From: Octopus vulgaris
Lineage: Eukaryota
DNA length: 64,000 nucleotides
Direction of reading: 5' to 3'
NCBI GenBank assembly: GCA_951406725.2
Contig: OX597816.1
Span: forward strand, 11,780,001-11,844,000
The first letter of the stretch is position 1. Each line of letters opens with the position of its first letter. Below, piece by piece: positions 1-64,000 of this stretch. A program made the translations under genes and the position numbers. The notes beneath the pieces were generated by a model, which did not search any database, was not told the DNA's origin, and saw nothing but the letters and a program-made list of their open reading frames with translations.

Positions 1-169
1 GAATTGCCATTTTGTTATTTTTCAGCTCTGATTTTGTTACAAGTTAATTATTAACATTTTACGATAAAAAAATACATAATAAATATAAGTAGTAGCAGGA
101 ATACCAGTAATAATGAAATATAAGGAGAACAATAATAATAATAATATTCTTTTTTCTTATAGAAACAAT

Positions 170-620
170 GCTAATAAATTCAAGGAAAGGAAGTAAGTCA
201 ATTATGTTGACCAGTGTTCAACTGGTAATTATTTTATTGACCCCAACAAGACAAAAGGCAAAGTCAGCCTTGGAGGAATTTGACCTCAGACAAAATTCCA
301 TGATGGACGAAATACCTATTTCTTTACTACCCACAAGGTGCTAAACACAGAGGGGACAAACAAGGTCAGAAAAACGGATCAAGTCGATTATATCGACCCC
401 AGTGCATAACTGGTACTTATTTAATGGACTCCGAAAAGATGAATGGCAAAGTCGACCTCAGCAGAATTTGAACTCAGAACGTAACAGCAGACAAAATACC
501 TATTTCTTTACTACCCACAAGGGGCTAAATACAGAGGGGACAAACAAGGACAGACAAACGGATTAAGTCGATTATATCGACCCCAGTGCGTAACTGGTAC
601 TTATTTAATCGACCCCAAAA
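170..620 (-). mobile_element. Tandem partial units of tRNA-derived SINE family M
   Basis: Three consecutive partial copies of the unit ending ...gtaccagttacgcactggggtcgat...ccccttgtgggtagtaaagaaata (minus strand). The same unit occurs at 8768, 25255, 28385, 35825 and 53504. Confidence 0.8.
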
Positions 621-763
621 GGAGTTGGTTTGCAAGATTCTTTATATGAGTTCGTGTGTTGAAGCATATTCTGTTGTGTTTGGGGAGAGTCATTTTCTTT
701 TTGTGCCTTATTATGTAACACACTCACAGGTAAAATTTCCACTTTTTTCTTATTTTTATTGTC

Positions 764-800
764 CTAAAATTTTCGTTGCGTCTTGCAACCTTTTCAATAG
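764..800 (-). ncRNA. Minimal hammerhead-like motif, U3-A8 core variant
   Basis: Minus strand: cta TTGAAAA g gttgc aagac gcaac GAAA AT T T tag. Stem II is 5 bp, stem III is palindromic AATT, stem I is only 3 bp. It lies in a repeat (625-800) also present at 58720-59310. Confidence 0.5.
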
Positions 801-1742
801 TTTTGACTCTGTCCGTTATTTACACTGCTATTTATTCTTTTATTTATTGATACTTCTCCTTCAAAACCTTTTTCATTTTTGTCATCGTCAACAGAATTAT
901 CCTTCTTAATTAAAAAAAAACAAAACACAACACCCTCCTTGTCAAACCCTGATCTTCTCTGAAAACAAAAATGCATATTACATTTGGCAAATAATATTTT
1001 TAATTTTCTAAATTATCTCACAGCATTTTGTTGGCTAAAATTATTAGCATTGATAAAAATGAACAGTTATTCTCCACACGATAACAAATTCCTATTGATT
1101 TCAATTAAATTTTTCTAACAACTAGATTAAAAGATTATATTTGATGCACTGCTGGTCTCTTTCAAAAACATAATTTTCAAAAGGAAAACACATAAATGAA
1201 AAACAAGCGAATAATAAGAAATAAATAAGCATAAAAAACACAAGAAAGATATAAAAGTACTGACACTTTTTCCTGTTTTTATGCAGTTTTTTTAATCATA
1301 TTTCTACTAGTTGAAATTTGAGAAATGATTGCGAAATAAATATTATGCAGCGATGTTCAGTGTATTAACTAAAGATTACCGTGAATCAAAAATTTACTTC
1401 GTTTTTGAATGGAGTGTAAAATGATGGAATTGGCAAATATCTCATGTAACCTTTGAAATCTCTGTAATCTGCTGCATTTGATCATAGTGATTATAATCCT
1501 CTGATGCGAAATTCCTGCACTAACTGAATGGTAGAATTGTGCATCAATGCCAAATTTATGTCAGTGTTTAGTGCACTGGCATTATTATGCAACTATTCTT
1601 TTTACTTGAAATTATTTCAGAATAATTTTGACTTTGCAATAAAAAAAAAACTGAATTGAAAGCAAATACATAAAAAGCTTAACTTGTGTCACACATCGTT
1701 TCGCACACTTTATGCCCGTATGTGTGTGCCTGTGGGCATGAG

Positions 1743-1798
<56 letters not shown>

Positions 1799-1984
1799 AA
1801 AGAACATTAATACTTATGAGAGATATTAATGTTAGTAGCCGCAAGCTAAAACCATATAGGCAAAATCAGTAGATATATATTAAAAAAAATTATATATATA
1901 TATATAACAAGGGCTGGTGTCTTTTAAAAAAGTGCTCCTGTTATATATAATTCTTTTATATATATCTATTAATTTTGCCTATAT

Positions 1985-2130
1985 AGGCATAGGAGTGACT
2001 CTGTGGAAAGTAGCTTGCTTACCAACCACATGGTTCCAGGTTCAGTCCCACTGCGTGGTACCTTGGGCAAGTGTCTTCTACTATAGCCTTGGGCTGACCA
2101 AAGCTTTGTGAGTGGATTTGGTAGACAGAA
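1985..2130 (+). mobile_element. 5' part of CORE-type SINE (family C)
   Basis: Head ggcataggagtgactctgtgg...ggttcagtccca, then the CORE-like accttgggcaagtgtctt. Confidence 0.75.
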
Positions 2131-2222
2131 ATTTATTATTATTATTCAGGTCACTGGCTGGAATTGAACTCAGAATCTTGGGGTTAGTAGCCCTCGCTCT
2201 TAACCTCTACACTATATGGTCA
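2131..2222 (-). mobile_element. tRNA-like head of SINE family H followed by (AAT)n, tail missing
   Basis: Minus strand: tagtgtagaggttaagagcgagggctactaaccccaagattctgagttcaattccagccagtgacctgaataataat. Matches the heads at 52072, 54670 and 60000. Confidence 0.75.
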
Positions 2223-2499
2223 TGCTGTTGTTGTTGTCATTGCTGCTGCTATATGTATAATGAGGACACTGATTGAGTTCAGTAGTATATCGTTCTAGAG
2301 AATTCTCTTGGGAATTTTATGACTAGCTTCATCAATAAACATTTTGGACTTTTTTAAAAATATTTTTGTCCTTTGTTCTTGTTTTGAGAAGGAACCTAAC
2401 TTCAAGCAACTTTTTACAGATCAATTTTTAGACACTATTTTCTAAACCTGGCAAAGTATGTAAGGGGTGCAAATTTCGATTTTTATCCCCCTAAAACTT

Positions 2500-3388
2500 T
2501 TAATCAGTTAGGGATGCCAGTTAGCCTTTTACACCAATCAGGCTCATTCGTATTAGCCCAAGTTGCTGGATACTTTTTTGTTCCTTTAAGAATATTGTAG
2601 AACGGAAACTTTTCATTGACTGGAATTTCAATCCTAATCTCTCTTTTTACTTGTTTCAGTCATTTGATTGCAGCCATGCTGGAGCACCGCCTTTAATCGA
2701 GCAACTCGACCCCAGAACTTATTCTTTTGTAAGCCCAGTACTTATTCTATCAGTCTCTTTTTGCCGAACCACAAAGTAACGGGGACATAAACACACCAGC
2801 ATCGGTTGTCAAGCAATGCTAGGGGGACAAACACACTCACACAAACACACACACGCATATATATACACATATATACGACGGGCTTCTTTCAGTTTCCGTC
2901 TACCAAATCCACTCACAAAGTTTTGGTTGGCCCGAGGCTATAGTAGAAGACACCTGCCCAAGGTGCCAGGCAGTGGGACTGAACCCGGAACCATGTGGTT
3001 GGTAAACAAGCTACTTACCACACAGCCACTCCTGCGCCTATAGAAATTTTTTTTTTTATCTTTAAATTTTGAATTTGAATTACTTTTAATTTGTACGATT
3101 ATAGGTAACAACTCGGGCTGAAACTTCTGAGACTGAATCAGGCACATGAGAACAATGTCGAAAGAACATCTGCTATGAATGATATCTTTTGAAACAGAGC
3201 ACCTCTAAGACGGCCACCAGACACTGAACTGCAACCAGGCTCAATAAAAGGAGCCCGGGTTATTGGCTGCAATTACATAATTGAAGACAGTATTGGCACA
3301 AATTAAATCAGCTTGCAAATACACGTTCACTTTACTAAATTTATACTCGGTCTAAGCCTGAATAGCCTGAATGCCGGAGTCGCTACTG
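2500..3388 (-). mobile_element. Non-autonomous DNA element with hAT-like CAGT(A/G)GCG terminus, interrupted by a SINE
   Basis: 2500-2630 and 3060-3388 are the reverse complement of the uninterrupted copy at 40732-41185. Confidence 0.55.
2640..3041 (-). mobile_element. Full-length CORE-type SINE (family C)
   Basis: tRNA-like head, CORE-like motif, internal (TA/TG) microsatellite and tail ...gactgaaacaagtaaaaagag. Near-identical to 3827-4229. Confidence 0.85.
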
Positions 3389-3549
3389 ATATACGTATTT
3401 GTATGTCTTTGTGTGTTTCTTTGTGTTTGGTGACACATGTAACTAAGTAATGGCTCCAGTTCAATACTGCCTTTTTATATACCATTATCAAAGTAAGTGG
3501 TACGAGATTTTAGTTTAAGTAGTAAAGAATTTTCAAAGAAACGATCTAA

Positions 3550-3770
3550 CCCTTTAGTGTTCACATTATTCTGCCCAAATTAGTCCTTTTTTATCTGCAT
3601 TGTTTTGAACTAATCATGCTTTATCTTGTAACTATGAGAATTTGATGAGGTAGCTGTTAATTTTTAAAACGATATTGTAGGGTTGGTGTGAGAGACCAGA
3701 TCTGGCTAGTTTGACCATAAAACAGGCAGAATACTTTTGGCCGGATATGACGGGTTTAAATGCTAAAGGG
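3550..3770. mobile_element. piggyBac-type MITE
   Basis: Termini ccctttagtg / tgctaaaggg with degenerate TTAA flanks (ctaa, ctag). Confidence 0.5.
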
Positions 3771-3826
3771 CTAGAGATTTTTTCATGATCATTGAGAAAA
3801 TTAAGATAGGCGCAGGAGTGGCTGTG

Positions 3827-4229
3827 TGGTAAGTAGCTTGTTTACCAGCCACATGGTTCCGGGTTCAGTCCCCCTGTGTGGCAGCTTGGGCAAGTGTCTT
3901 CTACTATAGCCTTGGGCCGACCAAAGCCTTGTGAGTGGATTTGGTTGACGGAAACTGTAAGAAGCCCGTCGTATATATATATATATATATATATATGCAT
4001 GTGTGTGTTTGTGTGTCTGTGTTTGTCCCCCTAGCATTGCTTGACAACCGATGCTGGTGTGTTTATTTCCCCGTTACTTAGCGGTTCAGCAAAAGAGACC
4101 AATAGAATAAGTACTGGGCTTACAAAAGAATAAGTCCCGGGGTCGAGTTGCTCGATTAAAGGCGGTGCTCCAGCATGGCCGCAGTCAAATGACTGAAACA
4201 AGTAAAAGAGTAAAAAGAGAGTAAAAGAG
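3827..4229 (+). mobile_element. Full-length CORE-type SINE (family C)
   Basis: ggcgcaggagtggctgtgtggtaag...ggttcagtccc...ttgggcaagtgtctt...(TA)n...aagtaaaagag repeats. Further copies or fragments at 7105-7460(-), 38590-39250(-), 51570-51910, 56340-56560(-), 56612-56990, 59515-59905(-), 62510-63625 and 63662-64000. Confidence 0.85.
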
Positions 4230-4404
4230 TATAATCAGTTCCCATGATGCAATCACCACTGATGTGTGTGTATGTGTGTGTATTTATCACTATATATGTG
4301 TATGTATGCTGGTGTGTATGTGTTTATGTATGAAAACATATATTTGCTTGCATATATATGATGTGCGTATACATCTATATTTATGTATGCATTAAATTTT
4401 TTTT

Positions 4405-5025
4405 GTCTTGCAAGTACTTTGTGACCCTGTCCTCATTGTAAAGTGGTTGGTGTTTGGAAGAGCATCCAGTTGTATAAAGCTTGCCAAAATTGCCTGTGCT
4501 TGTGCCACATAAAAAGCACTAAGTCCATTCTGCTGAGTGGTTGGTGTTAGGAAGAGCATTCAGCTAGAAAAATCCTGCCAAACCAGTCACAGAAGTCTGG
4601 TGCAGACTTCTGTCTGACAGGCTCTTGTGAAATGATCCAACCCATGCCAGCATGGAGGGTGGACATTAAACGATGATGATGATGATGATGAAGATGATGT
4701 AGGTGTGTATATATGTATGTATGTATGTATCTATCTATCTATGTGTGTGCATATCATCATCATCATCATCATCGTTTAACGTCCGCTTTCCATGCTAGCA
4801 TGGGTTGGACGATTTTGACTGAGAGCTGGTGAATCAGATGGCTGCACCAGGCTCCAATCTTGATTTGGCAGAGTTTCTACAGCTGGATGCCCTTCCTAAT
4901 GCCAATCACTCCGAGAGTGTAGTGGGTGCTTTTATGTGCCACCGGCATGAGGGCCAGTCAGGCAGTAGTGGCAATGACCTCACTCAAATCCTTTTACATA
5001 TGCCACCAGCACAGGTGCCAGTAAG
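4405..5025. mobile_element. Two tail-to-tail copies of SINE family R (RTE-like (GAT)n tail)
   Basis: ...ccaacccatgc(c/t)agcatgga...aaacgatgatgat on + (4405-4698) and on - (4753-5025). Other copies at 5900, 13057, 14119, 20160, 31925, 34366, 35235, 53925 and 62680. Confidence 0.75.
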
Positions 5026-5235
5026 GTGTGTATGTATTTATATATGTACACACACATATGTGTGTATATATGTATATATGCATATATATATATATATATA
5101 CACACACACATATACATATATAAACACACAAACTTTTATACAAACATATATAAGAGCATATATACATGTGTGTGTTTGTGTAGAGACATTAATATGTGTA
5201 TGTATCTATTTATTTATCTGTGCATCAATCTAACT

Positions 5236-5269
<34 letters not shown>

Positions 5270-6038
5270 GTGCGAGAGTACGTAATGTATGTATACTTGT
5301 ATATAAGGTATTATGTTAAGTCAGTAATTATTTGATAAGTTTCGGATAAATTCTATGACTCTGCCAGTCTTCTAATTCTTCTATCTTCAGAAGTTATCTT
5401 TTATTCTTTTATGGAAATTCTGTCTACCAAAAACCGTGAAGAAATAGAAATCGCGTTTCCTCTTTATTTATCTGATATTTTCTTTGGTGGAATCATAAGT
5501 GTCTTTTTATGAAATTCTTCCTCGAATCAATTGACTAAAAGATGCCAATTCTGAACAAAGATGCTTTTATAGAAATATTTTGTTAATATTGTAATCTAAC
5601 CTTCTTTTATGTGTTGGCAAAATGTTTGACTTGGTCATATGAAAGATTTAGCACCTATACAATACTAACAGCAATATTAACGACTCTCTCTTATATATAT
5701 TTAGATATTGTATTAACAATGATCCGTTATGACTTCAGTCATGACAACCGAGACAGCATTGTTCTGGGCTGGAAGACACAGGCTTAGTATGATGTCTTTA
5801 TTTAATCTTTCTCACTTCGCTTTCCTTTTGGCTTTCTTTTCCGTTGTCTGTATCTATCTACTTGTCTATCTCTCTCTCTATATATATATATATATATCAT
5901 CATCATCATTGTCATCATCATTTAACGTCTGTTGTCAGTGCCGACATGGGTTCGACGGCTTGACCAGGGCTGGCAAGCTGATCCAGACTCCAGTCTGTTT
6001 TGGCATGGTTTCTATGGCTGGATGCCCTTCCCAACACC

Positions 6039-6081
<43 letters not shown>

Positions 6082-6177
6082 ACGTACACACACAAACACA
6101 CATACATACCTGTATCTGTCTACCTGTATCTTTTATCTATCTGTCCATCTGTCAATCAATTTGTCACTCTGTCCAGG

Positions 6178-6385
6178 TCATTGCCCAGGTCTTCAGCTGC
6201 CTGCCCTTGTGTTTGTGCCAGCTGAGGAGTGGAGGTGGGAGGAGGACATCACGAATGAGCTCACCCTCTGGACACCGGGTCGCATGACCGAATCACCTTA
6301 AGCGCCGTTGTAGAAGCACCGAAGGGAGGGGCTGGAGATTCAGGCGATGAAGAAGACCGACTGTAGGAACCCGATCAATGTGCAT
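6178..6385 (-). pseudogene. RTE-clade LINE RT C-terminal fragment
   Basis: Minus strand translates to LLQRRLR*FGHATRCPEGELIRDVLLPPPLLSWHKHKGRQLKTWAMT, matching the RTE 'RRLRWFGH...GGQ.KTW' motif. Confidence 0.8.
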
Positions 6386-6742
6386 TGATTGGTTTGCTGC
6401 CGACGAATATCTTACAAGGTGATAAGTTGGCAGAAAGTTTAGCACACAGGACGAAATGCTTATTGGAATTTTTACATTCTGAATATAAAATTCCACAATG
6501 GTCAACTTTGTCTTTCATCCTCTTGGGTGGGTGCAGGGTGGGGGTGATAAAATAAATACCAGTTGAGCACTGGGGGGTCGATGTAATCAACTTCCCTACT
6601 TCTCAAAATAGCTGACCTTGTGCCAAAATAAAGGAAACTTTTTCAATATCTATATATCACTGGACTGAATCCAAACCATGATACTTTAGAAAATTACTAT
6701 CTTTATATTTCACAACGAGAGATATTCAGCAACAGTAGTTTG

Positions 6743-6974
6743 GAGTAAAGATTGCTTGCCAAGATAACATGGCAGTCCTGGTTTAGGACTAATGTTGCTG
6801 TAATTTAGCCCCAGGAGACATCGTCTCCAGCTGGCTATACAACATGATCTGTGTCCTTATATTTTCGAATATATAAGGACACAGATCATGTCGTATAGCC
6901 AGCTGGAGCTAAATTACAGCAACATTCATCCTAAATCAGGACTGCCGTGTTATGTTGGCAAACAATCTTTACTC
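6743..6974. repeat. Foldback inverted repeat, arms about 110 bp
   Basis: gagtaaagattgcttgccaa...gtccttata / tataaggac...ttggcaaacaatctttactc. The left arm carries about 17 extra bp. Confidence 0.9.
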
Positions 6975-7326
6975 CTAGGAAGCTTTATTTCGAAATTAAA
7001 GGTTGAAATGCTCTTATTCACTGATGTAGAGCAATTGAGTAAATACAAAAAAATTCAAATTTTCAGCAAAGAGAAGACTCAAATAGCAAATTTTAGATGT
7101 ATATTCTCTCTTTTTCTTTTATTTGTTTCAGTCATTAGACTGCGGCCATGCTGGAGCACAGCCTTTAGTCCAGCAAATCAACTCCAAGACTTATTCTTTG
7201 TAAGCCTAGTACATATTCTGTTGTTGTTTTTGCCAAACCACTAAGTTACGGGGCTATAAACACACCAGCATTGGTCGTCAAGCAATGTTGGGGGGACAAA
7301 CACAGACACACAAACATATTCATGCC

Positions 7327-7373
<47 letters not shown>

Positions 7374-8767
7374 GACGGGCTTCTTTCAGTTTCCGTCTAC
7401 CAAATCCACTCACAAGGCTTTGGTCGGCCCTAGGCTATAGTAGAAAACACTTGGCCAAGTTATCTTATCTAAATTGTTTACATTCCTGTGAAATCAATAA
7501 TTTTGGAAAATTTCAGTCTGTTACTACGTTTTCCAAACTCTTTCTGGATCTATTCAAGGTTTGCTCAAAGACTTTGTGAGTCAATTCGGTTTTGAAAATT
7601 TGACAATCTTAAAACTAAAGGACAGATTGCAGAGGACATAATTTTGATGTGATATATAGACATTTTCAGTGGTAAAGCTGGAATATGTGTCGCTTGGTGC
7701 AGCTCTAACTCCTAACCCAACCCTATACAGACTCGTACAATGGACTCAACGGGCCATCCCCATAAAAGTGCCACCTAGAGCAAAACTGCCCTGTTGCCCC
7801 ACTCCCTGGCTACGCTGCAGGATATTAAGCGAATTTCTGAGCGTTTTGTAGAAGTATCAGAATAGCTTCAATCAGATAAATCTAAATGCAACACGTTCAA
7901 CGAGTTTATTGAATTTGTTCAACAGCTTGAAATAGTTTTAATATCAAAATGATTGAAAAATCTTGAAAGTAAGAATGATTTTGATAATATCACTTTATCA
8001 CACTTTGATAAAGATATGTATAAATCTAGTTCTAAATGTCACTTTTCTGGATGTAATCATGCAACTGTGAAAATGTTCTGCATTTGGTAGAACTTGTATT
8101 GAGCATGGAGGAATTCCAACCATGTTTCGTGGTTTGCTACCTCAACAGTTCCTTTATAGAATCCAGTGGCTAAAAACATTATCAGGAGGAATCATGTCCC
8201 GTTTTGGCAATTACTCCTCTTCAGCTCTGGTGTTGAGTGCATTTCTTCTTTCCCCTTTTTTCTTTTGTTCTTTGGTTTCTTCGATGCAGTGTCAATGAAT
8301 GTCAGTGAGCGACTGACCATCCTGCCAAATTTCCCTTTAAATACTCGCCTGTAGGCTCCAGCAGCCAGTACCAGCCAACTGTCACATGACACTGTCTAAG
8401 CTTCGACTGACCAATGGAGGGGAAGGGCACATAGTTTTAACCAAACACCCTCTCGAAACCTGCCTTCCAACAGTGTCATGTTAGTTTCAGTTCCTGCAGC
8501 CAGAGCCGACCAGCTGTTTGGTGGTACAAACCTTCAAACTAGGAGGGGGGTGCGATATGAATGAGATCGCTACCTTGGCCCACCTGTAAATCAGTGATGC
8601 TGCTTAAGTATCAGCCAGCCTTACCTAGCGATGCTATTTCCCAGTTGACATGTTATGATTTTCAACCCATTTTGGGTCTTTTCGCTTAAGCCATACAAGG
8701 GGTACATAAAAGGGGAACATTTAGAAGTAGAAATTGAAACTTCTTAAAGAGCTCAAGGAATTAATAC

Positions 8768-9001
8768 ATATTTCTTTATTGCCCACAAGGGGCTAAACAT
8801 AGAGGAGACAAACAAAGACAGACAAAGGGATTAAGTTGATTACATCGACCCCAGTGCGAAACTGGTACTTTATTTATCAACCCCGAAAGGATGAAAGGCA
8901 AAGTCGACCTTGGCGAAATTTGAACTCAGAATGTAATGACAGACGAAATTCCGCTTAGCATTTCGCCCGGCGCACTAACATGTCTGCCAACTTGCTGCCT
9001 T
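8768..9001 (-). mobile_element. Full unit of tRNA-derived SINE family M
   Basis: Minus strand: ggcagcaagttggcagacatgttag...gagttcaaattt (B box)...gcctttcatcctttcgggg...aataaagaaata. Confidence 0.8.
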
Positions 9002-9179
9002 TTAAGGAATTAAAATAACGATTGATATGAAACTCAGTGAGGTTAACTTCAGCCTGCAAAGTGGTACTGGACGTTAAGTAATTATGTAATATCTCAGAAC
9101 TTAAGGATGGATATAAATAAATAAAAATTAAGGATGTGTTCCATTAAATGGAAAAAAAATTAAGAACCAATTGTTGAAA

Positions 9180-9690
9180 TTTTAAGGAAATTCCAAGCAT
9201 TAATAGAAACTGATAAAAAAAATTAAGGTCCTAAATGCTATTGTTAGTGAGTGTAGAAAGTTTGGTTAACTTGAAATGAATGTGAGAAATGTTGCTAGTT
9301 CAGCATTAATTCATGTGATTGGAGCGTCAGAACAATTTCGAAGATCAAGAAGTTTTAAGGCTAAAACTCATCTCAAAGGGAATATGAAGCCATGTTGTTT
9401 TATGGCAAGTCCATTACTAATACGTATTAAACCATTAGTCATAGAGAAGCTGAGGAAATTAATTAATGAAGGATTTTTTTTTTAGACTTTAGAAGTTCTT
9501 CCCAGAGGGAGTAAATGGATCTCTCCTCTTCAGTGGTTGCATGAAAGTCAGTTGAAGATTTCGGAATATGCAGAGACTACAATGTAGGTCTGAATGAAAT
9601 CGCTCGTACAAATTCTTATCCAACACCAAAAACAAAATCGATATTTCATTCTCATTCTGACATGATTTATTTTGCTAAACTGGATATCAT
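9180..9690 (+). pseudogene. Degenerate Ty3/Gypsy reverse-transcriptase fragment
   Basis: FKAKTHLKGNMKPCCFMASPLLIRIKPLVIEKLRKLINEG...SKWISPL...GICRDYNVGLNEIARTNSYPTPK...FAKLD matches Gypsy RT N-terminal motifs, with stops and frameshifts. Confidence 0.75.
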
Positions 9691-9883
9691 CTGATACAAA
9701 CAAATGTGTTCTGAAGCAAAATTTGTTACGAAGATAAATAAAGTGTTAGACTGGTTTTTATATTGGATGTGTCTTCTATGTAGAATAAAAATAGTCAATA
9801 TAAACAATTGCAGCTTGGAAGGTGTTTATAAGCCATTTAAGAAACACAAAAACCATTAGATTCACTTCAGCATTTAAATTTAA

Positions 9884-9934
9884 TTTGTCAAAATATTTTC
9901 GTCGCTTTGAGACCGCGACCTGTTCACTGACAAA
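9884..9934 (-). ncRNA. Minimal type-I hammerhead ribozyme, G3-C8 core variant
   Basis: Minus strand: tttgtca GTGAACA g gtcgc ggtctcaaa gcgac GAAA ATAT T T tgacaaa. Stem I is 7 bp, stem II is 5 bp, stem III is palindromic AATATT. Confidence 0.7.
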
Positions 9935-9971
9935 ACTTCATGCTGCAAAACTTCGAGATAGAGTAGAAAGT

Positions 9972-10022
9972 TTTATCAGTGAATAGGTCGCGGTCTCAAA
10001 GTGACGAAAATATTTTGACAAA
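9972..10022 (+). ncRNA. Inverted, slightly decayed copy of the G3-C8 hammerhead
   Basis: tttatca GTGAATA g gtcgc ggtctcaaa gtgac GAAA ATAT T T tgacaaa (C8 changed to T). Confidence 0.55.
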
Positions 10023-10982
10023 CTAAATTTTAAATGTTGAAGTGAATCTAATGGTTTTGTGTGTTTCTTAAATGGCTTATAAACACCTTCCACGCTGCAA
10101 CTGTTTTCATTCCAGCACACGATCTCAGATCAAGTCACTCGCTGTGCAAGTACATCTCCGTAAGTCAATATAAAGTATCCTGTATATTATAAAGTAGATG
10201 TAGTGTTAGAATGCAAAATACTGGATCATTTACCATGAGAGAAACCTCTCACATGAACTCATTCTGCATATAGCACTCTTGTTTATATTACTAGTGAGAG
10301 ATAACCGCCTGCTACTGCTGCAGGAACTACTATTCACTTGATTTCAGCCTTCCTTTGCCTTGTCAATGGTAGATATCTACAGCTAGATTGAGCAGTGGTT
10401 TCTCCGTCAGCGATACATATAGAATCCCAATGTCTGGTCATTGGTCATGTACTGGTGCTGTAAATAGCCAGTGGGCTTATTAAAAAATAATTAACAGCGA
10501 CAGAAGCAGAATTAATACCAAAAGGTAATATTTATCCCCACTTAAAAGCAGATGATGTGTTAGAACACAGAATCCTGCATTATTTGCAATGAGAGAACCC
10601 CTCAAATAAACGTGGTGCATATAAGCACTTGTGTTTATATCGCCAGTGGGAGATAATCATCAGAATTATGTTTCAGAGAGCAATTAAACAAGTTTCTGGA
10701 AATATCAAATAGATGCTCACAGTTCCTTAACGTAACATTAGTCTGTAAAGGCATGTAGTTGTCAAAGCAACCAAAAGAAATTTTTTTTTAATTTTGTGCT
10801 GGTGGGGAAGGAGAAGATAAAAGGATTCCTAACCTCTGGGCCATTGTGGCTCCACTCTGATATATACGCACATAAATACATACATACATACATTCATAAA
10901 TACATACATATGTACATACATATATACATATCCCAGTATAAGAATATCGATCAGGTCATCAAATGCTGTAATACCCCACTGG

Positions 10983-11286
10983 TCACAATGTGCTTCCAAT
11001 TCTGTCTTGATTGTGCCATTCTTTTCCATTCTGAGACAAATTAGTTAAGTAGATTGGCTGCTCATCCTCGTAGAGGCCTTCCAAATGGCTTTTCCAATCT
11101 CTTGGATACCACTCGGTAACTACATGGGTCCACCTGTTGTCTGTGAACTTCACAACATGTCCTGTCCAGTGGAACTTGTGTTTTCGGTATTCTGCACTCA
11201 GATCGTACATTCCACTCTGTTCACGAACATCTCATTTTGAATAGGCTCTCATAGGGATATTCCAAGTGTGGCTCTTTCCATGGCCC
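10983..11286 (-). pseudogene. RTE-clade LINE RT C-terminal fragment
   Basis: RKHKFHWTGHVVKFTDNRWTHVVTEWYPRDWK matches the RTE 'W.GHV.R..D.RW...V..W.P' motif. Upstream frame reads ERATLGISL. Confidence 0.8.
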
Positions 11287-11381
11287 TTTGCGTCATAGCA
11301 ATGTGTATATACAAATATCCACCTGTATGTATATAAGTACATACATATACATATATATGAACATATGTATATATATATATA

Positions 11382-11640
11382 TGCCTCACCTCACACCGAA
11401 TTTAGAAATAGCAGTCAAAAAGTTTTGGCTATTCCTTCTACTTAAAAGGGAGATCCCAGTAAAACCAAAGCACTTAAAAAACAAACGACGCAGGTAAAAG
11501 AGAAAGAAATGACGAAAATCATTCTATATTAATAGAATGATTTTTTAAGTGCTTTCGTTTTACTGGGATCTCCCTTTTAAGTAGAAAGAATAGCCAAAAC
11601 TTTTTGACTGCTATTTCTAAATTCGGTGTGTGGTGAGGCA
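11382..11640. repeat. Foldback inverted repeat, arms about 100 bp, with an inner hairpin
   Basis: tgcctcacc...cacttaaaaa / ttttttaagtg...ggtgaggca. Inner hairpin aaaatcattctat-att-aatagaatgatttt at about 11515-11544. Confidence 0.9.
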
Positions 11641-12039
11641 AATCGTTGCTGAACCTTTAATTACTTAGTATTACTTAAACCTTCCTTGAATGGGTCTTTT
11701 ACATGCCAAACTCTACTTGGTGAAATTAATGTTTATTTCTAAATTAATTAATTTCACCCTTTATTATTATTGATAATTATATATATATATATATATTATT
11801 AGTAATATCAAAGGGTACTCAGAAATATTTGAAATTTCCATTACCAGTGGCCTAGCAAATTATCTTATTTGCTAAAAAAGTCTGAAACCATTGGCAAAGG
11901 AGTTAGATGGTAAATGTTTTTATTTTCCATTCCCTTTGAAATTTTATCCCCAATAGTGGTTTGGAATTTAACTGTCCTCTCTAGTGTGCAAGGAATCCTA
12001 TGATGGATACCTCATATGTGTTTAAATGTACACTGTATT

Positions 12040-12040
12040 G

Positions 12041-12073
<33 letters not shown>

Positions 12074-12109
12074 ATATCTATACACACACATATATATATA
12101 TAAATGCAT

Positions 12110-12151
<42 letters not shown>

Positions 12152-12173
12152 TGTATATGTTGTATATGTATAT

Positions 12174-12204
<31 letters not shown>

Positions 12205-12426
12205 GATATATGTATGTATAGATAGATGTATATCTACATATATATAAATGTATGTCTGTACACACACATATATATATATACACACACATATATATGTATA
12301 TATATATATGTATATGTATGTATATATAGATATACATATATGTATACATATACATATATGTATATATATATGTATATGTATATATGTGTATATATATGTA
12401 TATATATGTATATATATGTATATATG

Positions 12427-12479
<53 letters not shown>

Positions 12480-12560
12480 GTCTATATGTCTGTATATATA
12501 TATATATATATACTCAGACATACATATACTTATATATACACATTATTGTATGTATATACG
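12040..12560. repeat. Compound (TA)n/(TATG)n microsatellite
   Basis: Direct inspection. It is the source of the overlapping Y/I/C/M pseudo-ORFs. Confidence 0.95.
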
Positions 12561-12978
12561 TACACAGTCTGTCTCTTAACAATGGAACAATAGCTTCTGT
12601 GTTGCGTCTCTTTGTTACTGGAAGCTACAACTCTAGACACGGGGCATTGGTAAAAATATGAGGAATTCGAAAAGAAAAGATCCTTGTATGATAGATTGCA
12701 AATGAAAGAAGAATTCATATTTTACAGATGCAATACAAAATCTTTGCTTCAGGTGATGCTAGGTTATTGAAAATATCTTCATCCTTTGAAAATGCTGTGT
12801 CATTCATAATAGGAACGTTTGAAATGCGAATCATAAAGAATATGAATTGTCTTATCTTTTAAGTATGATTCATCCATTCTTATTCTTTGATGCAAAATAC
12901 TGATGCAGGGAATTACACCACGTGCACACATACACACACATAGATGTATGTACATATGTGTGTGTATCTCTCTCTCTA

Positions 12979-13049
<71 letters not shown>

Positions 13050-13593
13050 ATATATATCATCATTGTCATCATTGTTTAACGTCTGCTTTCCATGCTAGCA
13101 TGGGTTGGACGATTTTGACTGAGGACTGGTGAACCAGATGGCTGTACCAGGCTTCAGTCTTGATCTGGTAGAGTTTCTACAGCTGGATGCCCTTCCTAAC
13201 GCCAACCACACCAAGAGTGTAGTGGGTGCTTTTTACTTGCCACCGGCACGGGGGCCAGTCAGTCAGTACTGGCAACGACCTCGCTCGAATCTTTTTACAC
13301 AGATATAGATAGATAGATTAATAGATGACATGAAAGATTGTCTGATAGTACACTCCATGTTATCCAAGCTCATCCAACGATCATATTATCAGAAGCATGA
13401 AACTTATGGTAGCTCAGATTTAAATTTTGTGTATATCAAATGGTAATTATCTCTCGCTTGATGAAGTACATTTTCTTGATCACACCAATAATTGAATAGT
13501 TTGAAAAGTGCAATATATATAGCTATGTCTCTCTCTCTCTATATCTCGCTCTCTCTCTCTCGCTCTCTCTCTCTCGCTCTCTCTCTCTCTCTG

Positions 13594-13646
<53 letters not shown>

Positions 13647-14331
13647 ATATATATATATATATATGTGTGTGTATATATATATATATATGTGCATGTGTGT
13701 GTATATATATTTGTATATGTGTGTGTATATATATACATATTGATATGTGTGTGCATATATATATATTTATATATGTGAGTGCGTGTATATATATATAAAT
13801 ACATATTCACATATTTGAATACTTTTTAGACATATTTTCAAAAATATAAATATATATATGGACTTCTCCAGATTGTTTTATATACCTTTATATATTAAAA
13901 AAAAAACACATTGAATTTTATGCATCTTTTAATTAAAACTCTTAAATGCTCCTAATTTTAGTACAAAGAATTTTCATTAGTTCTCTTTTTCTTACTTCTT
14001 TCCATAATTATTCAGTCCACCCCAGGGTTTTATTTATATGTATTTTTGTGTACATTTATATTTTTGAAAATATTAAAAAAATATTCATAAATGTCGATAT
14101 GTACTTATATATATATATATCATCATCATCATCATCATCATCGTTTAACGTCCGTTCTCCATGCTAGCATGGGTTGGACGGTTCGACCAGGGATCTGGGA
14201 AGCCAGAAGGCTGCACCAGGCTCCAGTCTTATCTGGCAATGTTTCTACAGCTGGATGCCCTTCCTAACGCCAACCACTCCGTGAGTGTAGTGGGTGCTTT
14301 TTACGTGCCACCTGCACAGGTGCAATTTACG

Positions 14332-14370
<39 letters not shown>

Positions 14371-14394
14371 TTTTAAGACAACTTTATAACTGTA

Positions 14395-14790
14395 CTAGCA
14401 GTATCGCCCGGCGTTGCTCGGGTTTGTAAGGGAAATAACTATATAAGCATTTTTAGAGAGTTATAGCCAAAAAATAGGAAAAAAATGCATTAAAAATGGA
14501 AAAAAAATTAAGGTAAATTTCTTTTTAAATCGTTGACACATCGTAGATATTTTTAGAGAGTTACTTCCCTTATATAATAGCGAAAAAAATGCATTAAAAT
14601 GGAAAAATATGATGGTAAATTTTTTTAAAATCGTAGACTCATCGTAGACGCGCGCTAATACCCAGAAGGGCTCGATATGACTCATGACTATAAGATACCC
14701 GGTTTTGGTTACACTGCACCGCAAAATGTGGGAGTAGTTACGAATCTAAATCGTAGGAGACAGACACACAACTTCAGTTTTATATATAGA
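14395..14790 (-). mobile_element. Non-autonomous Helitron
   Basis: Minus strand: A|TCtatatataaaactgaag ... cccgagcaacgccggg (3' hairpin) cgatactgCTAG|T. Canonical TC and CTAG ends in an AT target. Confidence 0.85.
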
Positions 14791-14900
14791 TATGTCACGT
14801 AGTTATATACACATACTTTGTTATATACACATTCTTAAAAGAAAATGTTATTTTGAATACAACATTTATAAAGAATAAAATATTTTTTGGTTTTTCTTAA

Positions 14901-15520
14901 CCCTTTCGTTACTATATTTCTGACCAAAATACACCCCTTATGTGTTTCAATTAATTTCTAACGTAATCATAAATTTAGTCTGGTTTCATTAAACAACAAT
15001 AACTTTTTTATTTATCGATATATTAATGTGATTTTTGGAAGATAATTTAATGAAATGTCCTCAACCAATTCTATACTATAATTTTTGTCACAAAGTGACT
15101 CTAATTGCAGGTAGATACAGGTAAATTCAACAATATATAAAATTATTAAAATGTTGTTCAAACATTGCTATAGAAAATGGGTTATTAGCTAATATTCAAT
15201 TGGGTATACAACAAAATTTTACGATAGAATTTGTTATTCTGGGTAACTTTCTGATACCCATAATAATATTTATGGCAAAATAGGCCTTAATTTCATTTAA
15301 GGTTGTGGGAAATAACAAACTATCCTTTCTTTCGCTTTGTTTACGTTTAGCGTAACGGTTCGTTTCCGCTGTAATGATTTCAAATAGGCTCATTCGAAAA
15401 AGTAAAAAGAAATAGTTTAAGGCTTTACTCTTCTGGGAAAGTCTGTGGCTTGGTGCAGTTTCTTCAGAAAAATCACCGAAAGAAACAGTTTTTAAATTTT
15501 CACTCCATTCAGGTGCCAAT
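14901..15520 (-). pseudogene. Internally deleted piggyBac: transposase fragment plus one terminus
   Basis: ORF 15196-15519 YFFLLFRMSLFEIITAETNRYA...PTTLNEIKAYFAINIIMGIRKLP is the PGBD/piggyBac N-terminal motif. TTAA|CCCTTT terminus at 14897-14906. Confidence 0.75.
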
Positions 15521-15689
15521 TCATTTTCTTAATCGCTGTCGGATTCACTGTTTTCACTTTAATAGCTGCAAACTTGCAAAGACAAAGGAGGAGAAGGGTG
15601 ATAGCGTCAGTGAAACAGTTCGCTCCGTTTGTGTGTGTGTGCGTTTGCGTGTGCTGTAGCTCACACTAAGAAAAACATTTGACATATAC

Positions 15690-15876
15690 ACCAGAATGTG
15701 AGTTTTCTCTAAATTTTGCTTAATTGGGGTTGAAATTTTAAAAACTGGACCTGGCACGACCCGATGCATTCTACTCTTAAAAATGCTAGGTAAATTGTAA
15801 TTGAAGAAATCCTATATTGTAGATTTCTATAAGATACAAAGGGAGGCAGATAAAATCTGCCTTTTATAATAAGAGA
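15690..15876 (-). mobile_element. Probable Helitron 5' end
   Basis: Minus strand begins A|TCtcttattataaaaggcag, the same style as the other Helitron 5' ends. No dedicated CTAG/hairpin end seen before 14395. Confidence 0.45.
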
Positions 15877-16076
15877 TAAGCATGAATAATAGGTTGATTG
15901 CCTATTTTGAGCTTATATCTTAATTCCTGTCTTTTGTCTCGAGTTCGACCCGAGCTCTTCTTAAGCAGTTCTATATATTTTGTAAGAAAGAATAATAATA
16001 TTATATGTATATAAGAATTTTTTGCATAAGGAGATAAAAAACCAAGGCTGTATAGATATTAGAGCATTTATAGATA

Positions 16077-16130
16077 GGTCTTACAGTTGTTTCTAGGATA
16101 TTAATTAATTATATCCCTTCATCGGCGATG
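16077..16130 (-). ncRNA. Decayed hammerhead-like motif
   Basis: Minus strand: CCGATGA agggatat aattaatta atatcct a GAAA CAACTG T A agacc. Stem II is good, stem I does not pair. Confidence 0.4.
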
Positions 16131-16324
16131 GTGTGAGAGGATAGTTAAGTCATAGTTAATTTGGGTATCAATGACACCATTATCTCTTATAACCTCAACT
16201 TCTCGCTAATACATATATATATATATATATATTTATGTGTAGGTCCCGGGTTGATTCGGGGTTAACCACAGTAAGTAAGGTACTCAATACATAGCAGAGT
16301 AAAATTAATTTATTATATAGAAGG

Positions 16325-16375
16325 AGCTTCTACAGGACTAGTACTGTTTCATTCAAGAGAAATCTTCAGGAAGCT
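16325..16375 (-). ncRNA. Type-I hammerhead ribozyme, left-arm copy
   Basis: Reverse complement of 20011-20061. Confidence 0.8.
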
Positions 16376-16822
16376 ATTTAACAAGAATTGTATTAGCATT
16401 TATACATTTAGGCAGGTTTAAAGGAGTGGTGGTGGGGGACTTTTTGGGGGTAGGCATAGCGCAAAATATCATACTTGGGGGAGTGGTCAAGGAGTCAGTG
16501 GTAAGTTAGATGAAAGAATAGATAAATAAAAAAAATAAAAAAATAGATAAATAAAAAAATAAAAAAATAAATAAAAAAATAAAAAAATAAAAATGAAAAA
16601 TAAAAAGATAAAATAAAAGAATAAAAAATAAAAAATATAAAAAATATATATAAAAAAAATATATATATAAAATATATATATATAAAAAAATATATATATA
16701 AAAAAAATATATATATAAAAAAAGGGGGGGATAGAGTTATAGGTAAATAAGGAGATTCTCACTTATACCTATACACACATGTATACGTATCTACACACAC
16801 ATACACACATACACATATATAT

Positions 16823-16877
<55 letters not shown>

Positions 16878-17293
16878 CCTACACATACACACATACATAC
16901 ATACAAATTTACATATACATATATATATATATACACAATCCAATACAGGCTCATTCCCTAATTTTAATTTTATTATCTTCATTTATTACTTTTGTTATCT
17001 TTGATCGCTAGGGCTAAGAATCCTGGCAGTGGCTGCCTGTCCATTTGTCTGTCTACTAGAAGGCAAGTACTCATTCCCGCACGCACACTCATTAGCACGT
17101 ACATTCACCCATTCGTACACTCATACACATACACGTACGCACGCGTTATATTCATACATACAAACATCTACATACGTTCACGTATATACACATACGTACT
17201 CGTACCTACAGATTCGTGTCTACACTTTAGGAGGCTAGTCTATACATATACACCAATAAATATACATATATATATATATACCCGCATATACAT

Positions 17294-17343
<50 letters not shown>

Positions 17344-17738
17344 ATATATATATATGTATGTGCTTGTATGTGTGTGTGTGTGTATATGTGTATATGTGTT
17401 TGTATGTATATGTGTATATATGTATATGCATATGTATGTGTAAATGTATGTGCTTATGTATGTGTATGTATGTATAAAATATTATATAATTAGGGCTTAG
17501 GAAAATAAAATAAATTACTTTGCCACATACTAAACTTTCTAGAAATAGCAGCCAATAAAGTTTTTTAGCCTCTTCCACTACTTAGAGAATTTTTTCCCTC
17601 TAACATTGTTTACTCAAAATAATAATGGTCCCTTTACATACTGAACACTTGATGAAATTGATTAATAACTAATTAACTTTACCCTCCCTTGTTGATATAT
17701 ATATACATATGTATATGTGTACATGTATGTATATATGC

Positions 17739-17784
<46 letters not shown>

Positions 17785-18059
17785 ATGTGTGTATGTATGT
17801 ATTTGTATATGTGTGTGTGTATATGTATGTGTGCGCGTGTGTGTGTATGTTTGTGTATGTATACTTGTATATGTATATGCATGAATGTATATATATGTGT
17901 GTGTATATGTGTATTATGTATGTATTTATATAGATATGTAGTTTATATATATATATGTATGTATATGCATCTGTCTGTGTGTGTGTATGTGTATATATGC
18001 GTATCATTTTTGCGTATGTATACATGTATATGTGTATATGTATGTGTGTGTGTGTGTGT

Positions 18060-18090
<31 letters not shown>

Positions 18091-18308
18091 TATATATGTG
18101 TATGTATATATATGTATATGCATACATATGTGTATGTACAGGTATATATGTATGTGTGTATATGTATATATGTTTATATATGTGAGTATGTAGTAATATA
18201 AGTATATGCATGTGTATGTATGGGTATGTGTATCAGTGTATATGTATATATGTATGTGTGTGTGTATGTATATGTATGTATATGTGTATATATGTATGTG
18301 TATATGTG

Positions 18309-18339
<31 letters not shown>

Positions 18340-18472
18340 GTGTGTATATGTGTGTACGTATGTGTATGTGTATGTATGTGTATGTATGTCTATATATGTA
18401 TATATATATGTATGTGTATATATATATGTGTGTATATGTATATATATATATATATGTATGTGTATGTATATG

Positions 18473-18503
<31 letters not shown>

Positions 18504-18785
18504 GAGTGCGTGTGTGTATGTATGCATATATGTATGTATGCATGTATATGTGTATGTATATATATGTGTGTAAGTGTGTGCATATATGTATTTGTAAGTA
18601 TGTGTGCGCGTATGAGTATGTATGTATGCTTGCACACGTGTATATATATATGTGTGTGTGTGTATATATATGGATGCGCGTGCGTGTGTGCACGTGTATG
18701 GGTACGCATGTATATGTGTATGTGTGTGTATGCGTATACGTGTATGTATGTATGTGTGTGCGTAGATTTGTATATGTATGTGTGA

Positions 18786-18822
<37 letters not shown>

Positions 18823-19010
18823 TATATATAGATGGGTGTGTGTATGCGTATAAATGCATGTAAGTATGGATGTATGGATGTATGTATGTATGTATGTATA
18901 CGTATGTATGTGTGTATGTGTGTATGTATATATATGTGTGTGTATATATGTTTGTGTATGTATATATATGTGTATGTATGTGTGCGTATATGTATGTGTG
19001 TAGGTGTATG

Positions 19011-19064
<54 letters not shown>

Positions 19065-19521
19065 GGTATGTATCTGTATGTAGGAGTATATATGTGTGTG
19101 TGTGTATGTATGTGCGGGTATATATATATATATGTATATTTATTGGTGTATATGTATAGACTAGCCTCCTAAAGTGTAGACACGAATCTGTAGGTACGAG
19201 TACGTATGTGTATATACGTGAACGTATGTAGATGTTTGTATGTATGAATATAACGCGTGCGTACGTGTATGTGTATGAGTGTACGAATGGGTGAATGTAC
19301 GTGCTAATGAGTGTGCGTGCGGGAATGAGTACTTGCCTTCTAGTAGACAGACAAATGGACAGGCAGCCACTGCCAGGATTCTTAGCCCTAGCGATCAAAG
19401 ATAACAAAAGTAATAAATGAAGATAATAAAATTAAAATTAGGGAATGAGCCTGTATTGGATTGTGTATATATATATATATGTATATGTAAATTTGTATGT
19501 ATGTATGTGTGTATGTGTAGG

Positions 19522-19572
<51 letters not shown>

Positions 19573-20010
19573 ATATATATGTGTATGTGTGTATGTGTGT
19601 GTAGATACGTATACATGTGTGTATAGGTATAAGTGAGAATCTCCTTATTTACCTATAACTCTATCCCCCCCTTTTTTTATATATATATTTTTTTTATATA
19701 TATATTTTTTTATATATATATATTTTATATATATATTTTTTTTATATATATTTTTTATATTTTTTATTTTTTATTCTTTTATTTTATCTTTTTATTTTTC
19801 ATTTTTATTTTTTTATTTTTTTATTTATTTTTTTATTTTTTTATTTATCTATTTTTTTTTTTATTTATCTATTCTTTCAACTTACCACTGACTCCTTGAC
19901 CACTCCCCCAAGTATGATATTTTGCGCTATGCCTACCCCCAAAAAGTCCCCCACCACCACTCCTTTAAACCTGCCTAAATGTATAAATGCTAATACAATT
20001 CTTGTTAAAT

Positions 20011-20061
20011 AGCTTCCTGAAGATTTCTCTTGAATGAAACAGTACTAGTCCTGTAGAAGCT
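20011..20061 (+). ncRNA. Type-I hammerhead ribozyme, canonical core, GUA cleavage site
   Basis: agcttc CTGAAGA tttc tctt gaat GAAA cag tactagtc ctg T A gaagct. Stem I is 6 bp and stem III is 4 bp with a palindrome-containing loop (ACTAGT). Predicted cut after A20055. Confidence 0.8.
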
Positions 20062-20330
20062 CCTTCTATATAATAAATATATATATATTTATATATATAT
20101 GTACACATACACATACTTACAGTAGTACCTCAGTTTTCAAACACCTCTGATTGGAGGGGTTGGCGTTTGGGTAGGTATCCCACCATAGAAAACCATGCCA
20201 AATCAGACTAGATCTTGGTGCAGCCACCTATAGTGCCAGCCCAGTCAAACTGTCCAACCCATACCAGCATGGACAACGGACATTAAATGATGATGATATC
20301 TATTGTGACTACATAACTAATTTCCCGTTT

Positions 20331-22314
20331 CAATTCATCAAGAAACAAAAACACAGCCCTAACTTCAACAAAAGAGAATGGAACGACCTCATCAAACTAA
20401 GAGAAGACAAAACAATAACAATTAAGGAGGCAGATAAGGGCAACGCGATAGTAATAATGAATACAAACAATTATAAAAATTTAGTGCTATCCCTATTAAG
20501 AGATGAAACGTATTATGAAAGGGCCCAACAGTATAACCAGCAAAAAATAATGCATAACCTTAGGACATTAATCAACACATACCAAGAAGGACTCACGAAC
20601 AAGGAGTATGAATACATCACTAACTTCAAATGCAAATCGAGTTTGTTCTATGGTATCCCTAAGGTACACAAAAGCCAAACCATTAGAGAAACGTGCAAAA
20701 CATCCACCGACACTCTCATCAAAATCCCTTCACCAAATGATCTTAAACTAAGACCGATAATAGCAGGGCCAGCATGTGAAACTCACCGCCTCAGCAATTT
20801 CTTAGACACACTTCTTAAACCTTTCCTAAAACACATCAAAAGCTACGTAAGAGACGATATAGATATGCTCAACCACCTCCTAAAACAGTCAATGAGAAAA
20901 CCCTTCTAGTATCATTCGACGTAGTTAATCTTTATTATAACATCCCTCACAACCTAGGAATAGAAGCGATCACCTTCTGGCTGAATAACTACCCCTTTGA
21001 ACTCCCAACTCGCATAAACAAAGACCTTATAATAGAAGGACTTAGATTCATTTTAGAGAACAATTATTTTATTTTTGACAATGATTTCTACAGGCAAAGA
21101 TCGGGAACAACGATGGGCACGCGTACTGCACCATCTTTTGCCAACCTAGTGATGGGATACCTCGAGAAAATACTATACCAGATGACACTCGAGAAATATG
21201 GAAACACCTTCGCCACCTATATCCATAACAACTGGAAAAGATACCTCGATGACTGTTTCATCATCTGGGACAAAGGCATAGAGAAACTTGAGGAATTTAA
21301 AATTCTATTAAATGGAATAAATGACAATATACAATTCACGATGGACCACAACGAAAAGAATTACCATTTTTAGACATCCTCATTAAGAAAACCGGCAACA
21401 AAATAGAGACAGATATCTACTATAAACCGACAGACTCTAAACAGTACCTACCCTTTGATTCATGCCACCCACGACACACTAGAATGAATGTCCCTTTTTG
21501 TTTAGCTAGAAGGATTTGCACCATAATATCAGACACAAACACCCGACACACACGTCTCCAGGAACTTAGAACCACACTCACAAATAGAAACTATCCACAG
21601 CCCCTAATAGACAGTGCAATCCAACGGGTACTTAAATTAAGTATAGAAGACCTGAGACAAACAAAACCAAAAAAGAAAGAACAATTAAAAACCCTTCCCT
21701 ACATCTCTACACACAACCCACTCAACAATGAGGCCTTCAACACCATACTACAAAGCACAGCCCTACTAAAGGGAGACCCAAAGATGAACCGGATCCTCGA
21801 AACACACACCATCATTAAAAGTAAACGGCAACCAAAATCCTTGAAAAGGATTTTAACCCAAGCTACACTGCACTCAACATTAACCACAAAACCAGCAGTT
21901 AGAAAATGTGGAAGGCCCAACTGCGGAATCTGTGTCATCTTGAAAGAAGGATCAGAATTTATACTGGAACAAGGCCACCAGTTCACCATTAGAACAAACT
22001 TCACCTGCGCATCAGAAAACTTAATTTACGTCATAACATGCGCAGACTGCAATAGGCAGTATATAGGCCATGCAAAAAATAGCTTACGTAACAGGATGGC
22101 GGTGCATAAATCACAAATTAGAAACCCTGATTACCGCAAAATACTGGTCAGCGGACACATAGATAGATGTGCTGGAAATGTAAATCCGAAATTTACAACT
22201 AACCCGCTCTATAAATTCAGTGACAACGCAACCTTCACACAACGCCAAAATAAAGAACTATATTTCATAAAAAAATTTAGACCAAGTTTAAACACCCTGG
22301 GCCAGGAATACTAA
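20331..22314 (+). pseudogene. Penelope-type reverse transcriptase + GIY-YIG endonuclease, frameshifts near 20880 and 21355
   Basis: IKEADKGNAIVIM, FYGIPKVHK, LRPII, LVSFDVVNLY, GTTMGTRTAPSFANLVMG, WKRYLDDCF, PFLD, YYKPT, SCHP, Cys linker CGRPNCGIC, and NLIYVITC..C..QYIG with R...H and E...I...LN. Confidence 0.92.
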
Positions 22315-22479
22315 AACAAAAGATAAGTCCTCCGAAAAGGAGAAGCAAAATTCCACCACGGCCGCTACTTCAAACAGACACTCACTCTGACGGAAATATG
22401 CCTTAGTAAAAAAGGAAAAAATTCTTTCGTGCAAATCTGACCCTGATACATACGATACAGCTAAGGGTCAGACCCGATT

Positions 22480-22880
22480 CTGATTGGTCAACAAGTTGAT
22501 GACGTCTAGCTCTGCTAGAATGGACAGGATACAAACAGGGGACAGTCATTAGTCAGAATATTGATGACGTCCTTTTCTGCTTGAATAGTCACCTAACAAG
22601 TACAGACAGGGGGCAGATCTAATGTAGCTATAAGTCGTGATTGGGCAGAATCTGGATGACGTCCCGCTCTGCTTGACTAACGAAGCGACTGGTCAAAACA
22701 GGAAACAAACAAGAGGCAGATATAATGCAGCGATTGGTCAAAATAATGATGACGTCCCGTTCTACTTGATTAAAGCCACCTAACGAAACGATTGGTCAAA
22801 ACATTGATGACGTCACGCTACGCTAGATTGACCACCTAACAGGCATTATAAAACCGAGCATTTCACAAAAACTCACTAGA
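22480..22880 (+). promoter_or_regulatory. Pseudo-LTR Pol II promoter: five ATT(G/A)G-N10-GATGACGTC modules, TATA box and Inr-like site
   Basis: TGACGTC at 22500, 22565, 22657, 22750 and 22808 (the last is a perfect TGACGTCA). TATAAAA at 22847 and TCACTA at 22873. Confidence 0.7.
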
Positions 22881-23175
22881 ACCACCCAGCGAACTTCCAC
22901 CATGGGTCATCACAGTTGCTTAAGGTAAAAATGAATTCCTCGCTCTTTCGGAAACATCAATCTTCTGTATTGACCGCTTTCCACCACTTTGATCTGTTTT
23001 TTGTATTGAATACGTATCGCCACCGTGGGCCACTGCATCGAACACTTTGAACATATACTTCAAACTATATATCAACTATACATGAACTATATATCAACTA
23101 TACATGAACTCTAAGATGTCTGACTCCGTTGTGTATTATAAATGAATTTCTTGTGTTTGACGGCATGAGCTGTCT

Positions 23176-23247
23176 TTTTTTATATATAACTTTTTTTGAT
23201 AAGGTTCATTTCAGGAACTGAAACATGTTATAATGTATATATAAAAA
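23176..23247 (+). ncRNA. Pseudo-LTR hammerhead, U3-A8 core variant
   Basis: TTGATAA ggttc atttcag gaact GAAA CATG T T ataat. Stem III is palindromic ACATGT. Stem I is AU-rich and imperfect. Confidence 0.55.
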
Positions 23248-23292
23248 TTAAAAATTGTATAATACAGCAGCATTTTCGAACTTCATTTTTTT

Positions 23293-23339
<47 letters not shown>

Positions 23340-23343
<4 letters not shown>

Positions 23344-23597
23344 TAAATTAGAGATAAAACCACTATTAGGCAAATCATACAATGAAAAACTTAAGCCAAT
23401 ACATAAGATTAATTAATTTATATTATTTTAAATATATATCAAAATTATTAAAAAAAGATAATTAGTGTTATACTAATTATCTTTTTTTAATAATTTTGAT
23501 ATATATTTAAAATAATATAAATTAATTAATCTTATGTATTGGCTTAAGTTTTTCATTGTATGATTTGCCCAATAGTGGTTTTATCTCTAATTTAATA
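23340..23597. repeat. Near-perfect AT-rich hairpin, arms about 125 bp
   Basis: tattaaattagagataaaaccactatt...gataattagt gttat actaattatc...aatagtggttttatctctaatttaata. A diverged partial third copy lies at 23755-23815. Confidence 0.92.
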
Positions 23598-23673
23598 TTA
23601 TATAATATTTTACTATAAAATTGGATTCAATCCTAAATCTGATTTTTCCCTGTAAGTTTGGATTTATTCCCTA

Positions 23674-23750
<77 letters not shown>

Positions 23751-24359
23751 ATTCGAGACAAAACCACTATTATGCAAATCAAACAAAGAAAGACTTAATC
23801 CAATACATAAAAAATTTTATATATATATATATATGCATATTCTCTGTTATATAATTAATGTGCAAGTCAACCTACAAACGTATGCCAACTTTAATTGAGA
23901 AGCGAAGACTTTATCAGGTAAACTTATACAGATTAGTAGTATTAGCTTATCTTCATTATCTTCATTAAATATCATTAGTTGTACTTCAATCCAAGCTGAA
24001 ATATATTCTGCTTAATATGAAGTGGATTAGTTATATAATAATACTTATCAAGATTAATCGTAATATTAGAACAGCCACTAATATGCAGGAATGGAATAAT
24101 TGTTGAACAATAATCTGGTTTAGAAATATCTGAAATATTCATAATACCAGACTGGCACAATTTTATTCGGTAGTCATTTATATAGAACAGATGTGAGATA
24201 AAACTTTAGGTTTAGCAATAGAAAGAAGATAGATGTAATAATATACAGGAGAAAAAAATGCTCTTTGATAAGAATGCAGCATTAGTCAAAAAATTCAATC
24301 CAAAAAGTTAATTGACAAAGGCACAGATTCATTTGATATACATGACTTCTTGTGATCAC

Positions 24360-24717
24360 TTCTAATATAATATCAAGCATAGAATTTTCGTATATTTGTG
24401 TATATATATATATATTTATCCAGAATCACCCCGGATGTAGAGGAGGAGAGAAAATAGTAATTCAGTGAAGGAAAAGTAGTGAGAGTAATAACCCTGACTG
24501 AGAGGGAGTGAGAGAAAGAAGATCACAAATGCTTGTGATCACTTCACCTCTACTTATGAAAACAAGTCACTTCATTTCATCTCAGTCTTTATTGTAACAA
24601 TGGTTTAGGTGTATCTAATAATGCTTGTGAACCCAAATGAAATAGAGTTGGGAAGAATATAATTAATTTCTCTGGTTCTTCTAATATAATATCAAACATA
24701 GTGTTTTTATATATTTG

Positions 24718-24776
<59 letters not shown>

Positions 24777-24872
24777 AGAATCCCACCGGATGTGGAGGAG
24801 AAGAGAAAATAGTAATTCAGTGAAGGAGAAGTAGTGAGAGTAATAGCCCTGACTGAGAGGGAGTGAGAGAAA
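24360..24872 (+). repeat. Diverged direct duplication of about 170 bp
   Basis: 24360-24518 vs 24678-24872 (ttctaatataatatcaa...ccctgactgagagggagtgagagaaag), with different (TA)n lengths. Confidence 0.8.
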
Positions 24873-24955
24873 GTAATAGCAATGAGAGAAAGGAAGGGGT
24901 GATAGATGAATGAAGAAGGAAGGGGTGGAAAAAAATCAGCATTTCAACTCTGTGA

Positions 24956-25005
<50 letters not shown>

Positions 25006-25254
25006 AAGGGAAGTATGTGAATGTTTGTATGTGTGATTATTATGTACCTTATTTTGTACTTTATTTATACATAAAATACTACAATTTGCTGTCATTCTTT
25101 TCTACTCTAGGACCTAACAGATCAGATTCCTGGCTTTGAACTAACAGGATGTCATGCAGAGGATCTTGAAAATGACACTCTCCGTAGTCCACTTCAGCAA
25201 TTCTCTTGGTATAACATAATGAAGTTTGGATGTGAGAGAGAAACAGAGACAAAG

Positions 25255-25640
25255 ACGTTCTGAGTTCAAATTCCGCCGAGGTCGACTGCCTTTCATCCTT
25301 TCAGGGTCGATAAATTAAGTACCAGTTATGCCCTGGGGTCGATGTAATCGACTTAATCCCTTTGTCTGTCCTTGTTTGTCCCCTCTATGTTTAGCCCCTT
25401 GTGGGCAATAAAGAAATAAGAAACATTAGCACGTCGGGCGAAATGCTTAGCGTCATTTCATCTGCCGTTACGTTCTGAGTTCAAATTCCGCTGAGGTCGA
25501 CTTTGCCTTTCATCCTTTCGGGGGGTCAATAAATTAAGTACCAGTTACGCACTGGGGTTGATGTAATCGACTTAATCCCTTTGTCTGTCCTTGTTTGTCC
25601 CCTCTATGTTTAGCCCCTTGTGGACAATAAAGAAATAAGA
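25255..25640 (+). mobile_element. Tandem dimer of SINE family M
   Basis: Two head-to-tail units joined at ...aaagaaataagaaacattagcacg... Confidence 0.8.
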
Positions 25641-27094
25641 AACAGAGACAAAGAAAGAGAGATGAAAGAGAGAAAGAGATGGAGGGAGTCATTTCTGGTA
25701 TGTAACTCTTCCTGTACTGGGCATTTAAGGAAGAAAGTCAAAGTTTATTTTGATGGGATTTGAACTCGAAACATGACAGAGAGCTGGGACAAATACTGCA
25801 AGGCATTCAATGCAATGCTTCAATAATTCTATTGCTTTGCCATTTATGTCAACCAACACATCCTGTTAAATTCCACAGTTTTCTTACCTCTGTACTTTCT
25901 AACGAACATATCAAAATAATATTTACCAATAAGAATGAGTAAATGCCACAGTTACCGACTTATCAAACAATTGCTAATGTCTAACCATACTTTTTTTTTT
26001 TTTTTTACTACTACGACAGTAACCACAAGAAAACTATAGAAATATAATAAGAAACGCTGAAGTATTTGTTGGCGCCATACGTATAATATCTGTGCAACAA
26101 AAGCTACATCAATATGAGAAATACTGATAGCAACAATAACGGTATTGCAATGGCAGTAAGAAGAATAATCATGCGAAAAGATAACAAAATAAAAGTTGTC
26201 CTAGAATAGATGATAAAAGGAAATATGGTTTTCTTAATGAAAGACCTAAGGCAAAACATCTAAATATATGTCAATTAGATAGTTACTTCTGGAACTTGTT
26301 AGCTTTTATGTTTGTGAAAGAGATCTGAGGAATCCCGTGTATACGGTAACAGCTTTGAAAAATGTGGAATGCGCCTTGCACAAGAAAGTCTATGTTTGAT
26401 TGCATCCTTTCCTGCAATGGTTTTGAACAGAAATGTATTCTGCGATAAATAAAGAAATGGAAAGAAAAGAAATTCTTCAAAACGATGATGAGAATTTTCT
26501 TTTGTAGTTGGAAATAGAAGAAGAATATTTTCAGTTTGGTCTGCTCCAATGTTTAAGTTATCTGTTGTCAGATGTGTGTAGTAATGTGTCATGGAAGAAG
26601 AACGAAAGAGTTAAAATATAATAAAACAATAAAACTAACACACAGAAATAATATATAAACGAAAGAGTTAGTTTACCATGAGAACTATATAAAAAAAAAT
26701 ATATATATATATATAACTCGTTAGAAAGTTCTTCAAATGTTTGGCATGATCAAATATGTAGAAGAGGAAATGTAAGAAAATGTTTAGCTAAGAAGCATTC
26801 CACCGTTTGAAGAACCAGTTTGATATTAATAGTAAAATTGTGTCCTTTTAGAAGAAAATAATGATATTAAATGAAAGAATATAGTCATGGAAGGTTAATA
26901 GTTGATTGCTTAAATTATTTAATATAACAGCTTGGCAAATCGATACAGTGTCATATAAATGCCTGCCGGGTCAACTCTTTGTAACCGGTTATCCAGTTAC
27001 CGATTTTGTGCACTGCACTTAGAGCCAAGATACCTAACTAGTTGTAATATACATACAGACAGACTTACTTACGTTCATATGTTTACATATATAC

Positions 27095-27150
<56 letters not shown>

Positions 27151-27163
27151 GCTTGTGCATGCT

Positions 27164-27194
<31 letters not shown>

Positions 27195-27519
27195 GTATGT
27201 ATATCTCTCTATCTATCTCTCCCCCTCTCTCCCTTTCTTTCTATCTCTCTCTATATAAGAGAGAGTGAGAGAGGGAGAGAGTGTGTAAGACAGAGAGAGA
27301 AAGAGAGAAGTTCAAGCCGGTCACTTTGTTTGTGACCAGTGTGAACTCTCCTAAGAACTTAAATGAAACTCAAACAAAAATGTGTGTGTATGTGTGTGTG
27401 TGTATGTGTATGCATATATGTGTGCATGTGTGTGTATCTATCTGTCTACTCATCCATCCATCCATCTATATATATATATAAAACAAAAGAGGGGGGTGTT
27501 TCCAAATATATATATCCAC

Positions 27520-27548
27520 ATACATACATACATACATACATGCATACA

Positions 27549-27581
<33 letters not shown>

Positions 27582-27803
27582 GCATACATACATACATACA
27601 TACATACATACATGCATGCATACATACATACATACATACATACATGCATGCATGCATACATACATACATACATGCATACATACATACATATACATACATA
27701 CATACATGCATACATACATACATATACATACATACATACATGCATACATACATACATATACATACATACATACATACATGCATACATATATGCATACATA
27801 TAT
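27520..27803. repeat. (TACA)n microsatellite
   Basis: Direct inspection. Confidence 0.95.
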
Positions 27804-27979
27804 ACGAGGGGGAAGCAAGATGATTAAATTATATAACTGCATCCTGATGGGGAAATTATGTAACTATCAAGTGTTTCGGTAGTTTCCATTCCTGGTTTCT
27901 AATCTTCCTATAAACCCAGAACCAAAATCTTACTTTAACAGATGAATATTCTCTGAGGCTGAGAGATGCCTCATATATA

Positions 27980-28135
27980 CGTACAAAGAGCAGCTGAAAA
28001 GTTCTTGGCTTCGGCTTGAAGAAAATTCAAGTGGATCAGTTGTTAATTATGATTCTATTCAACATATTCCTCTCCCAGATTCACACACTTAATGCAGCAG
28101 TCCTTCAGTTTTTCTAAGCCATGTAAAACAACTCA
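27980..28135 (-). pseudogene. Mariner transposase C-terminus and degenerate right TIR
   Basis: Minus strand reads LHGLEKLKDCCIKCVNLGEEYVE*, the mariner 'G..KL..RW.KCV...G.YVE' motif. Confidence 0.7.
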
Positions 28136-28384
28136 GAAGGCTTGAAAGCAAGTTGTAATGATAGAACTGATTCTCTAGAACACTAGAAGACTAGTATTGA
28201 TAAAAACCAATAATTTAGTAAACCACAAGCAGTTGAGGAATGATGATATTTGAGAGAATGAAGAAATATAGAACGGTTATGAAGAAATAGCCTTTCATAG
28301 GGACATGAGTTTGAATATGCCATTCGCTGATGTTTTCTGTTGTTGGTAAACACTTCTGCTTAGACAATATGCGTTTGGTATACA

Positions 28385-28980
28385 GGATGGTGAGCTGGAA
28401 GAAATGTTAGCACGCTGGGCGAAATGCTTAGCGGTATTTCGTCTGCCGCTATGTTCTGAGTTCAAATTCCGCCGAGGTTGATTTTGCATTTCATCTTTCG
28501 AGGTTGATAAATTAAGTACCAGTTGCATACTGGGATCAATGTAATTGACTTAATCTCTTTGTCTGTCTTTGTTTCCCTTTATGTTTAGCCTCCTGTGAGC
28601 AGTAAAGAAATAAGAAACGTTAGCATGCCAGGTGAAATGCTTAGCGCTATGTTTCGAGTTCAAATTCTGCCGAGGTCGACTTTGCCTTTCATCCTTTCGG
28701 AGTCGATAAATTAAGTACCAGTTATGCACTGGGGTCTATATTTTCTACTTAATCCGTTTGTCTGTCCTTGTTTGTCCCCTCTGTGTGTAGCCCCTTGTGG
28801 GTAGTAAAGAAATAGGTATTTTGTCTGTCTTTACATTCTGAGTTCAAAATCTGCCAAGGTCAAATTTTCCTTTCATCCTTTCAGGATCGATAAATTAAGT
28901 ACCAGTTGCATACTGGGGTCGGTCTAATCGACTGGCCACCCTCACCAAAAATTTTGGGCTTTGTGCCTAGAGTAGAAAAG
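28385..28980 (+). mobile_element. Tandem trimer of SINE family M
   Basis: One full unit followed by two 5'-shortened units, head to tail. Confidence 0.8.
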
Positions 28981-30405
28981 GTTATGTGTTTGTTGTACAC
29001 ATGCATCACAAGACTTAGAGGACTTTCACCATTACCATCCGTTAATGCCTGGTTTTCCATGCAGGTATGGGTTAGATGGAATTTGTTGAGACAATCAGTC
29101 TACGGCTGGAACAGTCTCTACCTGCTGCCAATCATTACCTGTTTCCAAGAAAGGCAATAATATATTTCCCACAGAAGAATAGAAATGAACAACATCGCTT
29201 GAATGGCAGTGACACCTGCTTACAACCATCACATGATGTCAAGATACAGGTAAACATAGACGCACACACATATGCACGCACACATACATGCACACATACA
29301 TGCACGCACACACACACAAATTTATCTTTTATCTTTTACTTGTTTTAGTCATCAAATTGCGACCATACTGGAGCACAACCCTTCAGAATTTTTTGCCTAT
29401 TGAATCGACTAAAAGACACTCTCTCATACACACATGCAGACTTACACACACACACACACACTGTTGTGATGAGAGTTACGACACCCCCTTGTGAGAGATA
29501 GACTGGTCCAAATAAAATATAAATAGTAACGATCCAAATCATGAGTATGCTGAAGACAATACTTAGTGGCATTCCTTCTGGATTTACATTCCCAGTTCAA
29601 ATTTCATCGGCTTGACTTTACCTTTCATCCTTTTCAATTTGATCAAATAAATACATGTTGAGCAACTGCGGTTGATGTACTCAGCTAGCCATTTCCTCCA
29701 AAATTTCAGGTTCTGTGCTTATAGGTGAAAGTATTATTTACAGTAAAATAAATTAGTTAAAATAAAAATAAAAATAATTCATAGGCTATCATGTGTTTGC
29801 AAAGCAGTTTTTCATATATGGACACTACGAAACAGACGAGAAAAGTCAGCTTTCAACACCATATCTCAGAATATTTCCTGAAGAAGATTTCCTGACACCA
29901 AAATATTGAAACTCAACGCAACAGTATTAAATATCGACTTGTATTATTTCTAATAACTTACATTGCTTCAGCTTTAAAACCTCAACATGTTAAACTATTA
30001 ATCCCTAGAAAATTTTTTCTTTCTCTGTAATTTTTTTCCCTCTCTGTAGTTTTTTCCTCCCATTCCTTTCTCGAAGAAGAGCGTAGGTTTGAAACGTCAA
30101 AGATGTTTTCCCTTCTTCCTGGGTGTCAAACTAACACACCTGCTTGTTGTTCTGTCATCTGTTTTCATATTTTGTTTACTGTAAATTTGAATTACGTGTC
30201 TGTATGAGTGTGTGTGTATGGGGGGGATTTTCATGGTGTTAACGAGTTTCCTTTGCAAGCATATACATACATACACACACATATATGCATGTATATATAT
30301 ATGTATGTATGTATGTGTGAATTCAGAAATAAACAGATACCTTATAAGTAGAATACACACAAATATATATATATATATATTTCTGTGTAAATGTGTGAAT
30401 ATATG

Positions 30406-30440
<35 letters not shown>

Positions 30441-31338
30441 AAATTTTGTGTGACACGTCTTCTCATTGTTTTCGTATTGTTTACATATGCATTGAAATCA
30501 TAGGCATCCTTTGAGGTGCTCCATGTTTGGAAGGGCAGTAGCAAACAGCACCTTACCTAGCGCCAAGTGGGAGCTGGTAGTAGGAAGGGGATCTGGCCAG
30601 CAAACATTTGCTTAAACATGGCTCCCCTAACCCATGGCAACATGGGGAAAAAAAGATACACTAAAATGGCAAAAGCAAAGGTATTTTGATGACAACGACG
30701 ACGATGATGACGATGACGATGGTGATGATGTTTATGGTGGTGATGATGATGATTATGATGTATTCTTGTAATAAATATATGAGTTGATAGAAAAGGGAGA
30801 GAAACAGATACTGTAGCAGAGAAAGCATAAAATCTTTCAAAAGGTTATGTGCAAACTGTTCGGTAGGAGGGACTTTTTCTATTTTTTGTATAAGTTTACA
30901 AGTATTAGAAAAGAGAAACTAGAAAGAACGAAAGAAAAAAAGAAAGAAAGAAAGAATGCGATGTAAATTATTAGACAGAGATGATGAGGTGGATTAAATA
31001 TGTATTAAAATTGAGAAACAAGATGAGAAAAATAATAAAATTCTATAAAATGAAACACAATAAATATAATGATATAAAATAAATGAAGAACAAAAACGAA
31101 AATTCCTAAACATTGAATATGAGTTAATTTGGAATCTAGAGGTGTGAATAAGATATTTTGGAAAATCTGCTGGAATGAATATGAAATTAATTTTATCATA
31201 GTATTAGTTGAAATTCTGTCAGATTCATAAGAGATAATATAACACTAATTAATGATACAGAAAATTTCCACATATATTGATTTGGATAAAAGGAATAAAA
31301 AAAGAATGAGATGTTATGGCTTTGGAATGGTAGCACCT

Positions 31339-31376
<38 letters not shown>

Positions 31377-33399
31377 AAGAAAGAGAGATGCAGTAGAGTA
31401 ATTGTTAGGGTCTTAATCCTGTGTTACACAGGTCAGAAATTTGAAGTCAACTACAGGGCATATATCAGAATGTATTGTTGTAGATTTAATTATCCTTGCC
31501 TTATCTATTTGATTATGCTAATCTAGTTGCATAATAGGATTTTGGAAAGCGTAAAATTATTTACAGAGAACGAGCTAAAATCGTTGTAAGGCAGAACGGT
31601 AACTCTTCAGCACAAATACGATTCCTATTCTCTGAGTGAACTTCTAACAGGAAATAACAGACTAGTTTGAGCTGACAAGTGAACCACCAGACGATTTATT
31701 GACTTGCTAGAATTTGCATCCAAACCTCTATCGAATTCCATCTCGGGTATTATAGAATAAAGACACATGAATAGTTCTGTACGCCCTGAAATTAAAGACA
31801 GGATTCTCTGAACTTGAACTCTGTCGAGCATTGGTTTGTTTAATGTCTTTAGGTTTTGCTCACAAATCTTGCACAAAGTTGTTGCTCAAAGGTCTAGAGT
31901 GAAAAAATTTTGGCAAGTGAGAATCATGATGATGATCCTCATCATTTAACGTCTGTTTTCCATGCTGGCATGGGTTGGACGGTTTGACTGCGAAGCTAGG
32001 AGGCTGCACCAGGCCCCAATCTTATCTGGTAGAGTTTCTCCGGCTGGATGCCCTTCCTAATGCCAACCACTCCATGAGTGTAGTGGGTACTTTTTTAGTG
32101 CCACTGGCATAGGGGCCAGAGGAGCTGGCATTGACCATGATTGGATGGTGCTTTTTACGTGCCACCGGCAGAGAAGACAGTCAAAGCAGTACTGAATCCT
32201 GGGGCTGGTTACTCGGTTTCCATTATGCTTGAATGAGACATCGGTCCATGATAGGTTTCTCCCCATTTGCAGTTGAAAGCACTGGAGCAACGTGAAAGGA
32301 AATGTTTGGCTCAAAAATGCACCACCCAGCCCAGGAATTGAAACCACAATCTTGTGGTTGTGAATGCAACAATGTAACCACTAAGACAAGCATATCTGCT
32401 TAAAGGCTATGGTTATCTAAATGTCAGCAGTGTTCTTTTCTACTGTAGGCTCAAGGTCCAAAATTTTTGGCGAGGGGGGCTAGTCGATTAGATCAACCCC
32501 AGTATGCAACTAGTACTTAATTTATTGATCCTGAAAGTATGAAAGGCAAAGTAGACCTTGGCGGAATTTGAACTCAGAACGTAAAGACAGACGAAATCCT
32601 GCTAAATATTTTGCCCGGCGTGCTGACGTTTCTGCCAGCTTACAGGGCCTTCCAGATGTCAGCAGTATTGTAAAGGCCCTTGTTTTATCAAAGCGATCAA
32701 TAGCTAGATGACTTCTAATGGTTTTAAAACTTAGAGCAGTTATGAACTGAGATCAAATCTAACAAGAATTAATTCTCTTCTCTTACTAATCTCAGACACC
32801 TTCGTAAACCTCTCAAAACCTTCATATGTATCAATTTTTCTTTAATTCTTAAAGACCTAACGACCAACCTACTTGGCATTGTTAGTTCCCATTTAGTTTT
32901 ACAATGTAATATAAATTAACGTTTCTTGCTTGTTCAAAATCGTAAAGCTTTTAGCAGAATTTAATGCTTATTCTAAATATCCAGTATCTTATCCACATGC
33001 ATATTGCACTTTACTGGGAATCCCTAAACATAACGATAACCGCCATTAATATCCCATTACAACGCAAGAAAGCAGCCAGCAGAAGGCATTTCATTTCTCT
33101 CTTTGAGTCTAACAAATCTATACATGTGCAATATATATGTATATATGTATTATAAATAGATATGCATAGAGTTGGATATGTGTGTATAGTGTTATATGCC
33201 ACGCAGTTGCAGATATAAGGTAGTTGCATAAGTATATTGTGGTGTATGCATATAATTGTATACGTATAACTGTATGCATACGTAGTTTTGTATGCAAATC
33301 TATATATGTGCATATTTCTGTATATACATATAACTGTATATATATATATATAGTTTTATATGCAATGTATTCGTATACGCATGTAGTTGTGTAATATAG

Positions 33400-33560
33400 T
33401 TGTACATCCATATAGCAGTATGTACACATTTTTACACGTGTTTATAAGTGTGTATATATATGTATATATATATGTATATATATGGTTGTATAGGTACATA
33501 TATATATATGGTTGTATATGCACATATATATATATGGTTATATATGTACATATATATATA

Positions 33561-33591
<31 letters not shown>

Positions 33592-33657
33592 AATATATGA
33601 TTATATATGTACATATATATATATGTACATATATATATATACATATATATATATATA

Positions 33658-33725
<68 letters not shown>

Positions 33726-33780
33726 TATGATTACATATATATATATATATATTATATATATACATATATATATATATATG

Positions 33781-33845
<65 letters not shown>
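33400..33845. repeat. Compound (TA)n microsatellite
   Basis: Direct inspection. Confidence 0.95.
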
Positions 33846-34365
33846 TTGTATACGTACATAGGTGTATATACAAATCGATACACATGCATGAATTTGTATC
33901 CGTAATCTCGTAGGTTATGTTCTAAGGGATATCTCAGTTAGCAAATAAAACGCTATCCTTAATGTTCTGTTAGCCATTATAGGTTATAATACGAAGATAT
34001 ATGCGTATATATATTCCCCAAGATAAATATATTTGTATAATGTTTCGTAGAGCTTCACCTAGACCGAGATTAATTATGGTAATGGGGATTTGTTGAAGTC
34101 AGTCGACAAAGTTAACCAAGATATATTATAAACGTTTTGAATTTTCTCTTTCTCGGGTTACGTTTCTGAATATCATCACGATAAAAATGCCACTTCTGTA
34201 ATCCCTATCACATTTAATTTAAAGGAAATGAACAGGAAAACTTTTTGGAACGTTTGAAAAATTCGTGAATTCTAACATCGCAAAGATAGACTTCTTTTAA
34301 AGGATAAAGACTCGCTTTCACACAGATACACAGTCGCACAAGTATATTTAAACTTACATACATGG

Positions 34366-34912
34366 CAAGTGAAATCAAAATCAAAGTGAAATTCGATGAC
34401 GGGCACGAGCACCATACGAGCGTGATCGTTGACAGAGCAGCTAACCGGCTTCCGTGCCAGTGGCACATAAAAGGCACCATTCGAGTGTGATCATTACCAG
34501 CGTCACTTTACTGGCACTTGTGCCCTGCGCTAGTAAGGTGCTTAGAGCACCATCCTAGCATGATCGTTGCCAGAGCGGCTGACTGGCTTCCTGCCAGTGA
34601 CATGTAGGAGGCACCATTTGAGCGAGATCATTACCAGCATCGCCTTACTGGCACCTGTGCCGTTGGCATGTGTAAAAAGATTCGAGCAAGGTTGATGCCT
34701 GTACCGCCTGACTGGCCCCTGTGCCGGTGGCACATAAAAAGCATCCACTACACTCTCGGAGAGGTTGGAGTTAGGACGGGCATCCAGCTGTAGAAACACT
34801 GCCAGATCAGACTGGAGCCTGGTGCAGCCATCTGGTTCGCCAGCCCTCAGTCAAACCGTCCAACCCATGCTAGCATGGAAAATGGACGTTAAACGATGAT
34901 GATTATGATGAT
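34366..34912 (+). mobile_element. SINE family R copy flanked by 141-bp direct repeats
   Basis: Internal subrepeats of about 65-120 bp and a (GAT)n tail. Flanks are 34225-34365 and 34913-35053. Confidence 0.8.
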
Positions 34913-35232
34913 GAAATGAACAGGAAAACTTTTCAGAACGTTTGAAAAATTCATGAATTCAAACATTGCAAAGATAGACATCTTTTAAAAGATAAAGACT
35001 CACTTTCACACACATACACAGTTGCGCAAGTATATTTAAACTTACATACATGGATATACACTCTAAAACTACAGAACGGATGTGATAAGCTTTCAATTTT
35101 ATTCACGCACATAAAGTACGATGTAAAAGGAAAGACAGTATCTTCTGATGAGAAGCAATCACTTTTTTTCGAGAATTGACCTGCATACTATTTAGCTTCC
35201 ACTATTATATGTGTGTGTGTTTGTGTGTGTGT

Positions 35233-35267
<35 letters not shown>

Positions 35268-37587
35268 TATTTAACATCCGTTTTCCATCTAGCATGGGTT
35301 GGACAGTTCGACCGGGGTCTGGGAATCCAGGAGGCTGCACCACGCTCCAGTCTGATCTGGCAGTGTTTCTCCAGCTGGATTCCCTGCCTAACGCCAACCA
35401 CTCCGTGAGTGTAGTGGGTGCTTTTTTTAGTGCCACTGGCACAGGGGCAAGAGGGGGCTGGCATCAATCACGATCAGATGGTGCTTTTTATGTGCCACCG
35501 GCTTGGGGCCACAATTACAATTTCCATTTGATTTGATTTTACTTTACTTGACTCAATAGGTCTCCTCAAGCATGGCATGTCGCCCTACGATCCATGGAAC
35601 GTTTGAGTGGGCTGGTTATGCGACACCAGTGGTTACAGCAGTGAACTCACTTTACTTGCCGCATCTTCTCAGTCACAGCATACCTCCATAGGTCTCAGTC
35701 TCTTGTCATTGCCTAGAGAGAGGGAGAGAGAGAGAGAGGGGGGAGACTGAAAGTCATAGCACCAATTGACTGTTTTCAGTTCTAAACCTAAAACAGATGA
35801 TACTAAATATCAGTTTCTTAATATATATTTCTTTATTGCCCATAAGGGGCTAAACACAGAGGGGACAAACAAAGACAGACTAACAGATTAAGTCGATTAC
35901 ATCGACCCCCAGTGCGTAACTGGTACTTAATTTATCGACCCCGAAAGGATGAAAGGCAAAGTTGACCTCGGTGGAATTTGAACTCAGAACGTAACGGCAG
36001 ACGAAAGACGGCTACGCATTTTTTAATATAGACTGATGATGGTAGTTGTTAATGGTAAACAGCAAAACTACCTATCGTAATTATGCAGCCAAAGATTTCT
36101 GATGTCAGTTTGTAACAGGTGTGCTAGCCTAAAAGAAAAAATTAATTTTCATACCAAAAACTGCTGCCAGAACATTCAAGAACTTTCTAAGGAGAGTATA
36201 AAAAAGAACCAGAGATTCAACTCTGCTGGGGATGATGCAATGAATGGCTTATTTCAGCTGGAAGCTACGAGTCTTTTCAGTCTTAAGTTTTTTGAGACAA
36301 TTTCCATTCCTCATCTTTACTAGAAAACTATTCCAATTATCACAGACGATTGTTTTCCATTCTTCTTTTTGCAATTATTTCTTGGTTCCTTTATTTGTCA
36401 ATAGAGATCCCGTGGTCGACCAGACTATCGGATGTTGCTGTGCATCGCTGATCATAATGCATCGTTTTAGCTTTCAAATGATGCCACCTCACTGGTCAGG
36501 TGAGAATGCTGTTCTTAACAGGATCGACCATTTATAACTGAATGGAATGGTGCAATGTGAAATGAACTGTTTTGTTCAAGAACACAACATGCAGCCAGTC
36601 TGAGAATTGAAACTGTAATCCTACAATCATGAGTCCAACATAACTAATTTTCATATATTTGTCAGAAGTAAATATTTATTTCTTTATTACCCACAGGGGG
36701 CTAAACATAGATGGGACAAACAAGGACAGACAAAGGTATTAAGTCAATTACATCGACCCCAGTGCATAACTGGTATATACTTGAGAATACATACATAAAG
36801 CAAAACATTCAAATCTGCACATATAAATACATACATACATAAATACATACAAAACAACAAAAATACCCGGTTATTGATGTTGAAAATCCAATGAAGGAGT
36901 CTTGAATCTAGGTAAGAAACAGGCTCTTTCTCTATTGGCAAGAAATCTTGATATAAGCTGAATAATGTCCTGCATACATACACAGGAAGTAACCTGTTCG
37001 TTAAGACCCTCACTCCTTGCAGAAAGCTGTACGACTTGGGGTCCGTAGTTATGCACAAGCTACATGGCAAATTTGTGAGTGTTAAGTGTTGGTGGCATCA
37101 AAAGATACTCAGTATATGTTGTAAAGTGGTTGGCATTAGGTAGGGCATCCAGCCATAGAAACCATCCAAGTGTTGCTAAAATATCAGTTTACCAAAATTA
37201 CAGCTGTTATATAAAGTGCTTATAAATATAACTGTCAATGCTATTGTCTCAGGTTGACTAATGCCTTGGGTTTGAATTTGGTAGATCGAAACTTTGTGAA
37301 GCAAATTGTATATATATATATATATAACTGGCCCAAACTGCAAAAATGATCTGGAACTTAACTGAGGATAGGAAGCTCCGAATGACCCATCCTTGTTTTT
37401 TCCTGTCCTTTCTTGTATCATGTAACTCTCTGGATGTTTTGTTGTCGCCTGTTATGTTATTGTTCCATTTTTTGTTTTCTTTATATATACATATACATAC
37501 ATATATATATAGGAAGTGTGTTCGAATAGTATCTGAACTTTACATATCTCTAAAGAGTCATGTTATACATGTATTAAAACAGGGGTG

Positions 37588-37655
37588 GGAATTCATACCC
37601 TTCTCCCACCTGTTCTGCCACTGCTGGTAACACCTCTGGAACATCTCTAGAATGC
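37588..37655 (-). pseudogene. Mariner transposase C-terminal scrap
   Basis: Minus strand reads ILEMFQRCYQQWQNRWEKG, the 'FQ.CFQQW..RW.KC' motif. Confidence 0.6.
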
Positions 37656-37857
37656 TATGGTACTCTGCCGTCAATTTTTTCATAATTTCTTCAAATAGGT
37701 TTGTTTGTCTAGACCCTTCATTAAGTTGAAGGGTACCTCAATACCCTTTATCAGGGTACATATTTTTCTTGTATTTGAATAGAAGCAGGTTACAGTGTTA
37801 CTGATATGTACTCTATTTACATATCTCTAAAGAGTCATGTTATACATGTATTAAAAC

Positions 37858-37930
37858 AGGGGTGGGCAATTTACTGCTCATGGGCCACATGTGGCCTGCC
37901 ACAGAGTTTTTTGTGGTCCACAGAAGCATT
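37858..37930 (+). mobile_element. hAT (Charlie-like) terminus
   Basis: CAGGGGTGGGCAA...gggccacatgtggcctgcc. Confidence 0.5.
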
Positions 37931-40003
37931 CAGCCAAAAGAGTTTTCAGTAGTGGTGAGGATCTCAACAAGCAACCTCACTCCTGATTTCAAAAGAATTG
38001 TAAATAAGTGTGACAGGTTACATTTGTCGCATTAAATTACTTGTCAGGTCGCTCTTGAGCACTGCTAATAACATGTAACCCAGTATAACCTGTCACATGT
38101 TTGGGTCATTGGCGACTAAACTGGCAACCCCATCAAGCTTGCTTGGTGAGGAGGGTGATTGTTAGACACCCTGTGGGACGAAAAGTAAGACCAGTTCAAG
38201 TGTGGAAGTGCTACTGTGTAGTCAACGGCCAATTCATCAAGTACCTTGTGCCTGTGTGCTCCATTGACCCGAGGAGCTTTGCTGGAGGAAGAGAAATCTT
38301 CAGGCAGGTCTTACCAGGCCAGACAAGTTAAAGGGTAGGAGACAGACAAAAGCTTCAATGGCAATAAATCAAAGCGTCGACAGCAGGGCGGGGATTTAGT
38401 TATCGGCAGGGGACCTAACAGATCAGATTCCTGGCTTTGAACTAGCAGGATGTCATGCAGATCTTGAATACAAGAAAATGGATGAGACCCTAATACTCCT
38501 AGTTTGATGGAAACAGTGGGACCACATGGAGCAGCACCATGTGACTGCTATAGTATGTGCAACCGAAACCCCTATGAACACACACACACAACACACACGC
38601 ACACACACATGATGGGCTTCTTTTCAGTTTCTGTCTACCAATCCTACTCACAGGGCTTTGGTTGGTTCAAGGCTATAGTGGAAGACACTTGCTCAAGGTG
38701 CTACATAGTGGGTCTGAACCTGGAACCAAGTGGTTGGGGGACAATCGTCTTACTAGACAACCACAGGGGACGTAAACACACCAGCACCAAGTGTCAAGCT
38801 ATGGTAAAGGACAAACTGACAAAAAAAACGTATACATACAATCGTATATACATATATACAACAGGCTTCTTCCGTCACCAAATTCACGCAAAAGGTTTTG
38901 GTCAGCCTAAGGCTATAGTAGAAGACACTTACCCAAAGTGCCATGCAGTGGGACTGAACCTAGAAACATGTGATAGGAAGCAGTTATGTAATTATGCTGC
39001 AACCTTCTTACCAGACAGCCACAGGGACACCAAAACTAGTTGTCAAGCAGGGTGGTGGTGGGGAGGGAACAATGATACACACACACACACACATGTGGCG
39101 ACAGCTTTGAAGGGCTTCTTTCAGGGTACAGAGTTTCCAGCTTTGTCGAACTTGAGGCTGTAGTAGAAAACACTTGCCCAAGGTACCACAGAATGGGACT
39201 GAACCTGGAACCACGTGGTTGGAAAGCAAGCTTCTTACCACACAGCCAAGTGAAGTTATTTTATCACCTGGGAGTGCACCAAATGTCTAAATAAATTTCT
39301 ATTTCGCGAAGCTGTAATCCAGTATGTCAATTGATTTTTCCATGATGTTAATAAATTAATTCTTCAAATCTTTGCAAAAGCATGCAGATGTTAAAATTAA
39401 AAAAAGAAAACTTGAATCATATTTAAAAAAAAATAATATCTTAAATTCACACCCATCTTTGAAAGAGACTGTTGCAAAGCACCTAATTCTTCATTCTGTC
39501 ATATGGTATTACCAAAATTCATTATTTATTTTTTTGATGAGTTAATTATTGCAGCAGGTATTTAATTCAAGCAGTGATATCTTAGTATGTCTCCATGAGT
39601 CTGCATATGGTATTGCATAAATTAGATGACATACAGGAACTATGAGTACAAAATAAATGTTGTAATCTACAATTAATATTTAATTCTATTTAGCCTTAAT
39701 TAATTAGAATTCCTCTGCAATCATGTGACTGAGAATGTAATATTTACGGGTGACGTACTGACGACTACAAGTCACAAAGGTCAGAATGATTTCAATCCTC
39801 CGTATACCACGCCATTGAGAATGCTCCCACGTGGTTGCTTAATTGTCTAGAAATAGCTGTTAAGCTAACCTAAAATCTCATCTTGTCATGTTGGAAACAA
39901 ACGGAGGAATTGCATAATGTAGTTGTGTGGATCTTTGGATCTTGTCAAACCGCTCAGCCGATGCCAGCATGGAAAATGGATATTAATAACGATGTTGTTT
40001 ATA

Positions 40004-40192
<189 letters not shown>

Positions 40193-40196
40193 GATG

Positions 40197-40553
40197 TGTG
40201 GAGGCGCAATAGCCCAGTGGTTAAGGCAGCGGACTCGCGGTCGGAGGATCGCGGTTTCGATTCCCAGACCGGGCATTGTGAGTGTTTATTGAGCGAAAAC
40301 ACCTAAAGCTCCACGAGTCTCCGGCAGGGATGGTGGTGAACCCTGCTGTACTCTTTCACCACAACTTTCTCTCGCTCTTTCTTCCTGTTTCTCTTTTCAC
40401 ATTCTGTGTGTCACGCTGAATCTCCCTGAGAACTATGTTAAGGGTACACGTGTCTGTGGAGTGCTCAGCCGCTTGCACGTTAATATCACGAGCAAGCTGT
40501 TCCGTTGATCGTATCAGCTGGGACCCTCATCGTCGCAACCGACGGAGTGCTCC
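40197..40553 (+). mobile_element. tRNA-derived SINE family T
   Basis: A box tagcccagtggttaag, B box ggtttcgattccc. Copies at 55594-55978 and 58785-59184. Confidence 0.85.
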
Positions 40554-40731
40554 TACATCCTACATGTATGGATGATCATATATACACACACACACACGTG
40601 CAGATAAACCAAATAATAAGATACAGAAATCCTTTAATACATCTTTAATTGATCGTTACAGTTGTTTCTGTACCAACTCTGCTTGCAATGCCAGTTTACA
40701 CAAAAATATAGATAGACAGAATCATACATAC

Positions 40732-41185
40732 CAGTGGCGACTTCGGGGCTGTTCAGGCTTAGCCTGAGTATAAATTTAATAAAGTGAACGTGTATTTGCA
40801 AACTGATTTAATTTCTGCCAACACTTGACTTCAAGTATGTAATTGCAGCCAATAACTCGGGCTCCTTTTATAGATCCTGGTTGCAGTTCATTTATTTTCG
40901 TTCGGTGTCAGACGGTCGTCTTAAAGGTGCCTTGTATCAAAAAATATCATTCATAGCAGACGTTCTTTTGACCTCATTCACATATGCCTGACTTGGGCTC
41001 AGAAGTTACAGCTCGAATTGTTGTCTGTAATCGTAAAAATTAAAAGTAATTCAAATTCAATGTTTTCTTGAAACTATAAATTTGTATGAAGATTAGGACT
41101 GGACATGTAATGGAAAAAAAAAATTATCCAGCAACTCGGGCTAATACCAACAAGTCTGGTAGGTGTAAAAGACTAATTGGCATCT
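40732..41185 (+). mobile_element. Non-autonomous DNA element (hAT-like CAGTGGCG terminus)
   Basis: Matches 2500-3388 on the opposite strand. Confidence 0.55.
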
Positions 41186-41849
41186 CTTTTCAAGAGTAGA
41201 GGCGACAGCCTGACTGTTGATGTCTGTTGTGCACTCTGCTGTCATTATTTGATTGCTGTTATTCTGTGCATCTGTGAGTAAAGATCAGTTGTGTTTTGTA
41301 GGGTTGCTCTATTTTTGCCCCTAACTTAGAAATGGAGAAAGACATAGTTCTAGATATAAAAAGTAAGTCATTTGAGGCTAGAAATAAAGTGGTAAACATG
41401 AAATTCTTCGAGTGTCTTATGCAAAATCTGTGATGAGCCCAAGTGATACTGGTGACCTGGAGTCACCTCGGATACATACATACATAATTTTCAGATAGAG
41501 AAACTGACTGGTTGATTTGTGCATTACATGTCCTATCTGTGAGTGGAACAGTAAAAATATGCAAGACTTTACTCAAGTTCCAAATGTGAATTTGTCTACG
41601 TTAACTACATCCCAAAGATGGAGCCTTGTATCTTTATTGGTAACTGGTTCTCTCCTCAGTAGAAGATTTATAATAATTAAAATATTAGAGACATACATAC
41701 ATATGACCAGTTCCTTTCAATTTCCACTTACCAAAGGAGAAAACACTCGCCCAAATTGCTACAAAGTGGGACTGAATATGAAACCCCATGGTTAGAAAGC
41801 ATACTTCTTGATCTCAGTCATGCCGGGTCTTATATATTAAATATATATA

Positions 41850-42050
41850 TACTCGGTAATGACACCCCGGTTTCGTGTCACTTCAGCTTGAGTCGTCTTT
41901 CCCTTCAACATTTGTTTCTGTTCAAACTGGTCTTGCACAGAGGCTGCTCCCACCAGTACTCCTGTCTTTATCTGGAACAAGAATTAATCCTTTTTCTCCT
42001 CAGACTTCAGTTCCCAATGGTCTAAACTCCCAATCCCATTTTCATTTACT
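41850..42050 (+). pseudogene. GIY-YIG C-terminal relic of a second Penelope-like family
   Basis: DTPVSCHFSLSRLSLQHL...HRGCS...LEQELI, then with a frameshift TSVPNGLNS, the PLE 'PV..HF...E..LI..L.T..P.GLN' motif. A C/A-rich 3' region follows. Confidence 0.65.
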
Positions 42051-42778
42051 CCTCTCCCCTTCATACATGCTTATACATACCACCCACTTCTTACATTCTC
42101 ACAGTCCCCTTAACAACCCTTTCCCCACATCTACTCCATACCATTTAACAAAATAACCAACACCATGAACACCAACACAGTTAAACAGTATATTCATACA
42201 CCTACACACACGCAAACCTATTTTTTCCTTCACACACATTATTGACCATTTTTTAGTTACATTCCCACATGTTACTCATATATGCATTCATATAGTAACA
42301 AGTATAGACTAGTACGCCTATATTTGCCAACACCTACTACTTATGTAGCCTCTACTTGACGTAAGATGTCTAACCAGTATGATACACAAAACAGCCTCAT
42401 ACTCACGCACACGCAAAACCAGAAAGCAAACACATTGAGACACACACATATATAAAGCATACACAAACACATACATTAATTTTTAATATAAGGTAAAATA
42501 CATTTCTAGAATCAGAAACTGCTTCAAATTTTAAAAGGAATTGGAGTCTGCATAGAAACAGTTGAAGAAAAATGTTTGTTGTATATCTTTTCTTAGTCAA
42601 AACTAAATTTTAGTCCAAATCCTGCCAGTGTTAGCTTTACTTGTCACTATTCAAATATTAAGAAAATAATAAATACCAGTGATGTCATGCGGGTCATTTG
42701 AATAAAATATAACCAGACGCAAAGCATTTGAAAATGTACAAATATCTTTATATACACTGAAAGGAAAATCAGTGATTA

Positions 42779-43212
42779 CAGGTCATCGTTGACTTACGAT
42801 CACAATTGGTTCCGACTGACTGGTCGTAAGTCGGCCTATAGACTTACATAGCTTTGCATTGTATATTTTTACATTCTTAAGGTGCATTATCAGGTAAAAG
42901 TCACACACAGCATTTTGTATTATACTACAACAGTGTTATTTGTTCGGAGTCTCAAGCAGTTGTCTAAGAAACAACTACGAAACTGCTTTGACATCTCCGT
43001 GAAAGAATATTCATCTGACACTAGGGATAACCATGGTGGCGATTGAAAAGCAAACCTAGGGTAAACGTTTGTTTGCTGATATCATTCGTAGATGGGATAA
43101 TTTCTAACAAATTAAACCCATTAGATTTCAGTTGAACTAATATATTATTGCAGCCGAGAGCTGGTGCACCAATTGTTGTAAAGTCGATTGGTTGTAAGTC
43201 AACAATGACTTG
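42779..43212. mobile_element. Tigger/pogo-type MITE
   Basis: TA|CAGGTCATCGTTGACTTAC ... GTAAGTCAACAATGACTTG|TA. Confidence 0.75.
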
Positions 43213-43605
43213 TATTTGTAATTAATTTAAGTTATAAATATTTCTAATTATCATTAGGTGGAATAAATTTCGACGATGCGTTACCCGATCCAGGAACTAT
43301 AGGAGGTGTTCAAAGTTGTTGCAAGTCCTTCTTCTGGAACCATTGCAGGTATCTCAGGGTCACAAATACATGCACACATAAGGCCAGCCCTAAGGTTGGT
43401 GGCACTCCGGGTAAGCTGACCTTTGACGTGTACAAGCTGATGGTCATGGGAATTTCCTTGCGTTTGTCACGCCCTCTTTGGTGCTCCCTAGCACATGGCA
43501 CTCTGGATGACTGCCCGAATTACTGGTAACTTGAGCTAGCCCTGCATACACAGATGCACACACACACACACACTCATATACAGACACATGCTCACTCACA
43601 TAAGT

Positions 43606-43640
<35 letters not shown>

Positions 43641-43844
43641 ACTATTACATACTTATATGACTTATCTGGTCGAAACTGCGAAGTCCCTGTCAATAATATT
43701 CTTGTTTAAGATTAATAAGCTTGTACTCTACAAAATTATAGAGTTACCCATCAGATTAATGTAAAATTGTTTTTATTATAATTGAACATAAAAACAAACA
43801 TTGACACACACACACACACGTGTATGTGTGTGTGTGTTTTTGTG

Positions 43845-43898
<54 letters not shown>

Positions 43899-44609
43899 TA
43901 CACGTGTGTGTGTGTGTGTGTGTGATTTCCTTTTTTATTCATGAATGTCTTGGCAAAGAATTGGAGACATTAGTCTTTCTGTTATCTACCACATCAGCGA
44001 TAATAATTCATTATTCACTCGGGAGAAAACAAAGATGTAATTCATTGCAGCAAAAAAGAAACAAAAAAAAAATTCAAAAATAAGAAAATCAGACAAAATT
44101 ATAAAAAATAAAAAAAATAATTAAAAAAAAAGAACCCAAAAAAGAAATATTCTTCTTGGTGTCTGTCTGACAGATAAATTAAAGATTGAAGGAATATATT
44201 CTGCTAGTAATCTGCAGTGAGAGAGATAAAACCTATCAGCACATCATTACTTAATATTATCATCTTCCATTGTTGCTTTCTTTGTTTCAATAGCGAAGTG
44301 TGAAAATTCCCTGCTGACTGTTAATCCCCAAGTGAGTTCATTAATATACATTTATAATAATAAGAAGTACCACAGTATTTTAGTATTATATATATATATA
44401 CGAGTGAAACACTACCAAAAAAGATTTGGTATGAGTTTTAGCTTTCTCTGAATGTTTAAGTATTTAATGAATCTTGTATTTTTATGTGTACTAAAAGAAA
44501 GCTGATTCTACGACTCATGAATATGGCCTAGAAAAAAAAAACAAAATCAGTTTTTACCAGACTGGAAAATTCTATGGTGCTGCATTCATCGATGTCTTTT
44601 TATCTTATA

Positions 44610-44970
44610 CTAGCAGTATCGCCCAGCGTTGCTCGGGCTTGTTTTCTTTTTAACCCTTTAGAATTGGAAGTTTTTGAAAAGTAAAAATTTTGCATTATGT
44701 AGCTTGTTATTCTCTTTAAGTGAACATTTTTCTTGTTGAAATACACCGAAAAATGGCGACACAGCAGTCAAAAAATCGTAAAAAATGGGGATTTTTGTAG
44801 AAAAAAAAGCATCTTTTTGATGTAAATAATTTTTGGTGTTAACATGGTCCGATTTAACATACTCTCAATTTTGGTCAGCTTGCGCCGCAGGGTCTCGGAG
44901 GAGATAGTGTTAGTTGAAGGCTACCAAAAACTGCCATATACACACAACTTCAGCTTTATATAGAGAGAGA
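44610..44970 (-). mobile_element. Non-autonomous Helitron
   Basis: Same 3' hairpin and CTAG as 14395 (ctagcagtatcgcccagcgttgctcggg on +) and a similar TC 5' end. Confidence 0.8.
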
Positions 44971-45080
44971 TTGGTTTTAATCATCATACTGCAAGCACAC
45001 CGAGGGACACAGCTTTGAAGGATTTTAGTTGAACAAATTGACCCTAGTACCTATGTTATGTTTATGAGTATGTGTTTTTG

Positions 45081-45370
45081 AGGGCACATGGCCTAGTGGT
45101 TTGGGTGTCGGACTCATGATCGCGAGGTTGTGATTTCATGTTCTAGACCGGTTGGTGTGTTTGTGTTCTTGAGCAAAACACTTAATTTCACATTACTGTG
45201 TGATCACTTTGACACCTGATGCGTGGCACACCATACACCTGTTCAGGCAACGTCGATTTGTTGGAGAGAGAGAGTGTGACCTAATGTGGGGCATGAACAT
45301 TTGATCACTATAAACAAATCATTTGTGCAGGTCGTTCCACAAAAGCTGAATGCTCATTCGTCGTCTTCAA
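45081..45370 (+). mobile_element. Old tRNA-derived SINE
   Basis: tggcctagtggtttgggtgtcggactcatgatcgcgaggttg... followed by ttcttgagcaaaacacttaa. Confidence 0.55.
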
Positions 45371-46204
45371 CAGGAGAGTCCATCACACACACACACACAC
45401 ATATTTCCTTATTGCCCACAAGGGGCTAAACATAGAGGAGACAAACAAGGACAGCCAAAGGGATTATTTAATGCAGTCAAAAACGATTATGTCATAATAT
45501 ACAATCCACCATCATCAGATAAAATTTTAAACATGCAAGATTTTAAAGATCGACCAGGATCTAGCCAACATGTTTGCATATATATATTATGATGTAATTT
45601 TTTATGACTGCATTAAATAATATTCTACCAAAACAGCTTTTATATATTTTAAACGCCATTTGTGTTTAGTTTATATATGTACACGAAGAGCATTTTCCAG
45701 TCTTCATCTACCATTTACATTCACAAAGTATTGTTTTGTGTAGTATATGTTATGTGTAGTTTCAGTCTGGTGGGATAGACAACTCTATACGAAGCATAGT
45801 TATTCTTTTACGTGTTATTTACTTTTCCATGTTACACGAACTGCGCTACTTTCAGCGCAGCGACACTTATATATCGTTATACACAGCGTAGTAATACGGT
45901 TTACTACAAATAGTGCCAAAAGTGGGGATGTATTCTACACACGTATACACATAGATATGAATGTGTAATATACGGCTATAACAAAAGAAACCAGTCAATG
46001 AATTCTACAGAGTGGAAGTGAACCCCTGACCATGTGCTTCGTAAGTGAATTTCTTATCCCCACAACCATGCCTATGTCTAAGACTGCTTTGATGAAGTGA
46101 AACTAGATTAAAATATTAAAAGAAATTCTGTTTTGCACAAAGTGTTTCAATCATAACAAAAGGGTGAGAAAAGGAATTTTATAATATTAATCAAAATAAC
46201 GAGG

Positions 46205-46620
46205 ATTGTGGTAGTAGTAGTGGTGGTGGTGGCGGCCCTTGCAGTTGTTATTTATGGCTGTGGTAATGGTAGTTGTCGTGGTGGTGGTTTCGTAGCGGTG
46301 GATGCAACACCAACAGTAGTTGTGGTGGAGGTGCTAGTAGGGTGACTGGTTGTTGTTATGTGGTGGTGGTGGTGGTGGTGGTGGCAGCGGTTCTAGTAAT
46401 AATATTTGTTGTTGTCATGATGCTGGTGGTGGTGGTTGTTCCTGTTTTTGTTGTTGTTCTGGTGGTAGTGGTGGTTGTGGTGGTGGTGGTTGTGGTGGTG
46501 GTGGTTGTTCCTGTTTTTGTTGTTGTTCTGGTGGTAGTGGTGGTGGTGGTGGCAGTGGTTGTAGCAACAATATTTGTTGTTGTTCTGGTGGTGGTGTTGG
46601 TGGTGGTGTTTGTGGTAGCG
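46205..46620. repeat. (GGT/GTT)n low-complexity tract with an internal 69-bp duplication
   Basis: ggttgttcctgtttttgttgttgttctggtggtagtgg occurs at about 46434 and 46503. Confidence 0.85.
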
Positions 46621-47017
46621 GAGAAATAAATAACAAGAGTTGTTTAATGTTTGTAATTAACTTCCTTTTCACTGTATTGGAATAACCAATGGCGAAAAGA
46701 AAAAAGGGCTTCTTGGAGTAAGTTCAATGGCAGAACCATTCCTGTTTAAGATAGAAACAAGATCCTGCGAGAATAGCTTTTATATTTGAATAATCAGAGC
46801 TGCTTAGAGATCAACAACAGATCAATCAGAAGTGAAGAACTTACATGATGAAGTTAGCATTAATAATGTCAATTTTCTTCATTATAAGAGTAAAAGGCTT
46901 AAGGAGATTGTCTTAGTACAGAAGGTAACTAAATGATAAAGGAAAAGAAAAAAGGTAATAAGAATAAAAGAATAAAAGAATATGAAAAATAAGATAAATT
47001 ACAATAGAGATTTGAAA

Positions 47018-47047
47018 TGGTGAGGAGGAGAGAGATGGGGAGAGAGA

Positions 47048-47090
<43 letters not shown>

Positions 47091-47545
47091 GGGAGGAGGA
47101 GAGAGACGGGGAGAGACACAGAGAGAGAAATAGTGAGGAAGAGAGAGACAGAGAGAGAGAAATGGTGAAGAGGAGAGAGATGGGGAGAGACAGAGAGAGA
47201 GAAATAGTGAGGAGGAGAGAGACAGAGAGAGATGGGGAGGAGAGAGATAGGGAGAGACAGAGAGAGAGAAATAGTGAAGAGGGGAGAGATAGGGAGAGAC
47301 AGAGAGAGAGAAATAGGGAAGAAGAGAGAGATGGGGAGAGAGAAATAGTGAAGAGGAGAGAGATGGGGAGAGAGAAATAGCGGGGAGGAGAGAGATAGGG
47401 AGAGACAGAGAGAGAGAAATAGTGAAGAGGAGAGAGATAGGGAGAGACAGAGAGAGAGAAATAGTGCGGAGGGGAGAGATGGGGAGAGAGAGAGAGAGAG
47501 AAATAGTGAGGAGAAGAGAGATGGGGAGAGAGAGAAATGGAGAGA
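47018..47545. repeat. Purine-rich (GA) minisatellite
   Basis: Repeats of gagagaaatagtgaggaggagagagatgggga. Confidence 0.9.
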
Positions 47546-47790
47546 ATCGGTAGGTTTACCTAATCTTAAATCTCATAATAGATTTGAGGTTTGCAAAGAA
47601 AAGAGACAGAGGAATTTCGGTTATGGTGGTTGAGAATGGGGTAGGTGGGGGGTAAGTATTTGAGGAAGGAATTATATCAATAAATTCTTTGGAAATGGTT
47701 TAGACTATTACATCTAGTGGTAATACTTTGCTCTGCAGGAAATGAAGAAGCTTGAAGATACCATCATCAAACAATTTTGTCTCCTTTCTA

Positions 47791-47923
<133 letters not shown>

Positions 47924-47983
47924 CCTATCTATCTATCTACCTATCTATCTATCTATCAATCTATATATCTATCTATCAATCTC

Positions 47984-48045
<62 letters not shown>

Positions 48046-48132
48046 TTATCTTTCTACCAATTTAACTATATATCTATCTTCCTGTCTGTCTGACTGGCTG
48101 TCTATGGTTCTGTCTTTCTGTCTATCTATCCT

Positions 48133-48235
<103 letters not shown>

Positions 48236-48360
48236 ATCTATCTATCTTTCTATTAATGCCTATGTTTGCCTATCTGTCTATTTATCTCTATCTTTAATAA
48301 AAACATATAGAACCACATTTTGTTACTGTGTAAGTTTGAAATAATAATAATGATAATAGC

Positions 48361-49340
48361 ATATAAAAAATGACGTGGAGCCATGGTTGAAACACATGAA
48401 GAAGGCAGGCCTTATCAAAACTGAAAATTGTGTAACTAAAGAAAAATTTAAACAAGAAACTAAAAAAAAAAAACCTTGGAAGAAAGAGAAAATGTACGGT
48501 CAGTTTGCAAGAGATGTGAATGCCAAAACAGATACAGAGGACCGGTGGCTATGGATGAGGAGGAGTGACCTGAAGATAGAGACAGAAGCACTCATATGCG
48601 CAGCTCAGGAACAAGCATTAAGGACCAACTATATGAAGTCCAGAACAGACAACACTACTGACAGTGACAAATGCAGAATGTGTGGTGAGATGGATGAAAC
48701 GGTATGGCACGTCATTAACAAATGCTTGAAATTGGTACAACACTAATACAAAAGATGCCGTGACAATGTGGCAAGAATAATGTATTGGGAGCTCTGAGGA
48801 AATCATGGCCTTCAAAGAACAAAGGCACGGTATGAGAAAACTCCAGAGGGAGACATTGAAATTGGGAATTGCAAAATCCTGTGGGACGCAATGATCCAGT
48901 GCGATCATCTGACCAGACATCGGAAACCGGACATTGTTGTGGTAAATAAAAAAGAAAGAACATGCATGATAATCGATATAGCATGTCTCGGTGACAACAG
49001 GATCAATGTGAAAGAAGAGGAAAAAATAAACAACTATGACGATTTAAAGTGGGAAATACGAAGGTTGTGGTCAATGAAGAGAGTAGACGTGATACCAATA
49101 TTAATTAATGCGCTTGGAAGTATTAGCACTCAACTACCAACATGGCTCAAAAAGATTGGTGCAAGTGTTAAGATAGAACACCTAAAAAAATCAGCATTGC
49201 TTGGAACTACAAGAATTCTTCACAGGGTACTTGAAGCATGACCATTAAATAGGTGTTATCTTAGTCTGCTGGATGTGGACAGCTGACACTTTCCATGATA
49301 CCCAGCAAAATAAGCTGTGAGTTTTCATACTATAATAATA
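48361..49340 (+). mobile_element. 5'-truncated R4/Dong-type LINE: RT C-terminus, CCHC knuckle and restriction-like endonuclease, two in-frame stops
   Basis: ICAAQEQALRTNY, CRMCGEMDETVWHVINKC, YKRCRDNVAR, KPDIVVVNKKERTCMIIDIAC, EKINNYDDL, KSALLGTTRILHRVL. Flanked by (AAT)n on both sides. Confidence 0.88.
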
Positions 49341-49361
49341 ATGATGACGACGATGATATAC

Positions 49362-49836
49362 AGTACCGGACATGGCTTCTGATCTTAACTGATTGGAAGT
49401 GTTATCATTTACATTGTTTTGTCTTGATATAAAAGATGGGCTACAGCTAATATTCTGCACATTACTACAAATTTACTTGTCATTTGTTTGACCTTAACCA
49501 GCTGAGCTTGTCCCTTAGTGGCTGATGATATGTGCATCTCTGATCACAAGCAGAAGTAACGGCTGCGAGGAATTCTTAGAGGTTTGGATAATTCACCTTT
49601 GGAAACATGGGTGTGTCGTTTAAACATCCTTAAACAGCCCTTATTCAGGGGCCTTTTGAGTGTGGTGGGCTACACAACCTGAAGAAAATTCTAATTGGGT
49701 GTCATGCACATATGGTTGTGGTACATGTACCTGGTGTACCCTTATCTGACGGGTTGTCATGATTGGTATACTGGGCTTCGTATTTTTTACCCCAGTGTCA
49801 TTTTGATGGCATGCACTGCTCTTTCCCTCAATAATA
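49362..49836 (+). mobile_element. Non-coding retroposon ending in (AAT)n (family D)
   Basis: Aligns with 52224-52700 (ataaaagatgggctacagc...ctctcactcaataata). Confidence 0.75.
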
Positions 49837-50397
49837 TACATCTATACACGCATATATAGGTATACATTCATTCTCACATCACAAATAATCCTTTTTACTA
49901 TAAACACAAGTCCTGAAAATTATGGGAAGGGGACTTGTTGATTACATCAACTCCAGTGTTTAGCTAGTGCTTGATTTATAGATCCTGTGAGGATGAAAGG
50001 TTAAGTCGACCTCGGTGGAATTTGAACTCAGAAAGTAAGGAGAAGATGAAATGCCTCGAAGCATTTTTCCCAGTGTTCTAACGATTCTGCCAGCTCTCCA
50101 ATGATAATAAGGGTACCAAACTACCAACAGAAAATCTATTTTAATGATAGTATGCTTAATATACATATTTACTCTAGTATGGCTATTGGGCTTATATGAA
50201 CACGTATTGTTATAGTGGCAGGCTTTTAATCCTTTGTCCAGTTTAATATGACCACTTGGTCCCTGCATTCAGCGTCCACTCTACTCTAATGCAAATAATC
50301 AGGCCATGTGCCTTCCCTGTGGATCACTTCTGTTATTCTTCCCATGAGTTTCAGAAGCTCTTAGAAGGTTATTTTTTTTCTTTACATTCTCTTTTGA

Positions 50398-50887
50398 CAG
50401 AATTCAGCTTTATGCATGCCATATAATGCCTCATAACTTTTTTTCATTTTGGGGAATTTTCAGAAAATTTTTGCAAATTTGTATTTTACACACAGGAATT
50501 CATACAATTATGCAAAAACCACGATTAAAAAATTCTGCTGCGTAATTTAAGGGCTATTTAACTGTTATTTTTAGCACATCTCATGACCACCTCATGTCCT
50601 CCTCATTTGGTTGTCAGTTTGACATTTTGATGTTTTTAATATCTTTCTCCCAATAAACACATTTAATGGTCTGTTGCTGGAATTTAAGCCAAAAATTCGG
50701 ACTGTACATTCTTTTTTTTTAAACTGTGATTATAAAAATAATTTCAAAATATTAAAAATTTATTTTTTTTATTACAGTCTTGTGAATTCCTGTGTATAGA
50801 ATACAAATTTGTAAAAATTTTCTGGAAATTCCCAAAATATAAAGAAAATTTACGAGGGGTTATATGCCATGCGTAAAGCAGAATTCC
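50398..50887. mobile_element. MITE-like element with imperfect TIRs of about 110 bp
   Basis: gaattcagctttatgcatgccatataa...caggaattca / tgaattcctg...ttatatgccatgcgtaaagcagaattc. Confidence 0.65.
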
Positions 50888-50999
50888 ACCCCACTTTTTA
50901 TCGATTCCTTTATTTGGCTGTGACCATATTGAGGCATTACAACCTTCAAGAGTTGTTTGTTAAATTTTGCACTTACTCCAATATTTTGTCTGGTAACTA

Positions 51000-51228
51000 C
51001 TGTAAATACTTGAGTATAGTCCGCCCTTGAGTATAATATGCAGGGGAAAGGTATTTTCACACCCAACATCACAAAATGTGTCTGAATAAACATTGCTGGA
51101 CAGCAAATAGATACTCGGACATTGCTTAGGAAATATTTTTCATTTTTAACCTTGTATATATTATGCACTAGGGATTTTGACATTTAAATTTTAGGGAAAA
51201 AATGCGGTTTATACTCGAGGATTTATAG
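51000..51228. mobile_element. Tc1/pogo-superfamily MITE
   Basis: TA|CTGTAAATACTTGAGTATA ... TATACTCGAGGATTTATAG|TA. Confidence 0.6.
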
Positions 51229-52143
51229 TAATTCATTGTTCTTGTAAGATTCAAAAATACACAACAGGTATTGGAGTGAAGGGAGATAACTCAGTTAGAC
51301 ATGAAGAATGAAAGGCATTCCTGGTCAAATGCACCGTTTTCTTCTTTGATGCTCATATATGTTATTGATAGACTTTATTGCAGCTTCTGTTTACCAAATT
51401 TCTTTCATGAAGCTTATTGGACCCTAAAATACTTGGTCACAAAACAAACAGCTTAACAACATAGTCTACTCTTTGTCCTTGGTTAATCCTCAAAAGGTGG
51501 GACATGCCCCATTTTTAGTACAACACAGACATCAACGTTACCTTGCTAGTAATTTCCTTGATAAGCTTAGGCATGGCTGTGTGGTAAGAAGTTTGCTTAC
51601 CAACGACGTGGTTCCAGGTTCAGTCACACTGCATGGCACTTTGAGCAAATTTCTTCCACTATAGCCTCCAACCAACAAACACTATATGAGTGATTTTGGT
51701 GGTAGACAGAAACTGAAAGAGGCACACTGTATATGTGTGTGTGTGTCTGTGTGTCTATGTCCATGTTTGGCCTCCACCACTGGTTGACTACTGGTATTGG
51801 TGTGTTGATGTCTCCTAATTACTGGGGTCGAATCGTCCGACTTAAAATTCTTTAGGGCATTGCTCCAGCATGATCACAGTCTAATGACTGAAACAAGTAA
51901 AAGATAAAAGATATCGATATCATACAACAGCGAATGAATATATTTTGCTTTATATGATAAATTTCGTATCTACTGGTACAATGAGTGAACCTGCCTGGCC
52001 ATTAAACACGTTTTCTTTCCAATAATTTCTGGATTGTTTCGGACATAGTCCAAGAAAAGAGATTACACATATGGGCATATGGTGTAGTGGTTAAGAGCAT
52101 GGGCTACTAACCCCAAGATTCCGAGTTCGACTTCAGGCAGTGA

Positions 52144-52223
<80 letters not shown>

Positions 52224-52726
52224 TAAAAGATGGGCTACAGCAAATATTCTGCTCAATACCACAGATTTGCTTGTCAGTTGCTTGACCTTAACCAGTTGAG
52301 CATGTCCCTTAGTGGCTGACGATATGTGCATCTCTGATCACGAGCAGAAGTAGTGGGGGAGCATCATAGCCATGTGTTGAGAGGAATTCTTTGGGGTTTG
52401 AATAATTCACCTCTGGAAACATGGGTGTTTCGTTCAACATCCTTAAGCAACTCTTATTCAGGGACCTTTTGAGCGGGATGGGCTACTCAACCTGAAGAAA
52501 ATTCTAACTGGGCCCCACCTGCAAGGTCATGTGCTGTTTATCTTGATATGAGATCACCATGTCGCGCACATATGGTTGTGATGCATGTGCCTGGTGTACC
52601 CTTATCAGACGGGTAGTCATGATGGGTATATTGGGCTTCGTATATTTTACCCCAGTGTCACTTTGATGGCATGAACTGCTCTCTCACTCAATAATAATAA
52701 TAATAATGATAATGATAATAATAATA

Positions 52727-52975
52727 CCATCCCTACAGGAAGTGCAAAAAATTGTGCTAACTGGAACGACACATGTACTGAGAAGAGTATTATCGCTGTG
52801 AAAACAACATCCATTCATGAATTTATTTATTTATTAATTTTTTAAATACATATTGTACCTGTGAATTTGTGTGTGTAATCGGGGAATGCATACAATGAGC
52901 ATCTCTGCCCTAGGTGTATGGAAAACACTCGGCGAGAAATGGAAGAAAATTTGAAGAAAAAATACAATAATAATA
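52727..52975 (+). mobile_element. Short 3' end of an R4/Dong-type LINE
   Basis: PSLQEVQKIVLTGTTHVLRRVLSL*, then a 3' UTR and (AAT)n. Confidence 0.75.
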
Positions 52976-53028
52976 ATAACATCGAAAATTACCTTAGGAA
53001 TGTGAACCCAGGTTCGAAATTTCCCCAA

Positions 53029-53074
53029 GACACCTGATGAAGGCTAGATGGTATATTAGCTGAAACGTTGTATT
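53029..53074 (+). ncRNA. Minimal type-I hammerhead in SINE-H tail (decayed)
   Basis: gacac CTGATGA a ggcta gatggtatat tagct GAAA CG T T gtatt. Confidence 0.6.
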
Positions 53075-53503
53075 AGCAACAAACAAGATGAGGACAAATA
53101 TCTGTCAAACGTAAATAATGTAAATAAGCGATTACACTTTGGCACATTGATCTACACAAAATTATTGGAAATGACAGTGACTGTGGTGTAACATATTACC
53201 TGATTCAACTTTCTTCATTATCAAGAAAGAATAAAATTGAAGACATGTCAGTTTGCTGTTGTCTCTTCGGTTTTGTATATTGAGTTGCCATTTATCTAAG
53301 ACACCAGAAAAGAAAACACAAAACAAAACATGAATACATCATGGGGGTAATAAGCTTCATAAGAATTGCTAAATATTTGATGATTTTCATGATTGTTCTC
53401 AGCTTGAAACTTGCTTAACAATATTCTTCTAGCTTGATGCATTTCTTCGTCATTGCAACACATCAATACAGTCATCTCATTGTATGTAGACAAATTTATA
53501 CCT

Positions 53504-53736
53504 ATTTCTTTACTACCCACAAGGGGCTAAACACAGAGAGGAGAAACAAGGACAGACAAACGGATTAAGTCGATTTTATTGACCCCAGTGCGTAACTGGT
53601 ACTTAATTAATTGACCCCGAAAGGCTGAGAGGCAAAGTTGACCTCGGTGGAATTTGAACTCAGAACGTAGAGGCAGATGAAATACGGCTACGCATTTCGC
53701 CCGGCGTGCTAACGATTCTGCCAGCTCGCCGCCTTA
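53504..53736 (-). mobile_element. SINE family M with 21-bp TSD
   Basis: tatgtagacaaatttatacct at 53483-53503 and 53737-53757. Confidence 0.85.
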
Positions 53737-53931
53737 TATGTAGACAAATTTATACCTTCTGGCCTTTTTGTCGGCATGTAATCCTACAGAAATATTTTCT
53801 GGTATTATTGTTGCATCGTTCTTGGACAGATAAGAATTATTGCTGAAAGAGGTGTGCAGAGAATAACAGTCTCAAGTATTTCTTGTCCATTATCAGTATC
53901 CATCCTCTACATATGTTAAGAAGCATCATCG

Positions 53932-53969
<38 letters not shown>

Positions 53970-54420
53970 GTTTAACATCTGCTTTCCATGCTGGCATGGG
54001 TTGGACATTTTGGCTGAGGACTGGTGAGCCACAAGGCTGCACCAGGTTCAATCTGATCTGGAAAAATTTCTACAGCTGGGTGCCCTTCCTAATGCCAACC
54101 ACTCGAGAGTGTAGTGGATACTTTTACGTGCCACTGGCAAGAGGGCCAGTCAGGCAGTTCTGGCAACGATCACGCTCAAATGTTGTTTTTCACATGCCAC
54201 TGGCACATGTGCCGCTAAGGTGGCACTGGCAACGATCATGTTTTTCAGAATCCTAAAACTAATTTTGCAGATAGGGTAGTGTACCAGTAACAGCATTTCT
54301 TGATTCTCCAAAACAAACCAATGAACAATTCGGTGAATTCCAGAAGTGACAAGATTTTGAGTAAATGCAGCATTGTCTGCTTTCATGCTACACCTGGCAA
54401 TAGCTGTGCTGAACGTGTGG

Positions 54421-54579
54421 ATGTGTATTATTTACATTATTTACATTTGACGGATATTTGTCCTCACCTTGTTTGTTGTTAACACAAACGTTTCGGCTGA
54501 TATATCCTCCAGCCTTCATCAGGTGTCTTGGGGATATTTCGAATCTGGATTCTCATTCCTAAAGTATTTTTTGATGTTA

Positions 54580-54652
<73 letters not shown>

Positions 54653-54749
54653 CATTATTATTATCATTTTTCAGGTCACTGCCTGGAATCGAACTCGGAA
54701 TCTTGGGGTTAGTAACCTGCACTCTTAACTACTACACCATATGCCCGTG
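54421..54749 (-). mobile_element. Uninterrupted SINE family H: tRNA head, (AAT)n, hammerhead tail
   Basis: Minus strand: gggcataTGGTGTAGTAGTTaagag...GAGTTCGATTCCaggcagtgacctga-(aat)n-acatcaaaaaatactttaggaatgag...hammerhead...aaatgtaaataatgtaaataata. Confidence 0.85.
54481..54527 (-). ncRNA. Minimal type-I hammerhead in SINE-H tail
   Basis: Minus strand: gacac CTGATGA a ggctg gaggatatat cagcc GAAA CG T T (t) gtgtt. Confidence 0.7.
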
Positions 54750-54795
54750 GAATGAGAACCTTAGGAATGAGAACCCAAGTTCGAAATTTCCCAAA

Positions 54796-54841
54796 GACAC
54801 CTGATGAAGGCTGGAAGGTATATCAGCCGAAACGTTGTGTT
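54796..54841 (+). ncRNA. Minimal type-I hammerhead in inverted tail copy
   Basis: gacac CTGATGA a ggctg gaaggtatat cagcc GAAA CG T T gtgtt. Stem III is palindromic ACGT, with a GUU site. Confidence 0.75.
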
Positions 54842-56575
54842 AACAACAAACAAGATGAGGACAAATATCCATCAAATGTAAATAATGTACATAATTCCTC
54901 ATCTCTGAAATATAGAACTGATCTGGATGTGTGTTCTGAAATATTTTACTTCTGATGAATCAATTCTGTTGTAGTTCATTGGGTAAATCTGGAACTCCTT
55001 GAGTACGGATTAAACCAGATTTACAACGTACACCAAAATCAGGATAGGCTAATGTTCCTCGAGTATGCTCTTTACTACTTGTGCTGCAATGACTGCTATT
55101 AAACCATAAGCATGAAGTGTCACATTGACTGCGACATCTAGTACTGAATCTATGTAATGCTGTCTCGAAACATTCAACATCCTGCTTTGTATGTTTTAAC
55201 GCTTAATTCCTATCCTAAGCTATTAACTGCCGTCTTTGTTCTTGAAAAAAATCAATGGCGTGCTGGATGACGTTACTTAGTATCATGATATGAAATCTGT
55301 TTACATTGCTTTTTTGGAACTTAATGCTGTTCAGTATTTTGTATCAACATACATTCATGCAGCTATCAAGAGAGTTCTTTCTGTGGTTCTCCAAAGTGTT
55401 GCACATTTTGAGCCACAAGTTCTTGCTACTCATCAGAAAGAGTTTCCTATTCTCTTTATTGCATAGCATCTTGTTTCAGAATATGTTCATGATGTTCACG
55501 AGAAACTTGTTCTACCTGCATACGTTTCACAGCATTTCAGCCAAAATGCATCCTTGCTTCTTTCCTGAGAGTTCTTTCTGTGCTTCTGATTAGTGTGGAG
55601 GCACAATGGCCCAGTGGTTAGGACAGCGGGCTCGAGGGTGTAGGATCATGGTTTTGATTCCCAGGCCGAGCATTGTCAGTGTTTTTTGAGTGAAAACACC
55701 TAAAGCTCCATGAGGCTCTGGCAGGGGGTCGGTGGCGATCCCTGCTGTACTCTTTCTCCAAAACTTTCTCTCACTCTTTCTTCCTGTTTCTGTTGTACCT
55801 GTATTTCAAAGGGGCCAGCCTTGTCGCACTCTGTGTCATGCTGAATCTCCCTGAGAACTACATTAAGGGTACACGTGTCTGTGGAGAGCTCAGCCACTTG
55901 CACATTAATTTCACGAGCAGGCTGTTCTATTGATTGGATCAACTGAAACCCTTGTCACCATAACCAATGGAGTGCCACAAAAATCCCTGATCAATATTTT
56001 ATATTTTTGAACCCCAATGCATTCTAGCTGCTCTTGGGAAAGTTGCACATGTGCTTGTCTTCCCCAAAGTGCATTCAGTTGATTTTTTCCCTTTCAGCTT
56101 CATTGACTCCTTGTCTCTTTGTTGCTTTTTATTGCATTGTTGCTGTTTCCCTGCCACAAATTTTGCACTGCTCATTTATATTTGATCATTCATTAAGTGA
56201 AATGTCAAAATGTGTTTCAACCGGCTGCAGTTAACGACAGAAAAAGTATGTAATCGAAATATATCCATTGCTTAACGCATTCTGGTTGCACATGATGTCA
56301 ATACGGATTTGATGTATTATTTCATAAATAGTACATTGATCTTCTTTATTTTATCTTTTTTACTTGCTTCAGTCAGATGATGTCTCTGGCCATGCTTGGG
56401 CATCGTCTTGAAGGGTTTGCTTGAAGAAATCAGCACCAGAACTTAATTTTGGGCCTCCTTTGTTGCACCGCTAAATTACGGGGATGTAAACAAACCAACT
56501 TTGTTATGTGGTGATAGGAGACAAACATAAACACAAAGTCATACATACACAAACACACACACATACACACGCCAT

Positions 56576-56613
<38 letters not shown>

Positions 56614-57111
56614 GGCGCAAGTGTGACTGTGTGGTAAGAATCTTGCTTCCCAGCCACATGGTTCTGGGTCCAGTCCCACTGTGTGGCAATTTGGGTAAGT
56701 GTCTTCTACTATTGCCTTGGGCCAGCCAAAACCTTGTCAGTGGATTTGGGAGACAGAAACTAAAAGAAGCCCGTCGTATATATACATGTATATATGTATG
56801 TATATGTTTGTATGTCTGTGTTTGTTCCCCACCATCGCTTGGCAACCGATGATGGTGTGTTTACGTCCCCGTAACTTAAGAGACCAATAGAATTAAGTAC
56901 TAGTGTTACAAAGAATAAGTCCTGGGGTCGATTTGCTCAACTAAAGGTGATGCTCCAGCATGGCCACTGTCAAATGACTGAAACAAATAAAGAGGAAATA
57001 GATGCGTGGCGATCATGTAATAATATAAATAATATATAAGTATATGCATATATACATACATATATGTATATACCTACATATATATATGTATACCGGAGTA
57101 AACACATAAAT

Positions 57112-57165
57112 AGCAAAAACTGTCCGATGAATGGCAACGGGAAACTCAGAGTAACAGGTTTTGTT
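57112..57165 (+). ncRNA. Type-I hammerhead-like motif
   Basis: agcaaaaactgt CCGATGA atggcaacgg GAAA ctc a gag T A acaggttttgtt. Long stem I and GUA site, weak stem II, U4 changed to C. Confidence 0.6.
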
Positions 57166-57653
57166 GAATTTTCTGCTGCTTTAAATAAAGTATATATATG
57201 TATATATATATATACATGCATATATGGGTAAAGGACATCAAAAACACACCTGAACAAAAAGAGAAACGAGACAGGCAATATAAAGAACATTCCCTTCATC
57301 AGTTGTCCCCTGTTTAATCTACTCCACATTTCAAAGGTAGGGACAAATATACATATGCATACACACACACACACACACACATACGCGCGCGCACGCACAC
57401 ACACACACACACATATGTATACATAGTCACTGTCTAGCAAAGTCATTCATAAGTCATTGCTCGACCTCAGCTATAGTTTCACACAGTGGGACTAACCTAC
57501 CAAAAACTACATGGTTTCAAAGGGAGATTCTTAACCACACACACACCCATACATATGACATTTTTCTAAAAACATTCACGGAACTAAATATTGATTATTT
57601 TCTTTCTGTGCTTTCTTAAGATTTGAAATATTTTTGACTATGATTAATAAATA

Positions 57654-57727
57654 CTAGCATTATGACCCGTCTTTGCCGGGTCATAGTTCTAGTGCATGTA
57701 TATATGTGTACATATTACATGTACATC

Positions 57728-57794
<67 letters not shown>

Positions 57795-58354
57795 ACATCT
57801 ACACATAAAATACAAAATACAAAGTTATATCTTGATATCGCTAGTGATAACAATACTGAAAATATATAACAGACTGGAATTGTAGGACTATTCCATTTCT
57901 GCACGCTAATTTTATTTTTAATATATTCCCATTCATGTGAAACCACTTATTCAAGTTCAACTCATTGATGCAATTTTATACCAATTGCTATTTTCACTTT
58001 TGTTATGTTACGATTATATTATACTTTAGTTTGATTTTAATTATTACTTGCTACATATAATTCAATTGTTATTATTATTATTTTTATTGTTAAAGTGAAA
58101 GTATCTGACATAAAATAGAGAAATGTTTTTGTTTCACTTTTAACACGTAATACTGAAATAGTGGAGAAGATATGATATTGCTATGGGCTCGCTCTAGGCA
58201 AGAAGTTGAACATTTGTTTTGCCCATGAAACTACATGGACCCTAAGTAAAGCATGTGTAAAATTTGAATGAAATTGGTTGCGTAGTTCTCAAGTTTTTGG
58301 GAAACACACAGACAGACAGACACACACAAATTCTCAGTTTTATATATATAGAGA
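57654..58354 (-). mobile_element. Non-autonomous Helitron
   Basis: Minus strand: A|TCtctatata...tatgacccggcaaagacgggtcata (hairpin) atgCTAG|T. Confidence 0.75.
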
Positions 58355-58784
58355 TTATATACATAATAATGAAATTTTTGTGATATCATACATAGGACAA
58401 ACATTACTTTTCTTGTTCGTTTAATTCAGTCTACTCATGAATACATACTTATTTATAATAAAATATTCATAATAATTTCTATACTTTCAGTTATTGAGAA
58501 TTCCTTTTAAAATAAAATATATTTTCGACTTCTTGGATTTTATATTTTCCTAATAAAATGAAAGTTGCTTATGAGACTTCAATGAATAAATTGAATATAA
58601 ATTCACTTTTCTTTCGTTTCTGCAAATAAATTACTTGAAAAATCGTCTTGATCTGGTGATAAAGTGTGACAGATGGAGTCTTCTTCACTGAAAGCTATAT
58701 AAATAATTTCCATTTTGGATTTGGTTTGCAAGATTCTTTATGTGAGTTCGTGTGTTGAAGCATATTCTGTTGTGTCTGAGGAGA

Positions 58785-59184
58785 TTGTGGAGGCGCAATT
58801 GCCCAGTGGTTAGGGCAGCGGACTCGCGGTCGGAGGATCGCGGTTTCGATTCCCAGACCGGGCGTTGTGTGTGTTTATTGAGCGAAAACACTTAAAGCTC
58901 CACGAGGCTCCGGCAGGGGGTGGGGGTGGCGACCCCTGTTGTACTCTTTCGCCTCAACTTTCTCTCACTCCACTCTTACTTCCTGTTTCTGTTGTACCTG
59001 TATTTCAAGGGGCCGGCCTTGTCACTCTCTGTGTCACGCTGAATATCCCCGAGAACTACATTACGGGTACATGTGTCTGTGGAGTGCTCAGCCACTTACA
59101 CGTTAATTTCACGAGCAGGCTGTTCCAATGATTCGGATCAACAGGAACCCTCATCGTCGTAACCGACGGATTGCTTCCATCCAT
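58785..59184 (+). mobile_element. SINE family T with 14-bp TSD, inserted into the U3-A8 hammerhead repeat
   Basis: tgtgtctgaggaga (58771) and tgtgtctggggaga (59185). The empty site is seen at about 675-690. Confidence 0.85.
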
Positions 59185-59270
59185 GTGTCTGGGGAGAGTC
59201 ATTCTCTTTTGGTGCCTTAGAATTTAACACACTCACTGGTAAAATTTCCACTTATTTCTGTTTTATTTTT

Positions 59271-59307
59271 CTAAAATTTTCGTTGCATCTTGCAAACTTT
59301 TCAATAG
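59271..59307 (-). ncRNA. Second copy of the U3-A8 hammerhead-like motif, in the loop of foldback 59185-59400
   Basis: Minus strand: cta TTGAAAA gtttgc aagat gcaac GAAA AT T T tag. Confidence 0.45.
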
Positions 59308-59733
59308 TTTTTAGAAAAATAAAGAAGAAATAAGTGGAAACTTTACCAGTGAGTGTGTTAAATTATAAGGTACCAAAAGAGAATGACCCTCCCTAGACGC
59401 AACAGTATATAAATAATATTCTAATATTGTTTAACTAAAAACCCTTAATTTTTGAAATATTTCATTTCACATTTGTCACAATCAGTATATATCCCAATAT
59501 TTACATTTAGTTACTCTTTTACTTGTTTCAATAATTTGACGGTGGCCATGCTGGAGCACCACCTTTAGTCGAGCAAATCAACCCCAGGACTTATTCTTTG
59601 TAAGCCTAGCACTTATTCTATCGGTCATTATTGCCGAACCGCTAAGTTACAGGGACGTAAACACTAGCATCAGTTGTCAAGCGATGTTGGGGGGACAAAC
59701 ACAGACACACAAACACATACACACACACATGCA

Positions 59734-59767
<34 letters not shown>

Positions 59768-59944
59768 TTTATACATATATATGACAGGTTTCTTTCAGTT
59801 TCCATCTACTAAATCCACTCACAAGGCTTTGATTGACCTGAGGCTATAGTAGAAGACACTTGCCCAATGTGCCACGCAGTGGGACTGAACCCAGAGCCAT
59901 GTGGAATTTTGAACCCAACTCTTTATTTGACTAATGGGATACAC

Positions 59945-60080
59945 TGTTCTCATTCCGATGGTATCTTTTGCTGATGTTATTATTATTATTATTATTTATT
60001 TATTCAAGTCACTGTCTGGGATTGAACCCGGAATCTTAGAGTTAGTAGCCCGCACTCTTAATCACTATACTATATGCCTG
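59945..60080 (-). mobile_element. SINE family H, truncated just before the hammerhead
   Basis: Head, (AAT)n, then acatcagcaaaagataccatcggaatgagaac. Confidence 0.7.
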
Positions 60081-61296
60081 TATATTGAATAAGTAATAAG
60101 AGCACCCACAGAGTGCAAACCTCTGCCAAGGCAACACCAACGCCCTCTCAACAATTAGCCGGATATGATTTTTAAATTGCGAATATCTGAAATAAACTCA
60201 ACTGCTCTCACTGTTACACATGCATATCTATGTGTTTACGTATGCAGAATACATCCCCACTCTTGGCACTATTTTGTTAGTGAACAGTACAACTGTGTGT
60301 AAAGTATATAATGTATTACTACGCTGAATGTCGAGTCCGTGTAACATGAGCAGTCAATAAACACGTAACAATAACAATGGTTTTCATTTGGTTGTCTATC
60401 CCATTAGAACCCAAACTACACATAACACTCACAAACAAGAATACTAAAAATGGACTCGTTAAAATAATCCAGAATCTTTGATCAGTACCTGATCGATCCC
60501 AACAGAAGTCATGAAATGTGAAAGTGGCTGTAAAAAATTTAGTAAGAGTAATTAATAGTTTATCCTTATCTAATACAAGTCAAAGTAAACAGATTCACCA
60601 TTCAAAATAGTTTCAAAGGCGGTCGTAATAATAATAAGTTCTACTCAGAAATTTTTAAATGAGACCTTTTGGTTTTCTCTTCTCTTAAATTCAGACTTTC
60701 CTTTAGTATTCCTGTTGTTTTAGATCGATGTATAGATGTATGTATATATAAGTAAGTATACTGTAAGGTGTTAATATGTATGTATAATGTATGATATAAA
60801 GATATGTTAGTATTATTTAATTTCTGAACGGTTTTGCTGCCGTTTGTTTATGCAGTTTGATTTCTTTATCCATCGGTTTCTATTAAGATTGAGACGTGAT
60901 TAAAATCGATAATAGAGAAACGAAAATAAAACTTTGGAAACAGCCTGAAGGGAGATAATTGAGAAAGACTTGAAAGTCAACATAAGATCGTAATCTTGTA
61001 TAGTAGTAAATATACCAAATAATCCAGAATCCTTGTCTGGCACTGGATTGATCCCAAAATCTAATCAGCTTGTGCCAGTCATAAGGCCAAACATGACATA
61101 CATACATACACATCTCACCACTACTGAAATCTTGAAATAAACTGAATAATGAACATACATTCATTAGACTTCTCACCACTACTGTTCATACTTCCTCATT
61201 ATTTAAAATACATTATTTAAAATACATTCAAACAATTCTATCAATTTTTATTATAAACTTTTATTATTCACCATAAAACCCAATGTAATGCATACG

Positions 61297-61502
61297 CAGT
61301 AATCCGTCATCATATCGTGGCTCACCTATCATGCACTCAGTACATCATGGATTTTTCAGGCTAATATATGTGGATTTATATCACAGACTTCTCAATATAT
61401 CGTGGATTTCTACAGTCGATAGGTATTTACAGTTTTTTAGATTTTAATTATTTCCGTGGGAAGTTTTGGAACACAAAACCCATGATAGTTAAGGGATTAC
61501 TG
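61297..61502. mobile_element. Tigger-like MITE
   Basis: cagtaatccg ... gggattactg|ta. Confidence 0.5.
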
Positions 61503-62799
61503 TACACTTTTTACTAAAATCAAAATTATAAAGTGAGGGTGTCACAGCAAAATTTTTTTCCAGCTTATTAAAATTTTGCTCTCTAAATCAAAGAGCATAT
61601 TACATATTATTTCTACTGGAAGTACAGGCCTTAAATTTGGGGGAAGAGATTAAGTCGATTACATCAACTCCAGTGCGCAACTGGAACTTATTTAATCAAC
61701 CCCGAAAGGATGAAAGGCAGGGTCGACCTCGGTTGAATTTGAACTCAGAACATAGTGACAGCCAAATTACCGCCAAGCATTTTGCCCGGCGTGCTAACGT
61801 TTCTGCCAGCTTGCCACCTGGAAAAGTATATTAAATATAGTTGCTTATTATTTGCGGATTTCTATAATACTTTATTTTCAATTATTTAAGACATTATCGG
61901 ATTTGCGACTCATTCAATTTTGGATAAAACACGTGACCTACTAATGGAATATTATAATGTTTATCTTCATTACACTCATTATAATTTTTAATATTTCATT
62001 AATGAAACAAATAAACTTTAAACAGATTCTGTTGTAATAAGCGAATGGAGCAATTACCGATAACATAACACTTGTGTGTGCAAACATATTTTTCTGTCTG
62101 TAAATATTAATTCGAAAATATTTTAACACATGTTAATATCTCTGTCAATATATGTATACTCATAAATGTTACATATTTATTATTACACAATTCTCTTAAC
62201 GTAAATGACTATTATTTCCAATTTTCACTATGTAAACATCTTTAATCTTAGCGGAATGAGTGTTTTGATTATGAAAGCCGTGCAAGTTTACCAGTTTGTG
62301 CGTCATCAGCAAGTGATGGCATCGTAAGTTTTACGGTTCTTGATAGAATCTGTATTAGCGCTATATAAACATAGGTGGATATAAATATTAACATATTAAG
62401 TATTGTATTAGTACTGATAAATTAAAGTTGAGGATTGCCAGCTTAAATTGTAAACAGATTACTTATAAGAATTATGTGTACATACAGTTGTGGGCGTAGC
62501 TGCATATATAGGCTCAGGTGTGACTGGGTGGTAAGAAGTTTGCTTCCTAAATACATTGCTCCAAGTTCAGTCCCACTGCCTGGCAAATTGGGAAAGTATC
62601 TTCTGCTATTGCCTTGAGCCAACCAAATTCTTGTATGCGGACTTAGTAGATGGAAGCCGAAAACATCATGTCGTGAAACCTAAAAAGCACCATTCAAGTG
62701 TGATCGTTTTTCACATGCCTTCCTGGCACATGAAAAAACATTCGAGCAAGGTCGTTGCCAGTGCCACAGGACTGGCTCCTGCGTATGTGGCATGTAAAA

Positions 62800-63197
62800 A
62801 AACACCATTTGAGCGTGGCCGTTAACAGTACCACCTGACTGGCCCTCGTGCTGGTGTCACGTAAAAGCACCATTTGAGCGTGGCCGTTAACAGTACCACC
62901 TGACTGGCCCTCGTGCTGGTGGCACGTAAAAGCACCATTTGAGCGTGGCCGTTAACAGTACCACCTGACTGGCCCTCGTGCTGGTGGCACGTAAAAGCAC
63001 CATTTGAGCGTGGCCGTTAACAGTACCACCTGACTGGCCCTCGTGCTGGTGGCACGTAAAAGCACCATTTGAGCGTGGCCGTTAACAGTACCACCTGACT
63101 GGCCCTCGTGCTGGTGGCACGTAAAAAGCACCATTTGAGCGTGGCCGTTAACAGTACCACCTTACTGGCCCTCGTGCTGGTGGCACGTAAAAGCACC
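62800..63197 (+). repeat. Six tandem 65-bp units inside a family-R SINE
   Basis: gttaacagtacc at 62821, 62886, 62951, 63016, 63081 and 63147. Confidence 0.95.
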
Positions 63198-63356
63198 CAC
63201 TACACTCTCGGTGTGGTTGGCATTAGGAAGGGCATCCAGCTTTAGAAACTCTGCCAGATCAGATTGGTGCCTGGTGCAGCCATCTGGTTCACCAATCCTC
63301 AGTCAAATCATCCAACTTATGCTAGCATAGAAAGCAGATGTTAATTGATGATGATG

Positions 63357-63411
<55 letters not shown>

Positions 63412-63419
63412 TATATGTA

Positions 63420-63454
<35 letters not shown>

Positions 63455-63661
63455 CTTTGTGTCTGTGTTGTCCCCTACCACCACGTGACAACTGGTGTTG
63501 ATTTGTTTACGTCTCTGTAACTTAGTGGTTCGGCAAAAAAGACCGATAGGTTAAGTACTGAGCTTAAAACAAGAATAAGCATTGGGATCAATTCATTGAC
63601 TAAAGTTCTTCAAAGTGGTGCCAAGCTTTATATATATCTATTAATATTTAGCAGAATTTTA

Positions 63662-63827
63662 AGGCGCAGGAGTGGCTGTGTGGTAAGTAGCTTGCTAACC
63701 AACCACATGGTTCCGGGTTCAGTCCCACAGCGTGGCACCTTGGGCAAGTGTCTTCTGCTATAGCCTCGGGCCGACCAAAGCCTTGTGAGTGGATTTGGTA
63801 GACGGAAACTGAAAGAAGCCTGTCGTA

Positions 63828-63869
<42 letters not shown>

Positions 63870-64000
63870 CGTGTGTATATGTTTGTGTGTCTGTGTTTGT
63901 CCCCCTAGCATTGCTTGACAACCGATGCTGGTGTGTTTACGTCCCCGTCACTTAGCGGTTCGGCAAAAGAGACCGATAGAATAAGTACTGGGCTTACAAA
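63662..64000 (+). mobile_element. CORE-type SINE (family C), runs off the window end
   Basis: Near-identical to 3827-4229. Confidence 0.85.

Follow-up and report, generated by a model that had tools for sequence, protein, structure and literature searches.

Between positions 16238 and 20078 of the 64,000-nucleotide stretch of Octopus vulgaris DNA analysed here (the window), a 3.8-kb structure carries a candidate hammerhead ribozyme near each outer end, and we asked what kind of event produced it and whether it is related to the Penelope-like element (PLE) beside it. A sequence-only reading had described an inverted duplication with near-identical arms of about 1 kb, and alignment of 16308-17308 with the reverse complement of 19087-20078 confirmed this, giving 987 matches, 1 substitution and 3 small indels (99.9% identity, indels aside). 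The duplication had been drawn from 16238; the arms themselves begin at 16308, and 16238-16307 has no counterpart in the right arm and forms a one-sided tail. The parts of the locus and its right-hand surroundings are as follows.

16238-16307, minus strand: tail, a one-sided 70-bp extension that continues past the short 3′ end, is confined to the left arm and is itself multi-copy
16308-17308, minus strand: left arm, an inverted 5′-truncated copy, from the arm alignment
16325-16375, minus strand: type I hammerhead motif, left copy (core from 16369, predicted cut after 16331)
17305-17330, no strand assigned: (TA)n run at the inversion point, a self-complementary microhomology where arm identity stops and the TG/CA strand bias flips
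17309-19086, plus strand: unduplicated spacer of 1.78 kb, likely the 5′ part of the main copy, assigned by a TG-rich strand bias like that of the right arm
19087-20078, plus strand: right arm, the 3′ part of the main copy from the arm alignment, whose end, the short 3′ terminus, lies on (TA)n
19879-20078, plus strand: pLTR-like end with a C-rich stretch, TATAAA at 19982 (putative promoter), hammerhead and AATAAA at 20072, its sequence matching the multi-copy segment 16308-16506 exactly
20011-20061, plus strand: type I hammerhead motif, right copy (core from 20017, predicted cut after 20055)
20151-20297, no strand assigned: dispersed-repeat fragment outside the insertion, which has 8 or more further matches across the window
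20295-23296, plus strand: decayed PLE with RT and GIY-YIG domains, outside the insertion and of a different family, with its own 3′ region and hammerhead motif

The sole substitution between the arms lies at 17287/19112. The indels comprise 4 bp at 16507-16510, a difference that had already been noticed and that we recovered, 5 bp within an A-rich tract, and a 4-bp difference in the length of the main (TA)n run, at 42 nt in one arm and 38 nt in the other. The earlier statement that (TA)n lengths differ thus holds for this main run but not for the remaining six TA runs listed, which have the same length in both arms. Most arm differences fall in slippage-prone repeats; the substitution and the 4-bp indel at 16507-16510 lie outside simple-repeat tracts. 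Of the left arm's 1001 bp, 468 (~47%) are simple repeat, and the spacer consists of TG/TA microsatellite together with ~220 bp of non-repetitive AT-rich DNA (17477-17695). A (TA)n run is present at all three junctions, that is, at both outer ends and at the inversion point, and the tail adjoins the one at about 16212-16235.

The element's sense strand is TG-rich, and along the plus strand the sequence is CA-rich to ~17300 and then TG-rich through the right arm, the 220-bp non-repetitive stretch being the exception. Because of this bias, the main copy likely lies on the plus strand at ~17309-20078 (2.8 kb), and the left arm with its tail (1.07 kb) is likely the inverted copy. The strand bias and the arm alignment both support the proposed plus-strand main copy with an inverted 5′ copy, and the length moves from the 2.4 kb first suggested to about 2.8 kb. 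With one substitution in 988 bp the insertion is recent, as had been supposed. If the rate given for octopus repeats applies (a JC distance of 0.09 for 25 My; PMC13282606), and if no gene conversion has occurred, the sequence divergence suggests an age below ~0.8 million years.

We next considered the coding content. A tblastn comparison of 103 PLE proteins against 16238-20120 detected no homology (best E 0.11), in keeping with the description of the arms as non-coding and microsatellite-rich, and long microsatellite frames were rejected as coding. A protein search with the antisense frame of the inner arm gave zero candidates and was uninformative, and a scan of metagenome and viral contigs by exact pattern returned 0 loci. 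Because an ORF with RT and GIY-YIG domains is absent from it, the insertion is a derivative or a truncated copy and no autonomous PLE. On one account, the main copy could derive from an autonomous PLE, cut short before reaching the ORF and so made up of the long non-coding 3′ end alone, and the family would then not be non-autonomous. Heavy 5′-truncation is indeed typical of PLE insertions (PMC8557442), but this account requires a microsatellite-rich 3′ UTR of more than 2.8 kb, against about 1 kb in the neighbouring PLE, and 16238-20120 holds no remnant of RT or endonuclease; we regard it as unlikely.

The neighbouring PLE had been proposed as a relative of the structure, a link that our comparison did not bear out. 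Its segment 20295-22314 encodes RT and GIY-YIG domains with two frameshifts and aligns at 55-63% identity with residues 90-752 of a 753-aa relative, and the names found among PLE relatives are those of molluscs and corals only. In the translated frame, a C-x4-C-x2-C linker precedes the C-terminal GIY-YIG domain and fits the CX2-5CxxC motif of Neptune/Nematis. Its 3′ region of about 1 kb ends near 23296, contains short sub-repeats at 22545-22840, and carries its own hammerhead (23196-23235, plus strand) of the minimal type with a U3-A8 covariant core, as reported in PMC4209133. Compared with the arm, the 3′ end of this PLE showed no similarity (94 of 300 shuffles score as high), and for lack of similarity the right arm was also rejected as its upstream pLTR. 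A simple repeat and the fragment at 20151-20297 separate the two. The PLE lies nearby in a repeat-dense region and is not a demonstrated parent of the structure, for which no autonomous partner was found.

Other repeats crowd the same region. We take the 20151-20297 fragment to be SINE-like, a guessed label. A near-perfect palindrome of ~280 bp (23329-23608, 97% self-complementary) follows the (TA)n at the PLE 3′ end and is partly repeated at 23703-23810, and a second palindrome of ~305 bp lies at 9802-10106 (88% self-complementary); both are possibly foldback MITEs. Just left of the insertion lie two further very high-copy repeats, 15660-15878 and 16010-16165. Many copies of the former end on the (TA)n at 15878. 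In each of the sequencing runs X1 and X2 a single contig joins 15878 directly to 16316, but with 23 letters on one side this joint is weak and was set aside as evidence. Elsewhere, the window holds another inverted pair of a dispersed repeat (2645-3050 and 3797-4207; 412 bp, 91% identity) and, at 62733-63257, a tandem array of about 6 copies of a 65-bp unit (98% identity) inside a dispersed repeat. Two overlapping frames at 48360-49241 (plus strand) resemble the C-terminal end of a restriction-like-endonuclease non-LTR retrotransposon.

To profile the abundance of the outer end, 15660-16515 was used as the query of a run search, which returned 24 runs, 20 of them with part of the query, from 10 studies and 4 organisms; none of the listed runs contains more than 0.63 of the query words. 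The contigs of 4 of these 20 runs, representing 3 samples and 2 organism labels, were then aligned to the same stretch (17,080, 6,325, 1,139 and 198 aligned contigs per run). In X1 the summed depth was 0.2-2.9 million over 16240-16515 compared with 1,200-3,000 over 15892-15978, and the shallow run X11 covered the element and left 15892-15978 uncovered, a segment that the deep run X2 covers in the same sample. Contigs piled onto the tail (16240-16307) in 4 of the 4 aligned runs. Over the stretch tested, 16240-16515, the outer 278 bp therefore belongs, together with the tail, to a repeat family of very high abundance, and this pile-up supports the sequence-only interpretation as far as the outer part of the arm is concerned. 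Summed depth gives no copy number, and the intended single-copy baseline, 15660-16205, itself consists of repeats; a bracket of about 1,000-40,000 copies, which assumes that the listed low-depth contigs (median 33-38) are single copy, is to be read as 'very many' only. Run X12, only guessed to be RNA, contains all repeats of the stretch and is uninformative on transcription; its depth is higher 3′ of the predicted cut, and contigs cannot rank parts.

The same alignments locate the ends of other copies. In X11, at least 2 contigs at 16304 and at least 4 at 16308 leave the reference and enter (TA)n, that is, other copies of the family stop on (TA)n where the right arm stops. At least 7 variant positions are listed in 16240-16515, none of those listed falling in the invariant core or helices of the hammerhead, and among them are one at the free N7 base and one in loop 3. 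At 16342, 16377, 16395 and 16425 a different base accounts for most of the summed depth in X1 and X2, and both arms keep the base of the locus. Since the arms are identical over 16308-16506, including these four minority-base positions, both derive from one template.

How far the family extends inward bears on a second reading of the same PLE-made insertion, according to which host DNA from one donor locus, carried by a read-through transcript that ended in a short pLTR, makes up the spacer and the inner 0.8 kb of each arm, the family proper measuring only 300-500 bp. The multi-copy evidence is confined to the outer part, the inner part resembles the microsatellite-rich background of the window, and PLEs can mobilise host RNA in trans (PMC8557442). 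The depth in X2, however, stays at 1.0-1.4 million across 16356-16500 with no fall toward 16500, and the family thus reaches at least the edge of the tested stretch. We hold this donor-flank origin as a tentative possibility. Because the right arm lacks the tail, the template was probably other than this locus.

We consider it probable that the 3.8-kb structure is a single recent insertion by PLE machinery into a (TA)n site, made from a non-coding template RNA. The anatomy described above, the multi-copy outer 278 bp and the existence of two alternative 3′ ends are established by the data. In published descriptions, many PLE insertions bear an inverted 5′-truncated copy at their 5′ end and a tail at one end, PLEs have a hammerhead in the pLTR, and (TA)n targets are described for Naiads (PMC8557442). 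Correspondingly, this locus presents the inverted pLTR arrangement, a tail at one end with two 3′ termini (16304/16308) and a hammerhead motif in the pLTR, and dispersed multiple copies were found for 16240-16515; the layout and the multi-copy outer part both support the PLE-type origin first proposed. With a purified PLE protein, both strands of the target are nicked and extended, AT-rich DNA is favoured, and reverse transcription begins at two sites bounding the tail (PMC11167929).

For the joining step we infer two nicks. A PLE RT-endonuclease, supplied in trans, would nick both strands of the (TA)n target. The first nick would prime cDNA synthesis at the inner start site (20078), with about 2.8 kb copied, and the second would prime from the outer start site, which lies 70 nt further 3′ at 16238 and would yield the tail, with about 1.07 kb copied; the two cDNAs would then be joined at the (TA)n run 17305-17330, which is self-complementary. 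Because both cDNAs begin near the RNA 3′ end, the product would be an inverted duplication whose hammerheads face outward, and the arm indels would reflect later microsatellite slippage. A literature search for PLE 'twin priming' returned no title on PLE mechanism. No host function is necessary to explain the structure.

The junctions themselves raise the question of an assembly foldback or mis-join of one real copy. PLE structures of this layout trouble assemblies (PMC8557442), no contig of the four runs spans the outer junctions or the inversion point (contigs only, 16202-16246 skipped), and most arm differences sit in slippage-prone repeats. An artefact of this kind is nevertheless very improbable given the 1.78-kb non-palindromic spacer, arms that end at two different points, one of them a terminus used by other copies, outer ends that each lie on their own (TA)n, and the substitution and 4-bp indel outside simple-repeat tracts. 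A further rival is a pair of independent head-to-head insertions, or an inverted duplication that arose later at the DNA level through repair or a foldback during replication, with gene conversion perhaps having homogenised the copies. In its favour, the family is abundant and favours (TA)n, and the window's other opposite-strand hammerhead pair reaches no more than 91% identity. The arms here, however, are more alike outside indels than many family contigs, which are 90-99% alike to the locus copy, and a DNA-level duplication leaves the tail on the left copy alone unexplained; we judge this pair of scenarios quite unlikely. A single insertion by PLE machinery remains our preferred explanation.

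We then examined the hammerheads, which had been called canonical. The two motifs are identical and face outward, one per strand. In the right copy, helix I is formed by 20011-16/20056-61, helix II by 20025-27/20032-34 on a U·U, and helix III by 20039-42/20051-54. The conserved core and NUH site are present in silico, helix I has 6 bp, and helix III has 4 bp and an 8-nt loop with a 6-nt palindrome. To this extent the term 'canonical' stands; helix II does not fit it, as it has U·U at 10.1-11.1 followed by 3 bp in place of a stable helix closed by G10.1-C11.1. Its pair probability is ~0.1, and the active fold, at -7.3 kcal/mol, is 1.2 kcal/mol less stable than an alternative in which core bases are captured (-8.5 kcal/mol). 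The predicted cut lies 23 nt from the arm end in each arm, in agreement with the earlier placement of a hammerhead about 20 bp from each outer end, followed by AATAAA. A structural descriptor found 3 matches across the window, whereas 100 shuffled versions averaged 0.01 each, an optimistic contrast given that the descriptor was written after the motif was seen. The Rfam hammerhead models gave no match at gathering score in the whole window, hammerhead was absent among 131 matches at E<=10 in 15500-23800, and matches to Rfam miRNA families, far below gathering score, were rejected as microsatellite artefacts.

The axolotl retrozyme HHR_Amex2 likewise has U·U at the helix II base, and its monomer cleaved 22% in an hour and its dimer much better (PMC7229834). 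The hammerheads here are probably inherited parts of the pLTR and are likely weak as monomers. A 2014 study already described hammerheads paired on opposite strands in PLE remnants (PMC4209133), with the same type I motif and palindromic loop 3 in truncated copies. Those pairs are about 100-700 bp apart as described there, whereas the hammerheads at this locus are 3.7 kb apart; helix III is 4 bp here and not minimal, and the conserved G10.1-C11.1 pair is missing. A second hammerhead repeat family, of the minimal type with an extra base after position 9, occurs in the window as an opposite-strand pair (54427-54565, minus strand; 54758-54895, plus strand), ~190 bp apart, 91% identical and beside (TTA)n, its copies diverging after a common 3′ end; a third copy lies at 52966-53127 (plus strand).

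The label 'retrozyme-like' does not hold in its defined sense. Metazoan non-LTR retrozymes share with this locus a non-coding nature, a type I hammerhead, low GC and a proposed PLE origin, but they are described as tandem units of 150-450 bp with at least 2 same-strand hammerheads and circRNA (PMC7229834; bioRxiv 10.64898/2026.07.22.740005). We rejected membership, as the locus has one hammerhead per strand, no tandem same-strand hammerhead units, and kb-long copies (1.07 and about 2.8 kb). In one X1 contig (depth 30.7), from another copy, the 62-nt hammerhead segment (16375 to 16314) is apparently repeated in tandem in a retrozyme-like manner.

Among the closest described systems are the endonuclease-bearing PLEs (Penelope/Poseidon, Neptune, Nematis; PMC8557442), which have the same inverted 5′-truncated copy and one-sided tail and likewise a hammerhead near the 3′ end and a microsatellite target. 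Unlike these, as they are described there, the locus has neither an ORF nor a direct (partial tandem) pLTR, and its tail, at 70 bp, exceeds the published 30-40 bp. Non-autonomous Chlamys elements, MRC1 among them, are likewise non-coding PLE derivatives with pLTRs; they differ in belonging to green algae and to the N-terminal-endonuclease clade, in the absence, in that account, of canonical hammerheads, and in head-to-tail copies (PMC8557442). The origin of the structure is likely an ordinary one, every feature already figuring in the published description of PLE insertions. The word 'hammerhead' has no occurrence in the main text of the O. vulgaris repeat paper, whose repeat libraries or supplements may already list the family, and a search of the literature on octopus hammerhead ribozymes gave no title describing the family at this locus.

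With respect to RNA, the two putative pLTR promoters face outward and alone would not make a fold-back transcript. A transcript reading through the locus is predicted to fold back and to sequester the hammerheads, because the fold-back is far more stable than the hammerhead fold (predicted -156 kcal/mol for the outer 93 bp of duplex alone compared with about -8 kcal/mol).

Taken singly, the locus matters little, since its features are already in published PLE descriptions. It is, however, young and clean enough for the target, the inversion point and the two RT start points all to be read from it, and the two-nick model for PLE inverted copies is testable across many copies. A larger proposition combines an undescribed, very abundant family of kb-long non-coding PLE derivatives in molluscs, likely octopus, bearing a hammerhead with a full helix III, with routine kb-scale inverted-repeat insertion by two-start priming, a major contribution to hyper-edited long dsRNA, and fold-backs that silence the family's own ribozyme; as a whole it is improbable at present. 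dsRNA load tracks with hyper-editing in octopus (PMC5625713), and if the family makes many kb-long inverted repeats in transcribed regions, it would add to that load.
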